This document shows, piece by piece, positions 1 through 64,000 of a stretch of DNA of 64,000 bases (position 1 is the stretch's first letter; each line of letters starts with the position of its first letter). Where the stretch lies: contig OX597820.1 in the NCBI GenBank assembly GCA_951406725.2, positions 49,414,001 to 49,478,000 of the forward strand. The letters are read 5' to 3'. The position numbers were made by a program, and so were the translations under genes. The stretch comes from Octopus vulgaris. Taxonomy: Eukaryota. A model generated the notes under the pieces. That model had not been told where the DNA came from and did not search any database. It worked only from the letters and a program-made list of their open reading frames with translations.

Positions 1-515
1 CTCACTGTTAGATTCGTAACCGTTACATCACACTTTGAAGGCTATGCATTTCCAAGAACAGGAGATTGCTACAAAATACCTAAAAAACAAAAGAAACAGT
101 GACGACCATGCGGCTCCAAGGTGCAACCGAAAATGTAGGTAATGACATATTCCTTTGGAATGCACCACATGTGACTAGCAGCTGCCCAAAAATACCACCA
201 AAAATGCCACCTTCTTATGTAGCATGACGTTGTAAAAACAATATACAATGCCACCCAGAAAACAGACTGTCCTGGAATACATATAGAGAATGCCACTTCT
301 AATGAATACGTACCCAAATATCAACACAATTAATACTGGTTGAACATTCCCTTTAAAACATCTGTCAAGCGTAAACATAACTGGCTGGGTATTGTTGTTT
401 GGGACAGACAATGAAATGCATGAACCTCATAGAGGTCAGTTGTCCTACTAATGTGAATATCTCTTAGGAAATCAAAGAAAAAGAAGTTAACTATGGACAA
501 CCACTATCTGTATTC
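1..515 (+). mobile_element. Decayed R4/Dong-like non-LTR retrotransposon 3' fragment (restriction-like endonuclease region)
   Basis: Hand translation gives EGYAF..QEQEIATKYL, then YWLNIPFKTSVKRKHNWLGIVVWDR..EVSCPTNVNIS*EIKEKEVNYG. This matches the RLE pattern W-N-P-T...HNRPDIVV...IEV.CP...K..KY. Stops and frameshifts are present. Confidence 0.75.
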
Positions 516-1189
516 AGATAATAATTGATACACTTAGTTTTTAAGCTAGAGTTTTCGGGAAAAAAAACATAAACCGACCAAATCGCACATTACAAATACA
601 ATGTGTGACATTCTTTTTGTTATCAGCATTCGAATCCATGGAGCCTTGTATTTTTGATACAAAGGAAGGATCTAAATAATTACAGACAGAAGAGAAAATT
701 TGTTCCAGTTCTTTACGGTCTGATTTCCAATCTCGCTAACATCAACGTAGCTATTCATCACTCAAGAGTTGATAAAATTATGTTCTCTCAAATACATAGA
801 TCAATGTATCGACCAATACGCGCCCCTAAAATTGCGGTCTCTTTCCAAAATTTAAAACATTTATAGTATTTTTTTAAAGTTCTTCTTGAATATTTTGTTG
901 TGTGCAACAACAGAAAGCTCCGTGGGCTTTCCCTGCAATATGTTGTCTTAATCTTGCATTTTCTACTCTATTAACCGTACTCTACGTAAAATATATGCAA
1001 TGTTTAACGTTGCTATTTCTGTTGAGTTGAGTACATTAGTAAATACTAAGTATCTCGCGTTTAAATGCTAAATATATTTATATGACCACCAACAGTGTTT
1101 GCATTGAAGTCCAGTCTCAATGTTACAGAGATGGGAAACAATTCTAATGTATAAAATGTTGAAGAAAGTAAGTGAGAACTTAATCCGAG

Positions 1190-1874
1190 CAGAAGAGTAA
1201 TGAGAAATTTTTCAATCAAGAATATTGAGAAACAAGTTTATTAGGCTGCTTGTAGAATGTTAGATGAAAGAGATAAAAAAAGCTGTGTATGTAGTCTCTG
1301 TGTGAAAGATGTTTGATTAAAAGTTCATAAGAATTGCAGACATGACAGCGTTGTTACAATCTTACATTGGCGATTTGGTAGAAGTTTAAGTAATGAATAT
1401 AAAGTGCGGAAAAGTGTTCTAGAGCAGAATATGTTATTGAACACGACCATAGAAATGTACAATAGAATATGAAGATACAAGATGAGTGGCAAATGGAGCA
1501 TTTATGCCCAGACTTAGTTATATCTAATAAAAAGAAGTGTGTCGCTTAAATGCTGTTGAATGCCTTTTTGATATTAGAGTGATAGGACTTGAGAAAATAA
1601 AACACGAGAAATTTTTAAAATACCAGGACATAAAACACGAAATTACAAGTATCTGAAAGTGCCACGAAGTTGTTATTTCAGATGTAATAGCACCCTTAGG
1701 AGCAGCGACAGGAAGTTTAAATGGATGCTTAAAACGTTGGATAAGGAGGTGAATTTCCTGACTTGTTTGTATGGTACAGCATGTGCTAGAGACCTAAGGC
1801 TATGGGATGCAGCCTTATAAATAGCAATCCAATAGCGGTACTGCAGTAACAATAACCTGCATGAAAAGTACAGC

Positions 1875-1875
<1 letters not shown>
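1190..1875 (+). mobile_element. Highly decayed R4/Dong-like RLE LINE 3' fragment ending in a (TAA)n tail
   Basis: RHDSVVTILHW, EHLCPDLVI and KYQDIKHEI motifs, followed directly by the (AAT)n array at about 1875-2085. Confidence 0.65.
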
Positions 1876-2085
<210 letters not shown>

Positions 2086-2250
2086 GTTTCAAATTTTGGC
2101 ACAGGGCTATGATATCGACACCAGTATTTGACTGGTACATATTTTATCGACCCCGAAATGATGAAAGGTAAAATCGACCTGATCGTAATTTCAGCTCAGT
2201 ACGTAAAGACGGACGAGATATAGCTAAGCATTTTTGTCAGGCATGCTAAC
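2086..2250 (-). mobile_element. tRNA-derived SINE family B (Deu/Nin-like core), partial copy
   Basis: Matches the copies at 21570-21925 and 53715-54100. The family core on the minus strand is GTCGACTTTGCCTTTCATCCTTTCGGGGTCGATAAA..AGTACCAG. Confidence 0.7.
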
Positions 2251-2252
2251 AA

Positions 2253-2390
<138 letters not shown>

Positions 2391-3227
2391 TCTGTTTGAC
2401 TTTTGCTTTATGTTTGTACAAGTTGGCTCCAAGTCTCACCCAGAGACCTCAAGAGACAACAGGTTGGAAGTTCACGTTGTTGTTATGCCTAGTGTGCCAT
2501 ATATTTTTTTTGGGGTGGGGGGTTGTACTAGTGAATGTCTAATAAATAAATTTTTTTTAATGTTTGTTTTAAACCTTGAGAGTACGTAGAGATTATTTTG
2601 CGTAGGATTTGAGCAGTTTCCACGAGCACTATCTTTTGAATTTCTGCCATTTTGGGGTTTCCTGGTATCTGAGTTAGGTAGCAATCAGCCAATTTCGCTA
2701 TCATTCCCAATGACAACAGGTATTGTTTTAGTCTTCAGGTTCCACATTTTGCTGATTTCTATTTCAAGATCTTTATATTTGCTCAGTTTTTAGTAGGTCT
2801 TGGCAGATACGTTTATATCGATTGGGACAGTCATATCAATGAGGACGCATGTTCCTTGTCTGAAGTCTTTCAATATGACGTCTGGCCTATTTGCATCTAT
2901 CTTTCTGTCAGTTTGAATGGTGAAGTTCCAGAGGAGTGAGATGTGGTCATTTTCAAGCACTGGAGGTGGTTTGTGTTCCCACCAGATTTTTTTTATGGGG
3001 CAAATCCAGGTTTTTGCAAATTACCTAGTGAATATATTGTGCAGCTCTATCATGCCTGTTGAGGTACTCTGTAGGCGCTAGAAGACTGCACTTGGAGACA
3101 ACATGATCAATGGTTTCATTTTGTTGTTGACATACACGACATGTTGGGCTACTGCCGTTCTTTAATATGTTGGCCTGGTAGTTTCTTGTTGGTAGGCATT
3201 GATCTTGAGCTGCTATGATAAACCCTT
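2391..3227 (-). mobile_element. 5'-truncated R4/Dong-clade LINE (CCHC zinc knuckle, RLE endonuclease, 3' UTR) inside a (TAA)n array
   Basis: Minus strand reads GFIIAAQDQCLPTRNYQANILKNGSSPTCRVCQQQNETIDHVVSKCSLLAPTEYLNRHDRAAQYIH*, then WWEHKPPPVLENDHISLLWNFTIQTDRKIDANRPDVILKDFRQGTCVLIDMTVPIDINVSAKTY*KLSKYKDLEIEISKMWNLKTKTIPVVIG. (TTA)n flanks both sides. Confidence 0.92.
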
Positions 3228-3240
3228 ATTATTATTATTA

Positions 3241-3292
<52 letters not shown>
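3228..3292. repeat. (TTA)n microsatellite
   Basis: Direct reading of the sequence. Confidence 0.95.
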
Positions 3293-3293
<1 letters not shown>

Positions 3294-3430
3294 TCAAAAT
3301 TTTGCCACAAGGCCGGTTGAAGGGAGTTAGGGATGAATCGATTTCATGGACCCCAGTGTTCAGCGGGTACTATTTTATCGACTCCGGAAGGATGAAAGGC
3401 AAAGTCGACCTCGGCGGAATTTGAACTCAA
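3293..3430 (-). mobile_element. SINE family B, 3' part
   Basis: Contains TACTATTTTATCGACTCCGGAAGGATGAAAGGCAAAGTCGACCTCGGCGGAATTTGAACTCA, shared with the other family B copies. Confidence 0.8.
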
Positions 3431-5108
3431 TTCATAGAGTTGGCGATACGTCTTGGATAACGCATCATACGAGCAATTTTACTCATGCACGATAATTTCT
3501 GCAAAGAATGTGTTTTGAGTACTCAGTTATTTAGTCGAAACGTTGGTTATGCACTTGATGATATTTTAACTTATATTTCCGAATGTTACCCAACTTCCTG
3601 ATTTGTATTATCTTCCTTGATTATATTTTAATTCAATCTTGACATTCAATTATGAAAACATTCAAAGTACGGAAATATGAAAATAATTACATACTCAATA
3701 TGTCTTCGATATCCTTCCGTATTGAATGTTTGATGACTGTAAATCGATGCCAGTCTTTGCCAGTCGTATCGAAGATCTAATGATAGTTATAATTTTTAAA
3801 ATGATGATATACTTATGCAATATCGTTTGCAAAACACTGGAAAAATTGTATGTAGTTACAATGACTCTTAAGTTCATTTATATCAATATTCACAGTAAAA
3901 CTACAGATCCTTAAAATAACATAAAGCAAAACTCAAGGAACTCCTTTTTATTCTCTCAGATTCTCTTTCCTTGTTTGCGAGCCAAAGCAGTGTGATAAAC
4001 ATCTCATCTATCCACTAGCCGTTATTCCTCATTTGTTGTTTAACTTTTTCCTACGTTACAGCAAAGAAGAGTGCTAATATGTGGAATATTTATTGTTAAG
4101 ATGTTAGATTGCAACTATATACGGTAGCATTAGTTCTCTAGTACAAGATAAAATACAACCTATAATAGATTCGTTTTCGTCCACCTAGGAATTCTTAATT
4201 CTCTCTCTTCCGAATGTTCTTGTGGTAGTGATATTACTGAGGATGCTGGAATCGTTGAGGTGCGTTTCGGCTGGCTGGGACACATAAGGGACGTATTTAC
4301 AAACACGAAGGACGTCACAGTCATCGTATTGCACCTTTCACAAATGGAGTTGATCAGAGATCAACTCGGTGGCCTTGTAAATCAGCAACTAGAGAAGCAG
4401 ATTCTGACTGGACTGTCTATAATCACCGACCTGCAAATTAGTGATTCTAAACAATTTCTAAACATTCCTGAGTTACAGTGTAGAGAGATTTTCCTTCCAA
4501 TATAGTCAAAAATTATGCCCGTTTTGGAACCGCCAGCAGTCAAACATGGTCCAGAAGCGCGTAGGATAACGGAAAAAGTCTGAAACGCACTCACAGTGGG
4601 CTTGTATTTCTGATTTGTGAGTTTATGTCAATGAGCTTAACGAGAAGAACAAATAACACTTTTTCACTAAGTAGAATGGGTTGTCTTCCTCTGACTTGTC
4701 ATATGATAAAAGACGTTTTGATGGACATAGAATGTCCGAGAAGAAAGCATTTCCTCTCAGCTACTTCATAGGAGGTTTTCCAGCTATTAAATTCTATGAA
4801 AAATGAGTGGGCGAAATTAGCCGGTTTAAAAAGATTAACACATACTGTGGGAGGCGTGTATATAGTAACCCAGGTGCACCACTCGCTCACACACTTACAG
4901 TAATAATACGCACACAAGCACATACATATATTACTTTTCACGTAAGGTTTTCGATTACACGGTTTGCTGAAACACTGTGACTATGATGTAAGAAAAATGG
5001 ATATTTTTATAGACACGAATGTCTGTGTTTCATACTGAATTGTTTTATACATGTTAACTACAAAGATCGACATACAGCAGAACCTGCATATCTCTGTTTG
5101 CGCCCCAC

Positions 5109-5150
<42 letters not shown>

Positions 5151-5152
<2 letters not shown>

Positions 5153-5306
5153 CGCAGCTCAAAGGCACAAGCGTGGCACCTTGGGCAAGTGTCTTCCACT
5201 ATAGCCTCGGGCTGACCAAAGCCTTGTGAGTGGATTTGGCAGACAGAAACTGAAAGAAGGCCGTTGTATGTATGTACGTATGTATGTATGTATGTATGTA
5301 TGTATG

Positions 5307-5348
<42 letters not shown>

Positions 5349-5597
5349 ATCATATATATATATATGTAGATATATGATTGTGTTTCTGTGTTTGTTCCCC
5401 CATCATCGCTTGACAACCGATTTTGGCGTGTTTAAGTCCCCGTAATTTAGCAGTTCGGCCAAAGGGACTGATCGAATAAGTATTAGGCTAACAAAGAATA
5501 AGCACTGGGGGTCGATTTGTTCGACTAAAGGCGGTGCCCCAGCATTACCGCAGTCGAATGACTGAAACAAATAAAAGAATAAAAGAATAAAAAGAAC
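5151..5597 (+). mobile_element. tRNA-derived SINE family A (CORE-like, octopus OR2-like) with internal microsatellite
   Basis: GGCACCTTGGGCAAGTGTCTT...GAAACTGAAAGAAG, internal (TATG)n/(TA)n, and 3' end GCAGTCGAATGACTGAAACAAATAAAAGAATAAAAG. About ten copies or fragments occur in the window. Confidence 0.85.
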
Positions 5598-6489
5598 ATA
5601 TAGAGAGAGGTATATAGACAGATATACATACATACATTCACACATACGTGTGTGCGTGTGTGTATGCAAATATATATGATGTATGTATATATATATATGA
5701 ATATATGTCTATCAGTATGTATACATTAGTATTGATTTATACAGCTCCGCCTTTATTACTAGACACAAAAATAAAACAATTGGCCTTTTGCCTAGCGGAT
5801 AAGAACTAAAAAATATCTTCTTGTTTTACTTCGGTACACAATAATATTACAATGGAAGATATGTAAGAGAACATCAAATATACTTTATAGAATTTACATA
5901 GGCTTTGTTTTTCAAATGCATCTGGTTTGTTCCAATGTTTTTATTTTCTACCATTATATAAGCACATAAAATTTTATCGAATTTATACGCACACACTTTA
6001 TATGAGTGCGTGTGTGTAATACTGTAATATATACGTACATATAAATGTGAGCTATATATACATATGTGTGTGAATGTTTGTGTGTGTGTTACGAGAATAC
6101 CCTCATTTAAGTGTTGATAGAATGTCAATACAGAGTAATAAAATTAAATGATGTAACTAACTTTCAGCACCGAGTCATCTCTAATCAAGCAGTCGTATGA
6201 TCAAAGCTTTCCCGCCATGACAATCCCATCTTATTTTCATACAATATACGTTGTTACATTGCCAGTTATGCCCTATGGTTTTTAATGTTTTTTTTTTGTC
6301 TTTTGTTTTTAGTTCAAAATATGGTAAATTCTAAAGAGTGGCAACTTCTAGAAAGTCTATCTACCAAGCAATCATCTCTTTTCTAAAAATCGTTGTTCTT
6401 TTATTCTAGAACAAACTAGTAATCAAACCAATAATCAACGATGATGCATATAAACATATATACGTACATATATGCACAAAAACACGCAC

Positions 6490-6535
<46 letters not shown>

Positions 6536-6736
6536 GACGTGTGAATCTGTGTGCTTGTGAGAAAAACGAGAGTCACCCAAAGCTTCAGATTATGCCTACA
6601 GATTGCAATAAGCTTCTGGAGCACCTTTAAACAGATAGATAGTTACATATCGATATATCACACATAGATATATATATGTCTCAGTTTACACACGCATATC
6701 CACACATACACACGCACCTCTCTCTGTCTCTTTCTC

Positions 6737-6789
<53 letters not shown>

Positions 6790-6794
<5 letters not shown>

Positions 6795-6975
6795 CCGTGA
6801 TCACCGTGAACTACCAGGCTATCAGATGTTGGTACACAATGCTGGTCACAATGCGCTTTGCTTTGTTTTAGCCTTCAAATGACGCCAACGCGCTGGGTAA
6901 GCGAGCAGGCCAACAGAAGAAAGAGTGAGAGAAAGCTGTGGCAAAACAGTACATCAGGGTTCGCCACCATACCTA
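6790..6975 (-). mobile_element. SINE fragment sharing its core with family C but carrying a different 3' tail
   Basis: GAAGAAAGAGTGAGAGAAAGCTGTGGCAAAACAGTACATCAGGGTTCGCC aligns with about 26137-26187. The remainder is unrelated to family C. Confidence 0.6.
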
Positions 6976-7077
6976 CTAGAATTCAAACTGTAATTACTGC
7001 CAAACGCGGTCTAACCCGATATTAAAATAGATTTGTTTGAAGTTTTAAGGCATTTCGATTATTTTGTCCAACCCCTG

Positions 7078-7080
<3 letters not shown>
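6976..7080. mobile_element. Possible Tc1-type terminal fragment
   Basis: Ends ATTATTTTGTCCAACCCCTG-TA (reverse complement TA-CAGGGGTTGGACAAAATAAT), a typical Tc1 TIR start. No partner end was seen. Confidence 0.4.
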
Positions 7081-7135
<55 letters not shown>

Positions 7136-7457
7136 AAAGGGGCACTCCGTCGGTCATAACGACATGCATCCCAGCTGATACGACCAACGAAACAGCTTGC
7201 TCGTGAAATTAACGTGCAAATAGCTGAGCACTCCACAGACACATATATCCTTAACGTAGTTCGCAGCGAGATTCAGTGTGACACAGAGTGTGACAAGGCT
7301 AGCTTTTTGGAATATGAGTACTACTCATTTTTGCCGGCTGAGTGGCTGGAGCAACGTGGAATAAAGTGTTTTGCTCAAGGACATAATGCGTCGCCGGGAA
7401 TTGTACTCACGACTTTACGATCGTGATCCGAATGCCCTAACTACTAAGCCACGCGCC
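7136..7457 (-). mobile_element. tRNA-derived SINE family D
   Basis: Minus strand has head GGCGCGTGGCTTAGTAGTTAGG (A box) and GTGAGTACAATTCCC (B-box-like), then TGTCCTTGAGCAAAACACTTTA (CORE-like) and CCACTCAGCCGGCAAAAATGAGTA. Decayed relatives lie near 11240-11410 and 20320-20495. Confidence 0.75.
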
Positions 7458-7676
7458 CTCTCTCTCTCACACACACACACACACGTACACACACATACAC
7501 ACACACTCACACATATGTAATAATTGATAGGGAAGACACAGGGTTACTGTAAGCTTTATTTAGCACGGCGATCGTTTCGGTTTGTATCTGCACTGCTCAC
7601 TTGTGGATTGAGAAACGATATAATGGAATGGAATGTACATCACAATGCAGAAAAAATCTCATGAGGTTACATAACC

Positions 7677-7718
<42 letters not shown>

Positions 7719-7719
<1 letters not shown>

Positions 7720-7892
7720 TTTATTTAAAGCAGCAGAAAATTCAACAAAACCTGTTACTCTGAGTTTCCCGTTGCCGTTCATCGGACAGTTTTGTTGAAT
7801 TTTCTGCTGCTTTAAATAAAGCATATTACTCTACCACTGGTATTTGAGTACCCTTTTTTCCACCTTGTTTCACATTTATGTGTTTACTCCGG
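7719..7892. mobile_element. Non-autonomous Penelope-like pLTR element with inverted arms, inserted in (TA)n
   Basis: Inverted repeat 7719-7755 / 7786-7821. Segment 7786-7892 is homologous to the reverse complement of 40018-40126. Carries a hammerhead motif. Confidence 0.75.
7746..7794 (-). ncRNA. Minimal type I hammerhead ribozyme-like motif
   Basis: Minus strand: AAAACTGT-CCGATGA-ACG GCAA CGG-GAA-ACTCAGAGT-A^ACAGGTTTT, read as stem I, core, stem II with GNRA loop, palindromic stem III and GUA cleavage triplet. Confidence 0.72.
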
Positions 7893-7969
<77 letters not shown>

Positions 7970-8831
7970 ATATGAGAATCTAGTATGGTTTAAAATTTGA
8001 GATTTATGAGAACACGGCATACGTGGGAATGTCATATATATATATATGAGAATATGGTTTACTCGAGAAGACGGCAGGTGAGAGAATGTGATATACGCAA
8101 GAATGAGGTGTTTTTGAGAATGTGGTATAAATAACAATGTGGTAAGTGATAATGTAGTATTGTTGAAGATGTGGTGTGTATGTGTGTATATGGAAAAGGA
8201 ATATATAGTAATGTATATGCAGAAGGCAGTTGAAAAAGATGGAGTTTTATCAAAAGACCACGTTCAAAACGCTTTTTTCGGGTTTACAATTTGATTAGTT
8301 TCAGTGGTTTCATTAATGGAAAACCCTGCTTCAAACGACAACAGTTCATAGGTTCTAGTTGAGTCTGCATAGCATGTAGTGATAGATTTTTTTGTTGCTG
8401 TTGTTATTGTTGTTTTTATATTGCAAATGTAATAAAACAGAAACAAAAATGAAAGCAGGTGGCAAAGGAAAAAAAAAACTTAGGGACACAGTGATACGGG
8501 GGTAGTGGTGAAAGAAATAGAGAGGAAAAGAACAGAAAAAATAGGGAGGAAAAGGAACGATGATGAAAGAAAAAAAAAAAATTCGAAACAGAAAGCAACA
8601 TGTATGAAAAACAAATGTAAAAGTGATGATGAAATAAGAAGAAGTAAAAGATAATGAAATTAAGGAAGAGAACAGAGGGAAAGAAATTTAAGGGGACTTG
8701 ATAAAACATCATAGAAAAGTGTTGTATAATGTAGGTATAGAGATAGACGAAACGAGAATATGATAGGGAAATACAACTGGAGGAAGGCAGGTGAGCCGAA
8801 TCCAAGAAAGAAATATTAGAAGAAAGATGGA

Positions 8832-8887
<56 letters not shown>

Positions 8888-9630
8888 TGATGATGATGAC
8901 AACTAACGCAATTTTATTTGCCACAAGGGCGACATATATGACGATATTACAGAGTGAGGGGTTTTTATAGAGATGATAACAATTATTATTGCTATCTCTT
9001 AGCAAGAACAACAACAATAGCAGTAATAATGATGATAATAAATGATGATAATAATAACAACAACAACAACAACAACAAATGACTGGACGGTATGAATCTG
9101 AAATCTAAATAAAAAGTTTTGATATTTTACTTCTCGATACATTAACTTGTCCTAGCTTTTCTTTTCCTTGGAGAGACTACATTAGTATCTACATATTCAC
9201 TGACTCGTCACCATTCCTCTTTCTCTCCCCTCTCTCTCTCTCTCTCACTCTCTATCTCTCCCTCTCACTGTTTCGTTTTCTTCCCAAATCTCTGTGTCCA
9301 TCGTTATCACTCTGTCGCTATGCGTATGCTTACAAAATACCGCTGTTGGCTTTCATTAGCTGTCGAAGACTTCAAAGAAACTCTCATGCACCTGTCTATA
9401 TGTGCTTCTAATCTGAAGTATATCAAATAAGAAATTTATCGAAGAAAATAAAACCGATGAAGTTGTATGTAAATCATACACATACACACAGAAAAATATG
9501 TATGTGAAAATATACACACATACAAACATACATACACGTGTGTGTATGTATGTGTGTGTGTATACACATGCATATATTCATGCCAACACACTTTATATAA
9601 GTATGTATATATGTATGCACATGTGCATTC

Positions 9631-9669
<39 letters not shown>

Positions 9670-9970
9670 CAAATAGATAGCAATCAACTAAGAAAAAAAT
9701 CGATGATTCTTTCAATGGAATATGGAGAAAAACATATATTCGCACGCAGGTATATGTATACACGTCAATAGACGCACAAACACACACATACGTATGTATA
9801 CATAGGTATATTCTGAAGACGCAAATGAGTATACATCCCGATGTACTTATCCATTTTTATTGCAGAGAAGGTATGCATAATATTGAAATACAGTGCTGTT
9901 GCTAACGCATCAAATTTCGAAATTTCGAAGAACGTGCACTTCATATAAATACTCCCACATACATACATAC

Positions 9971-10037
<67 letters not shown>

Positions 10038-10082
10038 CATGTATATATATATATGAATTATACATGCATACATACATATATA

Positions 10083-10153
<71 letters not shown>

Positions 10154-10849
10154 ATATTCAAATTTAGTTATGCATATAGTACATTGATCCAATATGACCA
10201 CACCTTTTGTGCTGAAACATATAATGAAAATAAAAGAAATAAAAGTGTGTGCATGCGCGTGTACCCATACACACACGCGCGAACACCCCCGCATATTTTG
10301 AAAATAGATTGGCATATGCGAGCTCACAAGCTTAGAGAGGGAAAATGCGGAAATAATGTAAAAAAATTTTGAATATAGACATATATCATTCTTATCTTAC
10401 AGTGATGAAGCCATATTTAAATATTAATTCTTAATACACTACAAGCTTAAATATGCACTGCCTTGTCTGTGAATCTCTGAAATTTTTACCTATATCTTTC
10501 AGACATCTGTCTGTTCCACATTTGTGTGTGTATGCATATGTTGTATTGTATGTATATGAGTATACATGTGTTGTATTGCATGAATATGGGTGCGTGTGTC
10601 GGTGGAATGTAACAGGTAATTTTGTTGGGAAAATAAAAGATGTCGGATTGGTTTAGTCCCGGTTTTGCAATATCTAGCCGAATGTACAAATTAGCCATGA
10701 TTTCGTTAATTCTTGTCGATGTCAGTCCGTGCCCCATATTGACTACCTGTATAGTTAAAATGACCTAGTACACCACAACTCAATAAGCATGCAAAGTACT
10801 GTCCATTTCATGTGGTTGGTCAAATTCCGTTGGATTGGTAAGCGCAATA

Positions 10850-11010
10850 TTTGTACATGATTTTGACCATCTGAGTTCGAGTTCCGCCGAAGTCGACTTT
10901 ACGTTCATCCTTCTATAATCGATAAAATAAAGTATCAGTGAAGTACTCAGTTTTATTTAATGGATTAATCCCTCGTCCTCAACTACCCAAACTTGTGCTT
11001 ATCTTAAAAG
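10850..11010 (+). mobile_element. Decayed SINE family B copy
   Basis: CTGAGTTCGAGTTCCGCCGAAGTCGACTTTACGTTCATCCTTCTATAATCGATAAAATAAAGTATCAG. Confidence 0.65.
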
Positions 11011-11034
11011 TAATGTATATATTTTCTTTCGCAG

Positions 11035-11095
11035 CTCCCAAATAAGCTACGGTCGAAAATGTGCCGGATTTTGGCCTTCTTGCTCTTTGGCCGAT
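11035..11095 (+). other. Candidate 61-nt spliced exon (ATG at 11059: MCRILAFLLFGR)
   Basis: Acceptor ATTTTCTTTCGCAG| and donor |GTAAGT bound a non-repetitive segment with an open frame. No transcript evidence. Confidence 0.45.
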
Positions 11096-11553
11096 GTAAG
11101 TGGACTTGATTATGTTATAAGCATTCAAACCAAATCTTAGACTTAAGAATAACTTAAACTATAATGCAGTATGGGTGATGTGAATCAATCTCTGACTGAA
11201 CGTAACATCTAGAACATGGTATAAGGAAGAAGAAAGATTTGTACCACAAGTTGGCTGGTAGTAATTGTTTGCTGAATTGAGTAGAACGCCGTGAAATTGG
11301 TGCCTTGCTCAAAAAGACAACATGCCCAAGAAGCGACTCAGCCCACGAATCAAACCCATTATGTTATAACTGTGATTCCAACATCCTAACCATTCAGCCA
11401 CAAGGCTTGAATATACTGGCATATGAATCTAACTATTGAATACGTATGATGTTTTTATATTCTCAATGAATGTAAACGCAATAACTGTACAATACTTTGG
11501 CTAACAGAAGACTTCGGACATTAAAATGTTGAGATAATTGTATTTGTTTTCAG

Positions 11554-11707
11554 TGCTGAGAAAGGAATATTATTCTAAGATGAGATATAGAAGATCTATC
11601 CTGAAATATATGGATTTTTTAAAATTATTAACTCGGACGTAGTTAGAGGAGCGTCTTCATCCATAAACTTCTCTGATCTCCACAGGCTTGGGAAGTCAAT
11701 ATGAAAA
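11554..11707 (+). other. Candidate 154-nt exon
   Basis: Acceptor TATTTGTTTTCAG| and donor |GTAAGG. Confidence 0.3.
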
Positions 11708-12739
11708 GTAAGGTTATTATAGTGTAATGTTCAATTTGTTTCGTCAAGGGTGAGAAAACATGAAGCGGGAGAAGAATTCTAAACAAATTTGGTTCTGAGA
11801 TAGGAAAAGGAAAAAAGAAAGCAAATGAAATTCTAAAATGTATTGGGATAAGAAAGAAGGTGGTAGTGAAGCTAAGGGAAGAGCTGTGTCATCGCTGTAG
11901 AGAAACAATGGCATCGTGATATATGGGCCATAACATGTGTCACAGGACACCCATTTATCTCAGATTGTTTCGGCAGATCGAAATACAATATTTTAAGGAG
12001 TTTGTTTATATTCCTTAATGTAATGAGAATGGCCAATTCTCTTAGACATTACCAATCATTTTATGTTTCTCTGGTGAATATGGATATCTCTGTGATGTTG
12101 ATGAGGCCAATTTTCAATTTGTAAATCTTACCATTTAGATTGGCGTGGGAATTGGGACAATAAGCAGCTTATTTCCTTACAGTTTATTATTTTAACACTC
12201 TTCCATTTCGAGTTCAATTCTAACTAGTATCAGTTTTACATTTCATCTCATGACTCTCGATAAATTAACAAAAACTAAGAGCTTTTCAGTGACACTTCAG
12301 GTGTCCTTGTGGTGGCCTTTGAATTAGCAGAATCATTAGAGTATCCGTCAAAGGCTTCTGCAGTATTTTATTCCTACTTTTTACATTCGGTATTCAATTC
12401 ACGTCGAGGCCAACTATGCATTTTCGTTCTGAGTAATTAATGGTTGCATGAGTCATTGGGTCAATTTAATTGACAAATCCAGAATTGGTATCCCAGGCTT
12501 TAATTTTCTACCTATTTTATCTCCTGTGTCATGCATGAATTTTGTCATAAGTTGCAGCAATTGGTTCATAAACGTCTTGTACTGCAAAAAGGTAAAACCA
12601 AAGGAAGAAAAATAGAAAAAGGTGCAAAAATGTAATACAATGGAATAGAATGATGATATGATGTTATCTCCGTTCGCACAAATACCACCAGGCGATGAGA
12701 GTTCTTCAAAAGGTACGATTTTGAGCCCAACTGTTACTA

Positions 12740-12950
12740 GGTAACACCCGACTCAGTTAAGTTTTCCTGCACTGTCCTTTGGCACATCTTTAGTAGCCTG
12801 CTTCAATTTCTCTTTTATGTTTCAACTATCCATTCGATGGCGGCCCTTGCTAAGCTCTCCATCAATGAGTGCAATACATGGCTAAGAAGTGATGGCATCT
12901 TAGAGTTAACTTTGGCCAACTCATCACACTATGTGATGTAGCCGCGCTAA
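12740..12950 (-). mobile_element. Possible decayed RTE LINE 3' remnant
   Basis: Minus strand PCIALIDGELSKGRHR resembles the RTE C-terminal P..LLYGEL..G.R motif. Confidence 0.4.
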
Positions 12951-12965
12951 GTGTAATAGTATCTT

Positions 12966-13345
12966 CTATTCTTTTACTTGTTTGTCATTTGACTGTGGCC
13001 ATTCTGGAGCATCGTCTTTAGTCGAGAAAATCGACCCCAGGACTTATACTTTGTAAGCCTAGTACTTATTCTATTGGTCTCTTTTGCTGAACCACTAAGA
13101 GTTACAGGAATGTAAACACACCAGCTTCGGTTGTCAAGCGAATTTGGGGGACAAACACAGACACACAAACATACACACACACACACACATATATATATAC
13201 ATATATACGATGGGCTTCTTTCAGTTTTTGTTAACCAAATCCCCTCACAAAGCTTTGGTCGGCCCAAGGCTATAGTAGAAGACACTTGCCCAAGGTGCCA
13301 CGCAGTGGGACTGAACCCGGAAACATGTGGTTCGTAAGCAAGCTA
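12966..13345 (-). mobile_element. SINE family A copy
   Basis: Reverse complement of the family A consensus (TTTTACTTGTTT..GTCATTTGACTG ... GACACTTGCCCAAGGTGCCACGCAGTGGGACTGAACCC). Confidence 0.88.
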
Positions 13346-14030
13346 TGAAATATGTATAGAGAAGGTAGGTACAGGTACTTTAAATTATGTCATGCGTAGC
13401 ATAATTTACGTGATGCCTATGTGAGGAGAAAAGAGATTTGTAAGTTTAATTCATTAAATCAATTTCACTAATTAACTACCAGCAAATGCTTCCCAATCTA
13501 TGATCGAATTAAAATGGTCTTTGGCAAATGGCATCTGTGTTTGTTGTTGTTGGTGATGATGTTGTCGTTGCTGCTACAGTTGCTGATGCTGTTGTTGTTT
13601 AGCCCCAAGCCAATCATGACACAGCAGATCTGTGATCAAAAACATGCTAGATATTCCTATTCTATCCCTCATTCTATATAGAGCACCTCGGACTATATTA
13701 CGCATGTGTTTTTCTTTATATTCTTCAAGTCTTGAACGCAGCAGGAAGTGATATGATAGAGATCTACTTTCTGTTTCTACCAGAGTGAACTCAAACTTGG
13801 AATGCTGATTTAAAGTTGTTGTTTTTTTTTTTTTTCTTCTCGTATATATCTTAAGGAATTTTTCAATATCAATATACGGTTGCAGCAAGATAACCTAGTG
13901 TGCTAAAACCTTATGCAAGTTTACAAATCAATAACATTTTCACTGCTCACACCACTCCAGATCACTCCCTTACGTGTGTTTTTCTCCTTAGCTCTGTCTG
14001 TCTCTCGGTCTCTGTCTCTATCTCTGTCTA

Positions 14031-14067
<37 letters not shown>

Positions 14068-14672
14068 TTCCTTCTCCCTCTGCTTATCTGTCAGTCTATT
14101 TATCTCCCTATATCAGTTTCTTTGCACACTCACACACACATATACATATACATACATATATATGTATGCATGTATGTTTGCATATATATGTATAGATGTA
14201 TGTTTGTTTACCTTTTCTTAGTCTCTACCTGCCTTTCTCATCTCATTTTCCAAATTTTTTTTCTTCAAAATAAAACTTTCATAAGTTCGTAGTTCTGTAA
14301 TTCCTTCCAACACTCATTCGTGTTACTCCTGTCTGCATAGACAGACTAATTCTTTATCCCTCCTTATCTATCTTCTACTTTCCAGCTCTTTCTTTCTCTC
14401 TCACACAACCAAACATACTCACGCATACTCACTTATATATTACGTGTGCACCTGTGTGTGTGTACGCGTGTGTATGTGTATGTGTGTGCCTGTGTGTGTG
14501 GACGTGTGTGTATATGTAATGTATGTATGCGTGTGTGTTTCGTTTTAGTCAGAGATGTACACAAATCCAGGTATATTTTATAAGGAAGTCATATATTTAA
14601 ATACGCTATCAAATATTTATTATGGGAAATGATTACAACGACTTCGAAGTTTCATAACAGCTACCTTCGTCA

Positions 14673-14736
<64 letters not shown>

Positions 14737-14751
14737 AGAGAGAGACATACA

Positions 14752-14797
<46 letters not shown>

Positions 14798-14957
14798 TAC
14801 ATACATACATAATGAGAAAGAGAGAGAGAGGAGGAGGAGACAAAAGATAGATATAGATACAGACACATCCAAATGCATACAAGCACACATACGCACGCAC
14901 ATATATATACATATACATACATACCTGCATACACATATAATATAAATATATATGCTT

Positions 14958-15302
<345 letters not shown>

Positions 15303-16490
15303 ATATGTTTCTTTATTAGCCACACAGGGCTGCACACAGATAGAACAAATTACAAGGTAGAGCTTTTCTTTTGAAGGTTTAAAAAAAAAAAAAAAAAAAA
15401 AAAGGAAGGGGGAGTTTCGATCAAAAGGGATCGTAAAAGGAGAGAAAGAGGACAAAAAAAGGGGGTTAAAAAAAAAAAGGGGGAGAGGAAAAAAAAATTG
15501 ATCAATAGGGATCGTTATCACAGAAATGTCAATATGAAGTGTAAAGGGGAGGACAGGTGAGGTTTACCCGTGGAAAGAAAAGCCTACGGAAAAGACCACG
15601 GTAACCTCGGTCAATGAAGTCACATTTTATATTTCTTTTTTTTTTTTTTTTTTTTTTTTGCAAATAAGCAACTCTCTGTTTTCGATTTCTGGGTTCATAG
15701 GACTATGCTCAAGGTGGCTTCGTCATTCATACGTGCCATTCTTGCTACATTCACCCATCTTTTTTAAAACATTCGCTAGACAAAACTTGCCTCTCTACTC
15801 TCACTTTCCTTTTCAAGTGGTACTTGAAGAAGTTGATGAGAGATTGACCAGAGAGGAAAGTGTTTGTCTCCAATCCTTTCAGACGCGTCCACCAGATACA
15901 TTCTTTCGCCATAGCCACAAGGATGATGAAAATAGCTCTTCCTTCCCGTTTGAAGGAAGGAGGCGTGACAATATTGACGATAGACTCAGCTGATAAACCG
16001 ACTCGTCCCACACGTGACAGCAGTTGTTCGACATAAGCCCACAGGTCGGAAATTGTTGGGCACTGAACGAGTGCGTGCAGAACGGTTTCGTCGCTCTGAC
16101 CGCATCTCGGGCAGGTCGGCCCCGTGTTTCTCGAGCCGTGTCTGTAGAGCTTATCCCGAACGGGTAGCGCTTCTCGGTAGCACTGCCAGGCCAGGGATCT
16201 CTGGAAGTTGTCCATGGGCCCTGGCCCGAAGGTCGTCCTGAACAGGCGGGTCAGGTACTCCTCGTCGACGTCCAGGTTCGCCCCGAGTTCGTCGTCGTAC
16301 CTCCCCTCCACTAAACCCCTATAGAATGCTTTGGTTGTGTTGAAGTCACTTAAGGTCGACCCAGGACGGCAGAGTTGCTTGAGAGCAACGCGACACTCGC
16401 GGTGCCATTCGCCCTTCCTCGGCCTCTTTTTGATCCACGACTGCAGTTCGGTCATGGAGACGAGCTGCGGGAAAGCGTGCCTCACAAACG
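15303..16490 (-). mobile_element. 5'-truncated Tx1/L1-clade LINE (ORF2 C-terminus with zf-RVT/CCHC motif, plus 3' UTR) inside (GATA)n
   Basis: ORF 15751-16490 reads RSLAWQCYREALPVRDKLYRHG..TCPRCGQSDETVLHALVQCPTISDLW..MAKECIWWTR. It is GC-rich relative to the flanks. AATAAA lies at 15317-15312, immediately before (TCTA)n, and GATA repeats flank both sides. Confidence 0.9.

Positions 16491-16557
<67 letters not shown>
16491..16557. repeat. (GATA)n microsatellite
   Basis: Direct reading of the sequence. Confidence 0.95.
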
Positions 16558-17007
16558 CAAAGAGCTATAATTATTGAGACAAACAAGCGCATAATGAAAA
16601 GGACATAAGTACATTCAAAACAACGCTGTACAAACACAAACGTGCGCATGCTCGCGCTTACGCACAATTTCGTTCCCTATCGTTCATATGCCCTCCTACC
16701 TTTATACATAGTTTTACTGCTAAACTAAAAAATAATCAAAAGAATCAAAAACAAAAAAAATCAACAAATTGTCCCCATTCATAAAATGCATGAAGAAAGG
16801 ACAATCTGCCATCTGCCAACACGTGCACCATCCCTGCAGGGACGTATGCACTTTTATAATATTTTATCTACTCAAACTCTGCCATGTGGCACATGCAGTA
16901 GCAGCAGCGGCAGTAGTTGTAGAGGAGTTAGGATGGCGTTGGTGGTGGCAATTGGGAACCTACTGCATGCCGTAGTAATAACTGTGATGTGGTTCGTGTT
17001 TTTCTTA

Positions 17008-17008
17008 C

Positions 17009-17073
<65 letters not shown>

Positions 17074-17104
17074 AAGTTGTAGTAGAAGTAGTAGTGGTAC
17101 TAGC

Positions 17105-17178
<74 letters not shown>

Positions 17179-18156
17179 TAGTAGTAGTCGGGGTTGTGGT
17201 GGTGATGACAGCGGCGGTGGTGTCGGTGACTTCGGCATCGATGGTGTCGGCGTAGACAATGGCGGCAGTGACTGAAGTGGTAGCAGAGGTGATGTTGGTA
17301 AGAAGTAGTGGTGGTGGTGATGGTGGTGGTATAGTAGTAGTGCTGGTGGTGATGATGGTTATGGTAGTGGTGGTGGTTGTGGTAATGGTGGTGGTGGTGG
17401 TAGTCGTGGTGTTGTTAATGGTGGTTTGGTGATGGTGGTGTATGTTGTTGTTACTGGTGGTGGTGGTGTTTGTTGTTGTTGTTACTGTTGTTGGTGGTGG
17501 TGGTGTTAGCGGTGGTTTTGGTGGTGGTGGTATTGGCGGCAGGATTTAGAAAATTTCATTCAAAACTGCTAGGCCTTCTTTCTACCACAGGTTTTCTTCC
17601 TTTTTCTTCTTCCTCGTGGGCAAAAGCACCACCAGCACCAACACCGGTACACTACCACCACCTATACCTCTACAACCAGTGCTGAAACACCAGAACCACC
17701 ACTGTCATGATTCACTGTGAACATCACCACGACCACCACCGCTAATCACTAAAGGAAGCCATTATGACAGTGACTTCTACTACTACTACTACCTACTCTC
17801 CCCGTCGTTACAACAACACCACGTTGGTGGTGGTAATTGTGAACCTACTGCATGCCGTAGTAACAGAAACACCACTATTAGCGATAATAGGACTACTACT
17901 ACCATCACCACCATCACCACCGCCAATACTACTTCTATTACAGAAAATATAATTTCAAGACCGTTAATATTACCATCTACAACACCAATACCACCACCAC
18001 CAACAACAACAACAACAACAACAACAGCTCCACCATCACCCGCAGAGCCACAGATATCACCACCACAGCCCTGCAGTGAATTAAAGAGCAACAATTTTCG
18101 AATCAACATAACTCTTTAAAAAATGAGCTCACTTAAAGAATGCGCATTAAAATTTT

Positions 18157-18188
<32 letters not shown>

Positions 18189-18240
18189 TTTAATTATTAT
18201 TATTATTATCACTATTATCATGATCATTGTTATTGTTGAT
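17008..18240. repeat. Compound (GTA)n/(GGT)n then (ACC)n/(CAA)n trinucleotide low-complexity tract
   Basis: Direct reading. The strand bias flips near 17550-17620. Confidence 0.85.
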
Positions 18241-18859
18241 GTTATCCTCGTTATTTTGGGAGACATCCTCATTGTGAAGTTATTGTGAAACTTTAAATTT
18301 GTATACCTTAAAATTGCACAATGACTTCATAATGACACAGCATTTATAAGTTAACCATTATTGGGTTATTTGCTATTCTATTAACAAAATGAAGTTATTG
18401 AAAAGAAAATAAAGCTTTAAGAATGAAAAATAACGGAACAACAGCATTATTGTTCATGCGCTGGGAAAATTCGAGCATCGGTATGTGAGTATGTGTGTGT
18501 ATCCGTTTCTTGTGTAAATGCATCTATGTACGGATGTATGTAAATATATTATTCTTTGAAAATGTATATATTTTGTCTATAAATATATATACATATACAT
18601 ATGTGTATATATATATGTGTGTCTGTATGTGTGTGAATGTGCGTGGCTGTGTGTATGTATGTATGTATGTATGTATGTATGTATGTATGCATGTATTAAT
18701 GTATGTATGTATGTATGTATGTATGTATGTATGTATGTATGTATGGATGTATGTAGGTAGGTAGGTAGGTATGTATGTATGTATCTATCTCTCTATATAT
18801 ATGCGTATGTATGTGGGTATTAACATGCGTAACGATATATTTTTACACTTGCATATTAC

Positions 18860-19000
18860 TAAGATGGCTGACAATAAAATGTAGACGACCGTCCGAATGG
18901 ATTATAAGAACGTTCAGATCAAGAGGGCGAGAAACAACGACAGCCATTTTTAAGACATTATTCCAAAGCCGTCTAGATTATGCAAACAACGCTTTTGATC
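18860..19000 (+). mobile_element. CR1/L2-type LINE reverse transcriptase C-terminal remnant
   Basis: KCRRPSEWIIRTFRSRGRETTTAIFKTLFQSRLDYAN resembles the CR1 motif GWILRTF.SR.....LFK.LV..RLEY. Confidence 0.65.
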
Positions 19001-19149
19001 AATAATTGTTGCTATCATATTAAACACATTTGTATTAAAAATGATTATACATATATATATACGCGTGACTGTGTGTGCTCACACGCGTGCGTACGTGTGT
19101 GTGTGTGTGTGTGTGACATGTATGTGTATGTATGATGCGTGAAAGTAGG

Positions 19150-19364
19150 TAGGAGGGGTGCGGAAAAGTTCCTGGCTTTGGGTCAAAGAAAATACAGGAG
19201 GACAGTTATGAATTTATTCAACATATTCCCCGCTGAGATTCACACACATATTGCAGCGACCTTCAGTTTTTCTAAGCGCGGTAAAATGAACTCGAACGGT
19301 TGAGCTTCCAGCCATGCCTTTCGCTTCATGCTTAAAACCAGGAACTTTTCAGCTCCATCTCGTA
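19150..19364 (-). mobile_element. mariner-derived MITE
   Basis: TIRs GAGGGGTGCGGAAAAGTTCCTGG / CCAGGAACTTTTCAGCTCCATCTCGTA. The internal minus strand reads CNMCVNLSGEYVE* (mariner transposase C-terminus). Confidence 0.8.
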
Positions 19365-19502
19365 AATATATTTGCTGGTTGGTAGCAAATAACCTTTATC
19401 AATATCATCGTTTCTTAATGATGGCGATAAGTATTGTCGCTTCTTTTAGCCCTGCTCAGACCAGACCATGCTGACAATTCCGCGTTTTGTGTACGACTAG
19501 GG

Positions 19503-19819
19503 CAGGCCTCGACAACTCGAATTACATTGCGGGCCACTTTAATTACAGAAAGCTTTTTGAGGGCCAGTTGTATACTTTATGCTCTAATTAATTAATCAAA
19601 TTACAGAATCAAGGATTTTTTATACTTTTTGTTTGTTTAAAATTATAAAATTGTAGCTTATTGCTTTATTGCCACTTATAAATTTTTAATTTATTTTGAA
19701 ACAAATGTTTTATACAAACAATTTTATTTTGAAATTAAACATAATAAAGAGGTCACACATTTGAAGAAATTATCAAGCGGGCCGCAAGGTTAAAGCGGGC
19801 CTCAGGTTGTCCAGCCCTG
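19503..19819. mobile_element. hAT-superfamily MITE
   Basis: TIRs CAGGCCTCGACAAC / GTTGTCCAGCCCTG, a perfect 8-bp TSD GACTAGGG (19495-19502, 19820-19827), and subterminal GCGGGCC repeats. Confidence 0.88.
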
Positions 19820-20251
19820 GACTAGGGCAATGTTATTTTCCAATGTGTTCCTAATGTCATCAGAGTGTAGGGAAGTAATTTGAGCGTCCAATAACATGAT
19901 CATCATCATCATTAAACTACCTCCTCCCCACACACTACCGCCACAACTACCGCCGCCACAACTACCGCCGCCACTACCAACACCACTACCACCATACCCA
20001 TGGTAGAATCGTCTGATATCATATCTTATCCTGGACAACTTTGCCTGGCATTCTTCCGGGGAGAAAAGGCGCTAAAATATAGTCCAGATATAAGGTTTGA
20101 TATTGGTATAATACGTAATGAGAAAATAGTTTTGGTACGATCCCACAACCTGAGTTAAATCTGGTTCCTATGGACTGTATGCGACCGAGAGTTTACCATT
20201 CCGTCTACCTTTGAAAGGAACGTTAGTCTGTTGCAGATTTAACCCCCGGAT

Positions 20252-20285
<34 letters not shown>

Positions 20286-21569
20286 ACACACACACACATA
20301 CACACACACACTATCACCAGCTCCACCTGTAGCCGGTACTCATTTTCGCCTGAATGGCCTAGAGGAGCGTGACTTCAAATGTTTTGCTGAAAACAAAAGC
20401 ACAACGTAACACTTAACAATTCGCCCGGTCTAAGAATCGAAACCCCAAACTCATGATCTGGAGACAAACATCCTAACCACTAGTCCACGCACCTTTAAAA
20501 GTTCGATATAATACTCGTATAAAGCAACGGTTGCCAGGCTTTAACTACAGTAACCTATTTCGATAAATCAATAATCTTCTACCCCCACCCCCATACTTTT
20601 TTCTATTTCTTTTCTTTTTTTTTTTTGTTAAATATTTCAATAAATGACAAAAGACAGCACTTAACATTTGATAGTTCCCTTCGGGGAAATATTCTTCAGT
20701 TTATTTGTATGTTTTTCTTGTGTTATAAGCTCCCCTTTGTGCCACCTATGGCGTATTGTAATAGCTTATTCATGAACATTTTACATTTTATCGAATATTA
20801 CAGCTGTAAAGTTAAAGATTTTGTCGTCGAGAATTATTCACATTCTCCTTTTCCCTGCTTCCTCTAACTCTTTCTCTCTCCCTCTCTTGCTCATTCTCAT
20901 TGCTTTTCGTTCTTCTGCTATTCCACACTATCGCCTTTTTCTCTTCCTCTTCCTCTGTTCCGCTTCTTCTACCTTTTCATCTTTCTCCTCATATCTATTC
21001 TCTATATCCTTCACATCAGAGTCTAAGATTCTTCGTCAAAGTTGTCTGTTTTCTCTTCTTTTTTCTTCTCCCTACCTAGCTTCTCCCTTTTCATCTTCAC
21101 TTCTACCTCCTCTTCATTGTCTTCATCTTCCACGTCTTTCTCTTCTTCCTCAACTTTACTATCTTCTCTCTCGTCTCCTTAAGACCGCAAATCGACGACC
21201 GGCCCTTAGTGACTTCATTGACAAGCGTTCTCTATCGTCACCTGTTTTGAGATGGATCTCAGCACTTAATGCATCTCTGCCAACATGATCTCCCAATTGA
21301 CTCTTACCAGGATTAACACAAAGCTCGTGAATGTGGAAAACGAGTGGCAAATACAGCTGAAGTATGTTACTCACTGCTTGAACACAATATTTATCAGGCT
21401 AAGAGGATTGATGAGCTTCTCGATCTAAACCGTATATCTTAGAATTAAGGTCTGTGTAGGAAGACTGCGGCCTGCAATACTATCACCGCAACTCGAAACT
21501 TCCACTTTTAGTGGCAACCATATACAGGACAACTAAAGCATCCTAAACTTGAATGCAAATATTGATTGC

Positions 21570-21925
21570 ACAACACCAGCAATTTCGGGGGATTACATCG
21601 ATCCCTATACTCAACTGGTACTTATTTTATCGATCCCGAAAGGATGAAAGACCAAGTAGACCTCGTTGGAATGTGAATTCAGAATGTAAGATGGACGAAA
21701 TACCTATTTCTTTACTACCCACAAGGGGCTAAACAGAGAGAGGACAAACAAACGGATTAAGTCGATTACATCTACCCCAGTGCGTATCTGGTACTTAATT
21801 TATCGACCCCGAAAAGATGAAAGGCAAAATCGTCCTCGGCGGAATTTGAACTCAGAACGTAACGGCATACAAAATACGGCTACGCATTTCGCCCTGCGTG
21901 TTAACGTTTCTGCCAGCTCGCTTGA
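21570..21925 (-). mobile_element. SINE family B copy with internal tandem duplication
   Basis: Two CTGGTACTT..TTTATCGA.CCCGAAA.GATGAAAG..AA..CG.CCTCG units, the same layout as 53715-54100. Confidence 0.85.
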
Positions 21926-22153
21926 ATGAATGGAATTATGACAAAACTCCATTACAACGACTATTGTCATCATCATCATCATCATCATTATCACCATCAC
22001 TACCTTCATCACTCCATAATCTTTCTCTTCCTTCTCCTCATCATCAATACTAAAACTTACCCTTGTGGTCATTATTGCCTTAACTTACTACCGTGATTTG
22101 AAATTCGCATAACAATATATAAAACTTAATATCAAGATGCTATGGAATGCCAA

Positions 22154-22458
22154 GTGGAGGCACATGGCCTAGTGGTTAAATCAGCGGACTCGCGGTCGAG
22201 GGATCGCGGGTTCGAATCTCAGACCGGGCCATGTGTGTGTTTATGAGTGAAACACCTAAGCTCCACGCGGCTCCAACAGAAGGTAATGACGAACTTCTGC
22301 TGACTCTTTCGCCACAACTTTCTCTCACTCTTTCCTCCTGCACCCTTCAGCTCACCTGCGACGGACCGGCGTTCCGTCCAGGTGGGGAACCTATACGCCA
22401 GAGAAACCTGGAAACCGGCCCTATGAGCCAGACGTGGCTCGAGAAGGGACAAACAACA
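22154..22458 (+). mobile_element. tRNA-derived SINE family C (Meta/V-like core), full length
   Basis: A box TGGCCTAGTGG, B box GGTTCGAATCT, core CCTGCGACGGACCGGCGTTCCGTCCAGG, (AAC)n tail, and TSD ATGGAATGCC (22142-22151, 22459-22468). Confidence 0.88.
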
Positions 22459-23129
22459 ATGGAATGCCTAACTGGTAATAAAGCTTAGTTGTAATTAATT
22501 CTGAGAACTATGTTATCACTGGCCAAACCGACTTTGTTCAAATACATTCCAACCATTAATATCTCTTTTTTTTTTCTTTTTAACTATTATTTGAAAAGTA
22601 TATTCTGGTACGACACTGACTTTTTAGATAATGAGTGTCTAGAACCTTTTACAATCTGCAAGAATTTACGAGCAGGAACTTCAAATTCCTGAGGCGCCAG
22701 TCTACTTTACTACTGCCTTGCAAATAGTAGTACCTTGCACAGTTCAGTAATAATAACCTTGTATCTTTTATAATAAAATACAGGTACCTGCATTTCATTC
22801 AATTATTTAAGAAAAATTTGTCCCACATTTATCGCTTGCCAACTGATGTTGGTGCGTTTACGTCTCTGTTACTTAGCAGTTCGGCAAAAAGTCCTGGGGT
22901 GGATTTTTTTGACTATAAGAGATGCTCCAGCATGGCCAGACCTTTGATTGACATATTTCCACTGTGACCAATACGCAGTTTTATATCGAAGTCTAAAACT
23001 AGCGGCAAGGAATTACCGAAATTCCAATTAGATGGCTGCTATTTCCAACACGCCGAGTGCTCACCAACAGGCTGAGTGCCCTCCTTGGCCCTAGTTGACA
23101 CGTGGTGTTAGTTCATGGTATAAAATACC

Positions 23130-24165
23130 GTATCGGTGGCAGTATGATAGTAGTTTAGACTGTCTTGGAGGAGGTAATAGTAGTAGCGGCGGCACTTGTG
23201 GTGACTACGATGGTCAAGGTGGTGCTGGTAGTGGTAGTGATGGTAGTGGTAGTGATGGTAGTGGTAGTGCTGCCTGTGGTAGTAGTGGTGATAGGTGTGG
23301 TGATGGTAATGGTAGGGATGGTTGTAGTATTGGTTACAGTTGTGTTAATGGTAATGGTGGTGGTAGCAGTAGTTGTGATTGTTCGGGCGGCTGTCGTACC
23401 GACTCTGGTGTTAAGTGTAATGCAGAGAGTTGTGATGATGGTGGTGGCAACGACGGTGGTGGTGGTCATGGTGTTTGTGCTGGAGGTGGCTATGGACGAA
23501 AATATGAGAGTTTTCGTGATAGTAGTAGTAGTAGTAGTAGTTAGTAGTAGTGATGATAATGAAGACAGGTGGTAATGCTGCTGGTTGTGGTGGTGGTGGT
23601 GGTGGTGGTTGTGGTGGTGGTCGTCGTCGTCGTATCACTAATAATAGTAGTGTTAGTGATGATAGAAAGATAATGGTGGTGGTACGATGGTGGATGTGGT
23701 AGTGGCTGCAGTTGTTGCAGTAACAATGGTGAAAAAGATAATAGAAGCGTAGCAGTGGTGGTGATGGTAGTAGTGTTGGTTGTGGTCATGGTAATGGTAG
23801 TAGCCGGTAGTAGTGAGTGATGATAGAAAATTAGTAGTGGTAGTGATGGTGGTTGTAGTAATGGTTAGCGGCGGTGGTGGTGGTGGTGGTGGTGGTGGCG
23901 GTTAGTGATGGTGGTGGTAGTGATTGAGGTGGTGGTAATGGTTGAGGTGGTGGTAATGGCTTTGATGGTGAAAGTGATGGTGGTAATGGTACTAGTGTTG
24001 CTGGTGCTGGTGGTACTGGTGGTGCTGGTGGCGGTGATAGTGGTGGTGGTGGTGGTGGTAGTGGTAGTGATGGTGGTGGTGGTGGTGGTGGTGGTGGTGG
24101 TGGTGGTGGTGTCGGCGGTGGTACTGATTGTGGTGTTAGTCGTCGCCGTCATCGTCGTCGTCGTA
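23130..24165. repeat. Degenerate (GGT/AGT)n low-complexity tract
   Basis: Direct reading of the sequence. Confidence 0.9.
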
Positions 24166-24485
24166 TGACGTAATTAATGCCAGTGCTGCCATCTTTTAAG
24201 CAAGGATTGCCGTAGGACATGACTCCATGGTCATCATCAGCTGGTTCTATCTACAGACTTGATTGGTTTATTTATTGGCTGCAACACGTATTTCCTTCCC
24301 TTTACTTCCGGTAATTCCATGACAGTAAATCGCTTCAGCAGAGAAATGACTCAGAACTGAGAGGCTCTTTGACTAATTCCTTGCCAATCAGCAATCTACG
24401 CAGACAACGAAATCATCGAGACATCGTGACAAATTCACCCTTCCTCTCTATTAATTGGCTTCCACTTCTCTGTGACTGACGCACT
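24165..24485. promoter_or_regulatory. Candidate enhancer or promoter: dense transcription-factor motif cluster
   Basis: TGACGTAA, four CCAAT/ATTGG boxes (GATTGG, ATTGGCT, GCCAATCAG, AATTGGCT), ETS ACTTCCGG and AP-1 ATGACTCA within about 320 bp of unique sequence. Confidence 0.35.
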
Positions 24486-24930
24486 AAATTACACTCCATT
24501 CTTGCAATTAGTTTCTAATTTAGAATCCAATGCTAAATGACCAAAATCTTTTTGCATGATTTTTTTCTTTTTTTTTATTACTTTTTTGTGTGTTTCTCTT
24601 TGTTGTTTTTCCTGTATGAATAACTTAATGATACGATTTCTAGATGTATTTTCTTGATGATGATAATTTTGGAACAAATCCAAGTAGAGTGTATTGTTGT
24701 TGTTGATGTTGGTTAGCTCCAAATCAGCCATGGCAGAGCAGATCTATGATCAAAGACGTTCCAGTGGAGACGAGACCAGTTTTTCCAGGTTGGGCTAGAA
24801 GTAGCGAGCTACTTTTCAGGAATGATTATACATGTGTGTATGCGACTCTGCGTGTGTAAGCGCGCTTGCATGTGTGTGTACACATATATAGACATACAAA
24901 CATACATGAATTTATACATATGCGTGTGTC

Positions 24931-25008
<78 letters not shown>

Positions 25009-25159
25009 TATAATTTAGGGTATCTAAGAGATACCCTAAATTATAATTTTAAATAATCATTACCTTTGAAAGGTTTTTATTCCCATGCTGAGCCCCTGAT
25101 AAGATCGATATTTAAATATCGATCTTATCCTTTTTTATATAAATTTATATATATATATT

Positions 25160-25212
<53 letters not shown>

Positions 25213-26018
25213 GATGCATACATTTATGTACATATACATATGTATGTATGTGTATGTATGTGTATACACACACAGAGTAAAATATTTTTGTCGAATGAGC
25301 TAGCAATTCCACCTACGCACCGTCTTTGTCAGATACTTTATTTTATCGACCCAAGAAAGATGAAAATCAATGCTAACTCCCGAGATCAGAACGCATGCAA
25401 CCGGAACGACATCAAACACTACTGAAATTCGCCATTTCCACGCCTTAATCAAACCTTATTTTCCTTTAGATGACTAATAATTACTACAGGTGATAAAAAG
25501 AAAGAGAAAATACTCAAGCATGAGTGCCTTTGATCAAGGCTGGAATGGGGTTAAACAATACGATATCTAAATTATAATATATTGGAGTCATATTAATCAT
25601 CAATTTATAAAACTGGCCTTGATCTTAGGGATAGTGTAATTATAATTAACTGAGGTAAGATAGTAATTTATATTGGTTTATAAAGTTGTGGAGTAGCTTG
25701 AAGCATCATCATTATCATCACCATCAGCATCATAATTATCATCATCATAATTATCATCATCATCATCATAATTTTCATCATCTCACCACCAGCAGCAGCA
25801 GCAGTGGCATCGATAAAAGTAACAGCTAGAAGAACATCAAAACAACAGCAGCAACTGCAAAAACATCAACAATGGTAAGTGTGCATTAGTGAAGATACCT
25901 CTTTGATTTCGAACGTGGTTGGCAGTGCCACCTTGAGGACGATGTGAACTCTAAAGGTGGAACTGGGTGTTTAGAGGACTCATAATTTTAATTAGCAGCA
26001 TTGTTTAAGCCAGCATTT

Positions 26019-26320
26019 GTTTGTTCCTTCTCAAGACACGCCTAGCTCATAAGGGTCAGTTTCCCGGTTTCCTTAGCGTATAGTTTCCCCACCTGGACGG
26101 GACGCCGATACGTCGCAGGTAAGCTGCAAGATGCAGGAAGAAAGAGTGAAAGAAAGTTGTGGCGAAAGAGTCAGCAGAAGTTCGCCTGTACCTTCTGCCG
26201 GAGCCGTGTTGAGCTTAGGTGTTTCGCTCATAAACACACACATCGCCCGGTCTGAGATTCGAACCTGCAATCCCTCGACCGCGAGTCCGCTGCTCTAACC
26301 ACTAGGCTATATGTTTCCAC
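26019..26320 (-). mobile_element. SINE family C copy, full length
   Basis: Reverse-complement homolog of 22154-22458, with 12-bp TSD AAGCCAGCATTT (26007-26018, 26321-26332). Confidence 0.88.
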
Positions 26321-26929
26321 AAGCCAGCATTTAAATATGTTGAAAAGAAATTCCCGTGGGTAAGACATTGTGATATCAACGAGCAGAAGCATGACTAATT
26401 AGAAAACACTGCACAAAATACTCTGATTAAATAAATTTGTATTCTTTAATTTTAGATATTTATTTAATTTAATTCTATTGGTTTCTTTTTCCGCAGCCAC
26501 ACACGGGAAGGGGCGTTGGCAAAACTTCATTTAGTGAAATGGACCACGAAGCCCCAAAACTAAAAAATGAAATAAAATTTGTGAAAAACCTTATGAAATA
26601 TTGCTCTAGGAAAAGTAACAAAATCTTCTCTAAAATCAAACCTGACAATCTAAAAAATAACATTTAAAGGAATATATTCTGAAATAGCGTATGTCTAAAA
26701 ATATGGAGCTGTCATATCTGGGACGCTTGTAAGATTTGGTCTCCTCAACATCAACAGTATTATAAATAACAATGAAAAGACAAGCGTCTGATGGAATACG
26801 AAGCGTGAAGATAATGTCTAGATAAATTGGCATCTGCTTAGACACACCAGTTACTAACACTTCGTCAAATATTCTTGTTCAGAATTAGAGCAGTGAAATC
26901 ACTTAAGGGGTGGATCTTTGCTCAAGTGC

Positions 26930-27870
26930 GGATTGCTGTGGTGGTGAAGATGATGATTATGATACCCAAAAGACAAGGAAGGCGAAGGAAAGGCGGAGAA
27001 AGATAATGAGACACGGTGATGAGGATGAGGATGATGATGACGACAAAGACGACGATGACAAAGACGACGATGATTAAGAAGACAAGATGAAAGAGGGACA
27101 GGGAGGAATTTAGGATGCAGATAATGACACTGGTGTTCATGGTGGTAGTAAATTTAGAGGACGTATAACAATGACGACGACGACGACGATGATGATGAAG
27201 ATGGTGATGATGATGAGGAGGAGGAGGAGGAGGGGGGGGAGGAAGATTACGACGATGATTATGTAGACGACAACGATAATGAAAACGATGACGATAATAT
27301 TCATGGAGATGATCTTGATGAAGGTGGTGCAGATGATGATCATGATCATGATCATGATGAAGACGACGACGACGACGACAATGATGATGATGATGGTAAT
27401 GATGGTGTTTGAGAGCGAAAGTCGATAAAGTGATGGGTTAATAATGATAATACCAAGACAAAAATAGAAGTAACAACAACAACAACAAAAATTCTAAGGG
27501 AAAGAATGGGAGGAAGGGAGGAAGGCGACAAAATGAATATAAGAAAAAATTAAGGAAGAAGACAAAGAAGAAGAAGAAGAAGAAGAAGAAGAAGAAGAAG
27601 AAGAAGACAAAGAAGAAGAAGAAGAAGAAGAAGAAGAAGAAGAAGAAGAAGAACAACAACAACAACAACAGCCACAATATCAACAACAATTTCAGCAAAA
27701 TCAACAACAACAATAGCAACAACAAAATCATCAACAACAATAACAATAACAAAAACAACAATAACAATAACAAAAACAACAATAACAAAAACAATACGAA
27801 CAACAACAGCAGCAACAACAACAACAACAACAGCAACACAACTACTACTGCAGCAGCAATTACAGCAACT
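26930..27870. repeat. Compound (GAT/GAC/GAA/CAA)n low-complexity tract
   Basis: Direct reading of the sequence. Confidence 0.9.
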
Positions 27871-28233
27871 GAGAAGAATGATTGAGATCAAGTATTAGAA
27901 GAACGTGAATATGATGACAAAAAACTATAATGAAACACGTGAGAGAATGTAAAAATTTCAGAAGAAAATGTTAGTTGAGAAAATAATAACCAGATGGAAA
28001 AAAAAAACAAACAAACGAAAAGAAAATAGAAAGAAATAGTTCACAATGAAATCTTCGCCATATTACGTGGAATTTTCAAGAAAATTAATTTTTTACAAAT
28101 TTTCAACCCAATTTTCTGACATCATTCTCTGCACTACAACACCCCCATACACACACACACACACATACACACTGGCATTTTTTTTTTATTGTACTGCCAT
28201 TTTATACTATCATTCTCTCTCTCTTTCTTTTTT

Positions 28234-28264
<31 letters not shown>

Positions 28265-28630
28265 CTCTCTCTCTTTCTCTCGTATTCTCTCTCTCTATCT
28301 CTCTGTCTCTCTCACTCACTCTCTTTCTCTCTCTCTCTCTCTCCGAAGAACTGAGGGCAGCCAATTCTTATGGACATGTTCATAGAGAAGTAAATCTATT
28401 TTTCTCTCTCTTTCCATCTCTCTATCTCTCTAATTAGCTCTCTCTCCCATTTCAGCGTATACGCCTATACATACACAAACGCATGTGTGTGTGTATACAC
28501 ATCTGTTTATATATGTGCATATGTTTGTGTATATATATTCATATATATATATATATATATATATATTCATATATATATATTGTATATATATATATTTATA
28601 TATATATATATTATATATATATTATATATA

Positions 28631-28674
<44 letters not shown>

Positions 28675-28728
28675 TCATATATATATATATATATTCATAT
28701 ATATATATATACATATATTATATATATA

Positions 28729-28767
<39 letters not shown>

Positions 28768-29989
28768 GTACACAGGTCTTTACGTCCGTGTATATCACAA
28801 TGTTGCGGGGAGAGATAGAAACAATCATACGATGCCAATAAATTGGAGAAGCATGTACAGAGTAATGGAATAGGCAAAATAGCTGAGGAAATGAGTTTGG
28901 AAACTTAAGAAGTTTCTATAAGAATTAGTTAAAAGATCACATACATCTTTTAACCAGATGACAATATTGGACAGATGATGATGTAGTGGAAAGAGAGGAG
29001 AAAATCGGGCAAACGCACAATAACAACAACAACAATAACAAGAACAACAACCATATCATCAATGTATACGTCGCACCATGAAGAGTATAACTTTTCATCT
29101 GTCGCTGGCATTCGTATACGTGATAGATATGTTTGGAGAACACAAGCATTGCATTAGCTAACATATGGAAGGCGGGGAAAATATTTTTTAAAAAAATCTA
29201 CTATGATCGTAGTGATGTGCGTTGATGATGATGATGATGTTGCTGTTGTTGTTATTGGCGGTGACGGGGAAGGTGGCTGCGGTATTGGTCTCGTGTTGGT
29301 GCAGTTGTTCTTGTTCTTCGTGGTTGTGGTGATGGTGGTGATGATGATTGTTGTGGTGGCGGTGATGGTGATGGTGGCGGTGGGAGAAGTCATGATCATC
29401 ATCATCATCATTATCATCATCATCTACATCATCATTATCATAATCCTGACCATGATAATGTTCTGGATCTTGGTTATGATCACAATATAGATGGGAATGG
29501 TGATAATAATATGCAATACGATTACAATAGTGACACTGATGATCAAGAAGACTAGCGGGAAGTTGATAGCAGTGGTGGTGGTGGTTGTTCTTGTTGGTGT
29601 AGGTAGTCGTTGTTGTTGTTGTTGTTGTTGTTGTCGTGGGGGTAGCAGTGATTATAGTTTCTTACAATGACACCACGCCCTATTTCTACTTTCAAAAGTC
29701 ATCTTAACGATGACGTCTAAGACGCTCTCTTGTGAGATTTCTGTTCCTTAGTATTGAACACAATATTTTATGACACTAATCATCGGTTACTTTCCTCTCC
29801 TGTAGATCATTAAATATATTCAAAATGATACCAGCATTGTTATTATTTCGTATATTGAAACGCATCCGTAAAACTATTTATATAGTTTATTGAATTGATC
29901 TTTTAATAGGAAACATACAGTGTAGCAAATTTTTCCTTGGAGACAATGAGCATACACCAAAAATATCTGTAGTTCCTGACATTTGATCA

Positions 29990-30350
29990 TACTCACCAGG
30001 ATCAGGCATTTAAGCATTAAACATGTTTTACTTTATGGAACAGAATCCATAAGTACTACTAAAACTGCACCCAGGAAAAGGCAAACCTTGATAAAAAGCT
30101 CTCCAAGAAGAATCCTCTACGTAACCGTTGGCCATAGAATGTCAACAACATAGATCTCTGTCTAAATATCAAGCGGTTACATGCTGAAGAGAAGAAAATG
30201 AGTACAGTTTGGGAGTACACTACAGGAACCAAATGTTTAATATATGACAAATTCTTACATGGAATATAAAATGATAACGAAAGCAATGTCAATTAAGTAC
30301 TACATCTGGCTTACGAATATTCAGAAGTGTGCCAAAGAGGTTGGGTGGAA
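29990..30350 (+). mobile_element. Decayed RTE-type LINE 3' remnant
   Basis: IKHVLLYGTES and RWP*NVNNIDL resemble the RTE motifs VKSVLLYGSETW and IRWP..ISN..L. Confidence 0.5.
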
Positions 30351-30470
30351 TGAACAGGGGTAAATTATTCAAGATAATATTCAAGAAAATATGGAGAATA
30401 ATTTTAAGACCTAAGTTTTTGCAAGGAGTCAAAGTGTATAATAAAAAAAATATATGCATATAACGAATAG

Positions 30471-31159
30471 CCGTAAAGAAGATATATCAGTAAAGAAGAC
30501 GTACTCGGTAACCTGGATCGAGAGAGAGAACAAAATCGATGATGCGAATGAATTTAACTGTAATTTAAACGTTGCCGGATGCGAATGTAGGTTCGTCATA
30601 AATGCTACGCCAGCATACTCTTTTAATCTTTTACTTGTTTCAGTCATTTGACTGTGGCCATGCTGGAGCACCGCCTTTAGTCGAGCAAATCGACCGCAGG
30701 ACTTATTCTTTGGAAGCCTATTACTTATTCTATCGGTCTCTCTTGCTGAACCGCAAGGTTACGGGGACGTAAACACCCCCAGCATCGGTTGTCAAGCGAT
30801 GTTGGTGGGGACAAACACAGACACACAAACATATGCACACACACACATACATATATACGACGGGCTTCTTTCAGTTTCCGTCTACCAAATCCACTCACAA
30901 GTCTTTGGTCGGCCAGAGGCTATAGTAGAAGACACTTGCCCAAGGTGCCACGCAGTGGGACAGAAGCCGGAACCATGTGGTTGGTAAGCAAGCTACTTAA
31001 CACACAGCCACTCCTACGCCTATACCCGTAAAGTAGAAGACGAACTCGATAACCTGGATCAAGAGAGAGAAGAAAATCGATGATGCGAATGAATTTAACT
31101 GTAATTTAAACGTTGCCGTATGCGAATACAGGTTTGTCATAAATGCTATGCCAGCACAC
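30471..31159. repeat. Direct repeat of about 130-150 bp (30471-30618 and 31026-31159) bracketing a SINE
   Basis: Both copies contain AAAATCGATGATGCGAATGAATTTAACTGTAATTTAAACGTTGCCG..ATGCGAAT..AGGTT.GTCATAAATGCTA.GCCAGCA.AC. Confidence 0.9.
30619..31022 (-). mobile_element. SINE family A copy, full length
   Basis: Complete from head (reverse complement GGCGTAGGAGTGGCTGTGT) to tail (TAAAAGATTAAAAGA). Confidence 0.9.
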
Positions 31160-32218
31160 ACATGATCAATGCCACGATACTGCAACTAACTATATGTTGC
31201 TTCCACTTGTACAGAACAAAGAAGTGCTGGTTATAAAACAAAATCAACTCTGTGGTCGATAACAAGTCACACAGTAACAGAGGAAATTGGTTGATGTTGC
31301 TGGAAATCGAGGTTGTATTGAGTAAACGTCACTGTTTATTTCGTAACGCTGTAAATTAGGGGCAATATGAATCGTGACATTAATAGTAATTGTGGAAATT
31401 AATATTATTTGCACAGTAATACTAACTTCACAAATGAAAAGTGAACATAGTATAACAATATTAATAGCGTATCTATAGTATTACCAGAAATAGATATAAA
31501 GGACAAACATTCTCACATGCATCTACTAGTCTCTGCAGCAACTAGAATTCAGTAGGGTGTAATAACAAATTGATGATAAAAGCAAATACATAGCATGAAT
31601 CAATAGATGCGAGCTTTAAGTAACTTGTATGAATAATAGATATCAGATAAGCGTTTTCGAACACTATAAGCAATATACACTTGAAAATTAGACATAGTAA
31701 TCTATCAGTTTCTAGGAGAATAAGAGTGTTAAAAGATTTCTTACACTCTTTCATATCCAGAACAACAAAACACTCTCGTTTAAAATGAAATTTGGTTACT
31801 GAAGATACGCGACATGAACATAGAATATTCAATTGGAAAAGAGTACAACTGTGCTTAAACAAATTATTGAATAGTGCTTATCAAGTAAAATAACCCAGAC
31901 GGTAGTCAATAATCCTTTTCCAAGAATGGAGGAAATATATATTCCAAAGGATAAAAGTAATAGCATAATCAATGAACGAATATAAATCGAAGCACTCAAA
32001 CACCGAAACCAAAAGTCTCTCGCAAAACTGACGAGACCCAAGCACGTAGAAACACCGGTGTCTCAAACTCCGTACTTCAATGAAATGGTGTGTTTTACCA
32101 ACACACATCATGTGAAAGGCGAAGGTGTTCTTTGAAGGCAAAATGCAATAGCTATTGACATATTCACGTTAAAATTTGCCGGTACGTATAAAGAGCAAAT
32201 ATGTATATCATACGTGTG

Positions 32219-32250
<32 letters not shown>

Positions 32251-32388
32251 ATTATTTTGTTTGATACTGTTACTTCTGTGCTTGTTAGCGCTATGCGTCA
32301 ATGAAAGATACTTTTTCAAGAAGAACACTGCAATGTTTTGTGTTTCTTACAGTTTATCCACATCAATTAAAATATACAGAATTATATA

Positions 32389-32470
<82 letters not shown>

Positions 32471-32514
32471 CATACACACACACACTGACAGATAGATCAA
32501 TCGACAGACATATG

Positions 32515-32597
<83 letters not shown>

Positions 32598-33788
32598 GGA
32601 TGGATAGAGAGAGAGAGGGAGGGAAGGAAGGAGAGAGAGAGATAGAGAGACCCACCTTTGTCAACGATGGAAACGTTTATTTCGCAATTGATGCAACGCG
32701 CCAATTCGTTGTGTGATTAATATGTTTATATCTAACGTCATTTCTTGTCAATATTAGAAACATTGTCATCAGAAAGAGTGAAAACAGTGAGGTGGACGAC
32801 AGAAAGAAAGACAGTGACGGACATTGAAAACTGATATAGGAAGAGGTGTAGTAAAGGAAGATGTTAAGAAATATAAATGTAATTAACCATATATATATAT
32901 ATATACCGAAGACGGAGTGGAAATGAAAGAGCGCATAGGAGTTGGGCTAAAGAACGTTAGTAAGGGATGGCAAATAACATTAATCAAACATACAGTGACA
33001 TATAGAAGAAGAGCGGGAGAGAACAGAGTGTCTTGGTCTTCAGTGGGGATAAGTAAGAGGTGCCAAGTGTCAGTAATCAGAAATTCAGTGAGAAAAGAAA
33101 AAGAAGACAGAGAGAAGGGAGATAGGGAGAGAGGGGGAGGGGGAGAGAAAGAGAGAGAAGCAGCAACATAAAGATAGAAGAATGTGTATTAATATTTTGG
33201 CAGGGGGAAAGGGAGAGATGCAAGGAAAGGGCATACTTGAAGGACGTAGTAAGTCTTGGGGTATAGGCAGATAGTAAGAACTGACAATGTCGCTAATCAC
33301 AGAATCCCAAGATGTCAGATTGGACATAAATTTGTTATTACCAGAAGGAATAACAAACACTAAATAATCAACTTCACAATAGAGAAATTAGCGCTATAAC
33401 TGCCCAATTGATACACACCAAAATAGTGGTGTCAATAAAGAACCATTTATTACCATGAGAGACATTTCAGGGTTCAGTTAACTCAGTCTAACCATTTGGG
33501 AATTTTTTGTTTTTTGTTTTTTCTCATGGTGTTAATTTTTAATTTTTTCTTTCTTTTTTTTTGCGTGCATGTTCTTGATTCTATTATAAATAGAGCCAGC
33601 CTCATAATTTTGGTCGGGGAAAGAGAGTAGAAAGTATGGGTGTTTATTATAAGAGCGTTTAGTTCGGTTTGTTTCTACCCAATAGACTGAAAATGAGAGT
33701 AACAAAAAGAAAAAGAAAAGAAAACGTGTGAGAAACGCACACTCGCAAACACGCCCCCACATTCACACACAAACACACACACATACAA

Positions 33789-33827
<39 letters not shown>

Positions 33828-34165
33828 AAGATGTGTGTTTGTGTATGTAAGTGCATGTCAGTGTTTGTGTGATAGTGTTGCATATGGCAGCTGGCCATCT
33901 TTATACGATGTTGTTGTTTAACTTGGAAAAGAGCTATGATCTAGGAGGATGTCAGGGACAAAATCGAAACAAAAATAATAAACAGAGTTACAAGGTAATT
34001 AATTTTACTATGTCAAGAAGAAAGAGGGGAGAACACGACGTTTCGGATAGTGGTTCTATGTCCTGAAACCATAAGAAAAAATAAGGAACGAATGATCCAT
34101 AGAAGTAATGCTACAAATGTTTTGTAGAGATGATTTAATTCGTGGAGAAAGGGTCTTGTCTTCGG

Positions 34166-34266
<101 letters not shown>

Positions 34267-35123
34267 GGGGTCAGAAATTTAGAGTGAAATCTAAGATTCA
34301 GACAGCTTATTTTCTAGGATGTTATTTTTATAATCTTACCACCGGTTACTTGAGCCATAATATATCAAGCACTATGTTTCTTTTTACTTTTTCAAACGTA
34401 CGTCGTGATTTGACGTGATTTTGTGGTTATTTCTAGTAGGTCAAGTTACCACCTGACAGGCAACGAAATTCCTGTTTTGACATCGGCATCATTTAATGCT
34501 CTGTATCTTTGGTCAACACAATTCATAACTTTTCAATGATATCCGATCAAACCAGCTATAAGAAGTAATTGCGTTCTTTGTGAAGGTGGCACAATTTATT
34601 ATGAGATGTCACAAAGAAACGCTCATGCTTTATACTGAATCACTCTACTTCAGCGTTTCCAATCTTTTCTTTCTTGAAGCAAACATGAAATACTGTCAAT
34701 GTCTGAAGGACGTCTCACGCAAAAATAATTACAGTTCATCATTAATCTTTATCTTTCGCTTTCAAAAACATACATTTTGGGAAAGAGCAAGCGAAATTTT
34801 AAAAAAGGTTTAGCAATGCCAAATCCAACAAGCACCACAACGACCCCTTAGAAAATTTCATCTGAAAAAAAGTGCTTAGACTAAATTGTTGTCTATTTCC
34901 CTTAACGAATCTAGAATTAAATACAAAATCATTGTATCCCAGTGTTACATTCAGTGAAAAGTCAATTATATTAGGAACAATAAAGAGAAAGGTAAAGGCC
35001 TGGGTGGACAGAGAGGAAGAGATACAGACAGATTGAAACAGGATGGGACGATTCCCATTGCACAGTTTTCGCCTTATTTTTTAGTGGATTAGAGTTTAGG
35101 TTCGCAAGAGGATTAATATTATA

Positions 35124-35518
35124 CTAGCACTATGACCCGGCGTTGCCGAGTCTAGTGCTATTGCATGTTGTTCGTTGCCGGGTCGCAGTAAAAATTTCTC
35201 TCTAAATCAAGAGCTAAGTTTCTTATCACATTTCAGCCCGGACCAGTTTTGTTGTTTATGAGCTAGTTGAAGCTTTTTATGAAAGTAACTAATATTCATT
35301 GTACTTCGGCAATGCCCATATACCCATAACTTATGGGCATAAGGGGTCGGTTTATCGATTTTTTAATGGCTTTCTGAGGTCTCTGCGGAAAGGAAAAGAT
35401 CTTAACGACCACCCTCAGACAGTTTTGAAAGCGCATAGAAAATGCGAGCCATTTATGTGAAAAACTGTAGATTTGTATGAAGGACACACAGACATTTTGC
35501 CGTTTATAGGTATAGAGA
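35124..35518 (-). mobile_element. Non-autonomous Helitron
   Basis: Minus strand has a 5' end A|TCTCTATACCTATAAA, and a 3' end with hairpin (CGGCAACGCCG) about ten nt before CTAG|T. No TSD; inserted between A and T. Confidence 0.72.
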
Positions 35519-36502
35519 TGTTGGGTTTTAACTCAGAGTATTAATAACGCAGTTTTTGTTGTTGTTCACAATGAATTTAGATTGATAAAGTTTACCTACA
35601 ATGAAAATGAAACACACACGTATACTTGGGACAATATTTTAGAACTGTTACTTCGTTTATTTATAATGGAATAATGGAATCTGATGGAGCACATTCAGCT
35701 AGTCCCACTACGTTGAGCGACAACCTATTGACTACCATTTTGCTATGTGAAAGAAAAAAACAGCTCAGCACAGTAACAGACTGGAATAAGTTATTTAGAG
35801 AACGGTATTTTTTCATTAGCAATGCCAATTCTTGCTTCTGTGATAATAATAGAAGTAAACATTCAAGAAAAAAAAAATGTCTATGTGAGTCTGTGTCTGC
35901 GAACACGCTTGCTTGTGTGTCCGTGCCTGTAAATTTGCTTGCATGTATGTATTTATGACTGTCTGTCTGTCAGTCTGTCTGTACAGATGTATGTATGTAT
36001 GTATGTATGTATGTATGTATGTATGTATGTATGTATGTATGTATGTATGTATGTATGTATGTATGTATGTATGTATGTTTGTATGTATGTATGCATGAAT
36101 GGATGTAAGAACTATATGTATATCAGTTCTGTTTGCAATTCGTTTCGACAATGCTCAGAGGGATAGAATCTCTATGTTAATTATCGGTGTTGGTCACTCG
36201 CGAACAAATAACGCGTTTTTTATTGAATGCGATTGTATTGCTCGGGGGCTGTAGGCAATCAGTATACGCCAAGGTCAAAACGGTAAGTATTATAGATTTA
36301 ATATATAAAAAAATATGCAGAGCCTCACACCACACCATACCAAAATATCAGCCATGTCTGAGGATTCATCTTCCTATAGGTTCTGCTTGGACATTCTTTA
36401 TGTAGACACCAATTACACATACACGCGCGCACACACATACATACGTTTGTGTATATATATGTGTGTGTATGTGTGTGTGTGTGTGTGTGTGCATGTATAT
36501 TT

Positions 36503-36555
<53 letters not shown>

Positions 36556-36665
36556 AGTGAGAGAAAGAGAAAGAGTGAGTGGTAGGGAGAGACAGAGAGA
36601 TAGATATACATATATTCTTCTATCCTTTTATTTGTTTCAGACATTTGACTGCAGCCATGCTGGAG

Positions 36666-36889
<224 letters not shown>

Positions 36890-37639
36890 CTTACCTGCAA
36901 ACATATATTTGAATATATATATATATATATAAGAAGATCAGCGTCTGTTTTTTATTCCTTTAAAGGTTCAAGGGAAAGGAAAATTGAATGGATATATATA
37001 CCAGTATGTGTGTTTATATTTGGTAAGTATTGCAAAGGCAGGAAGAAAGAAACTTCGAACATTTGGGGGATATTACGGAAGTGACGCGAAATATTAGATT
37101 GTCAGGCGGAAGTGATACACAATAAAAACAATCTAACAAATGTATTAAAAAAATAAAAACACAAACAAGCCTTAATTGCGCTATATTCAAATATGTGTGA
37201 AATTTTATTACATAGAACTTAGCAATAAAACTGGATCCTGTCCACAAAGCTGTTCGTGAAAGCATTCATTAAAACACGCTGAACATGTGAAAAAAATTTG
37301 TGTAAAACTATTTGCCGTGGCTTTTATTGCTTTCATTTCACGGTTGTGTTTTCTTCAGAAACACCCAGGGTATCAAGTGCTCAGGTAAATTACTTGGACT
37401 TTGCTTTACATACAAATTCACTGTAACTACAACAGCAGCAGCAACAACAACAACAACAACAACAACAACAAACACCAACGATGACGATGACGACGACGAC
37501 GACGTCGACAACAACGAAAGGCACATGAGACTTTGTTTACGGATATTGTAACGTCGATCTCGTTTTTACTCTTCCCCTTTTCCTTTAGTGTGTATATATA
37601 TATATTTGTGTGTGTGTACGTGTGTAATAGATTTTCATA

Positions 37640-37707
<68 letters not shown>

Positions 37708-37763
37708 CACACACACAACACACACACACACATATATATATATATAATATATATACATATACG

Positions 37764-37910
37764 GGCGTGGCTAATAGTTAGAAGTTTGTTTCGTAACAAC
37801 ATGGTTCCAGTCTGGGTCCCACTGCATGGCATTTTCTATTATAACCTCGAGGCCAGCACAGCCTTCTGGGTGGATTTCATAGACGGAAACTGAAAGAAGA
37901 CTGTCATATA
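37764..37910 (+). mobile_element. SINE family A 5' half (decayed)
   Basis: GGCGTGGCTAATAGTTAGAAG...ATGGTTCCAG...GACGGAAACTGAAAGAAG. Confidence 0.7.
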
Positions 37911-37965
37911 TTCATTTGTTTGCATGTGTGTGTGTGTGTTTATATTCTTTCATTTTTTAATTATT

Positions 37966-38153
37966 TTATTTGTTTCAGTTATTTGACTGCGGCCATGCTG
38001 GATCACTGCCTTTAGTCGAGCAAATCGACTCCAGGATTTATTCTTTATAAGCCTAGTACTTATTCTATCGGTCTGTCTTGCCGAACCGCTAAGTTACGGG
38101 GACGTAAACACACCAGCATCGATTGTCAAGCGATGTTGGGGGGGGGGGATAAT

Positions 38154-38194
<41 letters not shown>

Positions 38195-38354
38195 GGGCTT
38201 CTTTCAGTTTCCGTCTACCAAATCTACTCACAAGGCTTTGGTTGGCCCGAGGCTATAGTAGAAGAAACTTGCCCAAGGTGCCGCGCAGTGGGACTGAAGC
38301 CGGAACCATGTGGCTGGTAAGCAAGCTACTTACCACACAGCCTCTCCTGCGCCT
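37966..38354 (-). mobile_element. SINE family A copy
   Basis: Reverse-complement match to family A along its full length. Confidence 0.88.
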
Positions 38355-38884
38355 TAAATGTGTGTCTGTGCATCCATACATGGCACTTGGTGCTGCTATA
38401 TACATTTCTCAGACATGGATATATCTAAGAGACGTGTTCAACCCTTTTTCGCATTTTCGTATATTTTATATATACACGAAAACATACATACCGAGTTCAT
38501 TTATTTTTTTTATTTGTTTTCCTTGTTTACACTTCTTACACTTGTTACACATATTGCTTCTACCAAGTCTTGTGGTCACGTTTGTATAGTATATCTAGTT
38601 TTAGAAATTACCATCACGTTTTTTTTTTTCTTGATATATTATTGATTTTTTTCTATAAAAATCATATTTCCGCTAAAATATGCAAATAAACAACGTACTC
38701 ACAAAAATATGAATGCCTGGCATGATTTTAAGTTATGTGCCAATTATTATACACTGAATATCATACGTTCTATGTAAATGTTCTCCAACTGTGATTGATT
38801 TCAAGAAATACGATCATATACATTTATATAGACGCACAGACACATATAAATGGATATAGATGTACGTGTATATGTATATGTATG

Positions 38885-38970
<86 letters not shown>

Positions 38971-38985
38971 CAGATAGACAGATAG

Positions 38986-39034
<49 letters not shown>

Positions 39035-39053
39035 TAGATAGATAGATAGATAC

Positions 39054-39108
<55 letters not shown>

Positions 39109-39981
39109 TAGATATATATATGCATATATATATAAGTATATATATATATATAGATATATATACATACATATATAAATATATATACACACACACACATACA
39201 CATTAATATATATCATCATCATCATCGTCATGATTTAGATCTCATTTTCCAACCTTGCATTGTTGCATTGCTTGGACTCACCATCCATCCATCCACCACC
39301 AGCCATCATCGGAGTGTTCGATGAAGGCATAACTGACCGAAAGTTCGAAGTTAGCGTCCTTCAATTGAATGTAAAACTGATTTTCTTATAACATACAAAA
39401 CAAATATTAATATGGTGCTCCAGTATGGCCGCAGTAAAATGACTGATACAAGTAAAAGAGTAAAAGAGTATACATATGTGTGTGTGTGTGCGTGTGTGTG
39501 TGTGTGAATATATGTTGGGTGGGGCCGGTAAGATGCACATAAATATAACCCCATAAATTTGAATATGAATGAGTGCATACAACATGCATACGGCGTATAA
39601 AACCTTGCACTTGCGAGCTAAAAATTGAACATCACTGCGATCGCTCCGAGTAGAAGAAAGCTTACTCAAATCACACCAAGTGTCATAAATTAGGAATCCT
39701 TATTGTAGTGAATTGTTATATTCTGTGTCTCAAAAGAGTCACGACTCGAATATATTTGATCATAGATTTACGTAATGCTACCTGGTGCTAAACATCAGAA
39801 ACAAACGAAATAGCAACACGCGTAGGAGTGGGTGCGTGGTAAGTAACTTGCGTACCAATTTCAGGGTTTCAGGTTCAGTCGAACTGCGTGGCATCTACTG
39901 CAAGTGTCTTCTGCTATAGCCTCGGGCCGACCAAAGCCTTGTGATGGAATTTGGTAGAGGGAAACTGAAAGAAGTCCGTCG

Positions 39982-40018
<37 letters not shown>

Positions 40019-40117
40019 CGGAGTAAGTACATAAATGTGAAAAAAGGTGGGAAAAAATAGTACTCGAATACGAAAGGTAGAGTAATATGCTTTGTTGAGA
40101 AGCAGCAGAAATATCAC

Positions 40118-40164
40118 AAAAACTGTTACTCAGAGTTTCACGTTCCCGTTCGTCGGATAGTTTT
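40118..40164 (-). ncRNA. Minimal hammerhead ribozyme-like motif
   Basis: Minus strand: AAAACTAT-CCGACGA-ACG GGAA CGT-GAA-ACTCTGAGT-A^ACAGTTTTT. Confidence 0.75.
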
Positions 40165-40175
40165 ACATTCTAAAC

Positions 40176-40222
40176 AAAACTGTCCGACGAACGGGAACGC
40201 GAAAACTCTGAGTAACAGTTTT
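40176..40222 (+). ncRNA. Minimal hammerhead ribozyme-like motif (inverted copy, slightly mutated)
   Basis: AAAACTGT-CCGACGA-ACG GGAA CGC-GAAA-ACTCTGAGT-A^ACAGTTTT. Confidence 0.68.
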
Positions 40223-41110
40223 TGTGAACAGTTTTTGTGATATTTCTGCTGCTTTTCATTAAAGTATATATACACATATATATATTTTTATATATGTGTG
40301 TGTTTGTGTGTGCGTGCGTGTATGTTTCTGTGTCTGTGTTTGTCCCCAACCCTCACAAGACAACCGATGCTGCTGTGTTTACGTTCCCCGTAGCATAGTA
40401 GTTCGGCAAAGGACCGATAGAATAAGTACTAGGCTTACAGAGAATAAGTACTGGGGTCGATTTGCTCGACTAAAAAGGCGGTACTCCAGCATGGCCGCAG
40501 TCAAATGACTGAAACAAATAAACGAATAAAAAAATAAAAGTATAATATATCATAAAAATGTAATATAAATACTATGAAAATTAAAGATTACTAAGTTATT
40601 GAGTGTGATTCGGTGAGCACTTCTTTTAAATATTTTGCTTTTAATCGCAACTGATACATTTGACCTTTGAGGTTTTGCTATTACCATTTCTTATAAACAA
40701 ATTTGGTTGCTATAAACATAGCACGAATCCCTTTATTGTTCTGCTTCATTGAAATGAAAGGTCCAACTGAAAAGTTTTGAAATTTAAAAACTAAATGTCA
40801 AGAGTCGAATTGAGAAAATATGAAAATCAACTTAAGGAACAAGTGTCTGTTCTAGAATCACTACCTAGGTGGTGGAGGTGGTGGTGGTGGTAGAGCTGAT
40901 GGTAAAAGTGATGGTTGTGATGGTGAAGGTAATGGTGCTGGTGATAAAGTGGTGATGGTATTGGCGATGACGGTGTTGTTAAAGTTGTTGGTGGTGGTGG
41001 CGGTACTGGTAGTAGTGCTGGTGGTCACGCGTTAGATACTTCAAGACCCTCTTTGCCATCATATTCGTCATCATCATCATTATCATCATCATATTCAGTA
41101 GCATCTTCTT

Positions 41111-41156
<46 letters not shown>

Positions 41157-41213
41157 CATCATATTTGTCATTATCATCATTATCATCATCATATTCAGTA
41201 GCATCTTCTTCTT

Positions 41214-41246
<33 letters not shown>

Positions 41247-41694
41247 TTACTACTACTACTACTACTACTAGTTATTTTCCTCCTCCTACTCTCCTCCTTC
41301 ACCACCATCACCACCTCCTTGTTCAGACCTAAGTGAAGTCAAATCGTGCAAATATATGATCGAATGAGAACCGACTATAAATAACACATCATTTACTGGT
41401 TCTCGTCTGCCGTCATTATGTCATATGTTTTCACTTTTTTATTTCTTTCTTGTCGTCTCCTTTCGATATGATGAGGCGCTGTTTAGGGTAAGATTAGATT
41501 GGCATGCCTAAGAGGAAAGTTACAAGATTTGAGTAGAATTTCATGTTTGTATCTTTTCATGTTGGTTTAATAACATCGTAGTTTAATAACATTAATTAAT
41601 GAATGTTTACAAACAAACACTCACACATAAAATGATAGATAAACAGACAGCTAGCTAGCTAGCTAGCTAGATAGATAGATAGATAGATAGATAT

Positions 41695-41770
<76 letters not shown>

Positions 41771-42559
41771 GCAGACAGAGATAGATATGGTCATGTCTTT
41801 GTTTCTGTATAAGTGTGTAAGTGGGTGCTGTTACTTCTAATATATATGTTTCTTAGCCAAACCTGTCTTGAATTAACCAATATACGACCAAAAGTCTTCT
41901 AGTCATGAGCATCCAGTCCTAAAGATGTTATCATTAATATCAGCTCGGCTCTGATCAACCAGATCTTTGATCAAATTCCTCATCTCATCATTTATAAAAA
42001 ATATCTGCCTACAGTATATCAGGGCAGCATTCTGCTGACTGCATACATAAACTGTAGGGTTTAGTATATACAATACAATGAATCGAAATACTTTGACTCA
42101 CCGAAATTACTCAGTTAGAAGATTCCTTATATGGGACGTACAAAAGTTAAAGAAAAAGAAATAACAGAAGATTTATACCTTCAATAAAAACCAGTTGATC
42201 GAAATGTTTGTACAATACAATGTAGATTGTCCAAAACCCAGAGGTTCAATTTATCTTATTAAACAAAGTATGGTAAAAAAAAAAAAAAAAAATAAACAAA
42301 TTAGGCAGTTTGGTGATTATTTCTAGAAAACAATTGAATTCCCTGGCTCATAGCTTTATATTAGTGGGATGTGCAATAAATGTGACGAAAGTTATCGTTT
42401 AGACCTTTGTTGGATAAGGAGAGTCTCCCGACATAATCTCAGAGCACACAGATTTCTTTGTTATGAAGTAATGAGGGTCCAGGTAAGTGGTCACTCTAAC
42501 AGCAAGAAATAAGATCGTACTTTCTCTCATATTACACACACCAACTTTAAGAAGTACAC

Positions 42560-42895
42560 AGGCGCAGGATTGGCTGTGTGGTAAGTAACTTGCTTACCAA
42601 CCACATGGTCCCGGGTTCTGTCCTACTGCGTGGCCCCTTGGGCAAGTGTCTTCTACTATAGCCTCGGACCGACCAAAGCCTTGTGTGTGTGCATGTTTTT
42701 GTGTCTGTGTTTGTCCCCTCAACATCGTTTTGACAACCAATGCTGGTTTGTTTACGTCCCAGTAACTTAGTGGTTCGGCAAAAGAGACCGATAGAATAAG
42801 TACTGGGCTTACAAAGAATAAGTCCTGTGGTCGATATGCTCGACTAAAGGCGGTGCTCCAGCATGGCCACATTCAAATGACTGAAACAATAAAAT
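42560..42895 (+). mobile_element. SINE family A copy with internal deletion
   Basis: GGCGCAGGATTGGCTGTGTGGTAAG ... CAAATGACTGAAACAATAAAATG. Confidence 0.88.
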
Positions 42896-43496
42896 GAATG
42901 ATGTTTGATGTCATTTCATCACAAAAATCAGATGGTCACTGTTGGAATGTGTTTCACCATAAGTGTACTCAAACACGCTGACCTACTTTCAACAACCACT
43001 CCAACTACAACAACAGCATCACCATTAGCAGTAGCGGTAGCAGCAAAACTATTTTTATAACTATTTTTTTGTAAATGTTACATTTTAAAATTTTTATAAA
43101 AATATAAAATGAGTGAGATCAATAAAAAAATAATCAATTATCGACAGGTATCTTCGTTGAAAACAACACAGTAACATACACTTCTTTTCGTGATGGGAGT
43201 ATAATTCTATACCATCATAAACATCAAATAAGATTTCAAAATTCAATACTTGATAGTAGGGTAAGATTGACTATAGTTCAGATAAAATAAATCGAATACA
43301 GCAATATAGGGTAACTAGTGAATGGTCTGTATCTTCAAATGAAATAGGTTGTAAGATGACATGTTTGATTTTATTTATTAATGATCATATTTTAAAGTCC
43401 ATATTCATAACAGAATTCTATTATTTGAAATTCAGACTTCAGAAGACGCACTAAAATTAATGCTGTGTTCTTTTTGTCTTTCATTTTTTTTTTCAG

Positions 43497-43752
43497 TTAA
43501 GAGTGCCAAAATTCGTTGCTTTCACTGTCATATCCTGGTTTTGCAGTGAGCAAACAAACCTATTTCAGGAATCATCATCCAATTTCTTATTTTCCGACAA
43601 AATGTCCGTTTTATTACATTAACTAATCTTACGCTTTTAAATACAAGAAAGTGGGGTAGTTGGATGCAAACATGGCAGCTATTTCTAACACGTCTTGCGA
43701 GACTGTAGAGCGTAGAGTTACACACGTTTTAAATGGTCGAAAGAGAGCAGAG
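43497..43752 (+). other. Candidate 256-nt exon containing 5' UTR and a translation start
   Basis: Long polypyrimidine acceptor TTCTTTTTGTCTTTCATTTTTTTTTTCAG|, donor GAG|GTAAAA, unique sequence between. Confidence 0.5.
43672..43752 (+). CDS. Candidate first coding segment MAAISNTSCETVERRVTHVLNGRKRAE (27 codons, phase 0), product unknown
   Basis: Kozak-like context CAAAC-ATG-G, in-frame TAG 15 nt upstream, and the only frame open up to the donor. No downstream coding exon was confidently identified. Confidence 0.4.
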
Positions 43753-44231
43753 GTAAAATTTATCACCAAAAAGTGTACGAGATTATAACAGGAAAATCAC
43801 AAAGTGCGTACTTTCTGATAAGCATTTAATTGAGGACCATTTCTTTTCTAAACAAATCTAGAAAAAGGAAAAATGGAACTATGCAGTTAGTCGAAACGGC
43901 AGTCAATGTATGTACGCATGTATATCTGTCTGTCTGTATGTATGTATTTACCTACATACATATATATATATGTATGCATATGTACGTGTATTTGTACTAA
44001 TAAGTTTCTCTTTGTGGTCACATCGGGTTTGTTGAGAGCAATCATAGGAAAAATTCGGAGTAGCGCCAGAATATGAACTAAGTGAATAAACTACCACTCA
44101 TTGCAGAATTCTTTCTTATGCAGCGATAAACAGAGATACATAAACATATGCATGTGTATGTGCGTGTATAACTATACACACAAACATATATACATATATG
44201 TACGTGTCTCTGTTTGTGTGCGTGTGTATAT

Positions 44232-44289
<58 letters not shown>

Positions 44290-44303
44290 ATGTATGTATG
44301 TAT

Positions 44304-44334
<31 letters not shown>

Positions 44335-44993
44335 TAACTGTTATTATCAAATTATCGAAGCCATTATATGCTACAGATGTGCAGTATCGTCATATATGTA
44401 GGTCTAACTTTGTCAAATACACCGTTTAGACCGAGCTATAATATCATATCGATATTTCTGAATGCGAACGAGAAATGACGAATAGAATGTAACAATATTA
44501 ACCTGACAATACTGTTTATATCCGGTAACCTATTTTTCTCTTTTGCACAGATCAATGTCAGTTGCTCGCTGCCCTTTTTGTCCTTTTCTATTTTCTTTTT
44601 GTTTGTTTGTTTCTTTCTTTTTTTCATTTATTTTGTTGTTAATCTGTTCTCTTCCAATCACTCTTGTCGAGAGAAAAATACGGTATTGAAAGTAAAAACT
44701 GAAATGAATTTCGCTCGACAAAATACTCTATTCAATTGAGTATATGTGTTTGATGTGAACATGAACGGTTCTGTATGGAATTTTTAGACTAAAACTATTT
44801 TGTATAGCGAGAAAAGGCAAAAAAAAAAAAAAAAGAATGTATTGAGTTGCCAGAATAGGTCAATTGACATACATACATGCACGCACGTTCACATGCATCA
44901 CACATGCATATACACAAACTACACAGGATTTCTCACATAAGCAATGCAACACATGAGCAAACTCACTCGAACACACCGTAGTAAATAAACATA

Positions 44994-45213
44994 TACGAGG
45001 GGATGCTGAAAAGTTCCTGGTTTTAAGGGTGTCACTAAAGGTCTGGCTAAAGGCCCAGCCATCCGTGTTCTTTTACAGGGCTTAGAAACACTGAATGACT
45101 ATTTCAATAAGTGTGTGGATCTGAGAGGAGAATTTGTTTACAATATCATAATTAACTGATCCTCTTGCATTCTATTTTACCCATAGCGAGGGACTTTTCA
45201 GCATCCCTTCGTG
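44994..45213 (+). mobile_element. mariner-derived MITE
   Basis: TA-CGAGGGGATGCTGAAAAGTTCCTGG ... GGGACTTTTCAGCATCCCTTCG, with internal FFTGLE..NKCVDLRGEFV-like transposase tail. Confidence 0.82.
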
Positions 45214-45230
45214 AGTATTATGTGTGTGTT

Positions 45231-45274
<44 letters not shown>

Positions 45275-45286
45275 TGTGTGTGTATA

Positions 45287-45498
45287 TACGAGGGGTTGCT
45301 GAGAAATTCCTGGTTTTAAGGGCATGGCGGAAGGCCTGGAGGCCTAACCTTCTGAACTCTTTTACAGGGCTTAGAAAAAGAACTGCTGCAATAAGTGTGT
45401 GAATCTGCGAGGGCAATTTGTTAAAAAGAATCATAACTAACTGATTCTCGTGTATTTTCTATTACTCGAAGTCAGGAACTTTTCAGCACCGCCTCATA
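45287..45498 (+). mobile_element. mariner-derived MITE (second adjacent copy)
   Basis: TA-CGAGGGGTTGCTGAGAAATTCCTGG ... CAGGAACTTTTCAGCACCGCCTCA-TA, with internal CNKCVNLRGQFVK. Confidence 0.82.
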
Positions 45499-45610
45499 AT
45501 CTACAAGACCTAATATAGATATCAGAAATGAAAAGTGTAGGAGAAAGACTGGGAGAAATGCTGAAAAACAACCTCTACCAGGAAACTATTAAGTTTTCTA
45601 GTATGTGAGG

Positions 45611-45768
45611 CAGTGGCTCCGAACTTGTGGTTCGTGGGCCCTTGGTGGTGAACTAAATTCAAAATTTCAGATTTATATATATAAGGATAAGCTTATTAAA
45701 AGGGTTCCGTAGGAAAACTTATTTAAATAAAAGGAATCCTCGGTAGTGAAAAGGTTGAGGAACCACTG
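45611..45768. mobile_element. hAT (Charlie-like) MITE, decayed
   Basis: Ends CAGTGGCTCCGAAC / GTTGAGGAACCACTG. Confidence 0.6.
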
Positions 45769-46412
45769 TAAAGCAAGAAATAAAATTGTTCCGACTCTAT
45801 TAATTATGCCAGCGTCCATTTTATTATTCAGTGTGTAGTTATCAACCATTCACTGCATTATGCTAATCGTTCACGTATTCGACATCTAAAATCCGGCAGG
45901 TGTCACCACTAATTGTCCAAATGAGGTGTTATCTTGGCCGCCTTGTCAGTTCGTATTCAGCTCAATGCGTTACTTATTTCTAGAAAGAGTGACAACTTGG
46001 GAAGGGTGCTATGATAGGTACACTAATGCCTTGATGACTGTTGTAAATGAATACTAAGGATCTTAAAGAAAAATGAAACTTCAAATCTGTTATTTATACA
46101 TTGATAGTTATGTCATCTATTTATCTCATTCTTTTTTTCTCTCTGCTTATATACAACCATATATACACACATTCATAATATATCTCTTGAAATGGGTTTC
46201 CTGATTGTATAGTAGATGCAATTATATTTCATGATTTTCTTTTTTAACATAAAGCAGGTGAAAGATATCTATTCAGTTATGTGAAGCAATAAAACTTCTA
46301 TTCGTTATTACCTAATATTTCTTTATCTATGCGGTATGGAGCAATTATATGATCACATACAGGTGTGTGTGCGTGTGTGTGAGCGCGCTCGCGTCCATGT
46401 GCATATATATAA

Positions 46413-46486
<74 letters not shown>

Positions 46487-47163
46487 TCATATAAAATACA
46501 TACACAAATACGTGCATGCACACATATACACACACGCATACATACATAGTGCTTTATATAGCAAATCTATTATGTATTATATATGATAGAATTGATATCT
46601 TAAAATATTTTGTAACTCATATTTTCAAAAAAAAATGAATTCTTTTGCGAGGGATTTGAATGACAAGTAAGAGGAAGAAAAATTACCCGTCTAGCTTTGC
46701 GTATCGAGTTTATTTGAATGGAATTCATAATTGCACGTGTGATGAAATGCACCCATTGAAGCAGTATCTGTGTTCCATAGGCCGTCTTTGTCCGATGACA
46801 CCAGTGGTATAGGCGCGAAGATTTATTAGTGTCAAGTTTCTTGGTGCAAGGTACCTAGATGCAGCCTAGCGGCGATAAATTAACTTGACTTCATTTAGTT
46901 GTTGTCAGTTCTCAATGGTTTGTTTGATTAAGCATCGTCCCATGGATAAATCAGTAGAATATTTGGGACAGTCACCAATATGGACGGTCGTATTGGATTC
47001 ACTATCCAATTGCGCATAGCAGATAAATTCTGTTTGTCGAACACAGGGATCTAACCGATCAGTGCTAAGGTTAGATACATGTGAATAATGCAATGAGACA
47101 GATGAGCAGATGAAAGGATGCTGGGAGACTAGATACTTGGCATCCGTCATTGCTGGTCTAAAT

Positions 47164-47348
47164 CAGTGGTCCGCAACCGGTATGTCGCGGTACACTGGTG
47201 TGCCACGAGACGGCGCTAGTTGTGCTGCAATGTAACCTGAATATCATTTTTTTTCCCTATACTTTTAGATATATTTTTAGTTCAGGTGTGCCGCCGAATT
47301 TTAAAAAGAATGTAAGTGTACCGCAAATAATTAGGTTGCGGAGCACTG
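47164..47348. mobile_element. hAT MITE
   Basis: TIRs CAGTGGTCCGCAACC / GGTTGCGGAGCACTG, with internal GTGTGCC repeats. Confidence 0.75.
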
Positions 47349-47931
47349 GTAAAAAAATAATGGTATTTTGTTTGTGATCTGTGTCACTTTTCTTTACTTT
47401 TTCTGCCTCTCCGTTTTATGCAACGTTCAGCAGATTATCCGATACGATACTATACTATACTAATGCAGTCCGAAATGTTCAGGGGCCGAAAAAGGGTGCG
47501 AAAGTCCTACCTGTAACATTCATGTTCGACGGTCCTCAAGAACAGGATTAATCTAGGGCTAAACAAACAGATCGGCAACAAAATGTAATTTTCGTCATAA
47601 TTATTGACAATTTTATGTTCCTTTTAATTATCCAAATAAAATATGGAGAAGTCTGAAAATGAAGTAAATTTTTAAATAGCCAAGAATTTCGATTTCAAAG
47701 TAAGGATATCTCGATATTTTTCGTCGATGCGTTTCGTGTTACTTCTTTCATTCGACAGCATATTTCGTTTCCTTCTACTTTTCGCTATTTCCTTAGGTGC
47801 TGTAGAATTAGCAAGTGGCAGCAATCGAAATTTACAAGGACGGAAGTAACACCCAATCCCTGACCGCCATGAGCATTTTCAATGACAATGGTCAGCGATC
47901 TCGAGAAATAAAAAGCAGAAGAAAATATACC

Positions 47932-48035
<104 letters not shown>

Positions 48036-48722
48036 TATTTGTTCATAAAGAAAAATAGCTACAAAAATAAAACAGAAAAGACATCGAGTAAAATTGCTAA
48101 GGAAATAACATATTACATAACAGTTTACATTGAAGGAGTCCGTGTAAATCTCCACGATAAACGCAATAAGGCATTCGTGTCGTTTTTATATTTTTTCATC
48201 ATTCTTTTTGGAATAATGTTTTACACCATTTGTAAGTAAGTATCTGCTGAGCAAAATGCAACTTAGCAGAAAACATTTAAAACACTTGCAATGCGGTTAT
48301 TATCGCTTTAGATCAAATACTTGATAGCTCAACGAATATAAACGACAGAGAATCAGATAACCAGAAACTTCACATTCTATATCTGCTTGGTTTTAGGCTA
48401 GTAGGGATTTATATGTCACTTGACTGTAATATAACTTGCAAGGGGAGGAGGAGGAGGAGGAGGAGGAGAAATAATATTTTACAACATTCGTTGTCGCATG
48501 CACGAGTAAATATGTGTGCGTATGTGTGTGTGTGTGTAAATCGCTTTCTTTTGAATGCATGGCTATTTATTAAGATATATACACACCTTTGGGATAAATA
48601 TGGAAAGTTGCTCACTGAAATTTGCTAATGCATCTCTATACATGTTTGAGTAGGACTTCTTGAATGGCTAGCTGATAATAGAAGCAAGAAATAATATTGC
48701 TTGAAATGAGGTTCCTTGGTAA

Positions 48723-48784
<62 letters not shown>

Positions 48785-49811
48785 GTGTGTGCGCGTGTGT
48801 GCATGTGTGTGCGTCCAGGTAATAAATAAACGAGAGCTATTCTAGCTTGCAGCTAATGGCAGAATGAGAGAATTGCAGGGAAAGAGAGATAGGATGCTAG
48901 GTAGCAATGAATCTATTCTTGTGAACGAAATGTAATAAAAAAAAATTACAACACAATACTGAGTGGATTATTCAGAGATTTTAACAGCCACACCGATGCA
49001 ATAGGAATTGAGTTTCCATCGTCATTGACCACATTATCTCTTTGCAATAAAGCAGAGGTCACTGACATGGAGTAAAATGAGAGTATGTAGGAGTGTACAG
49101 ATGGTTCTAATATTCTTCTCACAACGCAGCGCAACCAATTCTGAGAGAGAAACTGGGGATAGTGTTAAGGAAACGACACTAATATTTTTTCACGACTGAA
49201 GAATGATGAAAGCCAAAGGTTACTTCGGTAGGAAAAATTTAAAGATCTAGAACAAAAATCGCATCGTATATGTCCGACCCTCTATTTGATTCTGTCAAGC
49301 AATTGCCTGTCCTTTCTTATAGGAGAATATTAGAATAGAAATTTCTATTTATGTTTCATTTTAACAACTTATTTATAAATCACCATTCTGCAATGGTATT
49401 AAACATATGTTAATGTGTAATCAGATTTATGCTATACCAAATAAAGTTCAAAATATTAAGTCTTACACGGCCTTGATTATGATTTTAAATCCGTGATTGT
49501 TTTGAATAGGTGTAAGGTTTGTGAAATACGACGGGTTTTGGTTTTATGTACGGTTTTCTTAGCTTGAACAATTGGACAGTGCCTATGTTAAGGTAACTCT
49601 TTTCAAAGATTTTAGCCTGTTATATTGATCAAAGAACATCACATAGAGCTCAACTATTCGACGACAGTATATAAATTTTCCGAGGTCTTCTGTCGCGATA
49701 CGATTATGGGCTTCCTTTCAGTTATCAAGTAAATACCACAATGATTCTACACTGATTTATTTAAATCTACACATCTTCATGTATTTCCATATGTGTGTGT
49801 GTATGTGTGTA

Positions 49812-49847
<36 letters not shown>

Positions 49848-50014
49848 TGTATGTATGTATGTATGTATGTATGTGTATATATATATATATATATACATAT
49901 ATGGACACGCACATACACAGACATATATGTATATCTATATAAATATAAAGCTTATAATCAGATGTATACACACACACATACATACAGACATATATATTAA
50001 GATAGATAGATGGG

Positions 50015-50094
<80 letters not shown>

Positions 50095-50939
50095 AAGAAA
50101 GATAGATAGAGTTTTTGTAAACTCACAAAGGTGCCTTTTGCATCAATAATATATAGTTAAGTGCAGATTACATACTGAATGCGATGAAATGGTTTTCTGA
50201 ATCAGTTGCAATGTTATCTATACTTAGAAGAAAATCTTTAGCGTTAATATAAATTTTTCGTAAGAGCCGCAAAAGAATAACTTCGAAATTCCTATTAACC
50301 AAAATTTGAACAGATATGCCAATGCTTGGTTGGACTGACCTTCTTTTTTAGCCAAAGTGAGAACTCTTCACATCGTCGAATATTATTATGTGCCACTGCA
50401 TAAATAGTAAATCATTTTCACACCAAAATAGCCTATACTATAAATTGTGTGGTCTGATCTTTGTGTCTTCATTTTATTCTTTACTTTTCTCGTTAATTAC
50501 ATAAATGTCATAACATGTCACATAAAAACCCATCTCGTTATAGGTATGCTCCCTCAAGGTTGATTCGAAGCCAAACAACTAACTACACAACTCAATTAAT
50601 GCACAAATGTCATAGAACAAAATAAATTCCATATCCTTACTCTTACTTCACACACAGCACTCACAGCACACACACACATTCAGTTTCCTTAAAGGTACAG
50701 CTTATTGCTAGATCGGTGAGATAATAAGTATTTGGACTTTTACATTTTTTAATTGCTCACATCAAGATCGGCTTTCGGTCGATAAAGTAAATGCTAGCGA
50801 AGAACTAATGCAAACCTAATCAATCACCAATGCTTAGTATCTTGTCTAGTGCATGTATTTTTTCCTGGTTCATGGAAATTTTCAGTTCATGTGCAGTGCC
50901 TTGTATAATATATTTTGAGTATGTTCTGTATGTTTAATC

Positions 50940-51220
50940 TTTGGATCGCAGAAAAGATATGGTAACAAATACAAGAACAGTTTTTTAAAATGTCGTGAAG
51001 AAAATGTCATACTTGGGGAAATGTTAATTCATATAGATATAAGAAATTTAAACTAATAGTATAAATATGCTTGTAAAGGAAATTATGAACCTACCAAGTT
51101 ATAAAGACCTGACAACATAGCAAGGCATGATATGGATAACGGAAAAAAAATAAATAAGAGTATTGGAAATCATTAAAATCATGCAGACAAATAAAGAACT
51201 TGGTCCCTGTGATTTACACT
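50940..51220 (+). mobile_element. Very old R4/Dong-like RLE remnant
   Basis: An LPSYKDL-like motif and flanking similarity to the K..KYKDL segment of the other copies. Confidence 0.35.
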
Positions 51221-51943
51221 TAAAAAACGTACACAAATTAGTACTACTAGGCAATTCACACTAATTGAAAGGGCATGCAAAGGACAGCAGAGTATCAGTT
51301 CCTCTTATTTCTGACAATAGAAGGTAGATTCCAAAGAAAGGAGAGCCATGAGTCTAACTCTAGTAACAAGAAAAAGAAAACAGAAAAACTGATAGGTGTG
51401 GCGCTAGTATCCCAGGGAGCATAAACCAAATATGATCTCTTATAATTTTCTGTTAAAGTAGATTATGATTCTAAAACATACTTTTAGGAATGAAGTGTTA
51501 GGAATTAGTTGTTAAGGTTTACAGTTTTAGTTTTAGAATTTAGGGTTTATAATTCAGTGCTAGGTTTTGGGTTGAGTGTTAACACGGAAAAGAAGCGATA
51601 TTGGAAACATTCAAATGGTGAATTTTGTCTTTTTCTATTTTTGGAGAAAACAGAAATTTAAAGAAACTTATTAAATTATTAAAAAAAAAAAATTATTTCC
51701 GTTACTTTGACTGATATTCTGCCAGTTGTTCGCTAAAAACATTTACTATGATTTAAATACATTGCAGTACGGCTTTGACACAATTCCCTGTATCATCGGT
51801 TAGAACAACGCCGAGTATTTCAACCAATATGCACACATACAAACGCCCCCAGCCTCACATATATGTGTTTGTGAATATGTGTACGTACGTGCATGTGTAT
51901 GTGCGTGCATGTGTATGAGCGTGTATGTATGTGTATGCGTGTG

Positions 51944-51984
<41 letters not shown>

Positions 51985-52773
51985 CTGTGTGTATGCCTGT
52001 GTGTGTGTGTGTGCTATGATGGCTTATTTAAAGGAAGAGATGTCAGCGTTTAGAACAATGTTATATTTTTCCAAACTGCTTTTAGAAAACAAACAAAAAA
52101 ATAAACTCATAAACAGGAGTGTCAAGTTGTTTTGGGGATACACTGGAATTTTCGAAACCATTTTGGAAAACAGGCTGTCACATATTTCAAGATCTACAGA
52201 GAACATAAAACATATTTCACTTCGAGAAAAGTAGAAATTCTATCACAAGAATAAATTAATAAGCAAAATGAACATATTCTTCTCACGTCATAGAATCTAT
52301 GATATGCACGGGACTGATCTCCTATATATATATATATATATGTATTTATTGACTTGTTTGTGTTGTGAGGATAATATGATAGACGAAGACATCTAAAATA
52401 TTACTGAAAAAGACGGCCCCTCGCTGTGCGCAACAAAATGCTTTCTAAGGTTTTAGAAACGCTAATATTTTTCTCTTATTTCATTTTAGGGAAAATGGCT
52501 GTTGTTACATAAATAAAAACAACGGACAATTCCTATCATAAACAGGGAAAAAATATTTCTTCGTGTTTTATTCTCATGACTGTAAGGCAAATCTTTACAA
52601 ACATAGACGAGATTGATGAGTATATACATACACACGTGTGCGCGCGCACATACACACACACGCACACATACACATATATCGATACATAGACAGGTGTGTG
52701 TATGTATATATTTATATATATATATATATATATATACATCTATGCATAAATATACATGTGTGTATGTGTGTGT

Positions 52774-52825
<52 letters not shown>

Positions 52826-52961
52826 GGAGCTACATAGATAGATAGACAGACAGACAAACAGTCAGACAGACAGATAGATTCATAGATAGATAGATATATT
52901 GTATATATGAATATACTGACATGTGATTGTGTGTGTGTGTGTGTGAAAGAAAAAACGAGCG

Positions 52962-53029
<68 letters not shown>

Positions 53030-53098
53030 GAGGAGGAGGAGGAGGAGGATTATGATGATGAGGACGACGACGACGATAATAATAATGATAATAATAAC
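52962..53098. repeat. (AAT)n(GAG)n(GAC)n compound microsatellite
   Basis: Direct reading of the sequence. Confidence 0.95.
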
Positions 53099-54320
53099 TG
53101 CCTGTCCCAGCCAGACATTGATCAAAATCTAACACACCAATGGCTACAAGGGACAGGTCTGAAAGGGGAAATGGAAGGTTTTGCTATTGCAGCACTAGAT
53201 CAGAGCTTACCTATCAGAAACTGCCATGCAAACGTCCTTAAAGATGAATCTGACACCTCGTGCAGAATTTGCGGAAAATTCACAGAGGCAATTGATCATG
53301 TTGTCTCTGGCTATCCAGTCCTCGCTGAAAAGGAGTAACTCATAAGACATGACAGACTAGTGCAGTACATCCACTGGAATGCTTGTAAATACTACAAAAT
53401 TAAATGCCTTGATAAGTGGTACAGGCACCATCCAGAAGGCGTCACCATCCTTTCGAATTTCCCAATACAAACAGACAGAAAAATTGACTCCAATCGACCA
53501 GACATTGTGATCTAGGACCACAACAGAGGAACTTGTCTGTTAATAGATATGTCTGTCTTACAAGATAAAAATGTCTCAAGAAAGGAATACGGAAACCTTT
53601 CTTACTATAAAGATTTGCAAATTGCAATCACAAAAATGTGGAAGCTAAATACTACGATAATACCAGTAGTAACTGTTTCGTTGAGAATGATAAAGAAGGG
53701 AGCTGGGGAGTATATTCTTTTCTACTCTTGGCACAAGGCCCAAAATTTTGGGGGAGGAAGGGCCAGTCGATTAGATCGATCCCAGTACGAAACTGGTACA
53801 TAATTTATCGACCCCAAGGCAAAATCGACCTCGGCGGAATTTGAACTCAGAGCGTAAAGACAGACGAAATACCTATTTCTTTACCACCCACAAGGGGCTA
53901 AACACAGAGGGGACAAACAAGGACAGACAAACGGATTAAGTTGATTATATCGACCCCAGTGTGTAACTGGTACTTATTTAATCGGCCCCGAAAGGATGAA
54001 AGGCAAAGTCGACCTCGGCAGAATTTGAAATCAGAGCGTAAAGGCAAACGAAATACCGCTAAGCATTTCGCCCGGCGTGCTAATGTTTCTGCCAGTTAGC
54101 CGCTGAGAAGTATATTAAGCAACACCCTGGTAACTCCAATTTCCTTGAACTACAAAAGATAACCTTGGTAGGTGCAGCCCATATACTACGATAGCACTCT
54201 CGATCTAAAATGGAATAAATGTGGTTATAATTTTAGCATGCATAACAAAACAAAAGTGCCCTTGCTGCTCTTAGTCTCCGCAGGATGCCCGGTACTAGGG
54301 CAGCTGAAATAAAGTTATAA
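53099..54320 (+). mobile_element. 5'-truncated R4/Dong-clade LINE, interrupted by a SINE
   Basis: THQWLQGTGLKGEMEGFAIAALDQSLPIRN..CRICGKFTEAIDHVVSG..RHDRLVQYIHW..NFPIQTDRKIDSNRPDIVI..LLIDMSV..YKDLQIAITKMWKL. The frame resumes at about 54105 with ELQKITLVGAAHILR. Confidence 0.92.
53715..54100 (-). mobile_element. SINE family B copy nested in the Dong-like LINE
   Basis: Family B consensus, flanked by an approximate TSD GCTGGGGAGTATATT / GCTGAGAAGTATATT. Confidence 0.88.
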
Positions 54321-54329
54321 TGAAAAGAA

Positions 54330-55368
54330 ATGCTGTCGAGCCAAGTAGGAAAGCAGCATAGAATAGTATATCAAAAATGAAGTGGAGCCCAGTGAAGAAA
54401 ACAGTCTAGCGTATTATATAAAAAATACCGTGGAGCTACTTTTGAAACACACGAAGAAGGTCGGCGTCATCAAAACTAAAAATTGTGTAACTAAAGAAAA
54501 ATCTAAACAAGAAGTGTACTGGAAGAAAGAAAAAGCATGGAAAGAAAAAAAATGTACAGTTAGTTTGCAAGAGATGTGAACGCCAACACAGATACAGTGG
54601 ACCGGTGGCTTTGTATGAGGAGAAGTGGCCTGAAGACAGAGGCAGAAGCACTCATATGCGGGGCCCAGGAACAAGCGTTAAGGACCAATTATATGAAGTG
54701 CAATATTGATAACACTGCCGATAGCGACAAACGCAGAATGTGTGGTGAGAGGAGTGAAACGGTGTGGCACATCGTTAGTGAATGCCCGAAATTGACACGA
54801 CGGGAATATAAAAGACAACGTGACACAATGTGGCAAGAATGATCCACTGGGAGCTCAGTGGAAACCACAGCCTACAAACAGCAAACTCCTGGAGGCGTCA
54901 CCGAAAATAAGAATTGCAAAATACTATGGGATGCAATGATCCAGTGTGATCACCTGACTAGGCATCGGAAACCGGACATTGTTGTGGTGAATAAAAAATA
55001 AATAATAGTGTGATAATCGGCATAGCATGCGCCGGTAACAACAGGATTCATTTGAAAGAAGAAACAATACATAACTATGACGATTTAAATTGGGAAATGA
55101 GAAGATTGTGGTTAATGAAGAGAATAGACACGATATCAATAGTAACTGGTGCACATGGAAATTATCTGCACTCAACTACCAGCATGGCTGAAAAACATCG
55201 GTGTAAGTGTGAAGGTAGAACACCTACAAAAATCAGCATTGTTTGGAAATGCAAGAATTCTTCGCAGGATTCTTGAAGCAGGACCAGTAAATAAGTGTCA
55301 CCTTAGTCTGTTGGCTGTTGACACCTGACACTTTCCATCATACCGAGCAAAATAACGTGTGAATTTTC

Positions 55369-55370
<2 letters not shown>
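54330..55370 (+). mobile_element. Second R4/Dong-clade LINE 3' fragment (different subfamily) ending in (AAT)n
   Basis: WKEKK..RWLCMRRSGLKTEAEALICGAQEQALRTNYMK..RMCGERSETVWHIVSECPKL..ILWDAMIQCDHLTRHRKPDIVVV..YDDLNWEMRRLW, followed by a (AAT)n tail at 55370-55438. Confidence 0.92.
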
Positions 55371-55438
<68 letters not shown>

Positions 55439-55859
55439 CGATCAAACTTGAGATTTTATAAGGGTGATACTCAAGCTTTCATGTTACCGATTTTCGATAC
55501 AGTTGAAGAGTATATTTTAAATACCCATCTCTAAAGGCATTAAATATTTGGCAAAAACTATTCGTATGCATGATATACAGTAAGGCATAAAAAATTCAAA
55601 TATAACATTAAGAACATGAAACTGTTGAAAGTATATGTAGATGCAAAACTAGTCAGGAAACAATGTGTATAAGTGACAAAACGGAAGGGAAGGGAAGGAA
55701 AGAATTAGAGAAAACAGAGTAGGGAAAGGGGGCGAATACATAAATATTAAAGAAAGAAACAAACAAACAATCAAACAAAAAACAAAGTAATAGAAAGAGA
55801 GAAAGAAACAGAGAAGGAAAGAGAGAAAAGAAAAGAAAAAGAAAAAAAGAGAAAGAAAT

Positions 55860-55925
55860 GGGCAGACAGACAGACAGACAGACAGGCAGATAGATAGATA
55901 GATAAATAGATAAATAGATAGATAA

Positions 55926-55970
<45 letters not shown>

Positions 55971-55981
55971 TAGATAGATAT

Positions 55982-56035
<54 letters not shown>

Positions 56036-56048
56036 GGATAGATGGATG

Positions 56049-56123
<75 letters not shown>
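55860..56123. repeat. (GACA)n/(GATA)n microsatellite
   Basis: Direct reading of the sequence. Confidence 0.95.
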
Positions 56124-56124
<1 letters not shown>

Positions 56125-56453
56125 TATTTCTTTATTAGCCACACAGGGCTGCACACAGACGGGACAGATTACAAAGTAGAGCTTTTCTTTTTGGGGGAAA
56201 GAAGAAAAAAGGTGGGTAGGTTTTCGATCGAAAGGAATCGTAAAAGGGAAAGGAGAAGAAGAAGAGAAAAAAAACAAAAAAAAAAGGAAAAGAAACAAAA
56301 GGAAAAAAAACGAACAATAGGGATCGTGTATCACAGTGTCATGATGTAAGGTGTAAAGGGGGAAGCAGATAAGGTTTATCCGTGGGAAGAAAAGCCTACG
56401 GAAAAGACCACGGTAACCTCGGTCAATATTGTTGCATGTTACCACATTTGTTG
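56124..56453 (-). mobile_element. Second copy (3' UTR only) of the Tx1-like LINE, again inside (GATA)n
   Basis: TTTCTTTATTAGCCACACAGGGCTGCACACAGA ... GAAAAGCCTACGGAAAAGACCACGGTAACCTCGGTCAAT matches 15308-15616. (GATA)n flanks both sides. Confidence 0.9.
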
Positions 56454-56507
<54 letters not shown>

Positions 56508-56532
56508 CAGACGGAATATGTGTTAGAATAGA

Positions 56533-57243
56533 AAAGGTCATCCATTAAATAATGCGTTTTTTCACTTGCATGAACTAAAAGTCGGAGGAATAACCTGCCT
56601 GCGACAACTTGCTATAAAAGCTGTCGCTCAAGTCAACGCTAGAAGAAAAACAACCATCTTTGGTTTGAAGACGAAAGGTGGTCTTCCATTAGGATAATGC
56701 TCGGCCACATACAGCGAGGATGACATTCCAAAGGCTGGTGCAGTTTGAATGGTAAACGATGCCCCACCGAACAGATTCGCCGGATATTGCCCCATCTGAT
56801 TATCATTTATTCCGCAATCTTCAAAATCATTTTGACAGAAAAAAGTATGAATTCTGTAGACGAAATTAGGACAGTATTGGAGGAGTATCTTTCGTCACGG
56901 ACAAGTGAATTTTGGAAGAGGGGCCTTGCAAGTCTATCAGTTAGATGAATAGAAAATGAAAGTGTGTTTATTTCAGATTAAAAAAGAATTTCGTTTATAT
57001 TAATTTTGAAAAATAAACGAAGTATTAAAAATCCAGGGAAAGTTTATGAAAAAGACAAAAGACGAAGACAGGTGGTGTACAATACAAACAGATGTATTAG
57101 CATAACGCTCAGGAATATAAAGTCTTTTACGTTTCGAGCCTACGCGCTTCTACAGAAAGGGACACAGAAAAAACAAAGAGAGAAAAAAAAATGTGTGTAA
57201 TGGCTAACGATCTATTCCACTTTATTTATGGGATGACCCAATA
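56533..57243 (+). mobile_element. mariner (DD34D) transposon remnant, internally deleted
   Basis: VFH*DNARPHTARMT..TMPH..SPDIAPSDYHLFRNLQNH..EFWKRGLASLSVR*. TIR-like ends AGGTCATCCATTAAATAA / TTATTTATGGGATGACCCAATA. Confidence 0.88.
57035..57215 (-). mobile_element. Probable Penelope-like pLTR fragment nested near the right TIR of the mariner
   Basis: Interrupts the mariner end. The minus strand has the hammerhead-like stretch TTTCTGTAGAAGCGCGTAGGCTCGAAACGTAAAAGAC. Confidence 0.5.
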
Positions 57244-57364
57244 CTTTGTACGACTTAATTTATGGAGAAAGATTTTGCTTTTTATGAAGGAAGGTGAAAT
57301 TATGTGTGGGTAAGATGTATTCCAGCTTTGCAGCACTCTTTCAATTTGAACTTATTCTTATATT

Positions 57365-57502
57365 TTTTTTTTACTTGCTTCAGTCATTTGCCTGCAGCCA
57401 TGCTGCAGCATTGCCTGTAGTCGAACAAATCGACCCCAGGACTTATTTTTTGTAGGCCCTGTACTTATTCTATCGGTCTCTTTTGCCGAACCGCTAAGTT
57501 GT
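57365..57502 (-). mobile_element. SINE family A 3' part
   Basis: TTACTTGCTTCAGTCATTTG ... CTATCGGTCTCTTTTGCCGAACCGCTAAGTT. Confidence 0.8.
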
Positions 57503-57587
57503 GGTTGGGAAGCATATGTTAACACTTCCAATCAATTAAGATTAGAAGCCTTGAGAGCCACTACCTCGTACTGCGTTAGGGTATTTC

Positions 57588-57631
<44 letters not shown>

Positions 57632-58286
57632 GCTTATGCTGCTGCTGCTGCTGCTGTTGCTGTTCTTGTTCTTGTCGTTGTAGCTGCTGCTGTTGTTATC
57701 ACTAGTATCATAATTACTACTACTACCGGCACTAATATTGCTGCTTCTGCTTCTGCTGCTGCAGCTGATGATGATGATGATAATACTGATGATGATGACG
57801 ACAATATTTTAGTTAATGGAACAACGACGGATTACTCGGCAAATCAAAAATAATTTACAGTTTAGGGATAAATCATCGATAAATATTGCGTAGGTAGATA
57901 CAAGATAAAACAACAGAAAACAGAGTTTATAATATAAGCGAAGCATAAATGAATTCATATTAAACACGAGAGAAGAACAGGAAGATGAAACAGCAAATAA
58001 CGTAGATTACCTTTGGTTTATATTACAATTTACTTTGTTCTAAACCTTGCAAATGTCGAAGAATAATATAATTCAAACTTGAAATAATATATGAAGTCAA
58101 ATATCAAATCTCGATAGTTTATGGCTTGAAAACATTAGAACAATAATCGAAGCGCATATTAAACGTATGTGGGTAGTTGACGCTGATATCTATTACCCAA
58201 ATGATTCAATTAGATCCGAGTTATTTGAGATTAGTTGTAGGAAGTATTAGCGCAGCACAAGAGTGGGCCTCACGTGTTTGCCGGTA

Positions 58287-58346
<60 letters not shown>

Positions 58347-58491
58347 TTCTCTCCCTCTCTTTCTCCCTCTCTCTGTATATATTTACGCAAACACACACAC
58401 ACACACATATATTGTGTGCGAAGGGTAAATTGTCGCCATTTTATACATTTAATTTCGTATATGCGCATTGTTTGCTTTTGACTTGGCCCAC

Positions 58492-59261
58492 TACAGTGTG
58501 GTAGGGTCAGTAGGGCACCGTCTGTGAGAAAAACAACACCAGGAAGAAATTCACTCTGCCAGAAATTTGGAAACGACATGCTATACTGCGTGGCATTTGC
58601 GCTGAAAGCTCCAATATGAACAGATGATGAACACAGAGTAGAACTGGGTGTTTGCTGTGTCCCCAAGACATGTACCGAGAGTGATAATAATCAAACATCC
58701 AGTAAACATCATGGTGTTTGTAGTGATGACTTCCATTCATCTTCCCACACAGTCTCGGACTCAATACGAAAGTCCTTCATCAAGTACGTGGAGGAAGTAG
58801 TGATGCCCTGGGTCAAGAGGGTGGCTGCTGGAAGACCTCTGCACTATGCCACGCAATCAGGAAAACCCAGTCATGATTTCCAGACAATTTCTGCGACCGC
58901 ATCACCCCTAACATCTGGCGACATAACTCCCTAGACTGCAGTCCCCTTCGTTATTATGCATGAGGCACAGGTGAGCGAGAGATCAACAAATCTCCTTGTA
59001 ACATCAAAGATGAACTGAAAGCATGGATTATGCTGCCACAGCATTCACTAACTTCAACAGGAAGATCGCCCAGAAGAGTTGCAAGATTCCGAAGTCGTCT
59101 CAAAGTCGTTGTTGAAGCCAATGGTGATTTTATTGAATAAATTTACTCCTTACTATGTCAAGATATTTTTGTGTAATTTTGGTAAATATATCTTTCAAAA
59201 TGAGATGTCAGTGTTATTTTCTATCTTAGCGTAATTTAGACGACAATATAATCACCGCACA

Positions 59262-59266
<5 letters not shown>
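58492..59266 (+). mobile_element. Tc1/mariner superfamily (maT/DD37D-like) transposon remnant
   Basis: TA-CAGTGTG ... CACACTG-TA ends. Translated pieces: KHPVNIMVF, PWVKRVAAGRP, ITPNIWRHNSLDCSPLRYY (WPPNSPDCNPLDY-like) and RLKVVVEANGDFIE*. Confidence 0.82.
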
Positions 59267-59322
<56 letters not shown>

Positions 59323-59682
59323 TACGTGCACAAGCGCACAGATGTATATATATAACCACTTTTGGCATATGAGAAGAGAACGTCTATAAATGTCAATGCG
59401 AAGCTTTAACGATACTACATAGCGTTCCATACACAGCAGACTACATTACATGCAACACCGTATACGTATGCAGTCGTACATACAGGCACAGACAAATATG
59501 TATATGTGTGTGTGTGTGTGTGTGTGTATGCACGTGTGTGAACGGGTGCATGAATACAAATATTCACATGCATATATATATTACTTAAACGCACGTGTGT
59601 GTGTGTCTCTGTGTGTATATATATATATATAAATATATATATACATACATATACAAACATCTATATATTCATGTATGCATGC

Positions 59683-59735
<53 letters not shown>

Positions 59736-59779
59736 CATACATACATACATACATACATGCATACATACATATGCATATT

Positions 59780-59811
<32 letters not shown>

Positions 59812-60519
59812 TGTGTGCGAGCCTGCGTGTATTTGTATGTGTGTGTTTGTATGTATGCACGTGTCGCGTGTGTGTATGTGTGTGCACGTTTTTTCGGGGC
59901 CTATGTATATGTGTATGGGTGTATGCTAAGATTTTATTATTTCCGGCTATTGGTAATCGTTATTTATTGCGAAAGGGAAAGAAACCATAACATTTTACTA
60001 AATTTATAAGATTTCTTGGCCGAATTCTTTATCTTTGTTTCGTGTATTTTTGACTTATTCTATATCTTTTCCATTATCTGCTTGTGTGCATGCATACATA
60101 CATATATACATACATACATACATACATACATACATACATACATACATACATACATACATACATACATACATACATGCATACATATTAAACATACTCACAT
60201 ATATACCTGCATACATACCTTCACACACATATTCTAAGAAACGCATACTCAAATACAAACACATATATATGATGTCATTTGCGTATATGTTTTTCGTTAA
60301 TATACTTCTTATTATTCTTTATATTATCACCCACGATATTATCATTATTATGAATATATATGTATACAAATCTGCATGTTGTTATCGTTGGTTTTGTTGT
60401 TTATCTCGTTATTATTTTTATGAACTGTCTATACCATTTCGCACAAAATTTTGTGGATTTCTAACAAAGTTAGCTATCTTTCTTCTTTATGGAAATAGGT
60501 GGGGGTCGGCTCTTTATTG

Positions 60520-60945
60520 GTAAAATCAATACAGCATCGGACATAATTACTTGTGGTAAACTTAATTGTGGCTCATTCCTTCTAAGTTCAAAACCCGATG
60601 GTGTAGATTTCGCTTTCTATGCTTTCCATGTTGATAAAATAAAGTACAAGTGAAGTTAGCGATTAACATCTCTCCGCAACATATTTTTGTTTTTGTCTAA
60701 AACAGAAAAAGCAAGACGGGCATGGATTCTACAGAATCGTTAGATCGCTCTAAAAATCGTCTTGAAGTATTTATTCTGGCTCCTTATAGTTTTTACGCCC
60801 TTAGTTCAAATCCCGCCGAGGTCAGCTGTACCTGTTATCATTTCATGAGCAAAGAAGCAAAACATCAATTAGATACCGAGGTTTATGTAACCAACTATCA
60901 CTTCATTAAATTTGCTGACCTTGTACTTACAGTTGCAAAAAAATT
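60520..60945 (+). mobile_element. Two decayed SINE family B copies in tandem
   Basis: AGTTCAAAACCCGATGGTGTAGATTTCGCTTTC..GATAAAATAAAGTAC and CAGAATCGTTAGA..AGTTCAAATCCCGCCGAGGTCAGC. Confidence 0.6.
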
Positions 60946-61269
60946 ATAATAATAATGAAGAAAACTATCTTGTGTCATTTGTCAATTTTTCAAATCAAAC
61001 CTGGCCGCATTTATCGTGTAAGAAGAGATGTGATAATCAGCATATACTAGATGTTTGGAGAATAGGATAGCAGAATCGCTAGACAAATTATGTACAGCAA
61101 TGCTTCGATATACGTGTTAATTTGTTCCCGGTGATAGCTCGTAAAGTGAAAACTCGTAAAACAGAGTGATAATTTTCCATAACAGCATAGAAATTTTATG
61201 CCGTCATTTTATTTCGTCGTTGTGTAAACATGAAGCAACCACTGTTGCCACACACGCAAAATGGCTGTT

Positions 61270-61568
61270 TTACTCTTTTACTTGTCGGTCATTTGACTGT
61301 GGCCTTGCTGGAGCACCGCCTTTAGTCGAGAAAATCAACCCCAGGACTTATTCTTTGTAAGCCTAGTACTTATTCTTTTGGTCTCTTTTGACGTACTGCT
61401 AAGTTACGGGGATGTAAATACACCAGCATCAGTTGTCAAGCGATGTTGGGGGGGGACAATTACAGACACACAAACATATACACACACACATATATATATA
61501 TATATACATATCTACGACGGGCTTCTTTTCAGTTTCCGTCTACCAAATCGACTCATAAAGCTTTGGTT
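61270..61568 (-). mobile_element. SINE family A copy, 5'-truncated
   Basis: TTTTACTCTTTTACTTG ... GGGCTTCTTTTCAGTTTCCGTCTACCAAATC. Confidence 0.85.
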
Positions 61569-63709
61569 GAACACTTTGAAGTTTTTAACGTTATACTATA
61601 AGAGGTGAATTATCAAATACTGCACCCATAATGTTAAAACATCTTTAAATCATCAAATAATAATGTGATACATTGCGGACTTTTAAGGAAGTTTTAAAGA
61701 ACAGAAAGCTTAATATACACCTAAGGCATTAGTAATGAAAGAATAGTATGTATTTGAAAGGAAATCAGGATTATACATGAGATCCTTGAAACAGTAGTGC
61801 TACATTTTCTTAGCTAAAAGAAAATGTATTGGCACCAGATCATTCTTCTTGCGGTAATGAAATCACCGAATACTCACCGAATATAAATTTAGAAGGCATG
61901 ATAAAATATTAAGCTATTGGAATTGTCCGTTCCAAGAGGAGATTATTTTGCTAAGAATTTACAGTATATTCTGTTATCAGACGATACAATAGAGGTGGTA
62001 TTTCGTGGGTTCTACAGTAAAATTTGACATCCACATTGAATTAATGTGGGTCTAGTTGCTTTGCGTAAAGATGTCCAATTTACGGTTTATGTCCGATATC
62101 TGACAGATTATAGAAAATTAATGAATTATTTATTCTGCAAAGCCTTTTCCGTTTTAATAAATGGAAATTCCTTTTAACAATAAATATAAATAAAACTAGA
62201 ATGAACATCTCAGGACACGCAACAACGGTCCCTATTTAAATGTTTGGAGCATGTCGATTTTGCGGAAAGGTAAAGGGAATTAATCCTCGTTTTATTTTAT
62301 ATTTTATTTTTCTTAAGGTTGTTGTTTTTTTTTGGGTTTTTTTTGCTGAGAGAAAGCGTAACATTAACATATATACCATTTAAATCAGGTTTAACGTTAA
62401 ATCGCAAAATTTATAAAATTTGTAAATTTCTGAGTAACTGATTTTTCAGTAATTTTTGTTCTTCAATTGGATCTGAATATGAACACTCAGTGATCAGATG
62501 ATTATCTTGCAGGAGAGTTATGCAGTGAGTCATGTCTCAACGAAATGAAGTAGAAATATTTTATCTGTAAAAAATCATCTTTTAGCTTCCAGATTTTAAG
62601 ATTCTAACTAGATTATCTTCCGATATATTTTTTTCTGAATTGATTGTCTTAAATATTTCTCTACAAGGCAATCTTGAAAAAAAATTACTGGTTTCATAGG
62701 GGAAATAATGCATTTAAGAAAAAACACATACTGTGGAAACGGAAAATGGATCAAGAAAAAAAAACACATCATCTTTTCTAGCATTCAATTTACTAAAGAA
62801 AAGATTACGGATAATAATTTTAATGACGTACAAAATATTATCTTGAACCATCTGGCAAAATTAATAACAAAACTAAATCCCCATATCCTAAAAGAAGTGC
62901 TGTAAAATACATTTGGATGCCACTTCCATTTAGTACTGACATTAACGATTTGCATGGGGAAATTGTCAACATTAATAAATTTCCAAAAGTGTTTATTGAA
63001 TGATGTGACAGTTATAATTTCAATAAAAATGTCGAATATCAGAACATTGTGTTTGAATGTAAAGAAGGAAAAACCAATTGTTGGAAATGAAACGACGACG
63101 GTGCTTCTTTCCTTTGCTACAACATATATGCGAATAGGGGATTTCTACCTTACTTAATACAAGAGGGAAGCTAGGAAACAATTTGCAACTGGAATATTCC
63201 TTTAAATGAAGCATATCGAAGATAAAATCTTGACTGGAAGAAGTTTCTAAACTTCTCTGTTATCAGGGTTCTCATTAAATTGCATAAATGAGCATATATT
63301 TTCATGGAAGTAAGTGTAGCATTTTGGAACCTTACCATAAAATGAAGAAATGGCAGGTTTGCACTCAACGTGTATAAGCAGATTTTCTGTTATGAACCCT
63401 ACCACTTTATAATTAATATATCTAAATCTTGGTGTAAAATAATCTTTATAACATATTCTAAACTACCACAGTAGCTTTTCTTTATAAGAAACGATATTTT
63501 ATTGCAATAGGCTATTTCATTACGATAGACCAACTTATAGTTTTACAATACTTGAATAATTATGTTGCGGCTTATCAATAATAGTGATATCTAAAATATA
63601 TGGCTCGAAAAATATATTTAGTAACTTATTATCGTATAATAAGCTATCGTAAAATAAATTGGTTATAGTCAGCTGTAGATCCCTTCTTAAAGAATAAAAT
63701 TAATTTTCA

Positions 63710-63930
63710 GTAATTGGTAGATGTAAAGCAGCAAACTGACAGAATCATTAAGACGCCGGGGAAAATGCTTAGCAGTATTTCGTCCGACTTGACGTTTTTC
63801 CAGCGAGGTCGACTACGCTTTTCATCATTTCAGGGTTAATAAAATAGGTTCCAGTTGATCACTGGAGCCGACGTGATCGACTTACCCTCTCCCTGAAATT
63901 ACTGGCCTTGCCCCAAAATTTGAAATCACT
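63710..63930 (+). mobile_element. SINE family B copy
   Basis: CAGAATCATTAAGACGCCGGGGAAAATGCTTAGCAGTATTTCGTCC...GAGGTCGACTACGCTTTTCATC...GGCCTTGCCCCAAAATTTGAAA. Confidence 0.75.
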
Positions 63931-64000
63931 ATGTATTAGAGGCACGGAGAAAATCCATCTTAATCATCCATCCTTTTCTAGGTTTATGATACTAGATTAG

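Follow-up and report, generated by a model that had tools for sequence, protein, structure and literature searches.

The element at 40,017-40,265 of the window (the whole stretch of 64,000 nucleotides of Octopus vulgaris DNA that was analysed) is most probably a single dead-on-arrival insertion, in which two opposed, 5′-truncated copies represent the 3′ end of a Penelope-like element (PLE) of the Hydra clade; its family carries C at position 4 of the hammerhead core (C4). It is inserted in a microsatellite, its arms carry hammerhead motifs in divergent orientation, its family is large, with varied junctions and C4 as the majority state, and it shares its layout and a tail hairpin with Hydra-clade PLEs. 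The inverted shape of the insertion is in itself ordinary and already known; the family-wide core variant and the tail hairpin are apparently new.

Anatomy of the element and its landing site

The two divergent hammerhead motifs are real. As an earlier note on this DNA had claimed, two inverted hammerhead-like arms are present inside (TA)n, and the locus comprises, in order, (TA)n, a long arm with its tail, an inversion, a short arm and (TA)n:

39800..40535, no strand: SINE-like host repeat interrupted by the insertion
39985..40016, no strand: left (TA)n target tract, within the internal microsatellite of the SINE-like host repeat
40017..40089, minus: 3′ tail extension of ~70 nt, long arm only, terminating at (TA)n
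40060..40083, minus: tail hairpin ACTC-stem-loop-GAGT-AC, common to Hydra-clade PLEs
40090..40118, minus: long-arm pLTR 3′ segment, from the ribozyme to the short end
40119..40164, minus: type I hammerhead motif 1 (C3 40156, C4 40155; predicted cut 40127/40126; private stem I mismatch)
40165..40175, plus: inversion-point spacer, likely plus-arm upstream pLTR sequence (loose ends behind 40164 are similar, with an agreement of 0.47-0.6)
40176..40222, plus: type I hammerhead motif 2 (C4 40185; predicted cut 40214/40215; extra A, private stem II mismatch)
40214..40240, plus: 13-nt tandem duplication, bordered on the left by the predicted cleavage site (+/-1); other copies rarely or never have it
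40241..40265, plus: short-arm 3′ segment, halting just ahead of the equivalent of the tail hairpin
40266..40295, no strand: right (TA)n-like tract

In the sense of the ribozyme, both arms have the same sequence, namely the hammerhead, about 40 nt and then an end point, where the plus arm enters (TA)n and the minus arm adds the tail of ~70 nt before (TA)n. The distance from C3 to the short end is 69-73 nt and that from C3 to the tail end 140 nt, and the two C3 residues of the 40-kb element are 28 nt apart. The duplication of 13 nt in the plus arm begins at 40214 or 40215. The long inverted repeat described previously does include both arms, but it spans only ~40085-40269, the stretch 40017-40084 being unpaired.

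MITEs are defined by a uniform internal structure between terminal inverted repeats. The proposal of a PLE-MITE-like unit is not supported here, since the ends are not terminal inverted repeats, the junctions vary and the repeat starts ~68 nt inside the left end.

The internal gap of the host repeat measures 15-115 nt in six other colinear window copies versus ~350 nt at the insertion. Therefore, the element is an insertion into the microsatellite of this repeat; a target-site duplication is unreadable inside (TA)n. The SINE-like repeat, with its internal (TA)/(TG) microsatellite, is abundant (7 copies in 64 kb), the other copies being located near 5171-5588, 12964-13345, 30621-31019, 37952-38352, 42558-42899 and 61268-61567. 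The window also contains a LINE remnant (15754-16614, minus strand), a 287-aa ORF with a zf-RVT domain. Among its named relatives are proteins of Argonauta hians (60% identity over 75% of the query) and of Octopus bimaculoides (97% over 13%), which hint at an octopod host.

A second locus of the family shows the same two outer ends as the 40-kb element, but only a single hammerhead:

7713..7891, minus: second locus of the element family, in (TA)n, with its short end at 7713
7748-7793, minus: third hammerhead unit, core CCGATGA, the only hammerhead of this locus
7786-7891, plus: inverted tail-bearing arm of the second locus, starting at stem I, with its hairpin at 7828-7851

Both window loci (2/2) have a tail on one side only together with an inverted 5′-truncated copy, and both (2/2) are inserted in (TA)n; a further loose end is found at 40021 in the sequencing run X2. 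Over the shared ~40 nt, the arms differ at 2-4 positions within one locus and at 7-8 between loci, so each locus is likely to come from one source lineage. The inversion junction is not the same in both loci. The junction of the second locus, which falls at the cut site, was considered as an independent proof of cleavage and rejected, because stem I complementarity alone yields it.

The hammerhead units and their core

The minus-strand unit (40119-40164) reads AAAACTAT/CCGACGA/ACG-GGAA-CGT/GAA/ACTCTGAGT/A/ACAGTTTT. The window units possess three helices in the correct order and an open stem I, which is the PLE-type type I layout recognised in the earlier note. G12-A13-A14, A15.1-U16.1 and H17 are present, with an extra A after GAA in the plus arm. 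The canonical core C3-U4-G5-A6-N7-G8-A9 fails at one position: the three window units (3/3) have C at position 4, as had been noticed before, and their remaining core positions are canonical. For this reason the motif is called here a hammerhead-like core variant. A descriptor that leaves position 4 open, and that was shaped after the motif had been seen, gives 3 matches in the window versus 0 in 100 dinucleotide shuffles. The palindromic nature of stem III is confirmed, the self-duplex between two sense copies having a predicted energy of -7.9 kcal/mol. With respect to Rfam, no hammerhead model appears among the 37 matches up to E=10, which are mostly models of miRNA precursors (hairpins).

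Two A.C mismatches are present in the 40-kb element, one closing stem II in the plus arm and the other in stem I of the minus arm. Both are private to this copy, and the contigs of the family restore the pairs at 90-95% of depth (94-95% for stem I, 90-94% for stem II). Contigs without the extra A of the plus arm are also listed, yet at low depth, so that this letter is less clearly private. Within the family, stem variation is mostly CpG-type in variant tables that are unphased; across relatives, the stems differ while pairing, counted by script, is largely kept.

The element family in public sequencing runs

Four public runs were aligned to the element at 80% likeness, two of DNA (X1 and X2, from organisms A and B) and two of RNA (X22 and X23, from organism C), about 6% of each RNA run being read. 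The matches comprise 7069 contigs in X1, 4443 in X2, 989 reads in X22 and 936 in X23. The family is clearly large, contig counts being different from copy numbers.

None of the contig pieces listed spans the whole element, and the joints are varied among the 15 listed of 60 in runs X1 and X2. For instance, 40093 is joined to 40141, 40151, 40157 or 40162 on the opposite strand; further joints connect 40093 to 40173, 40175 or 40178, and 40147 or 40151 to 40227. The depth at 40206-40223, where the duplication lies, is ~3.5-4.3k versus a peak of 1.5M in X1.

Seven of the 16 contig pieces listed bridge the inversion with near-equal spacing, 11-23 mismatches and 3-9 gaps. Therefore, the inversion just upstream of the ribozyme recurs and the junction is not fully random, so other loci have a similar one. 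This observation weighs against the preferred reading and is one point for a rival origin, the MITE-like reading of the earlier note in its strongest form, in which the family would be a short non-autonomous PLE derivative, either a ~150-nt ribozyme-to-tail RNA or the folded-back unit being copied in trans by a Hydra RT. In agreement with this, no ORF has been found for the family, the sequence upstream of stem I is heterogeneous (depth falls to ~5% of the peak at 40161-40169 in X1), and pLTRs alone are described as able to support integration in trans (Arkhipova 2013). However, the joints vary widely among those 15, the two window loci differ in junction, and a mini-element of this shape corresponds to the 3′ end of an element with an ORF, as described below. 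Besides, the reference contains only 11 nt upstream of stem I, which makes the drop in depth partly an edge effect, and long copies cannot show in short contigs. Such a derivative is unlikely, and two truncated copies joined in one insertion are preferred.

The same joints bear on the retrozyme reading of the earlier note. As a metazoan non-LTR retrozyme, the element would spread via circular RNA produced by double self-cleavage. Its type I hammerhead, small size and low G+C would fit, and retrozymes have been proposed as PLE derivatives (PMC7229834). However, retrozymes are tandem direct repeats, whereas the window has one lone unit and one divergent pair; none of the 15 joints listed is a go-back joint, the tail ends lead into (TA)n, and any one transcript carries just one sense ribozyme. 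A retrozyme is therefore extremely improbable.

With respect to position 4, C is the majority state in the DNA contigs of the family as well. U4 at 40185 represents 2.8% and 1.3% of DNA contig depth and is found in 7 of 46 RNA reads; U4 at 40155 is not among the variant rows listed (68 further rows exist). The change G5A accounts for 5-6% of contig depth and is seen in 78 of the 301 RNA reads, and CpG sites nearby change at 0.5-3.3%. The U4C change puts a CpG in the catalytic core (40155/40154 and 40185/40186), the methylation-type decay of which leads to the canonical core or to G5A. Since U4 is rare and occurs at the rate of nearby CpG decay, C4 was already in the source elements, and the U4 copies look like CpG decay of C4.

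In the RNA runs X22 and X23, both mate directions are equal in depth and the sole start pile-up is at 40019. The check for RNA 5′ ends at GUA^ACAG suggested in the earlier note gave no read-start pile-up at the cut site in these two runs, which are ordinary RNA-seq libraries, not built to show cleavage ends.

Hydra-clade relatives

From its sequence, the family is likely to belong to the Hydra clade. This tie is drawn from the ribozyme, a near-match to that of Hydra-2_aMil outside stem II, and from the covarying tail hairpin that is shared. The earlier note had suggested looking for a linked PLE ORF. None is present in the window, where neither a tblastn search with a Hydra protein nor a Hydra profile gave any match, and Pfam detected no PLE domain in 38 window ORFs (at least 125 aa) or in 25 locus ORFs (at least 90 aa); such an ORF is present in the relatives L001 and L023.

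The relatives were found with motifs taken from the element family or from L001. A metagenome scan in which stem III and the cut site were fixed and position 4 could be U or C gave 13 loci, all with U4 (13/13; L010 and L011 are near-duplicates). A Hydra profile added 14 loci, which appear to be contigs of the host within bacterial assemblies. In the position-4-open scan, nine of these 14 contain 26 hammerheads between them; every one has U4, and several are positioned 97-188 nt after an ORF. Across related loci, U4 is present in 39 of 39 matches. The motif scan of viral contigs and the C4-only pattern in prokaryote genomes gave no match, and the Hydra protein scan of viral contigs none that was confirmed. 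The 14 contigs from bacterial genomes and MAGs (L014-L027) carry Hydra-type PLE ORFs, accompanied in many of them by hammerheads and (TA)n, and are likely to be animal-host contamination.

The L001 hammerhead is located 110 nt after an endonuclease ORF, and its 17-nt stem III and cut site are as in the window. Full-length relatives of L001 have ~700 aa and bear RWK, DKT, YRDD and CxCX5C, which are Hydra-clade diagnostics according to Craig 2021 (PMC8557442), the clade having one RT-EN ORF that lacks CCHH; the classification of L001 as Neptune-type was dropped for this reason. Hydra-type proteins of ~700 aa are numerous (P0001-P0213; 1991 matches among 8000 scored candidates), and eight that were tested have no significant Pfam match. 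Pfam RT matches were obtained in L003 (with RNase H) and L012, neither of which is matched by tblastn with the Hydra protein.

An ORF-less, (TA)n-flanked divergent hammerhead pair is present at L018:5030-5320, with the canonical core, a one-sided tail and 26 nt from C3 to C3. Its identity to the 3′ end of the L023 element, which does bear an ORF, is 95-97%, so stubs of this kind do occur in an ordinary Hydra family. The notion of a separate non-coding family is not supported, since Hydra PLEs with an ORF are accompanied by similarly shaped mini-elements that match their 3′ ends. In L018 (4900-7594), L023 and L025, several PLE families form dense nests in one another's (TA)n, and as many as 8 hammerheads occur within 7.6 kb.

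Some observations speak against a Hydra origin. Upstream of the ribozyme, the agreement among loose ends is poor (0.47-0.6), and the lone octopus Hydra consensus in Craig 2021 (PMC8557442), Hydra-1_Obim, has a different hammerhead; Hydra-1_Obim was rejected as the parent on this basis.

The tail hairpin

The tail hairpin follows the pattern RCTC-stem-loop-GAGY-RC, 72-106 nt after C3. It is found in the two window tails (2/2) and in 11 of 31 other units, versus a background of 1.5-2.2% per 220 nt; many of the 20 units without it reach (TA)n or the contig end first and some do not. The loci are the two of the window (40060-40083, minus; 7828-7851, plus) and L003, L004, L012, L017, L018 and L020-L023. 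Over 12 motif-bearing sequences, pairing is kept in 91% of cells, a value equalled by 0 of 500 shuffles, the significance of which is overstated because the sequences were motif-selected, some are related and the pattern was written after viewing. The outer pair is G-C in 10 sequences and A-U in both window copies.

The words 'hairpin' and 'stem-loop' are absent from the main text of Craig 2021 (PMC8557442), and the literature search yielded no paper on a tail hairpin in the Hydra clade, so that this structure is apparently undescribed. It is a candidate RT-recognition or RT-binding signal for the Hydra clade and offers a way to classify ORF-less stubs.

The hairpin also weighs on the possibility that the element is the 3′ end of an octopod Naiad, or of another non-Hydra PLE, whose C4 core was missed by published descriptors. 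Octopod Naiads do target (TA)n, one of them is labelled HHR_half_core, and the published core search required cuganga (PMC8557442). However, the tail hairpin and stem III match Hydra loci, the family-specific strings that were tried have no match in the Naiad, Chlamys and Hydra consensus files (line breaks could hide some), and the only shared string matched two Hydra elements. A Naiad or other non-Hydra source is accordingly very unlikely, and the Hydra clade is retained as the probable origin.

Proposed mechanism of insertion

The mechanism that is slightly favoured consists of nicking of both strands, primed reverse transcription at (TA)n, early stops and head-to-head joining. A PLE RT-GIY-YIG protein would nick both strands of the palindromic (TA)n, and each nick would prime reverse transcription of the element RNA, in one case beyond the tail hairpin (long arm) and in the other just before it (short arm). 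Both cDNAs would end early, often near the ribozyme, and would then be joined head to head. The same shape could be reached by self-priming on an antisense template, a route proposed by Arkhipova 2013.

Different published data provide the background for these steps. Craig 2021 (PMC8557442) describes inverted 5′-truncated copies with a tail at one end only, and lists (TA)n as the target in 26 of 27 Hydra families. Dual hammerheads on opposite strands, 100-700 bp apart, are also published. In vitro, both strands of AT-rich DNA are nicked and extended by the PAc protein, which assists its own hammerhead and begins reverse transcription at two sites bounding the tail (PMC11167929); these data, which underlie the model of two start sites, come from a PLE of the Poseidon clade and not from Hydra.

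The fold-back of transcripts from either strand that was previously suggested is supported by prediction (-110 to -123 kcal/mol). The ribozyme is, however, predicted to be buried and not presented: the predicted cost of forming the hammerhead is 50-60 kcal/mol in the whole element versus 8-10 in a lone arm. Because of this folding penalty, the ribozyme in a transcript of the 40-kb copy is likely to be hidden in the long hairpin and silent.

Activity of the C4 ribozyme

Whether the source elements had an active ribozyme is a separate question. There is an even chance that they retained a C4 ribozyme of reduced activity, which would have cleaved through stem III dimers or with the help of a protein. 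Given a PLE origin, it is also plausible, if somewhat short of even, that U4C killed the ribozyme of the founder and that the family spread anyway, by PLE transposition without cleavage. For instance, a natural U4C change in a viroid 'considerably decreases activity in vitro' (Perreault 2011, PMC3088659), ribozyme-dead mutants leave PAc insertion in vitro unaffected (PMC11167929), and Naiads thrive without a canonical hammerhead (PMC8557442). Moreover, CpG decay regenerates U4 in some copies, yet there is no U4 takeover. However, the same viroid variant is still infectious in vivo (PMC3088659), and, in the rows listed, the frequent non-CpG variants of the ribozyme are confined to loop III and the distal part of stem I, the flanks being variable at many sites. 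The start of the private duplication also coincides with the predicted cut site; a jump off a cleaved template would produce this, and so might slippage in this one case.

A more demanding version, in which the C4 hammerhead of a high-copy octopod Hydra-PLE lineage is active in vivo as a dimer or with the help of RT-EN, and cleaved RNAs from the cut site to the tail hairpin act as templates, so that a minimal PLE 'SINE' is copied in trans, is rather improbable. If true, cleaved templates would have left their traces in the 13-nt duplication and in the second-locus inversion, each of which lies at the cut site.

Among PLEs the hammerhead is near-universal, yet in vitro it is dispensable, and Naiads do not have it. 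The wide spread of a family with a core-weakening change, in three related species or more, is thus a natural experiment on the need for self-cleavage, with core CpG decay to G5A or U4 as an internal neutral control. Cleavage by C4 would mean that the accepted core is too strict and that whole families have been missed by CUGANGA-based surveys; a lack of cleavage would mean that a PLE with a dead ribozyme can be successful in vivo.

Comparison with known systems

Variants of the PLE hammerhead have reportedly been treated by Lunse in RNA Biology in 2017. In the papers searched, no report of a C4 PLE family was found, the viroid of Perreault 2011 being nearest. The family-specific strings were not found in the supplements of the papers searched, where line breaks can hide matches.

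The window family resembles Hydra PLEs in its type I hammerhead near the 3′ end, stem I CTGT/ACAG, stem III ACTC-N-GAGT and the A at the cut, Hydra-2_aMil and Hydra-2_aJap having the closest hammerheads among those listed in Craig 2021 (PMC8557442). Hydra PLEs also share the (TA)n target and the inverted truncated copies, and Penelope-13_HM has hammerheads on both strands. The location quoted for Hydra-type hammerheads, ~60-150 nt from the 3′ end, agrees with that of the window family. In contrast, the window family has C4 and not U4, a 3-bp stem II closed by A-U, a stem I of at least 8 bp and a tail of ~70 nt, versus the 30-40 nt quoted for Hydra PLEs.

The PLE hammerheads reported by Cervera and de la Pena 2014 (PMC4209133) share with the window family the palindromic helix III and the dimer model. 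According to that report, minimal PLE hammerheads are mostly single or occur as opposite-strand pairs from truncated PLEs; the core variant it describes is U3-A8, whereas that of the window family is C4. The natural U4C hammerhead (Perreault 2011, PMC3088659) has the same core change, but it belongs to a viroid and not to a high-copy genomic family.

Non-LTR retrozymes (PMC7229834; Li 2026, bioRxiv 10.64898/2026.07.22.740005) are likewise small and non-coding and carry a type I hammerhead. However, they yield circular RNA from tandem direct repeats, while the window element is a divergent pair in (TA)n. PAc (Frangieh 2024, PMC11167929), used here as the model for the mechanism, shares an optional tail, an AT-rich target and a ribozyme in the pLTR, and differs in its Poseidon-clade affiliation, its canonical core and a ribozyme that overlaps the start of the ORF.
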